DNA of 63,470 nucleotides, the filler included, from Intoshia linei (lineage: Eukaryota > Animalia > Orthonectida), in assembly GCA_001642005.1 (NCBI GenBank). It is 4 parts of 4 records of this genome, joined end to end, with 100 filler letters (N's around TTAATTAATTAA, not from the genome) between each part and the next. Parts side by side here need not be neighbours in the genome. Positions count along the whole stretch, not along the records: positions 1 to 24,251 come from LWCA01000535.1; 3 more parts are not named here. One strand, written 5' to 3'. Positions 1 through 63,470 of this stretch are shown here, piece by piece. Under the pieces are notes generated by a model. That model saw nothing but the letters and a program-made list of their open reading frames with translations. It did no database searches and was not told the DNA's origin. Within the stretch, counting starts at the first letter, position 1. Each line of letters opens with the position of its first letter. A program made the translations under genes and the position numbers.

Positions 1-376
1 CTTCGTTAAATAAATTAGATTTAATGTCTTTCAATTGATTTGTTAAACCTAATTGTGGTTTAATATGTTTATGCTCACAAATTGAGTCATATATTGATAC
101 ATCCATATTTTCAGAGTGGTACAACAAATATTTAGTAGCTGGACATGCGTCAGGTCCTCTCCTCACAGATTCATTACAATAATAAAATATTTTATAACCC
201 TCATGTGAATTATTACGGTTTTTAATTTTCCAATGTCTTTCCAGTGTATTTTTTGCTTCTGTTTCAGATGCATACTTTTTATTCAATATATAAAATTTTT
301 CTTTTCCTCTGATATTATTGTGTTCATCAATTTCTCTATCTGGTGATAAATCGTAATTTGAACAATCAGAAAGCAT
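1..376 (-). mobile_element. MULE/Mutator-like transposase N-terminal region (WRKY/GCM1-type Zn finger), open ORF running off the left edge
   Basis: Hand translation from ATG 376: MLSDCS...YKIFYYCNESVRRGPDACPATKYLLYHSENMDVSIYDSICEHKH; C-x10-C...H-x-H pattern; no stop in 125 codons. Confidence 0.55.
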
Positions 377-829
377 ACGATAATACAAATATAAGTTATA
401 AAAAAGTTTATTTTATTGATGCAAAAATCTAAATTAATTGACGCCTTTATAATATTCAATTGCTAAGTGAAATAAGTTCTATTTTAAATAAATTAAGTGC
501 TAAATGTCGAAATTAAACGACGCTTTAATTTTATTTATTTTGTAAATGATCTAGCCAGCCCTTCGACGCTTTAAAAGTTGATTAATAAAAAATTTTAAAA
601 TTTGTAATGCTTTTGTTTAAAATTTCTCCACTAACACTTTATGTTTAACATTTCGTGTTCATTGAATTTGAAACCACTCGTGCAGAATATCATCAAAATA
701 ATAAATTAATTATAAGAGACGAATAGCAGACTATGAAATAAATTACAAACAGATTAATTGGAATAAAACTCCAACAACTTCATTATAATTAAAACACATA
801 TGAAATTTAATAGGTTAAGTAGATTCTCA

Positions 830-1190
830 GGGGCAAGAAGATCTTTGATCGGCAATGTTAAGCCCCAAATATGTCTTTATTACGTCCCATTGATATATTA
901 TCATTTTAATTGCGGACGACCTAACCAACCACCTCGTCTTACTTATTAGTATAAACATCAAAGGAGAGCGTTCATCGTTAATAATCATGTATACATTTTT
1001 ATATTCGCTGATCTGAGGCGATTTAAAAAAATTGAAAGTTTTACTAATAATAAAATTGATATCACCTGGAATGACGTGAATGCGTAACTACAAGCTAAAT
1101 GTAATGAAAGACATGTACATTTAACAAGTATGAGGTTTTGATTATCCTGTCTTAATTTTGTATATAAATAATTTTTAATCCATCATAGGT
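830..1190 (-). mobile_element. hAT transposase relic (frameshifted)
   Basis: Fragments YTKLRQDNQNLILVKCTCLSLHLACSYA (decayed CxxH motif) and YKNVYMIINDERSP...SKTRWLVRSSAIKMIIYQWDVIKTY (hAT TRW motif). Confidence 0.7.
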
Positions 1191-1222
1191 TTAATTTTTA
1201 ATTTGTGCCAACATTCTTTCAT

Positions 1223-1810
1223 TTAAACATCATTGTGATATGCATTTTTAGAGTTGCTGGCATCCATCCAAACTTTAATGCAATCGTACATGGTAAATTT
1301 GAAAAAAGATAGCATTGATTCAGATCTGTCTACATTGAGACTATATGTTTTTATAGCATATATCATGCGACACATCCATCGAGCTTTTGAGGTTGCAACT
1401 GGTTTCAATAATTTATCTTTGCTACGTCTCAAAATGGAAATAAACAATTGAAAACATTTTTTATAATCATCCTTTTTGTATCTTTTAATTGCTGAAAGAT
1501 AATACGTCAGAAACGTTTATACTATTCATGGTTAATTTTTGGTGGAAGGTAAAATTTATTGTATAGATTTATATCCTTGGCATATATTTTTTTTCCAAAA
1601 TCTTTATTGGTGTCAGGTTGGCATGTATCACGAAGGATTTTCTATAAACTGAAGACAGAATAATCTCAAGGATATGATGACGACACGGCAATTCGATAAT
1701 CTGATGTTTTAATTTATCTTTAAGAAACTTGACGCTACCATTTTTGTATCCCGTATTAGATGCAGTCCTATGGTAGCATAAACCGACAACTTTCTCTGAT
1801 ATATTTCATT
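1223..1810 (-). mobile_element. hAT-related (hATm-like) DDE transposase relic
   Basis: EKVVGLCYHRTASNTGYKNGSVKFLKDKLKHQIIELPCRHHILEIIL (DTTASNTG / CRHH-type motifs) and PVATSKARWMCRMIYAIK (ARWM motif). Confidence 0.65.
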
Positions 1811-2727
1811 TATTCTATAATTCTGAGATAATTACGTTCAGCTGGAATCAGGGACAGTCGTTTTCTGATGTGATTAGATGTATAATATTATCTGGTATAA
1901 TTACATGTCAAAAGTGACATGTCTAGATATTGTTGACCTGGTCACATTTATTCTTTCGTTATGAAGATTTAACTTGATATTTTCCTGATTTATGGTACTA
2001 TCTAAGTTGATTTCTTCGATAATTCGAGATCTCACCTCATTACCATTTAAAATAGAAGGGTTATTTTTCTTTCTAACTTTGTACCTGGTTTTAGATATAG
2101 GATATTGATATATTCATTTCCTCGTTTTGCTAAGTCGCGTAAAACTTAAAAATATATTATATTGGTGTCAAAGTTAATTTACCTTTGCAAACAAAACTTT
2201 TTGATAATAGGGTTTTATGAAATTTTATTATTTTCCAGTTTTTTCTTCTATGTCTATTATTCTTTTAAATGACAAAATATGTTCAATTTTCATAGTTATT
2301 TTTTCTTTTCTATCAATATTACTCATGGTTAAATTATAATAATTTAAAAAAGAAAGATTTAATCAAATTGATTATGCAAATGCCAAACGATAAAAATAAC
2401 AATAATATAATGCGCAAAACATAATTAAAAACTTTATATAAAATATATATCTTAGTTATAGGTTTTTTTAACTTATATTTCATTTGTATAGTTTCTAATC
2501 TATACGTAGATAATGAGTATTCGTCATAAATACAGTTTTCGTATCTGAACTTCCATTGAACAAGAAATACAATAATAAATATTAATTTAACATTAATTAA
2601 TATAAGACAACCGATTTCTAAACATAGCAATGCAAAAAATTAATCAGTATTTATATGAACGCACACTAGTATTTATATAAATGCAGAATAGTATCTATAT
2701 AGATGCACAATAGTATTTATATATAAA

Positions 2728-3404
2728 AGGTGTTTACCAACTTTTTATTTTCTAGTGCCCCCCTTATAAAATTTAAAATAACTTATATCATTGTTTACTT
2801 TATCAAAGTGTTTGATTTTTAGATGATCAATCATTCTTGATAGTTTCATTCCCTCATTCGAGAATGTCTTTTCACATATTAAACACATTGGTAGCTGTTC
2901 ATTGATTTCAGAGGCAATTACACCATATTTTAAGACTTAAAATTTAAGTAATCAATTGAATATCTACGAAATTTTTTTTTATTGGTCATATTTGATTGAC
3001 GATAGAATAAATATAAAAATAATCTAAAATAAAATATACAGTTAGTTGCATTTAAGTTACCTGATTTAAAATGCGAAAATTAATGAAAATGGTTGATAAT
3101 ATGAATTAAAACTAACTATTTATTTAAAATAATAAGAGATAATTATTTTAATTAGATAACAAATAAAAAGTGAGTCACTATCGAATTTCTCCTTAACTGG
3201 AAGAGTAAATAACTCATCATTATCTAGATATAATGAATCGTTAAGTAGATCAAAAATGAAATACTAAGTGTAGTATGATGAAAATGTAGTAGATAAAGAC
3301 ATTAATTATATAATTTTATAAAAATTATCACAGCGCCCCTTTTACCGCCCCTACAATTACAGCGCCCCCAAGGTGGGCAATAGCGTCCACCTTGGAAAAC
3401 ACTG
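2728..3404. mobile_element. hAT-type MITE inserted into a 22-bp tandem repeat
   Basis: Ends AGGTGTTTACCAAC...TTGGAAAACACTG with GC-rich subterminal CGCCCC motifs; TSD is degenerate. Confidence 0.5.
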
Positions 3405-3483
3405 ATATAGATGCACAATAGTGTTTATATCAGTGCACAACTCTGTAAAGCCCTGGCATCCCATAAACACAGAAATAGGAGTT

Positions 3484-4260
3484 TTATTCGTCGAACGATG
3501 TGATATTGTATTTTTGCACTACATCCACTAATACATCAATCCAACATTTATTTACATCTAATGTTTTTGCTAGCCATCTTTTTAAGGTTAGATTCGCATT
3601 AAATGTAATAATATATGCAAGTATATCTAAACAAACCGCTCTACTTGACTGTGGATGTCGAGCTGTCTGCTGTGAACGATACCGACATTTAATTGATTGC
3701 ATAAGTGTTACCTCGGAATTTTTAAATTCTTTTTCGTTGTTTGTATGCACTAATTTTGGCGGACCAACCATCGCAAACATTTTTTTAAATTTGTTACGAA
3801 GATTAATTGCATTTTATTTTTTAATTTTGCTACCCACATATATTTTGAATAGCAATCAATTACATTCAAAATATATTTGTAGCCCCTTGATACTCTAACA
3901 AACTTATACAATCTGCTATGTATCACTCACGCGGTTTTTGAGTTATGATAGGTTTAATTTTTTGAACCATTATCAACCCCATAGATTTTTGGCATGCTGG
4001 ACAATTTGAAATTATCTGAATTGTTTTATTAAAAATACTTTTATGAATAGTTTAAACCTTTTCACTATCTTTTCTTTTCATGTTGTAATACATTATATCC
4101 ACAATTTCTTTGGTCTACAAATTAAGGAATTAATACGAAAATTTTAAAAACCTTGACAGCTTCGCAATGTCCATTTAAATGAACCACATGTATAGCACGG
4201 TCTTTTTCGACTATTTGATCATCACTGAATACTTTCAGTTTTAATTCACCTATATAGATA
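3484..4260 (-). mobile_element. Degenerate retroviral-type (rve) integrase, Gypsy/Ginger/KRBA2-like
   Basis: GPPKLVHTNNEKEFKN (cf. GxPxxLQSDNGxEF), RHPQSSRAV (cf. HPQSQGxVE), NLTLKRWL...WIDVL...YN; upstream HLNGHCEAVK resembles the H2C2 Zn-binding region. Confidence 0.7.
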
Positions 4261-4512
4261 ACGCAAAAATATAAAATAAATTCACAATAGCTTTCATAAT
4301 AATAATAATAATGGCCGAAACAGATGACGATTACATTATTGTATTTATATTTGATTATATTATATTGATTATTGTATATGTATAATAATACCAATATAAT
4401 TAACCCAGTTTATTAAGTGTATTTCGTTGATTATAGAGGAAAACGATGTAAACAACAATAAAATTAATTTTTTGCTACCAATTTTGTCAACTTTGGATCT
4501 TCTGTAAGATGG

Positions 4513-5405
4513 AAAATGTTGGTCAATAGTCAAAGCAGTGGCCCCTATAGAGGAGATGGTATTAGATACGTTTATTATCATGTCGTTGAATAAGCATCCC
4601 ACTCTTGCAACACGTTTTGATTCTGGACAGAGAATCCGACCTTTAAAAAGTGGATACTTCTCGTAGATGTAGAAATTTGTTGAGCACCATGTTTCGTCTA
4701 CATTGATCAAGAGTCCTAGATTACAGGATCCTTCTCGGATCGATTGCATTATGGACTTTACGTTAAGTTTAATTGATTTATTTTTGTGATTATAAGATAA
4801 GTTATTCAATTTACTCTAATTTTTATAAGTTAGACAAATAATTTGGTTATTTCCTTGGGCTAAAATCTTTGTAGACACATTTCTGTTTGAAGTTTCATAT
4901 TCAATCATCAGCAAGGATACGACACTCCATTCTTTTTGTCGTAACCCTTCGAGTCCTATAAGTTGCCCATTACAGGAGGCAAATTTGCCTGATTTGTTGT
5001 GTACATTTAAGTCTGAGTCTATCTTTATTAAATCTAGTCTGTCAGCATAATAAATCAAAGATTGTTCAAAGAATTTGTGTGTTTGTTTAATTAATTGGTG
5101 AAACCAAATGACTTATCAATAACTTCAAAGTTTGGCGCCGTCGATTCGTATCGTTGGTGGTTATTCCATTTCTCATAATGCAAGTGATAGGCAAAGGTTA
5201 TGAGGTTATTATTCGAATTACCATGACCGGGAACACATCTCATCATATTTTTGAACACTTTATTCAAATTATCTACCATGGTCAATGAACCAAAGGGAAG
5301 CACAATGAATTTGCTCAATAGGAGTTCGGTTAAGACAAAGTAGGTCCCTAATTTGAATGACATTAAGGCAAAAAATCGCCCCATACGTTTCAGTTCCCTA
5401 TCTTT
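4513..5405 (-). pseudogene. Endogenous viral element: rhabdovirus-like (Mononegavirales) L protein RdRp fragment
   Basis: Colinear motifs KDRELKRMGRFFALMS, HLHYEKWNNHQR, THKFFEQSLIYY, GLEGLRQKEWS, LAQGNNQ, LGLLINVDET, ESKRVARVGCLFND, ALT; one frameshift at ~5091 and one in-frame TAG at 4816-4818. Confidence 0.93.
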
Positions 5406-6132
5406 AGAAAATGAAACATTGTCATATAAAAAAAGTGTGACCTGGCGTTCGACATTTGCTATAGCTAACATTTTTGTTTGCCATAATTTTGATCTAAATC
5501 CGATTGAACTACCGCATAATGTTGTGACATGTCCGGTAGGGTGATCATCATATTTAAAAATCAAAAAGTATTTTCTACCATCAGGATTATTGGTGAAGTG
5601 ATCATTTTCCTGAAAAAATTATTCAAATTGGTTGAGTTTGGACTCGACCACTCAACATCGAAATTTTTCTTTAAAAAGGTATAAGTAAACTTTATTTTCA
5701 TAGTAAATGTTATAAAAATTTGTAACAAATATAAAATTAGTATTGTCGCGTCATTTTATAATTAATATCAATCTATCCATAAAACATCCATTAGTAAAAT
5801 TAAATTCGATTAATTTATTGTCGCTCATGAGTCATGACCTTAACGGACATACCAGTTCCCTCCGCATACGTTTTAGAAGAAAATAGTATGTCGGAAATGT
5901 AGATGTATATCAAATAAGCTATTTCGACATCATTGTTGTCCATTAGGGGTGTGATTTTTTACTTTTTTATACTTTGTTTTCAGATTTTAAAAATATTATT
6001 TCCATTAAGGTTGAATAACCATGATTTTACTTATAAATCGTTATAGTGTAATTTGTATAAAATGGTTCATAATTGTAAACGTCATATGACTTTACTATGA
6101 AGTTATACTGTATTATTAATTATATATTTTAG

Positions 6133-9100
6133 TTAAAAATTGGTTCAAATCTTATATTTGATTCATGCGATACATTGGTCGTTAAAAATAAAAAAAATAG
6201 GTACATTGCTAATAATGTGTTAACATTTTCGTAAATTTGTAAAATTCATTTAGATTCATTTATTTTTGTTTAATTAATCAAAGATGTCTATATGATATAT
6301 TTATTATGAAATGTGTACAATACCATGAAGAAGTAATTTTTCATTTAAATTGATGACTTCCTCGTCTAATATAATTTAAAATAATTTATTTGAAAAGCTT
6401 ACTATGATATTTTGTTAATATACAATTTTTCTAGTTTTACTTGATATACTTGTTGAATTATGCTTTTGTAAATCAAAATAATTTAAAGAATGAGCAAATT
6501 CCAATAAAGAACCGAGATTTATCAAAAATATATTCAAACTTCTTCAATTCTATTCAAAATTCCTTAAAACCTTGCCTAGGCCTAGCCATGGATAGGTTTA
6601 ATTTGTTTATTAAATTTTTTCACATTGAAGAATCATTTAATGTGGAAATTTCATCATTGTTTGCTATTTGGAAAGGCCATACCGATGCTTTTCTAGAGGT
6701 AGTTTATTAATAATAGTTATTTAATTTAATAATTATCCTATATTTATATATAATTTTTATTTGAATTTTTTATAATTTTAGTCTAATGAATCAAATATAT
6801 TTGTAAAGAAAGTGGATTTATTCTTTTTAAATTTTATTAACTCATTTAATTTTGAAAATTCAGCAAGTCAGGTTAGTTTTTATTTCATTTTTATCTATAA
6901 TTACGCCAGGTTAAAATTAATTTTTTATAAACAGATGTTTCTGAGTTTTCAGTACTCAGGCTGTGGACAGCCAGCAGTAGGCCCTATAAAGAATTTAATA
7001 AATAATAGTCTGTAAATTAATCTTGAGTAATTTTTTTTTATTGAACTTTTATAATATGCAAATTATCAGCTCAATGATGGTTAGTGTAATGTTAGTGCTG
7101 CATAAGATATGTTATTACAATTTTTTGACTAATTTAATAATTTAGATAATGAAAGAAATGGAAACTATTGATCATCCTTTTATTACAATGTGGTTTTTTA
7201 AATTTGTTTATACGGTAAGTTTTAATTTATTAAATGATCTATCTAGATTTTAGAATTTTGGAATTTTATAGAATTCATATGAATTCATATGAGTAGGTTT
7301 TGGTTACCCATTATGAGGCTATGGATGTGAAATAAGAAATTTAAAAAATTTTTTACTTAAAAAATACATGGTTGATTGACGAAAAACTCAGAAATGCTGA
7401 TTTTAAATATATTTTTGTGTTTAGTTTGTACAAAAAACAAAAACAAATTATGAAAAAGTATGGAAACTGGTAAATGAACAATATTCTTTGTATTTTCAAT
7501 TATTCATCAATAAAATGAACCCACCTCTCAAAGATTTAAATTTATGTAGTATTCATATCAATATTTATCAAAATTACATGAAACTTGTTAAATTTCTTTG
7601 GAACAAACTTGACGAAAAATTTATTCATGATTTTGATAATTTTATTTGTCTTCTTGAAAAAACTCATTTATTTTTGCTCAATATTTGTGAAAATTCCGAC
7701 TGCTTTCCGGACAGAGTATATTATTAATTTATGGACGGAATTTTAGAAATTAGCGAACTATTAATTTTTTTTTATTTTTTTGATAGTACAATTAAAAAGT
7801 TAGTTAAAACGATCAAAAAGATTAGCGCCAATTTTTTTAAAGACGATTGATCTACGATTTTTTTTAAGCCAACATTTTTTCACTTTTCGATTTCAATATT
7901 GTTTTCAATTATACTATATGTGATTATAGCAGTTTCATTTGCTTTTAATGAATTGTTAAACCGACCAAGTTGTGAATGGATTTAACACACTAAAATATAA
8001 TATTTCAATTGACCTATTCAACTAAATGTAACCTTAAAAATCCAATTTTACCAAAACTTACGAAACTTTTTTAAAAGTATTTTAGCAAACCTTACCAAAA
8101 AAAATGAGTATTGACCCTAATATAAAAAATGCATTTTACTAATGCTAATACTAGATTAAATGCCCATGACACTCTAAAATGCTATAATATTGTATAATGA
8201 ATGAAATATTGGAAAAGTGAAATAATTTTTTTTGGAAAGTGAAAAATGTTGATCTAACAATATTGTGCATTAAAATAATATTTTTCAAATTTAGCCAACC
8301 AAATTGAATAAGTTGGCGTTATATTGTGATAAAATCAAGAATGTTCAACCTTTTGTTAAATTGATTCATGAACAATATCCAAACTTGAAAAAATTTAAAA
8401 AGTCACATAAAAATCTTTGCCGACATTTAAAATTCACTGTAAATTTGCTCAAAGCAAAAATTTCTGAAACTAAAGATGTTGTCTACTCACAGAACTGGGA
8501 AAACATTGATACAGTAATAATTTGAATATTATAATGTCCAAATACTTGGTATACATGCAGAGTCGTACATATTTACTGATAATTTTTAGGTGACTAATAA
8601 TTATTATTATTATTATTATTAGCCTCTAGTACGGTAATAAGGGTGATAAAGTGCTGGGTTATTGGTATTTATAGGGCAGACCATACTCTAATACATCATT
8701 TTTCATTTGAATTTTGAAATATATAGTTAATTTTAGAAATATTTAACTGATACTGAAACAGTATTGTTAAAAAATATTTACGATATGAAAGGAGATTTGA
8801 ATCCGTCTTTTAAAAGATTTATCGTAATTATTCTTGATTTTATTTATTATTTATTTTAAGAGAATATTCTTAAACCCAACCATTTTTACTAAAATTCCAG
8901 TTTTATCAACCCTTAAGGGAAAAACCAACTTTTACAACTGTTTGGGTTGGTAAGACTGACTTTTTCCTTTAAGGTTGGTAAATTTTGATTTTTAGTAAAA
9001 ATGGTTGGATTTAAATAGACACACTTTATTTTAATATCAATTTATTTAGAATCGATTTTTAAATGAGAATATGTCAAGTCATTATTTTACCTTTCTCATT

Positions 9101-10223
9101 ATATTCAAAGAAAGCGTTATCCATCTTTATAATGAGGTAATTTAGAATTTTATATCGATATTTCCAACGTCAATTATTAACTTAATTTTTTACTATTATT
9201 TTATTTAGTGTGGGGTTGATGTAATTATACGTTATAAAACTGAAAAAGTTGTTTTTTCTAATTATTTTTTAATTTAGTTTTCACCGCAATATGTTTATTT
9301 GTCAATTGTTTACATTTTTGATGAAATTCATGCAATCAACTGTATATGTGTAAAGTGCTCAAAAAACCCACGTGATCAATTGACACTTTTGACGAAGCTA
9401 TATGAAATTTGCAGTAGTATTTGTAAGCATGTAGATCAGTCTAATGTCCAATTTTTGGCAATTTTTCTAAAAAGGTCGATTGGAAAATTGTATGCAGCTT
9501 TTGAATGCATTCAACACATTGGTCATTCCGATTTAATCGAATCTTTTGATTTGGCTTTGAAAGAGTAATTTTTTAAAGCAAGGTTTATCAAAGTTTTTAT
9601 CCTAAAAAGTTTTAGTACATATTAAAATACACTTCAAATAAGAATGACAATTTTGAGATCATCCACGTTTAAGACATGGCTACCCTAGTATCTTATAAAT
9701 GTAAAATGAGTTTTTTAGTATTTAGTAAACTAAATATGCTATTTAAAAGAATTCTTGAAACGGCCACAAGTTGTAACATATTTATTTAGATTCTTTCAGT
9801 CTTTGTCACATTGTGGAAAAAATGAATATTGTGGTTTTATAGTTCATTATATACCTCAAATTTTGCAGAATATTATAAATGCCAATCAATTGGAAAATGT
9901 CAATATGGTTTTTAATTTTATTAATCCTTTTCTTAAAATAATTTATTTTTGTCGTAGAGTCGGGTACGACTCTTACGGCGCTCCAATGATGATTATCAAG
10001 TTTAATTAATATTTAGTCACTATATTTCAATATATTTAAATACCTTATCACCGGAATACCGATAACAAAAATAACACAAGCTTACGGAGAAATTTCAGAT
10101 GTACATAAATTTATGCTTGGAAAAATTTACACAAATCTCGATATAAAACTGACTACAAACGTAAAACGTGCATCATATAATCAACACCAAACAAGTTGTA
10201 AAATTAAAAAAATTTTGGAATAA
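6133..10223 (+). CDS. Uncharacterised multi-exon gene (helical, F/L/I-rich); boundaries approximate
   Basis: Series of co-oriented ORF segments (6441, 7488, 8304, 9299, 9755, 10017-10223) bounded by GT-AG introns; no family recognised. Confidence 0.55.
8870..9016. repeat. Foldback/palindromic MITE-like element in an intron
   Basis: CCAACCATTTTTACTAAAA ... TTTTAGTAAAAATGGTTGG with further internal inverted symmetry. Confidence 0.7.
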
Positions 10224-10233
10224 TTTAATAAAT

Positions 10234-11319
10234 TTACTGTACAAATGAACGTAAAACATGTACATCACAAACTACTTTTTCGTTCTCGTCAATACCTCCA
10301 TGAACGTATAACTGATTCTCGTAAATGCAAGAAATACTACTGGCTCGGTGTAATTTCGAATGTTTTAAACGTACCCAGCAATTATAGAACGCATTAGATT
10401 TTTTTAGTCTTGATTTGGAACTATCATTGGGATTGAGGTTGTTTTGAAGGGTTAATATCCAAATTTCATTGACAGGTTTTCTAGATCTGCCATCCATGGT
10501 TTCACCTCCATACATTAATAGTCCCATGTTTGTAGAAACTACAATTTGACGACGCCGCCCACATGGTTGTTTTGTGTTGTGATGTACATTTTTCAAATTG
10601 GCATCTTGAAGTTTCATTAGGTGGTTGGTATTAATGTTGACATTATTTTCTATAAAAGTATTTGTTTTATTGTTTGCGTTACACCAATTATTTCCGTGTA
10701 CTTCAAGGCTTAGATTTTGTCGGCCTCCAATTATATATGTGTAGTTTTTGGTAATAATAGTTGAATGACCTGATCTGGAGGCTGTTTTGTTACTCAGGTT
10801 CTTGTAAACACATTGGAAATTGTCTAAAGAAATGTTTAATAAATATGCGTTTCCGTATCTACGATGGGTTCGCAATGAACCTTCTCTACCAATAATCAAT
10901 ATTTGAGCAATTTCACTTTGACAATCATCGATTACAACAGTGGATGTATGTGAACTGAGTCCCGCGTCTTTTGGAAATCCGACAACGGTTGGAATAGTCC
11001 ATTTTTTGGATTGAATATTGTAAATGTATACAGCGGAAATTCGTTTTTTACCGTTCCAACCACCGATTAAGACTACAAAATTATTTTGTAAAGAAATTAC
11101 AGTGTGATGGCTTAGAGGTGGTATTTTTTCATTTTTCATGGATAAATTTGACAAATTTGTCCATATTTTAGATTTCATGTTTAATGAATAAAATGAACTA
11201 ATAGGACAATTATCTTTCACATCACCGACACCTCCATAAACATACCATATGTCTCCTATCAAACAACCCGCATGATTAGTCACTTGAGGTCCACAAGTGC
11301 AAAACAATTCAAATTCCAT
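10234..11319 (-). CDS. KLHDC9: Kelch domain-containing protein 9, intronless
   Basis: Kelch GG repeats; GGWNGKKR, AGLSSHT, GREGSLRTHRRYG and TASRSGH match KLHDC9-specific motifs. Confidence 0.85.
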   Translation of the reverse strand: MEFELFCTCGPQVTNHAGCLIGDIWYVYGGVGDVKDNCPISSFYSLNMKSKIWTNLSNLSMKNEKIPPLSHHTVISLQNNFVVLIGGWNGKKRISAVYIYNIQSKKWTIPTVVGFPKDAGLSSHTSTVVIDDCQSEIAQILIIGREGSLRTHRRYGNAYLLNISLDNFQCVYKNLSNKTASRSGHSTIITKNYTYIIGGRQNLSLEVHGNNWCNANNKTNTFIENNVNINTNHLMKLQDANLKNVHHNTKQPCGRRRQIVVSTNMGLLMYGGETMDGRSRKPVNEIWILTLQNNLNPNDSSKSRLKKSNAFYNCWVRLKHSKLHRASSISCIYENQLYVHGGIDENEKVVCDVHVLRSFVQ

Positions 11320-11741
11320 TATGACTTAACGGAGTATTAAAATTTAATACATGGTATTAAAATCTCGTATTAAAAATATAGACAAAATTAAAAAATACAA
11401 CGTTTCTTGACAATAACTCAAAAATGTATCTATTTCGCTCCAAGCAATCTAAACATTTATAATAGAGTGCAACCTGATGAACTTTGATTGCAGACGCACT
11501 GTTGTATCAATTTTTATACAAACCAAGTGATAGTCAACATAAATAACCAATCATTTCAAAATGAAATAAATTCCATAAGAATGATAAAACTAAACTAGCA
11601 ATTACTACGATACCAGTAAATCTCATACAATTAACCATATTAACTTTAAACAAATTTAAAATAAACATTTTAAAAAAGTTCTCTTCACCTTTTGTTTCAC
11701 GATATTTTATTTTCAACCACTGTATAATTTTGAAATTTGAT

Positions 11742-13167
11742 ATGACGGTAAGTGCGGAAAAAGTATCCAGTGACATTACAGTTGCTTCAGCATTCAACAG
11801 TTGCAATATTTTAATTGAAAAAAAATTGCGAAATTTGGAAAAACGACGAGTAATTTTATAATGATAAATTTTCATTTTTTTAGAAAAAATTGGAATCACT
11901 AAATCAAGTAAATGACAAGTCACGTTTGAATAAGGAGCAACTGGTATTTACTTGTGTAAATGCCAATTAATGTTTTAATTTAGAATTCTTTAAGTTCTTA
12001 CAATGCAATTGTGACAAACATTGAATTAACCAAGGAATTGGCGGCTTCTATTCAGAAATTAACAACAGAGGTAATATGATTTTATCAATTGTTAAGTATA
12101 ATTTTAGACTTTAAAAACAATCAAAAAGCAAGAAAAATCTAAATCAAAAGTCAATTTTATAGAGGACGTTATTATGTCTAAAAAAGTGATGCAAGTCACT
12201 CGAGGTCTGTCTTGTTTTCATCCAGATTCTAATGTGACAAATAGCAACCTTCAATTACTAGATTTAACAAATGATGAGGTTAAAATTTTGAAAAAATGTG
12301 CATCCATGGCTATCCCTAAAAACAGTAGTGAGTTTGTTGATTGTGACAGCGATCCTAATGATTTAGAAGTTGGGTGGTCAACACTTAGCGATGATGACCA
12401 ACCAAAAGTGGAATGTGAAGCGTGGAAGCACATGACATTGATTGTTCAAAAAAGTGATTTGTTTATTGAAGATGGATGTAATGTTACGTATTCCAAAGTA
12501 CACGATTTGGTCATGAAAGTCATGTTTAGCGACGTTGTTAAAAAAAGCATTTATCGATTGAATATTGTTGATCAAGAAAAAGAAAAACTAGTCGAAAATC
12601 AATATCTTGTCTCACAAAATAATGGACCTACATATGTCAATAATTGTCGTCAATATGTAGATCAAATTAGTCATCCTATTCAAATACAAGCTTATATGAA
12701 TATGAATCAATCCGACAGGATGCCACAGTACCCAATTGAAAACATGGAATCCGTCCAACAGATGGAACAAAATAATTTCAACCAGTATATTCCAATGGTA
12801 AATGAATATACTCAAAATAAATACATTAATGGAAATAAAACAAACAATGTATATAACGATATTTGTTCGAATCAAGAGCCTGTATATGTTCAACCGTCGT
12901 ATGATAAGGTTAAACCTCAGGTAAAAAGTGAATCATTCAAAAATGTTGAACCAAAGGTTAATGATGTCCCTGAAAAGGCTTTGGATGAAGGTTATTTTAA
13001 TTTTATGTTGTTTAATTTTAGTTTTAGATGGTTTCATGACTTATGGAAAGAAACGAGGAAAAAGTTTTAAAAACAAGAAAAGCGATAATGGAAATGGAAA
13101 TGGAAATTACAAAAGTAGTAATCGTGGAAATCGTTCTTTTGGTCGTGGACGTGCCTCGAATTTTTGA
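11742..13167 (+). CDS. CAPRIN1: Caprin family RNA-granule protein (5 exons)
   Basis: IEKKLRNLEKRR|KKLESL...LNKEQL coiled coil; dimerisation-like region (EAWKHMTLI...TYSKVHDLV); Q/N-rich middle; RG-rich tail; introns 11850-11883, 11944-11983, 12071-12108, ~12992-13027. Confidence 0.75.
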
Positions 13168-14285
13168 TTGTGAATAGCTATATTTTAAATACTAAAATTT
13201 AATAGCAAATTAATTTAATCTAGTTTTTAAGTTAATTAACTCAAATGTATTTAAAATATTTTATTAAATCTATTTATTTAACGTTTTGATTTTATTTTTT
13301 CGTTGATTGAGGTTTTTTATATACTTATCTCTGATATCTTAATCTTTGAATAATTCAATCGGTGTTTTATAATAATTATTGAAATATAATTTAATTTTTA
13401 GAATTTTACCTGTTCAAAGAAGGCTAAGGTGTTGTTTAGGTAATTAGTAATTACAATGCTAGAATAGTGTTTCACGTATCAGCATATTTGTAAAAAATGT
13501 TCTGAAAACCACGCCTATTAAAATAATTAAATCGTATAACAAAATGTTTTATTGCTTTATGTCATTTTTTATTCATAAAAATCGACTATTTTTTCGCGTT
13601 TGCGAGCGTTTATGTTATAAAAAAGCGCGTGCACTAGCGGGTTAACTGGATTTTTCATTTTGTTACATACCTAGTAATTTTTCTAGGGTTTTAGATGAGA
13701 ATTACATAACAGTACATGGTTGGGGTTAGATTTATTCTTGAATATCTAGAATTTAGATTTTGACAACTGCGTACTACGAAAATTTTTTGGTTTATCCTAC
13801 TGTTTTACTTTAAAAAAAATTTTTTTTTAAGTCTACAAAACTCATTGTGTCATTTCTATGTCATGAATGTTTAAATTTAAAATTTAGTTTAGTTTATTCT
13901 ATTGGATTTATTTATATTCCACGAGATTCTATATAGATATAAATACATTTTCAATATCATAACGGTCTTGTTTGGAACTCCAGATCCGTGTAGTGGTGAT
14001 TAAATAATATATGACGTATTTTATTAAAAAATTTTTCACTTTCTGGTTATGTATGGAGTATGGAGGTTAGGGTTAACTTTTTATAATTAAAAATACAGGG
14101 CACTACAGCGTGAGAAATATACACTTAAGTGTCGTGGTGTAGTTTTTTAAGCTTATATTTTGAAAAAGTCCGGCCACCCAAGCAAATAAGTTATTGTAAA
14201 TATAATTATTAAAACCTTAACATTTATTTTAATTGTTGTTACCATAGTTTTTATTTTATTTATTTGATATTAAGTTGGTATAATG

Positions 14286-14499
14286 CAGGGTTCCGACTTT
14301 ATTCACGGCGGACCGGTAATAAATTGTAATATTTATCGCGGACCATTAAAGCGAAATTTCTATTATTAAAAAAAAATTGGCAAAAAACGTAATAAATTGA
14401 CTTATAATTAGTAAAAAATTTTTCATAATTATTTCGCGAACCGGTAAATAATTTTTACGGAACTGTACTACTCCGCGGAGTAGCATTTGGGAAACGCTG
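14286..14499. mobile_element. hAT-type MITE
   Basis: CAGGGTTCC...GAAACGCTG ends; perfect 8-bp TSD GTATAATG. Confidence 0.85.
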
Positions 14500-15155
14500 G
14501 TATAATGTATCACATGTTGTATAATAACTCTTATAATCAGAAAGATTGTTCTTCGAATTTAGTAATTAAGGCTAACCAAATATCTTTTTTTCACGCATTA
14601 CTTTTCTATAAACTGGTACACAGGTACCGATTGTAAAATACATTATTGGAAGATATTTAACAAAGATTAAAATTTCGACATCTACAGCATTGCATATCTG
14701 ATTTACTAAATCATAGCTTAAGAACTCTATAATTTGTATAATAAAAAACTCAATATAAATATTGCTTTGAGTAGCATTGTCAGGAAATTATTAAAACTAT
14801 CGTGGAATATGACATTTAAGCGATATATAGCTCATATAGAAGAATTACCACCTCCCTATCCATCAAAAACAGCGCGGTTACCTAAAATGTATTTCCAATA
14901 CATTGTTGAATCAATGAAACTGTGTATCAAAAAGTTGTTTTATACAATATTATTTTTTTTTGGAATCAGAAATGTTGCTCTTTCTGTCTTACTGAAAAGA
15001 TGCAAATATTGCACATGTTTTTTAAAACAACATTTATATTTGTTGGTACCACCTCTTCAAGTTGCTTTAACAAATGATGTTTTTGAGCATCAATATTTAG
15101 AGTACAATACCTATGAAACAGATCCTTATTCAAGTATATTGACGATTAACTAGTC

Positions 15156-15840
15156 CAGGGGTACACAACCTTTTCACCAATTCAGCCACAATGCTACTTT
15201 TTTCATTGATATTACGGCCGCACAAAATTTACTTCGACATTGAGAAAGTTTACTCTGGATCTTTATCGATTTTTACCAAAGTTTTAGAATAAAAATTACC
15301 CTATATGATTTCAAAAGAAAAAACCAAATGTTGCCAACTCTTAAAGAAAAAAATCTTTTTTACCAATATTTATATGAAAAATACCATTTTACCAAATTTT
15401 TAGATCAATAATTCTTCTGACTAACTCCATAATAAAAAATCTGATTTAAAAAAAATTTAAAAAATTTATTTTTAGTAGTATTTTTTTGAAAAAACATTAA
15501 TCATTAATTTTTTGGTAAATAATTAATAATAATTGGACAACATAACAAAGTTCCATTAAAAACCGATTTGTTGATACATTAGAGTGGAAGACATAAAAAA
15601 GATATCAGTGACTGCCTTGATTTTGTGTGCCCTTCGCTAACATTTGAGAAACTGGGGCAAAGTCAAGAATGTAACTTTTTGATTAAAATTTTAAATCTTG
15701 TAACCTTGTAAGTTTTAACCTTGAATAAAATCTCATTTTAACTTTTCAATTTCAAGTAGAATGATATATTGCATTATGATTAGATGTATTGCCCACGGCC
15801 GCACATAAACGCTCTCACAGCCGCACATTGCGCATCCCTG
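15156..15840. mobile_element. hAT-type non-autonomous element
   Basis: CAGGGGTACACAA...TTGCGCATCCCTG ends; perfect 8-bp TSD AACTAGTC. Confidence 0.88.
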
Positions 15841-17405
15841 AACTAGTCAACGATACAATTAATAAACTTAAAAATATATAAATATATAGAAATAATAAAC
15901 AATCTTTCATAATAAAATGTATAATTTTTCAAAATGAAAGGTGGTTGGACTTTTTATCATTATATTAAAAAAAATTATAGATGTGATTTATAGGATATTA
16001 CTCATACTACACGGTCATGTATTTAATCAATTTCAAAAATTCGACTAAAAAGTTAACGCTCTAATGGAGGTACGCCTACTACTATCAAGTACATTGTTTG
16101 TTTTTGAAAAAATTGAAAATAGAAAATTTTAATAGTACAATTGCAATTTTAATAGTACAATTGCAATTGTAATAATAAACTACAGTTTTATTTAATCGTT
16201 AATGTTTAAAATTGGCCAAATTCTATTTAAAAATGCTTGGTACACAAATAATTCTATTTTGATTTGTGTTAAAAATTTTTCTTTTAATCACATTTTGTTG
16301 ACAAAGCGGGTAGACTTACAAGGTAATTTTCGATAAATATAACATGAATTCAGCTTATCATTTTTAACAAATACGAACATTTACTGTTGGAACTCAAAAT
16401 ACTATATTTGTGAGTCTTAAAATAGGTGTAACAGATGGCTGGATTGTAGATTATAATTTTTTCGTCTCATTGATATGACTCAATGTTTGTATGGTTTCAA
16501 ATTCATTTAATGTTAGATGTATTATTTCGAAGTAGCAGCTTCAAAATTAAAATAAATTTAGATTTAATACAAGAAGGCACCGAATTTAGAGATTTTTTAA
16601 ATGTACACGACTATCATACCGGTCTAAGGTCCACTTTGGAAAAGCTACGAGACAAATATGTTTCACATGTCTCATTATCTTTGTCTACAAGTATAGTTTA
16701 TTGTATTTTTTTTATATTTATGTCTAATATGTTAGTGTTTTGATAATATTTGTGCAGTGAACGTCTTATTCAGCCACTTGGGAGTAGTTAAAATGTAAAG
16801 GGTTTAAAACTGCATATTTACCAACTTTATAAAAAATGAAAATTGTCTCAAGTGATTTCTTTCATGAGTCATTAGGCCACAAAAATTGATTATCTTGTAT
16901 AGTTTTCTCTGTACCTTACCACTAAAAAATGAAAATCACGAAATTTAAAAAAGATTAAAATTAAACTTTTCGAATTGGTTCAATGCTACCATTTATATTT
17001 TTCGGTTATGCAAAAACTTAAATATTATTGATTGAATATCGTTATTTATGGATTAATTTAAATTCTTGACAAAAATGTACGCCCCTTTTATCTCATATTG
17101 ATCAATATACAATAATGTATAAGTACAATTTAGAATCATTTGAAAATATTGCAATCAATCGAAACACCAAAATACAAGACTTGGCGGAGATAAGTATTGA
17201 CTCAACCAATAAATTTTTTTATCTAAATTTTGGCAAAAATGCAAACGTTTTATTCAAAATTATTAAATATGATAAAAGTTTAGAAAATTAGTAAAATACT
17301 ACCAATTTTAAAAAAACTGGGACATGTCAATGCTGTAGAAGAGAAAACCTCTATTATAATACCTATAGAAATGTAATTTAAATCCTTTTGTATTAGATTT
17401 TAATA

Positions 17406-17594
17406 CAGTCAATTCTGTTCTATATGAACTCAGATCAATATGAACATGACAATTTTGTTTGAACAAACATTGATTGGACATTTCGAAATTTTTAATTATA
17501 TTATTATCGCCATTCATATATGTTCATATTACAGTATAGTATGAACATGATCAAAACCTGGTCCCTTCATGTTCATATAGAACAGAATTGACTG
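17406..17594. mobile_element. pogo/Tc1-mariner type MITE
   Basis: Perfect 24-bp TIR CAGTCAATTCTGTTCTATATGAAC flanked by TA. Confidence 0.88.
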
Positions 17595-18762
17595 TAGTTA
17601 AAATATAAAACTGAAATGGCGATGTTTCTTTTTATTATTTAGTTGATATAATTTATATTACGAATACACTCGTGTTTCAACAAAAAATCGCAAATTTTGC
17701 TAACTCTGCAATTCATTTTCTGCTATTTATCATTATATCCATTTTAAATTAAAATTTCAAAATGTAACATTGTCGATGAATAAGGAGAACTTTATCATTG
17801 CACTGATAAATAAAAACTATAAAGAATGTGATACGAGACACATTTTTAACGCAGAGGCTTATTTGTTTTATAAAACTAATTTTAAGTTAAATTTAATGTA
17901 TATTTCTTACTCTGTATTTTTGATTTAAAGGAAAATTAGTATAAGTACTAGTATACAACTTATACACTAGTTATGTAAATCAGAAATTTTTAAACTTTTT
18001 ATCTCGGGGAACACCTATTGTATTGAACATATATTGTATACATGGGAATGTACCTATAATATAGGTACATTTCCATGTCCTATAGGTCCATAGGTTTTAT
18101 ATCTTTATTATACGATCATTAGTAATGATTTATTACGATTGAAAATTTTTTTGGGTAACACCGATTTAATTTAGCAGCATTGGTAAATTCTTCACTGAAT
18201 AACTAAGCTACATGATGCATTATATGAATGAAACTTAAATATAACCTTGAAACGATAAAATTACTAAAATATATCAAAAATTCAGAATCACAGTTGAACA
18301 CACAAAGGAATTGGTTGAATTGGCAAGAAAAATGAAAAATAATATTTGCGTTAACCAAAGAACAGTGCACTCGAAATACTGTAAAAATTTGAATACACTG
18401 AAGCGTTCAAATAAAATTTCCAGCGATACCTATAAATTTGCTACTGAATATGTAAACTCAATATGCTATTGTGCATATTATACATTTTTCTTACATTTAC
18501 ATTTAGCTAAAAAAGACACTAGACTACTATTCTAAGGAAGCAAATGAAATGTTTGAGAGAAAAAAAGAAAATATGTGAAAAATGAAAATATCTAAATAAA
18601 ATTAAACTGCCATTGTTTCGTTTCTAAGTATTTTCAATAAACTGATTTTTGATTTGTAAACACACACATCATTGTTATTTAGTTTAGTTGCGTCTCAGTT
18701 AATTCACTAACTATTAAACACTTTTATTTATTTTTTCTAAATTAACTTTTGCGTTATCTGAC

Positions 18763-19527
18763 ATGTTCATTTGGAATTGGATTACCTCAACTCTTGAATC
18801 TTTTGGTTGAAATTGAATTAATTTAAAATTTAATCAATTTAGGGTTGTTGAAAAAAAAGGCTGTTATCGTGTTTTTGGGGATTGACAATGCCGGCAAAAC
18901 TACTTTATTACACATGTTAAAAGACGGTCGAATAGCTCAACATGAACCTACACAGCACCCAACTAATGAACAATTGACTATGGGTGGATTAAAAATAAAT
19001 GCTTACGATTTGGGCGGACATAAACCTGGTGGGTTTATTTTATGTAAAAAAATGTATAAACATAGTTAATTTTATGATACATTTTATCTTGTAATTACTT
19101 TTTAATTTAGCTCGAGTGTTATGGCGCGATTATTTACACGAAGTCGATGCTATTGTATACATTATTGATGTTGCCGATCGAGATAGATTATGTCAAAGTA
19201 AAGATGTTTTTGATGTACATTTAATAAAAATGATGTATAATTATTTTTTAGAACCTCTTGACAGAGCCTGATATTCAAACTATACCCATTTGTATTCTTG
19301 GTAACAAGATCGATAAAGCTAGCGCGATAAGTGAGGAAGAAATTAGAAATTATTTCGGACTTCACGGCAGGACCACTGGAAAAGTTTTTATTTAAAATTT
19401 TTTAATCATTTATTTTTAGACTGTCATATCCAATATACCTGGACGACCCATGGAGCTTTTTATGTCAAGCATTGTTAAGAAACAAGGTTATGGTGATGGG
19501 TTCAGATGGTTGTCAAATTTGATATAA
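18763..19527 (+). CDS. SAR1: Small GTPase SAR1 (COPII), 5 exons
   Basis: MFIWNW N-terminus, [34 protein letters not shown]. Confidence 0.96.
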
Positions 19528-19984
19528 AATTACAATTTAACACCTTTATGTACATTAAATTTGAGTATTCATTTTTAATATCTACAATTAAACCCATTAA
19601 ACCTTTGCAAATACAATTTTTGTTTATAATTTATTGATCATTGTCCCAATTTGGTTTTGTATATTTACTACGGATCATTATAAACACGTCGCAGACAAGT
19701 AAAACATTAGTTTTAGACAAAAATTTAGTGTTTATTTTTTGTACTGAAGCTGTGGTTGGTTACATTGTAATGTTCTGTATGTGTGAAACCCTGTGAGACA
19801 TCATAATTTGATTCACAATCTTTGTACAATGTATTTGAAATATTAACGCAATTTACGATAATAAATAAACAAATTCATAATTGCAAAGTAGGTGTTATCT
19901 TGGTTATCCAATTACTATTAATGTTTTAATCATTTAATTTTAATAAAACTTTGTTTAAATATTTAAAAAAAATCTCTTTTAGAA

Positions 19985-20377
19985 ATGTCTGATAAAATGG
20001 TTTTTTATTAAAAATATTATCTATGTAATATTAAGGAACATACTTTATTGATGATTCAAACTGAAGCATTAATGAACAACAGAACATATTCAGATTTTGA
20101 TAATGTTGAGGAATGTATAGAACACATTTGCAAACTTTATGAAACACATTTACAAAATTTATACCCCAATCAAGATTCAATAACATATGATGTATCTCAA
20201 TTATTTGAGTATATTGACGAAATTCCAGATATTTTTTGTTTGACGTAATTTTTTGTTGTGCATGTTTACTTTGCTTTTAGTTTTAATAAAGAATGTACCA
20301 ATTATGTGCCTCATAATAAGGTTTGGTTAAAGGAAATTATTTATAGACAATTGAAAACACAAGCGAAAAAGCTTTAA
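19985..20377 (+). CDS. ERH: Enhancer of rudimentary homolog, 3 exons
   Basis: HTLLMIQ...RTYSDF...ICKLYETHL...SITYDVSQLFEYID...YVPHNKVWLKEIIY. Confidence 0.93.
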
Positions 20378-20493
20378 TGATTATATTTTAGTTTTCTTGT
20401 ATTATAGATTACATTTTAAATTATGTTTTTATTATTTAGTTTTGTCGAAGCAATTGAGATATTACAAGTTATTTATATGTCTAAGCTTTAGGA

Positions 20494-20686
20494 CAGTTGT
20501 TTTCAACTTGATTGTGTTCGTGACCCCTTATAAACATAAAAAATTTTCTATACGCTCCAAAAATCATATCAATTCACATCAATGAAAATATTAAAAAAGC
20601 ATGTTCAATTTTATTTATATTTTATACTGTGTTTAAATTCTCACGACCCCTGATAAATTTCGCAACCCCTTGGTTGAAAACCACTG
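20494..20686. mobile_element. hAT-type MITE (same family as 29975-30159)
   Basis: CAGTTGTTTTCAAC...GTTGAAAACCACTG; perfect 8-bp TSD CTTTAGGA. Confidence 0.9.
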
Positions 20687-21092
20687 CTTTAGGAGGAAGT
20701 CGAGTTGTAACGTACAACTACATTATTATTATAAAACTCATTATTGATAAGTGAGTTGATATATGACGCAATCTAAATTAGCTGTTGTCAATATGTGATG
20801 ATACTGCATAGGGTACTTTACAAGTCATGTTGAATCTACATTGTAGATTCTATCGTATATTTTCATATTTCTGCTCAAGTATACGGCAAGGGTTTCCTAA
20901 TTTTACGTTTTTAGTTCAATATTATATTTGGTCTGCGTCCAGTAAATTTTAATTGCAAAAAATATTTAAATATCTCTTTCTAAATTTATACAAGTTTGAC
21001 CTGTGCTGCCCATAAGCCTGATTGATCGTTGGAAATTGTAATAATTCATCAAATCACTACAGCAACAATTGGAAATATTTAATTAAACAAAA

Positions 21093-21232
21093 ATGGTCAA
21101 TGAAACGGAAAATGATTGTAAATTTTTGTCTAAAAAAGATCGTGATGCAGGATTTCTCCTTCATGAAGAACCATTCGTTTACTCAGTTATTCATAGATGC
21201 CATGGAAAAGTATGTAATAATTGTTTGAAAAG
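21093..21232 (+). CDS. First exon of a SMYD-type SET/MYND methyltransferase (remainder not in this contig)
   Basis: MVNETEND...AGFLLHEEPFVYSVIHRCHGKVCNNCLK followed by donor GTAAAT; E-P-F + CxxC pattern of the SMYD N-SET/MYND start. Confidence 0.6.
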
Positions 21233-21589
21233 GTAAATTTAAGTCATGCAATATTTACTTTGTGTATGAATTGAAGGAATTAAATAGACATGAAATGTAT
21301 ATTGAAAATACACGAAAAATAGCCTTGCTTACAAATTTAATTTAGTTACCATATTTTCTTACCCATAAATTCCTTTGGATCGTTCCTTGGTCATTTATCA
21401 TTAGCAGCCCTCAATATAATCACACTATTAAACTTGAAGAATTTTTTCAGATTGAATGGAAAGAATGCACGTTATACTCTGATCTTATAAATTTAAACAA
21501 ATAGCCTCAAAAGGTTATATTTTTAATTTAAAATCTCAATAATTTACAATCATCATGTATGCTACGTCGTGTATGACATTACATACATT

Positions 21590-22490
21590 CAAAGCTGTAT
21601 TAAGCCACTTTGTGGCCCTGAGCTAAGCAAAGGGCCGGATGCCCTTTAAAATTTCGAGCGAAGCGATAAAAAATAAAAAAATAAGTACCATGTTTAGAAG
21701 ACAGGGCATACTGTTGGTTGGAGACTATGTGTCTTATTTCATTGAGTATTAATAAAAGCATTAAAAGATATTATGTAGTTTTCTAGTAACTTTTATTTCT
21801 TTTACAAAAACCTACTTACATTAATTAATGAACAAAGTTTACTTTTTCATTTAAAAATATGCACCATGCAGTAACAAAAAATTCTTGACAAATGTTGCTT
21901 TCTCACTTTTTTCTGAGAGAAATCAGATATGATACTATCAAAACTGATATCATTCTCAATTGACATTAAGGAGAGCACATTCAAACGAGGTTGAGCTAAG
22001 CAATTTCGAAGTTCATTCATAATTATTTTGAGTTTAGAAAAAGTTCTTTCACCTTTGCAATTTGCAACCATCATTGAAAGAAACATTCTTATGCAGATTT
22101 CAATATTAGAAAATAGTGATTCCAATTTATCACTTTTATAACTTTACATATCAAAAATGTTATTGTTTTTTCCCAATCAAAATAATGTTTAAATTGTTGA
22201 CATGCTATTACTAAATCATTTTTTTTTTAAGTCTGTAAGATTATCAAATGAAGTATTCAATTCATCATTCGACATCACATTTCACAGAACTTTGATTCTA
22301 TTTTCTTTGTAGCTATTTTCTTACTTAAAAACTTATAAACTATTTCTTAAGATATAAATGTGAAGTATTATTTAATAAATTGGGGCCACTTTTTAAGATA
22401 TATGTGTAAAGTACTTTTATTAAGTTCAGGTTTTTTTAATGAGTGGCCCTGGGCTACAGTTCATATTGCTTATGCCTTAAAACGGCTCTG
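21590..22490 (-). mobile_element. Internally deleted hAT (Tip100/ZMYM-like) transposon retaining the dimerisation domain
   Basis: TIRs CAAAGCTGTATTAAG / CTTAAAACGGCTCTG; TSD CATACAT(T/A); ORF 21847-22125 NCKGERTFSKLKII...RLNVLSLMSIE (Dimer_Tnp_hAT). Confidence 0.88.
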
Positions 22491-22608
22491 CATACATAAG
22501 TATAGTAATGCGTGTCATCTTTATTTTAGCGAATTTAATAATTGAGTCCATAAACAATAACTTTGGCTTTCAATTATCTCAATGTTATTTTAATACACTT
22601 ATGAATTA

Positions 22609-23823
22609 TCCTTACTTATATAAAGTAAAATGGTTAAAAATGTAGTCCTGTTTATATATTTATTTGTTTATTTTAGTTTATTTAAGAAAGTAAGGGGATT
22701 CGAGTTTTACAAATATTATATTATTATAACCGTTTTTCAAGAGTGTTGTTTTATCGTAAATTTTAATTTCAAAAATTGAGTCCTTCAAGGTTAAAAACCA
22801 CAATTGTCCTTTGTTTTTTAATTCAAACCAGTCTTAGAAATATAAAAATTACGCATTCTAATGAAGAGTTTTAAATTCATCAATATTATGATAATTTTCA
22901 ATTTCAAAATCTTATATTTCCACCCTCAAAACCCAATTAACCCTTTACTGTAAAAATTAAAAAAGTTTTATAATTTTGTACAACATAAATGCTGGAATGG
23001 GTTTTAAATTCATAACCATAATCACAAATGGTTACCACATAAAAGTTAATTTTCACGATCAAAACCCAGATTACTCTTTTTTTTATATGAAAACAGCCCT
23101 AGAATTTACAAAAATTACTTATGATACAGTTATATTCAGTTAGCACACACAAAAAATTTCAATCTGATTAAGTGACGTCTTTATGGTCAAAAAAGCACTT
23201 TAATATTTATTTTTTTTACTTCGAAACTATTTTATTAACATATGGTAAATCAAAAAATTTGAAATAATTAACGGGCGTACAATTAAAAAAAATATTATTC
23301 TGATAGAGCTTATTCCATTTGATATAAATCAAAATTTTAACCCCAGAAATCTACGCATTCCCGGTGAAAAATAATTTTTAATATATTATCAACCAATATT
23401 TTTCAAATATTTCGAATTAAAATAAAAATGAAAATGCAAATTGATTCTACAATTTTAAAAATAAAATGCATTGAACGTCTACACATTTCCAAAATAGAAA
23501 TATGGGTCAAAATCTATATAATTGATTCCTTCGGGATTTTTTTCATTGCTACGCAATTTTTGATTCTCAAATTTTTTTTTAAATTTAAATTAAAACCAAG
23601 AACGAATTACTAAAAGTAATAAAACTTTGTTATCATTATTTTTTAGTCATCGAAAGCAGATACTAAATATTCTGGAGTATATATTATCACATTGAAAATA
23701 ACATAATAGGTAGTTAAATTGACAAGTTAGATTTTTAACTTGAATTTATTTTTTTGGTAAAATAAAAATTTTTCCTCGGCAGAGCTAGATGCTATTTGTA
23801 CGTAGTACATAAGAGTCAACTAG
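22609..23823 (+). mobile_element. Non-autonomous Helitron
   Basis: A|TCCTTACTTATATAAAG 5' end; 3' hairpin TGTACGTAGTACA then CTAG|T; internal blocks repeated at 37.8-38.5k, 39.5-40.1k, 52.6k and 53.7k. Confidence 0.75.
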
Positions 23824-24251
23824 TCATTTATAATACGTAATAATTATTGTACATGTAATACATATTATGTATAACATTTTAATAGTTTGTCATTAACAAA
23901 TATAGAAAGGCTCTGGATCGATGTTCAAGTTGTAAAACAGTCTTTTACTGTAGTTCAGAATGTCAGGTAATACTTATATTTTTTAGCCATTTATGTCAGA
24001 TATCGCAAAAATTATATACATGACACTAGGGATGTTCCAAAATTTTATTAATTAACACTATGCATGTGCACAATTTTAAATTTGTTCTGATAAAAAAGTA
24101 AATGATAAAAAATGAAAATACAAAAAAAATAATTAACATTAACATGTAAATTAGATAAAAATTTGTGGAGACTATCCTTTACTTATATATAAAATTGAAT
24201 GTCTGTGTGTTACCGTATATTTAAAAAATTAACAGTCGTAGAATTAAAAAA

Positions 24252-24351
24252 NNNNNNNNNNNNNNNNNNNNNNNNNNNNNNNNNNNNNNNNNNNNTTAAT
24301 TAATTAANNNNNNNNNNNNNNNNNNNNNNNNNNNNNNNNNNNNNNNNNNNN
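24252..24351. other. Artificial contig linker (44N-TTAATTAATTAA-44N)
   Basis: The 12-mer has stops in all six frames; identical structure occurs three times. Confidence 0.95.
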
Positions 24352-24558
24352 ATGTAAGAAATTTGCTCGGTCATTTGTACATTTCACTATAATATCCAAC
24401 ACTTTGATCAATAAATTTCATAAAGTAGCCCACCATTAACAATAACTTAAATCCAAATTGCATTCTTTATTTTGCTTTATAAAGTGACTGATATAAGTTT
24501 TGGTTATAAAATGTAATGTTCCAATTTTTATTGTTATTATTTTATCTATATAATCTAG

Positions 24559-25112
24559 TCCTACATTCATCGTTGTGGAAGGTCTGGCAGAGTCGGTAAA
24601 AAAGGAAAAAGTATTATATGTTGTTCCCCTCAACAATTTGCATTATTCAAAAAATTGCTTAAAGATATAGAAAAAGAAAAAATGCCCAGCATTGAAGTCA
24701 ATTCCGATATTTATATCCAACTAAAACCGATTGTTAAACTTGCAAATAATATGGAATTGGACTGTTATAGGTAAATATTTGTAATTTGACCTCTAACTGT
24801 TTTGTTTATTTTACACGTAGAATTAAAATTCTAATCACATATATATATATATATATATTGTCAAAACATTATAATTGGAATGTAATATTTACAATGTAAT
24901 TTACGTAATTTGTAAATTATAGAAACAAGAAGACAAAATCTGACGCAACATGGACAGAAACAATAGTTAAAAATGCAGATATATTGGAAACCAATGAAAA
25001 TGACAGCGATACAGAGAGAAATAAATGCAAAATTGATAAATTATCAAAATGGAACAAATCAAAACTGAACAAAATGATTTTAAATTTCGATAATTTTATG
25101 AAACGTATGTAA
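24559..25112 (+). CDS. DDX24: DEAD-box RNA helicase, DDX24/MAK5-like, last two exons
   Basis: SYIHRCGRSGRVGKKGKS (motif VI); downstream ...IVKLANNME...SDATWTETIV pattern resembles the DDX24 C-terminus. Confidence 0.65.
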
Positions 25113-25219
25113 ACTTTACACATTAACTGTAAACACATTAAATCTTTATTTTTGTAGTTATGTTTACTTGTATCTAGAATAACGTTACTAACACACGTTT
25201 GAGATATTTTTCTATATTT

Positions 25220-26563
25220 ATGATTGATAATAATGATTTACTTAATGTTTGTAAAAGTCCACTTTGCTATGAAATAGTGACTGACAGGTGTGTTGTCTCT
25301 TTCAATAATATGTATTATTTAGAGTGCGTCTATGGGATATCTTAAACCTAGTTCCAATTGCTATAATATTTATATTTATCCTATTAAAACTTCCATCCCA
25401 TGTACGAATTTTAAAAAAACCTAGTCCAATATTCATCATTTTTTATATTTTGGTTATTTGAATTTTGAATTGTTTAAATTTATATATAGCTGAATAGCTT
25501 TATCATTTTCAGTTTTATAAAAATTGCTGTATCGATGATTACATTGGACTTTTCTACACCTAACCACACAGTAAATAGGGTAATTTTAATTTATTAAAAT
25601 TTAAAATAAAATTAGATTATATGGCTCTTGACGCGGTCTATATTAAATTTTTCAGAAATTTATATTATCATGTTTGCATTTTGTGGTACGTTGGAAATAT
25701 TTTATAATGTACATGTTAAATTCGTGTAGGTAGATTTGATAATGCCAGAAGCATGAAAATTGTACTATTCAAATCTTTGATTTTTGTGTTATTATTTATC
25801 ATATTTATGGTAATTTTTATAAATTAAATTGCAAGTTATACTGTAAATAGGCTATAGGAGAATTTTCATTCTATGATGTGCGATTTTTATTGGACAATAA
25901 ATGTGTAAATTTTGCTCATGGCGGAACAATTTACAATGCAATCTTTGGACTTATTATGGCTATTGTACTTTTTTTCAAAAAGTTTTTATATACCCTTAGA
26001 TTTATTTATGGATAATAATTTCTCGCAAGTTTAAACGAAAACGTGAAATTCCTAGTAACATTGTTTAAATTGAAAGTTATAATTGTTTTTTAGCAAAAAG
26101 TCTATTTTATTATTATTGTTCAGTGTTGTTGCTGATTCATTGTTTAAATGCTTTTGGAGCATGCATGTTTTTTTTTCATCTCAACGTGGGATTGTGGTAA
26201 TTGTTGATTTTACAAACGTTATTTGTTTTTATTTTGAAACTGTTTTTAGTGTAATTATTAGTGCTAATTTTATAATGCACACCTGCTATCCAATTCTAAT
26301 ATACCACAATTTTCTTAAATCAATAGTTCAGTAAGTCCAACTTGTTATTTATTTTTATCAAGTTTAGACGAACCACACTCATTGATCAACCAATTACTAT
26401 TGGTTGGATCGATACATTTCCTCATGAGGTAGAAAGTATTCCAATTAACCCTGACCATGTCTCTCCATGGGCGATAACCGACAAATTTACAAAGCTTCCC
26501 ATGTCCATCGACCTGGACCACCCCGATATACCTAACATGAACGAAACTGAGGCAAATATTTAA
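25220..26563 (+). CDS. TPRA1: Transmembrane protein adipocyte-associated 1 (GPR175), multi-exon
   Basis: RVRLWDILNLVP...SPIFIIFYIL; IIWLLTRS; AHGG; YPILIYHNFLK match TPRA1 TM segments. Confidence 0.85.
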
Positions 26564-26580
26564 TGTACATAACCATCTTT

Positions 26581-29500
26581 TTAATTAAAAAATTGTAATT
26601 CATATACAGTTGTTCTATCGGATGATTCTGCTTCAAACACGTTTTTATCGGCTGTTCCCTCTGAATAATATTTTTTAATGTTTTCTTTTACTTTATCCAA
26701 TTTTTCTTTCTGGGTTATAGCTATTATACATCCTCCTTTTAATAATTTTAGTTATTAAAACATTTTAGTTTTACCCCAACCGGCTCCTAGATTTTAGATA
26801 TTTTAAATTCAATTACATTAAATAGTTGTTTACCTGTTAATCTAGCTCCAAGTGCTCCGGATTTTCTTAATATAATTTTATATTTTAATTTATCTTATGA
26901 ATAATAACATTTACTACATACTGTTACTGTTAATAACTTATTAACAATGCATTGTAAACTATTGCAAATTACAATGGTTCTTAGAATCAATGATGCAATA
27001 TTATACAGAATTTATGCGACAATTTCATTAAAAAATCTCTGAATCTGAAAATACAATCTCAAAACCCCGTCACATTGGCGAAATAGAGAAAATATTTACA
27101 TGAAATAATTTTATATTCTAAGTTCAAATGAATTTAAACTTAAACTAAATTTTAAAATCGATGGTTGCAAAACTTTTTGAATTTATTCTGTTGAAACTAT
27201 TTACTTTAAATGTAAATTTATTTATCTACCTGTAATTTCAAATATTGCAATCGATATTTTTGTTTTAGGTTGATGGAATTATAATTAGTAAATGTCACAT
27301 TTAAAAATTTTTCATTTTTTAAATCGAATCTTTCATACTAGAGTTCTGCAACACGATTGAACTACAAACTTTAAAATTTCATAATTCAATAACGGCCTTG
27401 AAGTAAATGTAATCCTAACACGAGCATAACCCTTTAAAAACTGGTAAATACGATTCGAATACCATCTTGGGACCATGTTTGAACTTTGAATCGTGTTTCT
27501 GATCGTGTTACTGGAATCTAGTCTACACCGGTTAATATTTAAAAAATATATTATTCGCATGAACCTGCCCGTGGATCATATATGGACGACGGTTAATATT
27601 ACCCTTAGACCTTGAGTGACTATTCTACCATTATAGAATATAAACAATAATTTCCTATTTTTTTAATAAATTCATACATGCAATGCTTTTGCAATTTGTT
27701 CAGCTCAGGGCAACTACAATTATATAATAAATGACACGATTCGTGACCGGAATTGATAACTTGTCCCAATTTCACATATTTTTCACTTTCAGCAATTTCT
27801 TCATTCAGGCATAAATTTAAAAACTCATAGACTCTATTGCATTCGTTTATTACGTGGTTTAATCTTTCATTAGGATAATAATCATCGACTAAAAATGATA
27901 AATAAATTTTAAAATAAATAGATAACATAAAATTCAGTTTTGTATATCATCCAGACAATATAGCCCTAATCACCTCTCTAAGGGTCTTAATTTGATATTT
28001 TAAATTTAACACACCAAATGGTTTTAATAATCAAAAAAAATTAGTTTAACTTCTAAATTTGGGGAAATGAGGCCCTCGAAAGAAGGGTCCAGAAGTACGG
28101 TAGGTTCGGCTCTAGGGTCACTTAAAATACAATATCGTAATAAAGGTAATGGAAATAAAATCCGCTAAAATTTAATCTACATCAAAAACTATTAATAACC
28201 TTCTCGAGTAATATTATGATGTAATTTTGATAATAAAATATCATTGTCCAAAGAAAATTCCTCACAAAATGATGAAATTGTATATGATGAATGTTTGAAT
28301 ATGTTTGCAAGTTTAGTACCTACATGTAAAATTTCATTGATAAAATTTAAATTATGTTTAGTTTTAAGAGAATATAGAGATTCTAGTTGAGTAGATTTAT
28401 TTATATCTGCATTTTCTAATTTTACCATAATTGCCTAAACACCATTATAAGCAAAATAATTGATATATTATTACATTTGATAATTATGTATGATAAAAAT
28501 TATAATTTACAATGTAAATTTTACATGATAGTTAAAATTAGTGACTCTTAAACTGGGGTCCACGAATCTTCCAAGAGTCATGAAAATATTTCAAACGTAG
28601 TTATACCTTTTTGTGGTTTAATTAAAATTATCAATTAGTGCGATATTTATATTGTTTCAGGTTAGTTTTAGGGTAGCTTTTTACTTAAAAAATGTTTATG
28701 GTTTATTTCTATATTTCAGCAATATATTAGGACATATCATAATCATTCAAAAAATTCAATTTATCAAAATTTAAAATGGTTTAAGAGGTATTAATATAAT
28801 AAGGATCAGTCACATGCTTAGATCAATTTTGTGAGACTACAAAAAAATAAAAAATTGAATTAAATTACATTTTACATTTCGTAATTATGTCATCAGCTGC
28901 AGCATCACCAACTCAAAAAAGTTCATAAAATACAATATCAATTACAGTGTAGTAAATTACACATATTTATTAAGAACCTCTGATTTTTCATAGATTATAA
29001 TATCATACCATTGACGCTAGACGACATTCACATACTCTTGTATTGAAATTTATTGTATTTGACTTGACCATTTTTTTCATACTATTGCAAATAACAAATG
29101 TTATGTTTGGTGGTAATTGCACGTTTTTAACATTACAATAGGGGTGAAATTCGACAAATTTTGCCTAAAAATATGATTATTATAGAATTAAAATACAAAT
29201 TATAATATACGCTAAACGAGTCCAGGGTGTGTATATATAGGTATAATATATATAATTTTTAGCGGTAGCAATGATGTCAAAATTTTTCATGGACACGCGG
29301 CCAATATAGACCACTTTGTCGACCCTACTCATTCACAATATAATTTACTTTATCTTTGTCAGAAGTAAGGATTATTAGCTGGTCCATGGCTCCTCCAGAA
29401 GTTCCAATATATTTTTCCATTCTGGCACAAACTTGAACTGAATTCTAGAATATATATATATTTCACTATAAAAACTACCTTCATATGATTGATATTGCAA

Positions 29501-30349
29501 TTTTGCATTTTCATCACATAATGTTCCATCATTTTAAAAAAACCACAATTGACGGAACTGCTACTTGATAATCCAACTGCTTCCGGTAAGGTACTTGAGA
29601 CATATGTGTTCAGCCGTTTATTATTGAACTTGTTCCAATCAATACTATAAATTTCATCTACACAGGAAATACCAATAAGAGACAGATGGTACCAATCGTG
29701 TATTTCCTTCCAGTCAATCATTTTTGTTCTTTTAAGTTCTTCCTTTACATTACCCTCATAATCTCTAATCTTGATGAATACACATAATATATAATTTACG
29801 TGTATACATCCGATTCATTTCTAATACTTAACATCAATTCCCCTGACCAATCTTGTAACCCTGCAGCAATTAAAATGTACCTGGAAATTGCAATAGGAAA
29901 TACTGGGCCCTGGTTATAGTCCACGTGTTCGCCTACATTGAGTAATTTATATTATTTTTATTTAAAAGTTAAAACAGTGGTTTTCAACCTTTTTGTGTTC
30001 GCGACCCCCCTTATAAACATAAAAATTTTTCTATATACTCCAAATATCTTATCAATTCACATAAATGAAATATTAAAAAACCATATTTAGTTTTTATACT
30101 GTGTTCAAATTCTCACGACCCCCTGATAAATTTCGCAACCTCCCGGTTGAAAACCACTAAGTTAACATATTACCAATAATATTAATTCTTCCTGGAGATA
30201 ATGTAATTGTATCTGGATAGATACCATAATTATCTTTAAACTCTTGACAAGTTTTATTGGCTCTTAATTAAATAGATATGCAGAAATTATAATCTTAAAA
30301 ACTTATCCTTGAGCGCCTGCGACCAGTTGAAGCTATCAAAAGAAATCAT
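26581..30349 (-). CDS. GALK2: N-acetylgalactosamine kinase / galactokinase 2 (GHMP kinase)
   Basis: PGRINIIGEHVDY, PEAVGLSSSSS, GGAMDQ, FNTRVCECRLA, YNCSCPELN, GARLTGAGWGGC. Confidence 0.9.
29975..30159. mobile_element. hAT-type MITE in a GALK2 intron
   Basis: Near-copy of 20494-20686; TSD AGTTAA(A/C)A. Confidence 0.85.
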
Positions 30350-30405
30350 TTTAATATAAAATATTATGTTGCCAGGAATTCAATAAAATAAATCAAAATT
30401 TAGTT

Positions 30406-33400
30406 TTATTTAGAACTAAAAACACTAGTTCCTCTGATGGGATACATATTATTTGAATCTTTGTATATATTTGTGTACAATTCTTTATTGTCGGGGAATT
30501 TTGAACTTTTTGCGTTTTTGACGGATTTGTCTACTTTAATTTTAATTTCTTTTTCCAGTTTATTTATTTCCTCTGGTGTAACAAAGTCATTTTCGATCAA
30601 TACATTTTTAAACAATATTATTGGATCGTTATTTTTACGGACGTTCTGTATCTCTTCTCTAGTTCTATAACTTGTTCCAGGATCACTCATACTGTGACCA
30701 TGATATCTAAAAAGTCATTAAAATGTATATTTGTAAAATGAAAATTAACGAAGTAGGAAATACATTCTACGAAAACAGGAAATGTATGTATTCACCTATA
30801 TGTAGTCATTTCCAAAATAATGGGTCCTTTTTTATTTATACACCAATCTCTGGCCCAGCGAGTTGCTTCCAATACAGCCAATACATCCATACCATCCACT
30901 TTAATACCAGGTATATAATCTCCTCGTGTGTAGTACTCTATTGACGCAGAAGCACGATCTACACTTGTTCCCATTCCATAACCATTATTTTCGCATACAA
31001 AGACGCACGGCAATTTCCATAATTTCGCCATATTGTAAGCCTAATAAAATCGTATAAATTAAATCATATTAATAAAAGTCCACCTTTTAATGGTTTTTAA
31101 AACCAATATTGGAAATCCCAGTTTTAAAATTTAAAATAATTGTTAATAATAATAATTTTTACTTCAAAAACTTGACCTTGATTAGCTGCACCATCACCAT
31201 ACAGAGTGTAACAAACACCCTTATTTTGTTTAAGTTTCATGGCCAAAGCAACTCCGGCTCCAACAGGAACCTAATAAAATTTTATTAATAAATGTAACAT
31301 ACTAAAAAAAGAATCATCTGATACACTAGTGCTTCTCAACTTTTTTTTCGCTGTGGACCATATTTTATTCTAAAAAGTTTTGTGGACCATCATTAACAAG
31401 GTTTCGCAAATCCCGGGTAGCGGCAGAAATTATATATTAACGAATATACTTACTTTAATTTCCATAGTTATATATTTATACTAACGTTGTAAAACGAGGA
31501 ATAAAAAAAAGTAACTTGAGTGTTTCAAAGAGTAGAAATTTTGCGAGTTTCTCTTAGCCTTAGTAAAAATTAAGCTTGTATTTATATTTAGAGTACTATA
31601 TGACTTTTATTTTTTGTAAACGCTGGTAGTCGAGTTGCGCACTGCAAATAAAGATTTTCCTAAAAAATATTGAAAAATAGTTTATTATCTGAATTATCAT
31701 TGGTTGATATATCAAAATTAACAACAAATATGAATATTACACCCAATATCTTTATTTTTTGATGACTTATTTTTGAGTGAAACAGAGAAAAACGTCCAAC
31801 AGAGGTGTAACACTTGTAAGACCACACAAATTCAATGAAAAAAATATAACCCTGCCCAGTAAATAATTTTTCTAATCTTAATTTAATAGAAACTAAACTT
31901 TTTAACAATAAAACGAATACTAATTATACCTTAAACCTTAAATACACTATAAATCAACTTTTTATTCTTATTCTAATAATTAAAATATGTAAGTAAGACA
32001 ATATTTAATTGTAATTATTTATCTATTCTAAATTAAATTAGAATAGTCTAGATTCCTGTCTTCCATAATAATATTATAATACAGTGTAATACGACATAGT
32101 CGAAAATCTAAAATATATTATTAAAACAAAAAAAACCAAAAGCATAGATGAATTTATCAATTAAAAAGGATAAACCTCTGATACACATCGAGAATTACTT
32201 CCTTTCTTAAATTTGAAAGATTTTTGGAGCGATATTTTAAAATATTTAGCCTTGAGAGAGTTCGCTCAGATACCTCGTTTGTCAATCGTACGTCCAATTT
32301 CGGTTGAGATGTATATTTGTGTTAAGTATAAAAGAAATGCATTTTTTCCCCTTAAAGAGACATAATTAGTTCTTCGTACATTTTTGATTGATGTATTATT
32401 GATACACATTTTTTCCATGCATCAAACCAAATATTTAAAACAAAATTACAACATTCTGCCAAACTTATGTTTCTAAAACCCAAAATATATGCCATTAATG
32501 CTAAATTAGCGCGGATGTTCCATCTGGCATTTGACATATTTGGTAATTTCTTCCATTTAATTTTAACTTTTTTTCAATATTTTCATACAGTCTAATATAT
32601 TTGGTAGTTTTTCTAAAAAATCGGTACGTTTATTCGCTTCTCTTCTGGCAGCAATTCTGTAATCATTGAAAAAAATTTTAATTTATGTTCAATTCTCGTT
32701 TTTCCAATAATATTAAGTCCTGTTTTAACATATATTTCATGCCATTCTTATGAAACTATTCTGAAAACCTATGCTTTTTTTCCATTCAAACATAATATTC
32801 GTTGTAAGACATTTTTTCTTGATGGAATTTTATTTTTATTAAAAATACATTCAAAGTCAAAGTCAAACCTGCAGCAAAATCGATTCGACAGAAAGGCATA
32901 ATTTTATTTTTAATTAAACTGACAACCAAAATGTAAATTATTATCTAAAATTCAGATAATTCAGATGTATTCAGATTCTGAATAGATTCTTAGTAAGAAT
33001 TTCTTAGTCGTTAATATTTTGTTAGTATTATTGTTGATTATAATCAACAATCATAAATTTATACAAAATATTATTTTTTTCAATGCCTTATTTGTTATTG
33101 GTGTTTCTTACAGTGTAATTAATACAAACTATTGACTAAATTGCAATCTTATTGTACCTCAGTCATCCAGTTGATTTCTTTTCTTTATAAAAATGTAATT
33201 AATTACAGAAAATATGGCTTCAACCAACGCCATTGTTGGAAATAATATCATTGAAGATTTGTCAATTTAAAAAATATGTGGACTCAACGCAGTACCGAGC
33301 CCCCTTCGTAGATGTCTCAAAGAAATTTTTGTATTATGGGGGTCTGATTTTTCCAAATTGAGTTCCAAAAACTTTTTCTTTAAAAATTTCTTCAAATCTT

Positions 33401-36021
33401 ACATTCAAATCTTTACAAATTTTTTCCTTCCAAATTTTGACTTTACCTTTATATTTTTTAAACTTTGTAAAATAATTATGGCTTCAAGGATTGTCTTTTT
33501 AAATGTGCTTTCCATAAAATTACCAACCTTCGCCGAATATTACCCTTAAAAATCCAACTTACCTCAGTATGAAATAGAAAAATTTTTAATAATAGATATA
33601 CATTTATTATTTGTACATACATGTATTTTAAATAATATATTGAACCTCTATGACGGCTACAAAATTTTTCTGTGCACCACGTTGAGAAATACTGATATAC
33701 ATTGATTAAAATACGATAAAAACAACGCTGAAAAGGGCACGTAATGGGCATTTATATAAAATATTAGAATATTTAAAAACATTTTTTCATAAATATAATT
33801 TATAGTACCAGGTCAACCAGGAACAGAATACAGGGTAAACAGGATATATTGCCATCAAAATAAACTAATAAATGTCAATTTAAAAAATTTATATCTTCAC
33901 GGTCATAAACAACATTAGAAAATATTTTAAAAAATGGAATTTATTTATTAATCATCGGATCGTATGAGTACCAAAATTTAGAGAAAATGGATAATAAAAA
34001 CATTTAAATTACCTGTGCTCCAACAATACCATTGCCTCCCAATAACTGATTTCCATAAAAATGCATAGAACCACCTTTACCTCCAGAGGAACCATTACCC
34101 CGACCTAAAAATAATAACGAAAATTACAAAATAAATAACCCAATAATTCAGAAAAAATTGAATCCATAGCAAGTCCACACACGTATGCCCAACCATGAAC
34201 TCGATAAGCTGTGATAATAGAATCTGCACTCTCCATCGCTGCATTCATACCAACACACACAGCCTCCTAAAATATAATTTATGTCAATCGTTTTCAACCA
34301 CTTCACGTTGTGGTCTTTCAATTTTTTTTAGTCATGATTCATGAACCCATTGCTGTAAAATTAATTTACATTTTTATAAAATAAAGACAATTCAAACAGA
34401 ATTTTTTCGTAGCTGCGTTTAGATTGTATAAGTATATCCGGTGCGTCGCACCGGTTGAGACCAGAACCGTGGAGAGCCAACAGTATGCCCATTAAAAATT
34501 AAAAAAAATTTCAAAAATGAGATATTGCTTATATACATTGCTTAATTGATCGTTAATTATCTAAAAATTAAAAATAGCCGTTGAAAATTGCATTAGTTAT
34601 CGAAATTTTTGTATACTTAAGAAATTTTCCAACATTACCTATAAATTAAAAAAGTAGGCCCCTGACCCATTCTCCATGGTCCTGGTTGTGAGACACACTG
34701 CAATGGCTATTATTTACACAATCTGATTTGATATTTCTCTTTATAAATTAAATTAATCTTCTAAAATGAAAGAATTTTATAATTTTTAATATTAAAAAAA
34801 GCTTTATAAAATCTAAATTTTGATAGGGACCTCTATAGAGGTGGTCCAAATGTGCTAATAATGTCGCAAATGGCTGATTTGTGTAAATAAACGATCAAAA
34901 GGAACAAGTCATAAATAATTGTTTAAATTAAACCTTATTACGAGATTATGAACCCGATGAATACAATCAGAGGCATATAAAAATAGTATTAAACTGCGCC
35001 TATACAAAAAATTAAATCTATTTTTCAAATTATAATATTTATATTCCCCAGGATTTTGTTATGATTAAAATGTTAAAAAATCACCAACTTCAGTTAAAGT
35101 TTAAGTTAAACTTTAACTTTAACCGATTGAGGGTGCATGGACCCTTTGGGTCCAAAAATATATATTTGGGTCCCTGAAATTTAAATAAAATTTTATAAAA
35201 AATACCATTTTTTTGAAAAATCTACTTAATCAAACCAAAAAATAAAAAATGCAATTTTACCAACTCTTAATGGAAAAATTCCCCTTTTTCCAATATTTTT
35301 TTGAAAAACACGATTTTACAAATCTTATGAGAAAAAATCTTTAATTTTAATTTAATTTTTTCATAAATATTTTACATTTCATGTTTCTTTTCGGGTCTAA
35401 AAAAATAAATATTTTGAAATAGTGGTCCGTACCCTATTTGAATCGGGAATCACTGCAATAATCTAAAACATCTTTTAAATTTTTGGGTTAAAAAATCTAT
35501 AATCACCAGGGTAATTGAAATTTTTTCCAAACGAGAATAATTTTTTTTAAAATATTCTTAATTTCAATCGCGTTCGACCTTGAAATGCCCCTCTAAATAA
35601 TAAAAATACATGAACGACATTAAATCATTTACTAAATTTAATAATGAACAATTCACAATTAAAAAAAGGTACCTGTCCACTATACAGATGACAAAACCCT
35701 CTAATTTCTTTTTCCTTATATAAAGCGTTGGATGCGTTTTCCATTTTTCGAATAGTCATCATCTTAGTCAAATATTTCAATCCATTCTCCCTCGACAATT
35801 CTGTAAAGTTTGGAGGTAATTCTGCTAGGTTGTGAACCAAATAATTCTAAAAGAAATTAAAAACCAAAACGAAAAACCTAACGTTTCTAATACTAATTTC
35901 CTTGGACGGATTAGAGCTGTTATATCTGACCTGAAAAATGAATTAAAAAAAATTGAAAATCTAATACCTGATTAAATGTAGCACATTTAAAAAATGTAGA
36001 CAATCTATTGACAAATTTCAT
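30406..36021 (-). CDS. PDHA1: Pyruvate dehydrogenase E1 alpha subunit
   Basis: [74 protein letters not shown]. Confidence 0.97.
32230..32900 (-). mobile_element. Degenerate DDE (hAT-related) transposase in a PDHA1 intron
   Basis: [22 protein letters not shown] and downstream [11 protein letters not shown] (N-x-x-x-ER catalytic Glu context). Confidence 0.5.
33476..33751 (-). mobile_element. hAT Charlie/Buster-type transposase fragment in a PDHA1 intron
   Basis: [13 protein letters not shown] resembles the HTEVRWLSKG motif. Confidence 0.55.
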
Positions 36022-36161
36022 GAGCAATTACTATAAAATTGACTAAAACGTATGATATTCAAAATATTCAAAACTAATCAAATCAAATTCAAAATAAATT
36101 ATAATTTATTACGAAAATGTATTAATAAATTTCATTAAAATTATATATTTTGTACCTTGTA

Positions 36162-39100
36162 ATGAACGAAAAACTAAAATCTAATGGTAAATTGTAAATT
36201 ATAATATAGAATGTAAGCAAAGTTTAGAAATAATATCTAAAATATCGTCAAATGGAGAATACCACTTTTCTCAACATTTGAGCGTGGAAGAAAAAATGAA
36301 AAAAATAAAAATTTGTAAAAATATCGCTGAAGACTATACAAACAAATTAATGTCTGTAAAGCATCATGATTTTTTTAGTGTAGCTTTAGACACTGAAATT
36401 TTTGAAGATAAAATTATACAATTACGAGAAAAAATGGATTTATTCCGTGAAGAATCGGTAAAATTTCACAATAAAACTACAAATGGATACACTTGTTTCA
36501 AAGACTATACAAGAAATTTAGAAAACGCTCAAGAGACATTTTTTATCATTAAAGGTCTCAATACGATAATTACATTATCCAATAAATTGGATGGTTATTT
36601 TAATTTTAAAGATTTTGTCAAATCTTCAAATATTATTTGTCAAATGAATGAAATTTTTTCAAAGGACGTTTACAGAAAAATTTGTGTTATGGACAAATAT
36701 TACTCTTCAATGATATCGTGTAGAGATCATATCGAGTTGCATGTTAGAGATTCACTTTTAGATACATTTTCCAATTTGAAATTGGAATCCAAATATACGT
36801 TGCCCAAAAATGAATTTATTGTATTGTCTAATTTTAACAAGATTGATGCCTTTTTAAATCAATATTTTCAATTAAAACTTGAAAACTTTGATAATTTACT
36901 TGAAAATGATTTTTTAATTATTTCTAAACTTATTATATCAAAGCAAATTACAAGTCTAACTACAAATGAAATTATACAGTACAATATTTGTCAGGATGTT
37001 ACTGTTCAAATTAAAGAGTTGGGTTTTTTGCAACGAATCACTTGCATTATTATAGATACCATTCAAGAACTATGCAATGAAAATTACAACCTTTTCATTC
37101 CACTTTTACAGTTTTGGGAAAATAATTCAAATATTATTTATCAGCATTTAATTAAAATTGTTGATATTATTATCGATAAACACACCAATGAAAATTATTT
37201 ATCTTATCCTATTGAAATGGAATACCCATTTATTTTAAATATATTTTCCAATTTTACTAACGATTTGATTTCTGTTTTTAATTTAAAATATTTTACCGTT
37301 GAAAATTTACAAAAAAAATTTAAAAATGTTCAATGTTGCTATCTATCAAAATTAATGAATTTATTTTTTAAACCTTTAAACGACTTTTTTAATAAAGGTA
37401 TTCCAACTCAAGAAATGCTTGATGAACATTTTTCAAATTGTGAAAGGTTTTTTGTTTTTTTGATTTTATTTTTACATTTTTATTAGACTTTTGAATAAAA
37501 TTAATACTTTTGATTTGAAACAAAAAGCAAACAAATTGATATGCAAAATGCTCAACATGTATATTATTGATAAAGCGCAAGTAAATATTTATTTTGTATT
37601 GGGAGAGTCACCGCGTTAATCAGGGAAGTTTGTGGTTAATTTTTGTTTCTTCGTCAAACTAAAGGGGAACAATTGATCTATAAGTATAATTTTTTAAAAA
37701 AACTTTCTTTTTTTTTATATATATTATAAATTATGAAACGTTTTTTTAAATTACGTACATTTTATATGAATTTAAATTCAAGTAAAATGTTATCATCTTG
37801 TTTAGTTTAGTCACAACAATTTCTACAAGTCTTAGAATTTTATAAAGTCCACATTTCTATTACAGTTTTTACCGGGTGTTAGTAAGATAAATTTCAACCT
37901 TCCAAACTCACATCTTACGGGTCAAAAAGTCCAATTGTCCTTTTTTTTGAAAATCAAACGAGTTGGAGAATTTAAAAAAATATACACTCTGATACGGATT
38001 TTAAAATCATAAATATTATTATAAATTTAAATTTAAAAAAATTATATCTTCAGGGCCAAAACCCAAAATTACCCTTCTTTTTTTAATTAAAACAGCTCTA
38101 GAATTTCAAAAAATTTACAGGTGGTACAGGTGTATCCTGTTAACACACACAGAAAATTTAAATCCGAATAAATGACGACTTCACGGTCAAAAAAGCATTT
38201 TAATATTCATATATTTTTTTTTGAAATATTTTATTAAAACAAAAAATGTGAAATAATTAACGGTCCGAAAATTTAAAAAAAAGATTATTCTGATAGAATT
38301 TATTCCATTTGATTTGAATACAAAATTTCAACCCCAGAAATCTACGCATTCCCGGTGAAAAATAATTTTTAATATATTATCAACCAATATTTTTCAAATA
38401 TTTCGAATTAAAATAAAAATGAAAATGCAAATTGATCTTACAATTTCAAAAAAAAATGTGAATTGAACGTCTACAGATTTCCAATAAAGAAATATTGGTG
38501 AAAATCTATATAATTCATTCCTTCGGATTTTTTTTATTTTCAAATATTTGAGATTTTGATTTTCAAAAAATATAAAACCACTTTATTATAAAGTTTATAC
38601 TAAATTTTATTCTTAAACTACAATAACCAAGTTCTACAAAGACTTTGTCAAAGTACAACTTTGTTATTATCATTTTTATATTTATTACAATGGTTTGCAA
38701 TGGTGGTTAAATTCATCCGAAATATGTTTTTAAAGTGTTTACTCAGTTAATTATTGATACAAAATTGATATTTTTTACTTACCGTAAGCAGATACTGAAT
38801 ATAATAAATTATTATTAATAATAATAACAAAAAAATAAACATATTTTTTTTTAAAACTGCTAAAATTTAAAATCTCTTCTTAAAAAATATAAAAAAATTA
38901 AAATTGGCATGATTTGTCACATTGGTATAATAGACCAAAAAATGCTTCAAAGACTAAAAAAAGAAAAATTCCAAAATTGCTTAAAATTTGAAAAATCCCG
39001 TTAAATTTGTTTAGAGACTAAAAAATATCTTAAAACCCGTTCAAAGGTTGTTTAAAAAGAAAATTTCTAAAAACCTCTATATGGGTATAAATATATAATC

Positions 39101-41512
39101 TCACCTCAATTTGGAAAATTTTTTAATGAATCACTAATTGAAAAAAATATGAATTCTAAAAATCGTGTTCAATGTTTTAGTTACAAATTTCTTTAAAATG
39201 TGAAAAATCACCCTCTATTTTGTATAAACGAAAATATTTTCTTAAGATCAGTTCAAAGATTGCTAAAAAAGAAATTTTAAATCCACTTCTTAAAATTTGT
39301 ATAAAAATAAAAATTGGAAGAATCCTCTTAAAGGTGTGTATGTTCTAGATTTTTGAAACTCGGCCCGAAGCATGATCCGAACACAAACTTCAAAAAATGC
39401 TTCAACACGATCGAAACAAAAATGTTTAAACCTTCAGACCGTGTTGCAAAATTATACTAGACTAGGTTGACTGTTATGTACTACGTACAAACAGGATCTA
39501 GCTCTACCGAGGGCATATTTTTTTTATATTTAAAAAATAAATTCACGTTAAAAATGTAATTTAAAAATCCTACTATTTACTATTATCAATCCTTTAAAGG
39601 AGTGGTTATTTAAAATTATTTTTCATCGGGAATGCGTAGATTTCTCGGGTTAAACTTTTTTGTTTTAATAAAATATTTTAAAAAAAATATATGAATACTA
39701 AAATACTTTTTTGACCGAGAAGTCGTCACTTATTCTGATTGAAATTTTCTGTGTGTGTTAACAGAATACAACTGTAAAACCTGTAAATTATTTGAAATTC
39801 ATGAGCTGTTTTCATTAAAAAAAGAAGGGTAATTTGTGGTTTTGGCCCTGAAAATATATTTTTGTAAATTTAAATTTATGGTAATGTTTATGATATTAAA
39901 ATCCGTATCGGCGTATATATTATTTTAAATTCTCCAGCTTGTTTGATTTTCAAAAAGAGGGACAACTGGTGTTTTTGACCCGTAAGATGTGAAATTGGGA
40001 GGTTGAAATTAAGTTTGCGAACACCCCCGGAAAAAACTGTAATTGGAAATGTGGACTTTATAAAATTCTAAGACGGGTAGTTATTTAAATTAAATAGGAC
40101 ATACAGACAAACACACACAAACAAAAATCGAATAGCATATTATATAAGTTAGGATACTAAGAAATGCCTTAAAAGAATTTCTTTCAGAAAATGTGACATA
40201 ATAAAAATTCTAGAATCTCCCAAAATTTGTAAAATTCCGTAAATTAAGTAGAAACAAAAATATCATTAAAACTGGTTCTAGTATTGATAAAATTCAAATT
40301 TTTATGGTTATAATCATTGAGGGATCATATTTATTCTAATTTAACTCATAGGGTCAATTCAAAATTGATTATAATAAATTTAAAATCATCAAACCAATTT
40401 TAATTAAATTTGTCTAGAACGTACTCTCATATGGAAATGTTTCGACAGTGATTACTAGACCCCAAAACTATTGTACCGATTTGTTTAAATGCACATTATA
40501 TATGCAAGAATACTGGTTTCAAAGAGAAAATAATTTTCTAACTAACGAAAAAGATTTGTACGAATCGTTTAAAAATTGCAACATGGAGATTTTTAATAGT
40601 TTTACTACATCCTTAATGAAGCATTTTAAAAATATTTTTTTGACAATGGTTGATAATTATAGGTACTTTTATTTTATTAAATTTAATTTCGGATGCAAAA
40701 TTTAGTGAATTCTCACAGCAAGGAATAATATTATATGTAAAAGAATTGGAAATGTTTTTAAAAAAAGTTGTTAAACAACATTTATTGTTATTCCCAGATT
40801 GTGACACCAAATCTAATGGGTTTGTATAATTTCTAAATATTGTGTTAAAAATATAGTCTAGTCTGATAAATGTATTAAACGAAAGCTGGCTTTACTATGT
40901 TGTGGTGTTGTCTCATATTTATTTTGAAAATAGCAAGGTCACTAGACAATTTAGTCTAGATTTTGAAAAAATTGAAAAATATTTTGATCAATTTTTCAAC
41001 ATTTGTTTTACCCTTACAGAAAACTACAAATATGCTGTTTTTATGAGGTAATTTGTAATTGAATTTATTTTATTTCTAGAAATTTGATTCTTTGTCAAAT
41101 CGAATTATCTTCAATAAAAAATTTTGTTTCAGATTTTCTTCGTGCAGATCAATTGTCCAACAATTTAGACCCCTATGAATTTGATAAAAAGAGGAATTTA
41201 TTGTTAATTTTTTTCATTACGAAATATGTAAAGCAAGAAAAATGTTGTGATCTTCCTAGTGTTGGTTTTTATATTTTTTAATCTTATTTTATCTAGCTTT
41301 TGAATACCTCATTCCAGAGACGTGTCACTCATTTATATCAATATTTTGATAGAGTTGGATTGATTTTCTCAGAAATTCAGTAATCATTTTCAATTTATTT
41401 TTATTTTCAAAATAGGAATATGATTAATACAATCAAGTCAGATAATAATATAGATTTAAAAGACAATTTATTTCAAGTGATAACTCATCTTGCGAATACG
41501 TGTAAACAATAA
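36162..41512 (+). CDS. COG5: Conserved oligomeric Golgi complex subunit 5 (divergent)
   Basis: N-terminal coiled coil KHHDFFSVALDTEIFE...RNLENAQETFFIIKGLNTIITLSNKL aligns by eye to COG5_N; CTLYMQE resembles COG5 CSxYMxE; 2.8-kb intron 37580-40417. Confidence 0.7.
37829..38560 (+). mobile_element. Helitron-family internal segment in a COG5 intron
   Basis: Near-identical to 23341-23530 and the reverse complement of 39610-40074. Confidence 0.7.
39462..40154 (-). mobile_element. Complete non-autonomous Helitron in a COG5 intron
   Basis: Minus strand A|TCCTAACTTATATAA + GTTT/GTGT microsatellite; 3' hairpin TGTACGTAGTACA, ends CTAG|T; no TSD. Confidence 0.8.
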
Positions 41513-43786
41513 ATAGCTTTATTTACATTACTGTATTTGTTTTGAGTACCCCAAAAATATGCCTTTAAACTATCATGCTATTGTTTGTTTTACATTTTAG
41601 TTTCAAATTTTTTCGTATAGTTTATTAATCCCTAAATGTCGGCTCACCAAAAATCTATGTACATCAGTATAGTATTCTATTTATAACATGTTTAGTCAGT
41701 GTCAAACACAAATTGAATCTCAATCATCAGAGGTAAATTTAGTTTTAAATTTTAAATTCAGACGTTTGGAATATCGGTCAAAATAATTCAATTTGTTTTG
41801 TGTTCATTAGGGGATTCTTGTAATAAAATTTGTCTCTCAAATACTTCATTTTTACTTTACATGTGTTTTATATTAAAACATTTTAATTAAATTAAATTAA
41901 ATTGTAAATCTGGCGTGGAAGGACACTGGTTAGTTTTATTTTCAGCGTGTAGAATGTTTCATTGTTTGAATTACAAAAATTTGTCATCTTACAGGGGCCA
42001 TTGATTCGAAAAAGTTTGAGTAACATTAGGAAATTACATTAGTATTAGTAATAAAAGGAAGTATCATTATGATTCATAATATGTGTCGTATAGAATAGTG
42101 GTTATTGTAGTGCGACCAGGAGTACGACTTTTTAAATACAGATAAAGGCACTGTTCCAAAAGTCGTACTTTGTCGTAGTAAATAAACTTATAAATTGAAA
42201 TTTAACTTATATGTCATTTTTTCTAATCAGAAACATATTTTGTTAGTAAGCAATAGAAGTACGTTCATGGTTAAGTTAACCGTTAACCTAAAATTATATT
42301 ATTGTTTTATTTAAGTTACCTCATCGTTACAAGAAGAGTATTGATTCGCATCAATCCACATTTTAGCAGAAAAAATGGGTGGAATGTAAGATAAATAACT
42401 GCTAGGAATACTAATTCCATCATCTATCAAAAAAATCATAAATATTGGAATTATAATATGTAAATACATTTGGTTAGTTATTATATTTACGCCCTCGATT
42501 ATCCTTTACATATTTTTTCAATTCAAAGTTTTAAATACTTTTTGTAATTTACAATGGATTTATACAAAAATTTTTAAATGGATAAATTCTAAAACATGCA
42601 TTTTCAACCTTTTACACAAAGCCATATTAGAACTCGGCAACCGGTAAAAATTAAATAACGTTGATATGTGTAGGACCTACACATATAATACAGTCATTGA
42701 CTGTATTATACATGTATTATACTTTTAGTACGACAAAAATATGATCAGCCTAGTTATTGTTTAAATACTAAACTAAAGGAATGAGAGGTGGTGACGGGGT
42801 AGTCAAGTTAAATTAATTTTGATAACTTTAAAAATTATATTAGGAATTTAATTTTAACTTTAATTTAAATTCGTCGTATGGTTTGATTATATAACCTTGA
42901 ATAAATTAGCAGAGATAATTTTTGAAGGTTGTAGATAATATTGAATGTTTAAATATAAATCTTAATCAACTATTCGTTATCCTCGATTTTTTTGTGAAAA
43001 AGTAATCAACATGCAACTGTAATACATGTAGCTTAATTGTTATTTATCATTGGAAATTATTTATTCACTTAATTCACTATCATTTTCCAAATGTTTGTAA
43101 AAATCAATAGAACTCTTTAAAATTTTATAATTATAATTTTTTTGGCATACCCTTACGAGATTGTGATGACGTCATTGATATGTAAAGTGAACAACTTAAA
43201 TTTGGCTTAGAATTAGCAATAAATTATATTTAATTTACGACATAATTACCATCACGTCGCGTGATTGTATTTTATTAGAATATAACTTATTTTTTGTTGG
43301 CACAAAGTAAACAGATAATAACATTAATTTTTACGCATATTACATGTTACTGGGTTGACTGTATTGTACTACGTACAAACAGCACCTAGCTCTGCCTAGG
43401 GAACATTTTTATTATACCAAAAAAATAAATTAACGTTGAAAATCTAACTTAAAAATCCTACTATTCACTATTATCAATCCTTTAAAGGAGTGATTCATAA
43501 ATTTGTTTCAGGTGGAACCATCATATTATATTACTTTAAATAAACTTTAAAGTGAATTATTCCCTCTTAATTTTTTGTTTGTTAACATTTGCGTAAAAAA
43601 TTTTAAAAACAATTGTTATCCCATTTTTTTAATTTATTAGACGAATGTGTCTAATATTAAAAATAAAGTAAAAACAGTCCAATCCTACAAATTGTCATAA
43701 ATAGCATAATTCCAGAAAAAATAAAATTATAAAAACCTATGTTGTCATTTTCAATGTGATGATATATATTCAGTACCAATTTAATA

Positions 43787-44475
43787 CAGTCCGACCCCGC
43801 TTTGGGGCAAACCTCGGTGTGGTTTTGAGGCACTTTTTCAGAAATGTTATTTTATAGTATTTATATCGATGTCATAACAATATATATGAAATTAACCCCG
43901 CTTTTGGGGCAAAAATGTTATAAATATAAAATATATAAGTATAATTTTTTTTCTTTTTACCAAAGAATACGACCGGTTTAATCCAACCTTTAAACATGGG
44001 TATTATTAAATCATTTAAAAATCATTATTGTAATTGTTTGAGAGAATTCTTTTTGGAAGATGATTTTAATTTCTTATCTATGAAACTTTCTCAAATCAAC
44101 ATAAGACAAAGCATTTTTTTTATTTCAAAGGCATGAGAAGTCAAAATAGAAACAATTCAAAATTGTTGGATTAAAATTGAGGAACATCATATTGAAGCTA
44201 ATAATGAATATGAAGAATTACAAGTTGAGGAAACAATTGAAATAATTATAGAAAACTTTCACGGGTATGAAAATATGAAATTTTACGATGGGCCAGATGT
44301 CGCCCTAACTGATTCTACAGAAACATTTAAAATATTAAACAAATTAGAAGAAAACATGGGTCAAGTTTGTCCCAAATCATTAAAAGCATTGTACGAGTTT
44401 AGAAGAACTGTTGCTAAAACTATTCATAATAAAAATTACAAAATAACCAATTATTTCGTGGTGAAAAATAAATAA
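43787..44475 (+). mobile_element. pogo/Tigger transposon relic
   Basis: TA-CAGT terminus; PKNTTGLIQPLNMGIIKSFKNHY and KA*EVKIETIQNCW (DDE_1 motifs). Confidence 0.8.
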
Positions 44476-45742
44476 TGTTAAATAAATTTTAATCCTTTTC
44501 ATATGTATTTAATTTATTATTTTTCATTCATGCCTATATTTTATTATCTGATAACTTTTACTATTATTCTAGATTAGAAAGTAACTATAATTCTGAAAAA
44601 TAAATATATAATTACAAAAATATTCATAACTTTGATTTCAGATTTTTATTAAATTTTGATTTTCAGGTATTTAGCTGATAATATCACTCTAAACGAGCGT
44701 TTTATATTATATTATATATTATTTTAAGTTATCCAAATTAAACGATATAAAGTGTGTACTGAATATATATTTCAAAAATTTCGTCGAACCCTCACCCCCT
44801 CAATAGGGATCTTAAGTACAGTAACTTTGATGATGTGATTAAGCATTCACAAAAGGAAGTTGCATCAATTTGTAGCGTTTCGGACGCAATAGTATAACAA
44901 ATTAAAAAAAGTCAAGTTTTGAACCTAACAGAATGTATTCAAACATTCTGTAGTTATTTTTCTTTTATTAGATTTTTTTCATTTATTTTATTATATGTCT
45001 AACTGTTAACATCTCTAACATCATGTTAGTAAAATGTTTGAAAATATTGTAAAGTTTAATAGTATATTATTATAATCTGTACATTGTACATGGTACAGTC
45101 AACTTCCTCTATATAGATTTAACAAAAATATCAAAGATTATAATTATAATCGTTATTAGAGCAATCATTCTCATTTTTTTATATTATACATTGAAACTGA
45201 ACCTTTTAATTCAAAAATTCCAATAAATTGTAACATATACTACATGTAAACATCCTAGAAAATGAAAATATATACATGTATAACTAAATTTGTATCACTT
45301 CTTTCAAGACAATTCAACATAATGCATTTATAAATAGAATATATGTATAATTGTACATAATAATAAATAAATATTAATTGGTTACCGTGTACCATTGTTA
45401 CAAATAAATGATAACTTTTTTTTTGTGTATTTAAATACACAATTGTGATAAATTGATGACTTGCGATTCATTGTTTAAAATAATTGAAATGTAACAATAA
45501 TTAAACAAACGCAGTTAATTACGAAAAAATTAGTCTCATATTTGATAATTGTAAAGAATTTGTAAACAAAATATTATTTTTGAACCATCCAAAGTAAAAC
45601 AATTTGACACTTGGAACTTGTTTTTTCCTAAACTGGATTTTACCATAGTTTTATTGATAATATCATTGATATCATTCGAAAGTTATTTTTAATAGGTAAA
45701 GACTAATTCGTTTTATACATTGATTTAAAGTATAAAAATTAG

Positions 45743-48700
45743 ATGGATGAAAAAATATTAAAATTAAACAAAGTAAACAGTTTGAACCCAACTACGGAAC
45801 CATTTATTATTGGTAAATTATAATTAATTATATAATTAATTAAATTACATTAATAGGAATCTGTGGAGGAAGTGCAAGTGGTAATTTTAAAATATTTAAC
45901 CATTTTAATTACATTACATGACTTAATAGGAAAAAGCACATTAACTAGAAACATTGAGAATTTATTGGAAGAAAGTAGTTCTGTTTCAATAATTTCTGTA
46001 GATAATTTTTATCACGTATAATTTTGCATTTCAATTTTAATAAATTATCCTAGTCTCTTAACAAAGATCAACTAAAGCAGGCTATGAAAGGATTGTACAA
46101 TTTTGATGTTCCGAGTGCGATAGATTTTGATTCTTGTGTGAAATGTGTTATGGATATAAAAAACGGAAGAAATGCTCAAGTTCCCCTGTATGATTTCACA
46201 GTTCACCAGAGAAAAAAAGAAACTGTATAATTTTATTTTGACGTTTATTTTAAATTTTATAGTTGACAGTTTTGACTAATGATGTTTTGATTCTCGAAGG
46301 TTTCTTGTCTTTCTCTGATAGGCGTCTTTTGGAGGTTTGTATCATTTAAATTTTAATTATATTTTTTAATATTAATAAACTATACTTATTGTATACATTT
46401 AGATGATGGATTTGAAAATTTTTGTTGAAACCGATTGTGACATCCGTCTTGCTAGAAGGCTTGTGAGAGACACTGAATTTAGAAACAGAACCACTGAATC
46501 TGTGTTATATCAATGGAAAAGAGATGTCCAACCTTCATATAAACTTTTTATTGAACCGTGCAGAAAAGAAGCAGATTTAATTGTCCCTGGCGGTGGTCAC
46601 AATTCTGTGGCTTTGTCTTTGTTGACTTCAACTATTTATATGCAATTGGAGAAGGTTTATATTTTTATATAAAATTAATAAATTTTTAGCGTCGTATCTT
46701 TAAAAGCAAAAGTATCAAATATCGTAGTATAGAAGATGGACATGGTCCTTTACCTAACCAACTCATTGTTTTGTCGAATACCGCCGATGCTAAGGAATTG
46801 TACAAATATATCAAGTAATTTTTCGTTTTATCAATCTTTAATTTTTTTAGAATAAAAGAACTTCAATGCTTCGACGAGCTCATTTATCGATTTAAAGACC
46901 TTCTTAAACACATGATTCATTATTCCATTGTTTTTGAACCAAACGTAGTTTTTATTATTATATCGTATGTGCGCTATAAAGTGGTTATTCCACAATTTGA
47001 CAAGATTGGCGGGTCACAAATTTAAAATTAAAAAAATATTTCCAAAATAGCTTGAAATTATTGGTAATTAGAGTTTTTAATGCAGACGTACTTGATTACA
47101 GTGCACTCAAGTGTCTAATAATTATATAATATTAATAGTACATTTGTATTTTACTCATTTGAAAACATTTAGTTTAATTTAGAATTTCATGTCCAACCAA
47201 GTCGACACGAATCATTTTGACAAAAATAATGTAATCATAATTGCTAATAATAATATAAGTATTATTAGATGGTTGGAATACATGTAATGCATACCAATGA
47301 AACCATTACATACAAGTTCACTCAAATTTCTGAAAAATTTACTCAAGGAAGTATAGTTATGACGCAACCTGTGGATCATGATGATATAAAAGTGATTTAA
47401 TTTAATTTAATTTTTATATAGTTTTTTAGATTCATTCACATGATATACCCCTTATTAATGAGAATTCAAAAGTAATTGTATTGTTAGCGGCTATATGTAC
47501 CGGACAATCTTCAGCAATGGCTATTAATTTTTTGTTGAAATTAAAAGTTCCTGAAAAAAATATTTATTTAATTTCTCTACATACCAAAAAGACAGGTAAT
47601 ACTTTTTATACGGTATTAATAGTAGCATGAAATTGTGGGTGTAAGTAATAAATGTCGTGGATCTTCAAAATTATTTATCATGGAACCATGAAATATTTAT
47701 ATTTAAATATTGTTTTATACTTTAATTATTAAATTCAATGTAAATGTTAATTACATTTTTAATATAACAAAAAAATTTTTTTCTCGTAAGCTTTGTAAAA
47801 TCGGATTTTTCAAAAAAATATTACAAAGTAAATTTTTTCAAATTTTAAAAACAAATTAAGGGTTATAAATTTCGATTTTCTCCTTAATAATATTAAATTA
47901 ATTCCTGAGGTAATACATTGTTTAGCGGTGGACCGCTTTGAGAAGACTGCCCTAGATAGTTTTTTCTTGTCGATCTTTTATCCAACATTTATAACAAAAC
48001 TTATTCTACTTATTGTATACAGTACCGTGGAAATGTTTTGAGCATGTATACCCAAATTTAACAATTTTTACAAAATTTTTAATCCGGATATCTTCAATTT
48101 CATAAAACTCTTCTTTAGTAACAACCCAAAGCTCGTCTATTGTTTTTGGAGCCCTTATTTTGATACTTGCCTTCAGGTCTGCCCAGTAATGTTCAATTAT
48201 GTTGAGATTAGGACTTTGTGCGGGCCAATTTGGTAACAAATTAATAGATTGCGTTTCAAAAAATAGAGTAGTGCTTCAAGAAGTATGACATCTAGCTTTA
48301 TCTTGTTACAACATATATTCAGGAGTTACAGAATTGGTAGAGCTTTTAACATTACTCTTTGGTATTCAGCAGAATTCATGTTACCATTCATTTTAATGAT
48401 ATATCTACTACCATCAGATCGATACCAGCCCATATCATAATTGAAGATGAAAACTTAACGGTAGGAGTGATATATTTTGAATTGAATTTACAATTTTTTC
48501 GTCTTCTGACATATGATATGGATATTGATTAGAATAAAATTCTGAACAAGCAGAATTTTTATCTATTGATGATGTCAATATTTAAAATAATTTATTGTTA
48601 AATTAGAAAATTTGAATATACCTGCTAAAAACATTTGCACGGTACTGTATAAGGTTAAAAAAAATTAATTAAGTTTAAGAGAGCATTAATCGTTGCAATA

Positions 48701-49914
48701 TAGCACAACTTTCTAATTTCAACATTTTTGTATAAAATTGAGTGTGTCTTACCGTGTAAAAAAAACAACCATGTGTAATACAATATTCGAGTGAGATGTT
48801 TTATCGCAAATTTCATTTTCAGAAATTGAGTCCTTCCAAAATCAAACTTTTTTAATAAAATCATTAACCCTTTCACTGTCTGATGCAATTTTATGTACTA
48901 TCACCACACGTCTGGAATTTGTTTTAATTTAAACTTGTATTATTTTGAAATTACCTATGTGAAAATAAAAGAATAAAGTTTTTCAAAATTATGCTGTGAA
49001 TATCATAGAATACACAGACGTGTGAAGTGAAATTGCTGTGTATAGTATAGAGTACACAGACAGTGAAAGGGTTAATATTGTCGTAAATCTCAATTTCAGA
49101 AGATTATATCTTCGTGTTCAAAACCACAAATCACCTTTTTTTAAAAATGTAAAGTGATAATTTTATAAAACATAAATTATGGGATATTTAAAATCATAAA
49201 TAACACCCTTCCAACTTGCAGTTTCACGATCAAAACCACAGATTACATTATTTTTAAAAAATATTCAATAACTAAGACCTAAGACTTTCATAACGTTCTT
49301 TTTTTAATTAATGATTTAATAATTATTAAATCAAAAAAAATAATTGAATAAATTTTTGTAACATGGATACAATTGCAATTAATTGCATTGTAAAATATAA
49401 TTCTGTGTATAAATCGTTAATAATATGTATTATATGCTAAAAATTGACTGAATTCGCTCTTTTGATTAATGATTAAATTTGAAAAAACTTTTTTATTTTG
49501 GATGGTAACAACAAATTTATTCATTATAATTAAAACATAAAATATATCAATAATGATTAGATAAATTTTGACATTTTTATAACTACAAAATATATAAAAA
49601 CATGCCCTATTTTTTATTGTTATCATTATCAAAATAAAAATTTTTGGATTAAAATTAAATCTGTAAATGTTCATTCTAAATTTCAAAAAAGAATAGGTAT
49701 TTCAACTACAGAAATATGGGTTTCAATCTCGTAAATTGATGCCAGTGGAAAATAAATTTTCTAATATACAATTTTGTACATGTGTATTAGAATTTTAAAA
49801 CTTGCCCTAGTAGTGTAATTATATTTTTATAAATAATTATTTTAAATAGGTATATACAAAATTGCTACTGAATTTCCACAAGTTAAACAGGTCAGTGCTG
49901 CTGTAGTGCGATAA
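45743..49914 (+). CDS. UCKL1: Uridine-cytidine kinase with C-terminal UPRT-like domain (UCKL1-like); 3' end uncertain
   Basis: EPFIIGICGGSASGKST, SVDNFY, NFDVPSAIDF, PLYDFTVHQR, KIFVETDCDIRLARRLVRD, ADLIVPGGGHN; VPEKNIYLISL...GIYKIATEFPQVK. Confidence 0.85.
48020..48647 (-). mobile_element. Internally deleted Tc1 transposon in a UCKL1 intron
   Basis: 25-bp TIRs CAGTACCGTG(G/C)AAATGTTTT(G/T)AGCA with TA TSD; WPAQSPNLNIIEHYW, MNSAEY and QDKARCHT motifs. Confidence 0.9.
48868..49071. mobile_element. piggyBac-type MITE
   Basis: TTAA-CCCTTTCACTGTCTG ... CAGACAGTGAAAGGG-TTAA. Confidence 0.88.
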
Positions 49915-50527
49915 ATTTGTTTATAAATAAAGTTCCTTTTTAACTCATCTCAATGTTAGAAAACTGTCAATTACTTTTTAAATGTAAAAATAAATAGATC
50001 ATTTTAGTTAAAATCTGGATTAAGCAAAATTTTAAAAAATAAATTACATTTTATTTCATGTACATTAGGAATATGCATCGGTAGCAATTATATACTCAAG
50101 TTTAGTCTAAAACTGGTCAATTAGATAGAATATTGTATAAACCACTCCAAATTATAATATATTATATAAATGATATATGTACTTGCAAGAAAAGTGAATT
50201 TTTTTGGTATATAAACATGGTTATATTGAGAAAAAAATTTGTCAACACTCAATTATTAATCTGTGTTAAACTTACTATTAAGTTTACATATAGGGTTCTA
50301 GTATAAAGTATTTTTTAAACATTAACAGAATGTACACTGACTTGTAATGGTTCAATGAGAGCTGTCACTTATTTTTAGGTAATACGCAAAGAAACATTTA
50401 TAGGACTGCAAACCTGCGTCTGCCGTTAGTTACTCCAGAAAAGATACGAAAACTACACAATAGTAATTCCAGTTAGGTGCATGAAATGAAAATTCTTTGA
50501 TATGTAATTTACTGTAAATACTTTTAA

Positions 50528-51078
50528 TTAAACATTTTCTGCCATTAAAGCAATTTTTTCAGACTTCTTCACACGAATTTTGAAAGGTCTCATCAATTTT
50601 TTAGGAAGAGCGACCGAGACTTTAACGTCACGACTAGTGGTCATAGCGTGATTCATCTGAAAAATATAAAATAAAAAAGTCACATAAAATATACCAATTC
50701 TCCAACATTTGCCAAAGTATCTAAAACATCATAATACCTCTTATGAATTCTCATTTGATAATGATCCCACGTTTTAGAACCTTCACCACAAGGTGTTTTT
50801 CTAGTTGTAATTCTTAACCTTTTCGTAGGAATATAGGTTGGACCTTTGATACGACAATTGTTTTCAATAAAAAGGTTGCTGATTTCGTTACAGGCTAAAA
50901 TAAAATGAAATAAGAAGCAAAACATTTACTTTTGTTCATTATCGGTATATTTGTTCCAACCACAGTTATACGAACAACTTGAAGTTTTTCACTGGGTAAA
51001 GTTCTTTGAATGTCTTTTTCATCTTTAGTTTCAATATCAGCCTAAAACTGTTTATCGTGTAACATAATATATTACCAT
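50528..51078 (-). CDS. RPS20: 40S ribosomal protein S20 (uS10), divergent, 4 exons
   Basis: [37 protein letters not shown]; ATG-only first coding exon at 51076-51078. Confidence 0.9.
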
Positions 51079-51433
51079 TATTAGCAAGTTTTATAAAAAA
51101 GATTAGCGTGTAGTCGATAATAAATTGGTTGATTCGTAAGTCCTAATAAAGTTTTCAATTTCAATTTTATTTATTGGTTATTTCATTCAATCAAAAGTTA
51201 TTTATTGTAAATTAAATTTGGTTGATTAACTTTTTAATTTTACTAAATGTACGTCCTTTCATAACTTATCCAATGATGGTGTGTTTGTTTGGAGTAAAAC
51301 CTTACTCTAACCGAGATGTGGTATTACTATTTTATTACGTGTTTTTGTTTGCTTTACTTAAAAATATAAAAGTGAATTAATTTTGGATGAAATTTTAAAT
51401 TTTAATAAGTACAATAAAATTAATAAAATATTT

Positions 51434-52515
51434 TTAATGGTTTTTCTCTGATTCGGTGTCAGACGAATGTTTCTTTAAATTCTGATCATCTACAATTATA
51501 AATTCTTCTGCACTGTCTGATATCTTTTTTTCTTCATTTATTATGTTTAAACTAGAACTTGCGCTTTGCTTTATGGATGATTTTAATTTTTGAGATTTAG
51601 AATCATTGCTTTTTGACGATGAGGATGATGAGTGTGATTTAACCGATTCTGAATTTGATTTTTTAGAACTTAGGGACTCTTTTTTTTCTAATGCTTTATA
51701 AGGATCGTCATGAATGGTGTGATTAAATTCGCTTATCGATGAATCACTTTTAGTGATTTCGATATTTTGTGGTGATTTCTGTTTTTCGTCGGACTTTTCA
51801 CTTTGAATTTCATTTTTAGTATGGTTTAAAGAACTAGAAATTGAATTTTGTCTTGATTGACAACTACTGTTTTTACTTGTGATTGAAATAACTATTGATT
51901 CTTCTTTCACAGAAATGGACTTTTCATCATTTGCATCCAAAAATTTTGTAGAATCGTTTGACGATTTTATTGATTTAATCATTTCCTTTTCGGGGTTTTC
52001 TGATTTTATACTTTCAAAATAAGTTTCCTGTATGACAATATCTTTTTGTTCATTTTGTGCACTGGATGATTCAGAATTTATTTTTTCTTTTTCTTCGTTA
52101 TTGATTTCAACAATTTCTGTTTCTGCTTGAGAATTTGTCTGTTTGCTTTCAGATTTTTCGCTTTTTGAATCAATGTTCTTATTCAACTCTTCAGAGACGA
52201 GTTTTATTTTAAATTGACTTGTGTCAAATTCTTCTGTTTCGTCATTTACATGTACTTGTTCTTTTTCGACACTATCATTACTTTCATTATCTTTCATGTT
52301 ATCCATTTTTGAATTTTCTGGGTTTATTGAAAGAGTTTCAGATATAACGACGTAATCATCGTCATTGTCGGCTTTTTCTGTATTGCTTTTTTCTGTTTTT
52401 TCATAAATTACACTCATGTTATTATTATCGCATTCTGTCTTTACCATCTCGTATCGTTTTGTATTTAAAATGTTTGTATCTGTAATCGTTGTTGATTCAT
52501 CGCATGCTTTTTCAT
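51434..52515 (-). CDS. Terminal exon of an uncharacterised S/E/K-rich disordered protein
   Basis: >337-codon open frame in AT-rich DNA, preceded by a TTTAG acceptor at ~52516; upstream exons not seen. Confidence 0.7.
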
Positions 52516-52584
52516 CTAAAATTTAAAATTATATTTATTTTAATGTTAAGTAACATTACAGTAGTTCCTAAATTAGTGTTTAGA

Positions 52585-52915
52585 CCTTACTTATATAAAG
52601 TAAACTGGTGAACAATGTATGTCTGTTTGTTTATTTGTTCCAGTTTTCACGTACATGTAGATTTCATGGTCAAAAAAGTACTTTAATATTTATTTTTTTT
52701 TGATTTCGAAACTATTTTATTAAAACAAAAAAATTGAAATAATTAACGGACGTACATTTAAAAAAAAGAAAAAAAGATTATTCTGATACAGCTTATTCCA
52801 GTTGATATTAATACAAAATTTTAACCCAAGAAATCTACGCATTCTCGGTGAAATATAATTTTAAATATATTATCAACCAATATCTTTCAAATGTTAGATT
52901 AAAGTAAAATGAGCA
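52585..52915 (+). mobile_element. Helitron-family fragment (5' end)
   Basis: CCTTACTTATATAAAG + GTTT repeat, with blocks shared with 23170-23420. Confidence 0.6.
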
Positions 52916-53264
52916 TCCTAATTTAATTGTTTTGTTACTTTTGAACGTCTCACAAATTTTGCAAAACTATCCAAAACATAATAAACTCGGATTTCCTGAC
53001 AAATAATTGTTTTTAAACTGTTTTCATTATCGCAAATGACACTGTCAAATAATATTACAAAATTAATAGAAAAAGATTTGAAGGATGGTATTGAAAAGGT
53101 AAATATTGCAATAACCCGCAATGTTTCCCTTAGAACAATTTATAAAATTTCAAATGAATAAAGACAAATCGAAGCGAATTACAACTTTAAAAAAAAAAGA
53201 GTTCAAAAAGCAATTAAAAAGTCTGCTGATGGGGTGCAAAAATCTGGAAGGGTTGTTACATCCA

Positions 53265-53364
53265 NNNNNNNNNNNNNNNNNNNNNNNNNNNNNNNNNNNN
53301 NNNNNNNNTTAATTAATTAANNNNNNNNNNNNNNNNNNNNNNNNNNNNNNNNNNNNNNNNNNNN
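53265..53364. other. Artificial contig linker
   Basis: 44N-TTAATTAATTAA-44N. Confidence 0.95.
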
Positions 53365-53659
53365 AAAAAAATAAATCATACAGGACAATATATATTTATT
53401 TAATTGATAGTATCCAATCTTAATTTTTGATGTTATTCGCACATTTATGTTTGTATCGATTTTCCTTTTTTAATATCAGCTTTATTATTTTTGGTATCAT
53501 CTTGTACAACAATAGTATTTTCTTTATCAGCTGAGGATGCAACTTCCTGTTCGACATCACTTTTTGGAGGTACTTCATTTGTATCAAAACCTTTACTAGA
53601 AATATCATACTGGTTTCGTTTTTTTTTGAATCCAAAATTCTTTTTTGATTATTTAATTT

Positions 53660-54092
53660 ACTTACTTAATTTTTTGAAATTTTAGGGCTGTTTTCAAAAA
53701 AAAGGAAGGGAATTTAGGGTTTTGACTATGAAGGTATAATTTTTTTAAATTTAAATTTATGATAATGTTTATGATTTTAAAATCCGTATCAGCGTATATA
53801 TTTTTTTAAATTCTCGAACTCGTTTGATTTTCAAAAAAAAGACAATTGGGATATGTATTTTTTTAAATTCTTAACTTGTTTAATTTTTAAAAAGAGGAGA
53901 CAACAGGGGTTTTTTACTTTTAAGATGTGAAATTGGGAGGTTTAAATTTATCTTATTATACGCCCGGAAAAAATTGTAATTGAAATGTGGTTTTTAAAAA
54001 ATTCTAAGAGTGCTAGTTATTTCAAAAAAGTAACATACACAGATAGACACACACACAAACAAAAATCGCGTCGCATTTTATATAAGTTAGGA
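53660..54092 (-). mobile_element. Helitron-family copy (5' end at 54092)
   Basis: Minus strand A|TCCTAACTTATATAAAA; colinear with 39790-40154. Confidence 0.7.
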
Positions 54093-54519
54093 TTGTAATT
54101 TTAGTGCCACGAAACTATTAAAATTATAAAATGTGCTTATCCGTCAAAAAGGGTGAGTATCTTCACTGAAATTGAATTCTTTGGATTTTTAATTTCAATT
54201 TCGGATAATTTCGGATACGGTAGGTTCGGCACTGGTAGTTCGCCATAAGTATGTTTGAAGTTGATAATTTTTATAATTACACCATTGAAGCTACCATGTC
54301 AAAATTAATGTAAAATTTTGGATTTAAGGAGGAATATATAATAAAAAAATATATTATCTTAACGACGTATTAATATTATCTTATTAATGACGTGTTCAGG
54401 ATTACGGGGATTTTTTTCAAAAATTAAGTAGTTCCGTATCATGTCTAATTGGACCCAAAATAGAATAATTGAGAAAAAACCTTAAACCTTTAAGAAAATT
54501 ATTCTTTTATGTATTTAGA

Positions 54520-55255
54520 GATGGCATTCACTGTACAAATGAATTAAAAAAATTACATAATAATTTAAATTGTAAATATGAAAATTGGAAAAATATGGTA
54601 AAATAATGAAACTAAATTTTATATAAACATCAATTTTTATAATTTTTAGGACATTTTCGAAAGAAAGTTGTTGGAATGTAAAGATAGGTATTTATATTAA
54701 AGCTTAGTCATCTAATTATAAATTAGTGATTCATTGAAAGAATATAGGGAATATTTGGATAATTCACTAGTAATTTAAATTAATAATAAATAAATAAATT
54801 TAAACATTCAAAAGATGTATCAAGAAAAAGTATTGAATTCTTTAAATGAAAACGGAATAGACATACTAATTAGTCCATCATTTGCATATCCAAGTGGACC
54901 AATATGTGAATATCCAAGTGAAAGTAATATTTTAAAATAAAAAATATAAAACACGAAACCTTCAGGTCCATCTTGGCCATTATTATATGTAACAGGATTA
55001 AATTTCGTTGGAGGTGTTTTACCAGTCACAAACGGTAATGAAAAAGATTATGAAAATCAAAATCAGAAAACCAATTTAAACCCATTCTATTTAAAGGTAA
55101 AAATTTTAAATTTTAAAAAAAATTGATAGGAATGCCCGGATCCAAGAAATTTGCCTTTAACCATTCAAATAATTGGAAAACCTTTCTGCGAAGAAATGGT
55201 TTTGAATATCATGAAGAAAGTTGAAATTTCGGGAAATTATAAAAGAAATTTATAA
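54520..55255 (+). CDS. Amidase-signature (FAAH-like) gene, 3' exons
   Basis: IDILISPSF, LNFVGGVLPVT (cf. LDFPAGVVPVT), LPLTIQIIGKPFCEEMVLNIMKKVE. Confidence 0.7.
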
Positions 55256-56125
55256 TTAATATAATCATCTGTACAACTTTGAACAGACAAAATAAACATT
55301 TTCGTTATTTGGTGTTTGTGGTTTAATTACATATGTAGTTTCTTGATCAAATTTTTTTTTTCTCAAAAAAATGTATTGACTATTACATCGGTTCCATATT
55401 CCGTATTCGTAATATATAGTTAAATGTTTTTCTATTTTTGCAATTTTTGTTACAGCTTGTTTTACGTTCTAAAATACAATTGTAAAAATTGTATTTTCGT
55501 TATATTCTATATTAATTTCTAATATATTAGTCTACAAATACCAATTTTTTGTCAAATTTATCTAGCATACTGACATCTCTAATTTGGTTTCTTCTTCGTC
55601 TATAATTGATAAAATTTTTACTATAGTTCATTCCCATCCAGGTATTTCACATTTCAAATTAATTTGTTGACGTTGTTATATAGATAATTCAAAATATAAT
55701 ATGAATATTTCACAAATGTGAACTAATTAAAACTAAAACTAGAACAATAAATTATACATTTTCAAAAATGAATTAAACCAATTTCTGACCTACACGCATA
55801 TGTGGATCTTAACAAAAAAATTGGACTCTATATGAACTGAAAATTAATAAAATAAAATAAAATGCACATTTAGAATGAGTATTTAACTTACCATAAAAGG
55901 TGCATTATATTGTTAAACATTTGTTTCATAAACAATGCCATTTGATTTATTAATTTAGTTACTATTATTTTATATGCGGCTTTTTCATAATTATTTGTAT
56001 ACAAATGAATAAATTTTATGTAATTAACATACTCAAATTGCTAATCAAACATTGATATTTTTAATGTATATTGAACAGTATTTATTAATTTACGTCATTT
56101 TAATATTAAATGCAATAAAATAATT

Positions 56126-58013
56126 ATGTCTGAGAAAAATTTACCAAATTCAACTTCAAGTGAGTTAAATTTTGAAATTGATAATTTTCAAAACAAATTG
56201 ATTGCCTTTGAATATTATATAACAAGAATTACTCTGAAGAAAAAAGATGTTACCAGTGAAGAAAGGCGAAAACATATTAATGGTTTATATTATTTTCATC
56301 GTATTTAATTATTTTAGATAACATTCAATTTAATCGATATTTTAAAGAAATTATTAATATTTTTGATTATGAATTTACAAAATCAGATGTAAAATATGTC
56401 TATGAAAAAATGAAAATCAATCCTGATGCCGCAATTGAATGGCCAGATGTATTTTAATATTTTTTTTATAATTTTATAAAATTCATTACATTTTAGTTAT
56501 TTGGATATCGTCGAAATGATAAAGATAAAAATGCAACAACTCAAAACAGTGTTTTCTCATTATCATCTAGAAAACGTGTTTATGATGTTTTTAGTAATTT
56601 TAAATTTTAAATGTGTAAATGTAATAAAATAATTTTATAATTATAGTAATTACTGTATTTAAATACTAACATTAAAATTAATTACATTATAATATTGTAA
56701 ATTACCTGCTTTAAGACTGCCAAAAGATATACTAATGATTTTAAATATATATTAAAATTTAAATTTGAAATTAATAAATGAATGCTGAATATTACCTGTA
56801 AATTAAAATATTCAAAATTGCGGTAAAAATATTTAATGTTAATTTGGTAATAAAATAATTACATTTTTTAAAGATGTAAACTAAATAAATAATATTATTA
56901 CATTTTTAATACTAAAATAAGCTTAAAATTTCTCAACATTTAAATTTTTTGTTAAATTACCAATTTATTTGATTTAATGTACGTGCAAAACAATTTAAAA
57001 TTTATTTATTTGCACCAATTTTAATAATTATCAAACAGGTAATATTGAATGAATGAAAAATTATATTATCGCTTTTATGATTAATTTAAATTGAAAATAG
57101 GCCAAATTTAAACGCTGTAAATACACTTTAATTGATTGTTTAATCACAGCGTATTTCAATTGTAATTATTAATAATATTAATAATATCAATTATAATTAT
57201 AATAAAATATTTAGAAGGAAATAAGAAATACAGAGATGTCATTGTATGTATGAAGTATATTGAATGCCTAGATTGTTTTTTTACTGTTACAAGAAAAGGT
57301 AGCATCATCCAATGGACCAATAATTTAAGAATTTCTGCCAGTATTGATATTGACGAGTCAATATGGTTCACATCATGCAATTACTCACTATTTCTAAAAA
57401 GATTACTTTTGACTGGCGATCGTACAATACTTTTTTGGGATAATAGAGCAAATGTGAGTTCGTCCAGTACTTTAATATTGAAAATACCATATTCATCTCC
57501 ATTGTGTATAATATGTTTCAATGAAAAATCAAACCATCTCGAAAGTATCATCCTTTTTGGAGACGATGAAGGTTACTTTAATGTGATGCAAGTCTCTCTT
57601 CATGATTTATCGCATAAAAATCAACACAAGATCAAAAAAAGCAATAAAATCAGTTATATGGACGTATCTAAACTTCAAAGGTAATCTCAAGTTGAGATTA
57701 ACAACTTTAATCTCAACCTCATGTATCTCGCGAGACCTATGATTAACTAATCATTTCACGAACCTCCCTATTACGGATAACTACGAGATTTCACTTATTT
57801 TAAATGTAATGTCGAAATTATATTGAGTATTCAATATCTTGGAATTATTGAGATTACTGTATCCTCAAAATTTTTAAAACCGATTCCTAATCAAACGATC
57901 ATTCTAGGTCCCGAGTTGTGACCGATAGTTTCAGTGCGCTGGTTTAGAAGGATTTTTATTTTTAATTTAGACCAATTGTGAAATATAAATTACATAGTAA
58001 TTGGATTAATGAT
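56126..58013 (+). CDS. WDR64: WD repeat-containing protein 64, 5' exons (truncated by contig end)
   Basis: DVKYVYEKM..NPDAAIEWPDLFGY; RDVIVCM...TVTRKG; WFTSCNY..LKR...DRTILFWD; ILFGDDEGY; KLHSNWI. Confidence 0.8.
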
Positions 58014-59100
58014 GTAATTTTATTATTTACTATCATTTATTTAGTATTCTGTCTCTAATTTTGCAATTCTTGGACGTTTTAATAGTGGAAAATTAGAGAA
58101 GTAGTTTTGTGAAGCAATGATATTAAAAAAATTGAATGGTGGTATTTTCATAATTATATTGTAAAAAGGTATTAAAATTATATTTGAGAGATATCACATC
58201 CTTTTTCATAGCTTGGTATATTGTTTTAATAAAATAAAATGTATGGAAAATTAGAAAAGTGGTAAATTGCAAAAAATGGAAATTAGAGAGAGAATACTGT
58301 ATATATACATTAGGGCTATTCCATTTTTCTAATATAAAAATGACATATATAGGCAATGATCACCGCTTAATTTGCTACAGAATGATATTAATATTTTTAA
58401 TTTTTATCAAAAAAAACCCCGCGTCTTAAAGTTTAAAGTTTTCATTTTATGATTTCTCAGTTAGTTTTTAAGTTTGTTAATAAAAAATTTAATAATCCGT
58501 TGTCGTATTAATAAATTTAAATATTACCAATTTTCAATTTATCTGAATTTATAAAACTTTTAAAAATGTCGAATATTGAAATGATTTCATCATTCGAAAG
58601 TTTACAAGAAATGTCCGAAATATTTTCATATTTTGTTGAATCAAACGGTATAATAATGACCATTGAACCATTGATCATTTTCGACATTAATTAATGTTAG
58701 TAAATTAAATATTAAAGTTGTTAATATATGTTCAAAAACTATAAACAAATGTTATTCATATATGTTTAGTTAAATTCAATTTAATTTAAATTTGTACCAA
58801 TTTTGTATGTAAAACTGTATTTATACATTAGAGTGTCCCACTTTGTTTTTATAGAAAAAGTATACCCCGGCAATGTTTCTCATTTACCTCAAGGGTATTA
58901 TATATAAATTTCTAAATCATAATATCAAGGTTTGGTCAGGCGCGGACTGAATGAAATTTTAATAATAATTCAGAATGAACTTAAAGTTATTTATGAATAT
59001 TACCTGAATTACTTTTCACGCTTTTTATAAAATAAATATTACTAAACGTATCAAAATAAATTTAGATTAAATAAATAATTTACAAAATCACATATCGAAC

Positions 59101-59200
59101 NNNNNNNNNNNNNNNNNNNNNNNNNNNNNNNNNNNNNNNNNNNNTTAATTAATTAANNNNNNNNNNNNNNNNNNNNNNNNNNNNNNNNNNNNNNNNNNNN
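59101..59200. other. Artificial contig linker
   Basis: 44N-TTAATTAATTAA-44N. Confidence 0.95.
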
Positions 59201-60032
59201 TACAAAAAAATCCATGTTTCGTTTAGTTATTTGTCTTATCAGTATACATCAATAATATAATTATATTAAATATTATAACTAAATAAGTGAACATAGATAA
59301 ATATAATGTTTTAACAATATGGATAAAAGGTAAAATTATTAATTTAACTGTAAAAATAAAGCTATTATTATTACATATAGCTTCATTATAAGGGAAACTT
59401 TAAATGCTCACCGCGAATTAAATATTAATTATTTTTATAAAATTTAAGCGGCATTCTTTAAATCAAATGCTTTTAATTTATATTTATGCTACACGTTTCA
59501 ATTTAAAAAAAATTGACATCCTAGTGTGTATGTTATTCTGTTATTTTTTGTGATTGTTTACATTTAATTTACATTAACATTTACAGCTTTAGTATTTACT
59601 CGATATATTTTGTACTAAATGTTTAACTACACATTTCAATTTAAAATTATCAAACATTGAAAATAGTATTTAATACATGTTACATTAAAAAATAAGGCCT
59701 ACAACATTTTGTATTTTAAGATGCAAATATCTTACATACCCATATAAATGATATTCATATCAGGAAATGTTTGATACAAAGTAAATTTAGTCAAATAAAT
59801 TTAAATTAAACCTACGAAATAATATTCACCAACGCAAAAACCAATTCAACAATTTACAAGGATTACAATTAAAATATAGAATCAAGCAATAGACAATTAC
59901 GACCCAAATTTAAAACACAAATGCAACTGCGCACGTCAATACGCGATAGTAAATGAACATTAATTAAATTAAATAAACGTACATTTTGTCCCTCGACTAT
60001 TTCCAAATTTTGAGAAATACAACACGACGAAA

Positions 60033-60926
<894 letters not shown>

Positions 60927-60952
60927 AAAATATGAATACAATAGTTTAGTTT

Positions 60953-62683
60953 TCACATTTGGTCGTAAATTAAATTGGATGATATGTCTTGAATTTTTGA
61001 AACTGATTTTAGAGATCTGTTTTGTCTCAAATAATCGTCTTTGAAAAGGGTTTTAACGTCTGCACGGTAATCTTTATCGTATACGAGACATCGTCTAATA
61101 AATGCCTAAAATAAATTGATAAATATGTAATATTTATAAAGTTATTACCTTTGCTTCGTTCGAAATGACTGGTTTGTTGGGAAAATCAACGGCTTTGGCT
61201 TTTAAAATTACGTTTTGTTCTAATATGTCATTTTGAGACATGTAGTGTCCAAATGGCTAGATTATGTTTATTTAGTATGATAAATAAATATAATTTGAAG
61301 TTTTACACAAATTTAACACTTTCGTTGGATTACTTAAATAAGTTACATTGAAAACAATACAAAAACAAAACAATAAATATTGCAATACAAACTTTTTGAT
61401 GATATGATTTATAATGGGAGTAGATTAAACCATTTCTTCACCTTAAAAACCTTTTTTAGATGAATCTTAATTTTGTCATTGAAATTAAAAATATATGTTG
61501 GACCACTCATGAAATTGTTTAAATCTGTATTGTAAGCTGCCATGTATATTTTACCAATTAAAATACTGACCAGAATCATAAATAATTATAATTGCCGTAT
61601 ATCAGGGGTAGGCAACCTTTTGCATCTCGGGACACTTTTTTTATATCAAAAAATTATATGGGCCCTGTTTTTGAAAATTTAGATAATAGATTTTCATTTT
61701 AACTGAAAAGAAACGTTTCTAGTATATTCAACAAAATAAAATCTGGGACGATCTGAAAATTCAGTATTAAAATGATTATAATGAGTTAATTATAGTAGAA
61801 AATATTTAAAACTACTTTAAAGTTGAAAAATAAATAATTTACATATTTACTCAAAGGGTTATACAAATTATTCTGTAGGTCACTGGTTGCCGATCCGGCC
61901 GTATATATACATATATATAACATTGCTATTAATATAAACTAAAACAAACCTTTTTTCCAATAAGACATTGATAGTAAATTACACCTACAGACCACACGTC
62001 TACTTTAGAACTAATTTTGGGTGGATTTTTACCAAACATGAAACATTCCGGAGGTAAATACCAATACGTGCCAGCACCTTGTGATGTTAATTCTATACTG
62101 TGATCCCTGTGATCATTATCATTTGTCATTATTTTGCTTAAGCCAAAGTCTGTTATTTTAATTTCTCCACTTGCTCTACCATTACACAAGAGAATATTTC
62201 CTAAAATGGTAATGACATAATTTAAAGGGTCTATAATTATATAATTTATTACAATATAATCAGGGTCGTTAAGAGTCGGAAATATACAATATTCGATATT
62301 TATATAATTGTTTAATATAGTCATTCTCTACATGGTGTCTGTCAAACCCTAGCGGTCTACAGAACATTTTTGGTGCCCTGAAAAATTTAAATCTTGAAAA
62401 AAAATTAAATTTTTGACATTTATACAATTTACAAAAATAAATGTCCATTTTTATCTAATTGGTCGGAATAATCCGATAATACCATACAAAACAAAAACTA
62501 ACAATATAATTACCAGGTTTGAGATCATAGTGAATTACTGGAGGCGTTAGGCCACTTAAATATTTTAACGCACTAATGACTTGAATAATTATAGATCTTC
62601 CTTCTTTTTCGCTACATGTTTTGTTTTGTTTTAAATAGAAATCCAAGTCATGGCCATCGCAATACTCCAATATAGTACAAAAG
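60953..62683 (-). CDS. TLK: Tousled-like kinase, 3' exons
   Basis: [76 protein letters not shown]. Confidence 0.95.
61603..61898. mobile_element. hAT-type MITE in a TLK intron
   Basis: CAGGGGTAGGCAACC...GGTTGCCGATCCGG; perfect 8-bp TSD CCGTATAT. Confidence 0.85.
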
Positions 62684-63470
62684 CTAAATTTTACATAATA
62701 TATATGACATATTTAATTTTGTAAAAATATACTACACGAATAATATAAAACATTTATACACATTAAGGTGTCACACCCATCAAAGAATTAAGGGCGATTA
62801 GTGCGGAAATGGTGTATTATCATGATATATAAAATAATCTAAAACGAGGTGTTGCAAGGATGCCGATTCGAGTTGCGCTCAAGAAAAAACTAAACAAAAA
62901 TTTTAATTTATTCATCCAAATTTTTATAATCTTTAAAATGACAAGAATTTGGATTTATTTGTTGTAACATTTATGGACTTTACTTTTAATGAACATATAT
63001 TACCTACTATAAACGATGTCATATGCCGTATATTGGCATTGAAATTTTAACATAATACATATAATTATCGTAAAATTGCATATGAAATATTCTGTATATA
63101 CAACAAAACGGGATTAAATATCGTATCTGCGCCACGTATAACTGTTAAGTTAAAGGATACATTCAAAAAATATCGAACAGTAATAAGATGTCCTAACTCA
63201 AACACGGCGATAGATTTTAAAGTTGAATTAACTACTTTGTTTCCTGTATATAATTATAACTATCCGTTTTATATATGTTTAGGTTGCGAAATCGAATCAA
63301 AGTAGATCCCTCTAACAAGATATCGATTTTCTACAATGTCAAAGATATGGAGAGGGCTATATGAGACATGAAAAAGTCAACGATAATCCATATAAAAATG
63401 AAATCTTAAATAAAAATGTATTAAGACCAGAAATTATTTACAAAAATGTTAATAAAAAAAATGTGATAGA

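Follow-up and report, generated by a model that had tools for sequence, protein, structure and literature searches.

A decayed endogenous rhabdovirus L-gene fragment in the genome of the orthonectid Intoshia linei and its probable origin

The Intoshia linei element is a non-retroviral endogenous viral element, an instance of a well-known kind. We consider it highly probable that the I. linei genome here contains a dead, single-copy remnant of a rhabdovirus L gene, likely left by infection of the orthonectid germ line with an undescribed rhabdovirus, and likely copied into DNA by the reverse transcriptase of a retrotransposon. The element lies within a stretch of 63,470 nucleotides (four parts of assembly GCA_001642005.1 joined end to end; hereafter, the window), where it comprises the following features:

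4494-5405, minus strand: endogenous rhabdovirus L-gene fragment covering the RdRp core, with about 303 codons that correspond to about 543-848 of rabies L
5100-5405, minus strand: 5' piece, with the KxRELK-GRFF region and motif A (5166-5186), in which His replaces the viral motif A Asp
4494-5097, minus strand: 3' piece, with motif B (4927-4956), motif C (4843-4860) and then conserved blocks
5094-5103, minus strand: frameshift between the 5' and 3' pieces, which match rabies L 543-644 and 646-848 in two frames
4816-4818, minus strand: in-frame stop codon, common to contigs of sequencing runs X1 and X2 (discussed later)

The earlier note on this DNA described about 300 codons colinear with the rhabdovirus L core, and each motif it quoted is present on the minus strand: KDRELK at 5405-5388, motif A as HLHYEKW at 5186-5166, motif B as GLEGLRQKEW at 4956-4927, and motif C as AQGNNQ at 4860-4843, where GNN replaces the viral GDN. 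The plus strand of the region contained nothing viral, the motifs being confined to two minus-strand frames. With the stop read as X, PF00946 matched the two pieces at 96.6 bits (E 1.1e-27, profile 516-631) and 174.4 bits (E 3.7e-51, profile 632-823). Among solved structures the best match was rabies L (residues 543-644, E 1e-30; 646-848, E 1.7e-51) and the second VSV L (E 7e-23 and 8e-42), with further L proteins at E 4e-12 or weaker; paramyxovirus L scored far below rabies and VSV L, consistent with both the closeness to Rhabdoviridae proposed earlier and the trees presented below. On these scores, the L match lies far beyond chance.

A profile built from 24 L proteins aligned from 5405 to 4494; the previously assigned extent of 4513 to 5405 therefore holds at its 5405 end, but the 3' end reaches 4494. 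Because the two pieces are colinear, a single frameshift suffices, as had been proposed together with a single stop at 4816; only the frameshift site needed correction, being a few bases above 5091. Neither tblastn nor the 24-protein profile detected further L pieces in the window and, in a search short of the whole genome, neither an intact virus nor any piece of N, P, M or G came to light. The GC content of the fragment is 35%, versus 26% for the window. An active mononegaviral RdRp has an intact frame, the motif A aspartate and the motif C GDN, all of which the fragment lacks: the motif A and motif C aspartates conserved in rabies and VSV L are both replaced, just as the earlier note had read them (D>H; GDN>GNN). 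The element makes no working polymerase.

Presence of the element in DNA was assessed by aligning the contigs of four sequencing runs (X1-X4) to the window. A 1,172-base contig from X1, a DNA run, covered 4464-5635 with 8 differences and no gaps, extending 230 bases beyond the 5' junction and 30 bases beyond the 3' junction; the latter bridge is one base under the 31-base bridging standard, so that the integration claimed earlier is upheld at the 5' side and borderline at the 3' side. X1 is possibly the source run of the window's assembly and is therefore not independent of it. X1 depth was 14.6 over the element, and flat from 4538 to 5457, versus 15.2 for the contig of a kelch gene and 20.1 for that of a second host gene; by this coarse measure, the element has the depth of single-copy nuclear DNA. 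At 80% likeness no other X1 contig fell on the element, and the paralogues described below are therefore likely to be more diverged. Contigs of X2, which has another sample and study code, covered 4739-4925 (1 difference) and 5050-5419 (0 differences) and carried the stop, the frameshift and both altered motifs, overshooting the 5' junction by only 14 bases. Across the frameshift, the X1 and X2 contigs were without gaps relative to the window. Its lesions recur in more than one sample and its variation is host-like, as in an inherited element.

These data bear on whether the locus could instead be an assembly chimera or contaminant DNA, such as a nemertean endogenous element joined into the contig, which we regard as very unlikely. 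While the element sits between repeats, no one contig spans the whole stretch, and the 3' bridge is so short, an artificial join is hard to reconcile with a depth that equals the one over a single-copy gene on the same contig, with the long reach of one contig past the 5' junction, with the recurrence of the lesions in a second sample, or with related copies on two other contigs of I. linei; further, an RNA virus with such lesions could not be a live contaminant. X2, X3 and X4 resemble RNA, because GT..AG joints are present in them. X3 and X4 did not cover the element, and the X2 depth there (4-5) resembled that over a transposon stretch at 1567-1852; we therefore make no claim of transcription.

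The search for other copies that the earlier note had advised was productive. A HMMER scan of 1.84 billion representatives returned 501 matches at E up to 0.001; among the best 150 of these, four were at least 69% identical to the element and the others at most 50%, and each of the four is an NCBI protein recorded under Intoshia linei, in agreement with the orthonectid host suggested previously. Two of them, OAF67981 and OAF67982 (P0016 and P0024), are gene models of the window locus itself, identical to it in sequence, and like the neighbouring kelch gene (P0001) are placed on a 24,251-base contig. The others, OAF70620 (P0055; 73% identical to the window copy over 113 columns) and OAF65376 (P0129; 70% over 64 columns), are annotated as hypothetical proteins in the I. 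linei proteome, lie on other contigs, and keep GDN; OAF70620 reaches beyond the 3' end of the window copy by about 33 profile positions. UniRef labels the I. linei models 'RdRp catalytic domain-containing protein', and the four public-database 'RdRp' proteins likely derive from dead viral fragments. A word-index homologue search passed 0 of 631 candidates, its range of 353-2000 residues excluding full-length L, and an IMG/VR scan gave six pattern matches, none of them confirmed.

The gene models of the locus splice viral, integrase and flank sequence together, without support from any contig joint. Were A3Q56_04281 and A3Q56_04282 nevertheless real spliced genes that skip the lesions and encode proteins, one of them fused to an integrase zinc finger, the element would be a domesticated gene; NCBI does carry these models, and part of the element has low-depth cover in X2, a run that is spliced elsewhere. 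We consider this the least probable of the explanations weighed here, as both catalytic aspartates are gone, the variation is neutral-like, the X2 contig at 5050-5419 reads straight through the predicted intron, and 3250-6000 is free of joints.

The pattern of variation points to decay. Inside the fragment, six of the seven differences between X1 and the window are non-synonymous, which fits neutrality (p=1.0) and does not fit an omega of 0.1 (p=0.002). The difference rate of the X1 contig (8/1,172) matches that of non-coding contigs (12/1,878; p=1.0) and exceeds that of coding contigs (1/2,586; p=0.0006), these being differences between two assemblies that may include errors. The element retains 34 of the 40 columns that are invariant across 46 viral rows, which suggests about 0.07 substitutions per site since insertion (95% range 0.025-0.15); one stop was seen where 3.5 were expected (P=0.14). 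Variation in the fragment thus looks neutral-like, with an apparent nucleotide decay of about 7%. The element most likely has no present role; service as a template for piRNA-like small RNAs is a possible, candidate function.

The fragment is surrounded by repeats and transposon remnants, as follows:

2808-2906, minus strand: BED zinc-finger remnant, likely of a hAT-type transposon (zf-BED E 0.0023, below the curated cut-off)
3484-4202, minus strand, limits approximate: decayed retroviral-type integrase remnant, with an H2C2 zinc finger at about 3990-4200 and the core at about 3484-3900
4415-4493, no strand assigned: 79-base piece, a repeat or duplicated gene fragment, directly abutting the viral 3' end
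5406-5536, no strand assigned: upstream single-copy stretch, open in frame with the fragment, with no L or Pfam match
5537-5756, no strand assigned: interspersed repeat, with many diverged contigs and X1 depth of 180-237 versus 14.6 over the viral fragment

The integrase remnant lies about 290 bases downstream of the viral fragment on the same strand, and its identification is based on Integrase_H2C2 (E 1.8e-5, in gene model P0016), rve (E 0.012) and an Atlas rve cluster (0.94). The 79-base piece was matched within other transcribed sequences (X2 and X3 records) with two differences and loose ends on both sides. The region 900-5750 is transposon-rich, and the BED finger, the integrase, the viral fragment and an ORF at 1223-1516, possibly transposase-like and without a Pfam match, are all on the minus strand; this bias resembles one-strand piRNA clusters, in numbers too small for significance. 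Two candidate features were rejected. A 7-base repeat (4512-4518 and 5407-5413), considered as a target-site duplication, is one of five 7-mers common to both flank windows, and was dismissed because L homology reaches 4494, placing the left copy inside viral sequence. The stretch 5406-5618, which we had taken to resemble a Copia RNase H or DDE transposase, had no Pfam or PDB support for that reading.

Elsewhere, the window has the character of intron-rich, AT-rich animal sequence, with contig GT..AG joints that span 34 to 579 bases; passages of PMC6543705 report that introns of I. linei are short. The neighbouring kelch gene (P0001) has a mollusc protein as its best outside match (35%). A multi-exon host gene occupies about 5830-10016 on the plus strand, with no Pfam family in the three exons checked; it is oriented divergently from the viral fragment, with its start probably about 430 bases away, and its 3' end overlaps the opposite-strand kelch gene in X3 contigs. 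A 91-base inverted repeat within an intron (8848-9036; X1 depth 837) is likely a MITE-type element, and loose ends in X2, X3 and X4 at 10206-10241, near the 3' end of the kelch gene, indicate another transcript carrying that stretch. Ordinary host content includes a hAT dimerisation remnant (21847-22143), a dehydrogenase E1 exon (30406-30714), a C2H2 zinc-finger gene (59973-60746) and a protein-kinase exon (61929-62327).

Because rhabdoviruses lack a DNA stage, their RNA must first have been reverse-transcribed and then inserted. We postulate that an undescribed rhabdovirus infected the orthonectid germ line; that its RNA would have been copied into DNA by the reverse transcriptase of a host retrotransposon; that the copy entered a transposon-rich stretch, probably by template switching and recombination, or else by recombination or repair; and that the inserted piece would then have decayed without selection on the protein, accumulating the roughly 7% nucleotide change. 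As a precedent, passages of PMC5497376 associate mosquito viral integrations with LTR retrotransposons and piRNA clusters, and propose for them reverse transcription by a host retroelement with insertion by recombination or repair. The surroundings of the element yielded no LTR, reverse transcriptase, poly-A tail or convincing target-site duplication, and no junction signature favours one route. The integrase close by could be that of a DNA transposon and a mere neighbour.

To place the source virus, trees were built with FastTree (128 rows) and with IQ-TREE (60, 49 and 34 rows, the last with LG+C20); the IQ-TREE subsets were hand-picked, with about 300 columns and many unnamed rows, and groups were named after the tree was seen. 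The gene models of the window locus (P0016 and P0024) and 21 short hits were left out, the short hits being placed separately, and the bootstrap of the 60-row IQ-TREE was unsettled (0.948). In all trees, the three Intoshia copies formed one long-stemmed clade (100/100 in IQ-TREE), with a stem of 0.54-1.03 by model and star-like, similar terminal branches of 0.10-0.20. This clade was nested in a 100/100 clade of flatworm rhabdoviruses (Betaplatrhavirus), lyssaviruses and crown Alpharhabdovirinae; the L sequence of the element, as placed by ML trees, falls within Rhabdoviridae. Its named neighbours were Himastelon rhabdovirus 1, psilorhabdoviruses, sphaeridiorhabdoviruses, Eptesicus fuscus rhabdovirus, triaenorhabdovirus 2 and Beihai dimarhabdovirus 1, all of them Betaplatrhavirus per ICTV (passages of PMC12451637); 8 of the 12 listed species of that genus were among the named tree rows. 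None of the 21 short database fragments joined the Intoshia clade. In a side observation, P0017 (a Logan protein of 2128 aa) is a full-length L whose stretch past the last conserved block resembles P0055 by eye, and in trees its companions were triaenorhabdovirus 2 and Beihai dimarhabdovirus 1 rather than the element.

When 94 placements were compared by AU test, with the backbone largely fixed, nine escaped rejection, all of them on backbone branches. Rejected were all placements inside crown Alpharhabdovirinae (30/30), the lyssa and lyssa-like group (16/16), the outgroup (17/17), the Himastelon group (14/14) and the triaenorhabdovirus group (4/4). The best position, between the two Betaplatrhavirus groups, had support of only 84/87 and collapsed under C20, and positions sister to the lyssavirus/lyssa-like group (p-AU 0.235) or to the whole ingroup (p-AU 0.41) were retained. 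A lyssavirus-plus-crown branch excluded the element at 97/94 under C20. Betaplatrhavirus was not one clade in these core-only trees; when its monophyly was forced, with the element inside or sister, p-AU was 0.050, 0.077 and 0.049. The Intoshia copies thus lie among the basal branches near Betaplatrhavirus, outside lyssaviruses and crown Alpharhabdovirinae, in one of several backbone positions.

The best identities of the element to viruses are 51-53%; allowing for about 15% decay brings this to about 60%, similar to the 55-58% between Himastelon and lyssavirus sequences, and from this we infer a genus-level lineage. Tentatively, and as a proposal that may well prove wrong, orthonectids carry, or carried until recently, a genus-level lineage of their own, possibly sister to Betaplatrhavirus, lyssaviruses and crown Alpharhabdovirinae together, in which case the basal rhabdovirus grade that gave rise to lyssaviruses and to the Alpharhabdovirinae of vertebrates and arthropods is not confined to parasitic flatworms. 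If so, the proposed flatworm origin of this branch widens to marine spiralian worms, and a living relative might yet turn up in RNA from orthonectids or nemerteans.

Orthonectids live inside the tissues of the nemerteans and other marine invertebrates that they parasitise. The integration could consequently be real and the virus one of the parasitised animal (a nemertean) or of a co-parasite, with viral RNA or an endogenised copy having entered the parasite plasmodium. Flatworm rhabdoviruses are described in passages of Dheilly et al. 2022 (PMC9241645) as often switching hosts and passing to parasitised hosts, which would suit such a transfer; conversely, three loci with star-like, similar branches and at least two different 3' ends fit repeated germ-line exposure, and no short database fragment joined the clade, in databases whose nemertean share is uncertain. 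This origin is unlikely, and we favour replication of the virus in the orthonectid itself rather than in its parasitised animal.

In the literature searched (subscription papers, genome papers among them, the supplements of PMC11097642 and Fig 1A of PMC6396948 being outside its scope), we found neither an orthonectid rhabdovirus nor a named family or lineage for viral RdRPs of I. linei. Intoshia is absent from the supplements of PMC10101049 and PMC6396948, and the main text of a 31-phylum survey mentions Orthonectida once, for its tree (bioRxiv 2023.11.03.565523; supplements outside scope). The virus-host association that the earlier note called undescribed is new in this sense; the presence of viral polymerase sequences in the species, however, is not, as passages of Pinzon et al. 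2019 (PMC6396948) ascribe viral-family RdRP genes, probably acquired horizontally from viruses, to I. linei, and UniRef labels the models accordingly. That study concerned the same species and included PF00946 in its screen, but treats the matter in one sentence, with the family given as a figure colour; its passages give no accession, tree or lesions, and the genes meant may or may not be the present loci.

We compared the element with (i) Betaplatrhavirus, (ii) lyssaviruses, and (iii) arthropod integrations. Over the whole fragment, Himastelon rhabdovirus 1 has the top BLAST score (313 bits, 51%), the Intoshia clade sits, in the best trees, between or beside the two subgroups of Betaplatrhavirus, and the hosts of that genus are also parasitic spiralian worms (cestodes and trematodes). 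Unlike these viruses, the Intoshia clade has its long separate stem, is rejected from within either subgroup, and is known as dead fragments only; its host is an orthonectid, not a flatworm, and where the genus is characterised by cestodes, trematodes or infested animals (passages of PMC12451637), the present records are labelled Intoshia linei. Lyssavirus and the amphibian and reptile lyssa-like viruses give the highest raw identity and the best solved-structure match, the former likely because lyssavirus branches are short, but nesting of the element inside this group was rejected throughout. On these alignments and trees, the source was a rhabdovirus, and we assign it to neither genus. The rhabdovirus-derived elements of arthropods (e.g., Aedes; passages of PMC5497376) likewise consist of a partial gene in several copies, with broken frames and in a setting of transposon remnants, and differ in host phylum and source lineage. 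The element is ordinary in kind and likely functionless; what gives it value is the host phylum, together with a tree position close to where lyssaviruses are proposed to have arisen from flatworm viruses. Passages of Dheilly et al. 2022 (PMC9241645) propose viruses of parasitic flatworms as the ancestors of lyssaviruses and other alpharhabdoviruses, and report that within the set studied only the parasitic flatworms yielded rhabdoviruses. By way of germ-line DNA, the fossil links another parasitic phylum to a lineage from that same region of the tree; this is firmer host evidence than metagenomic co-occurrence, and gives virus discovery in orthonectids and nemerteans a named target.
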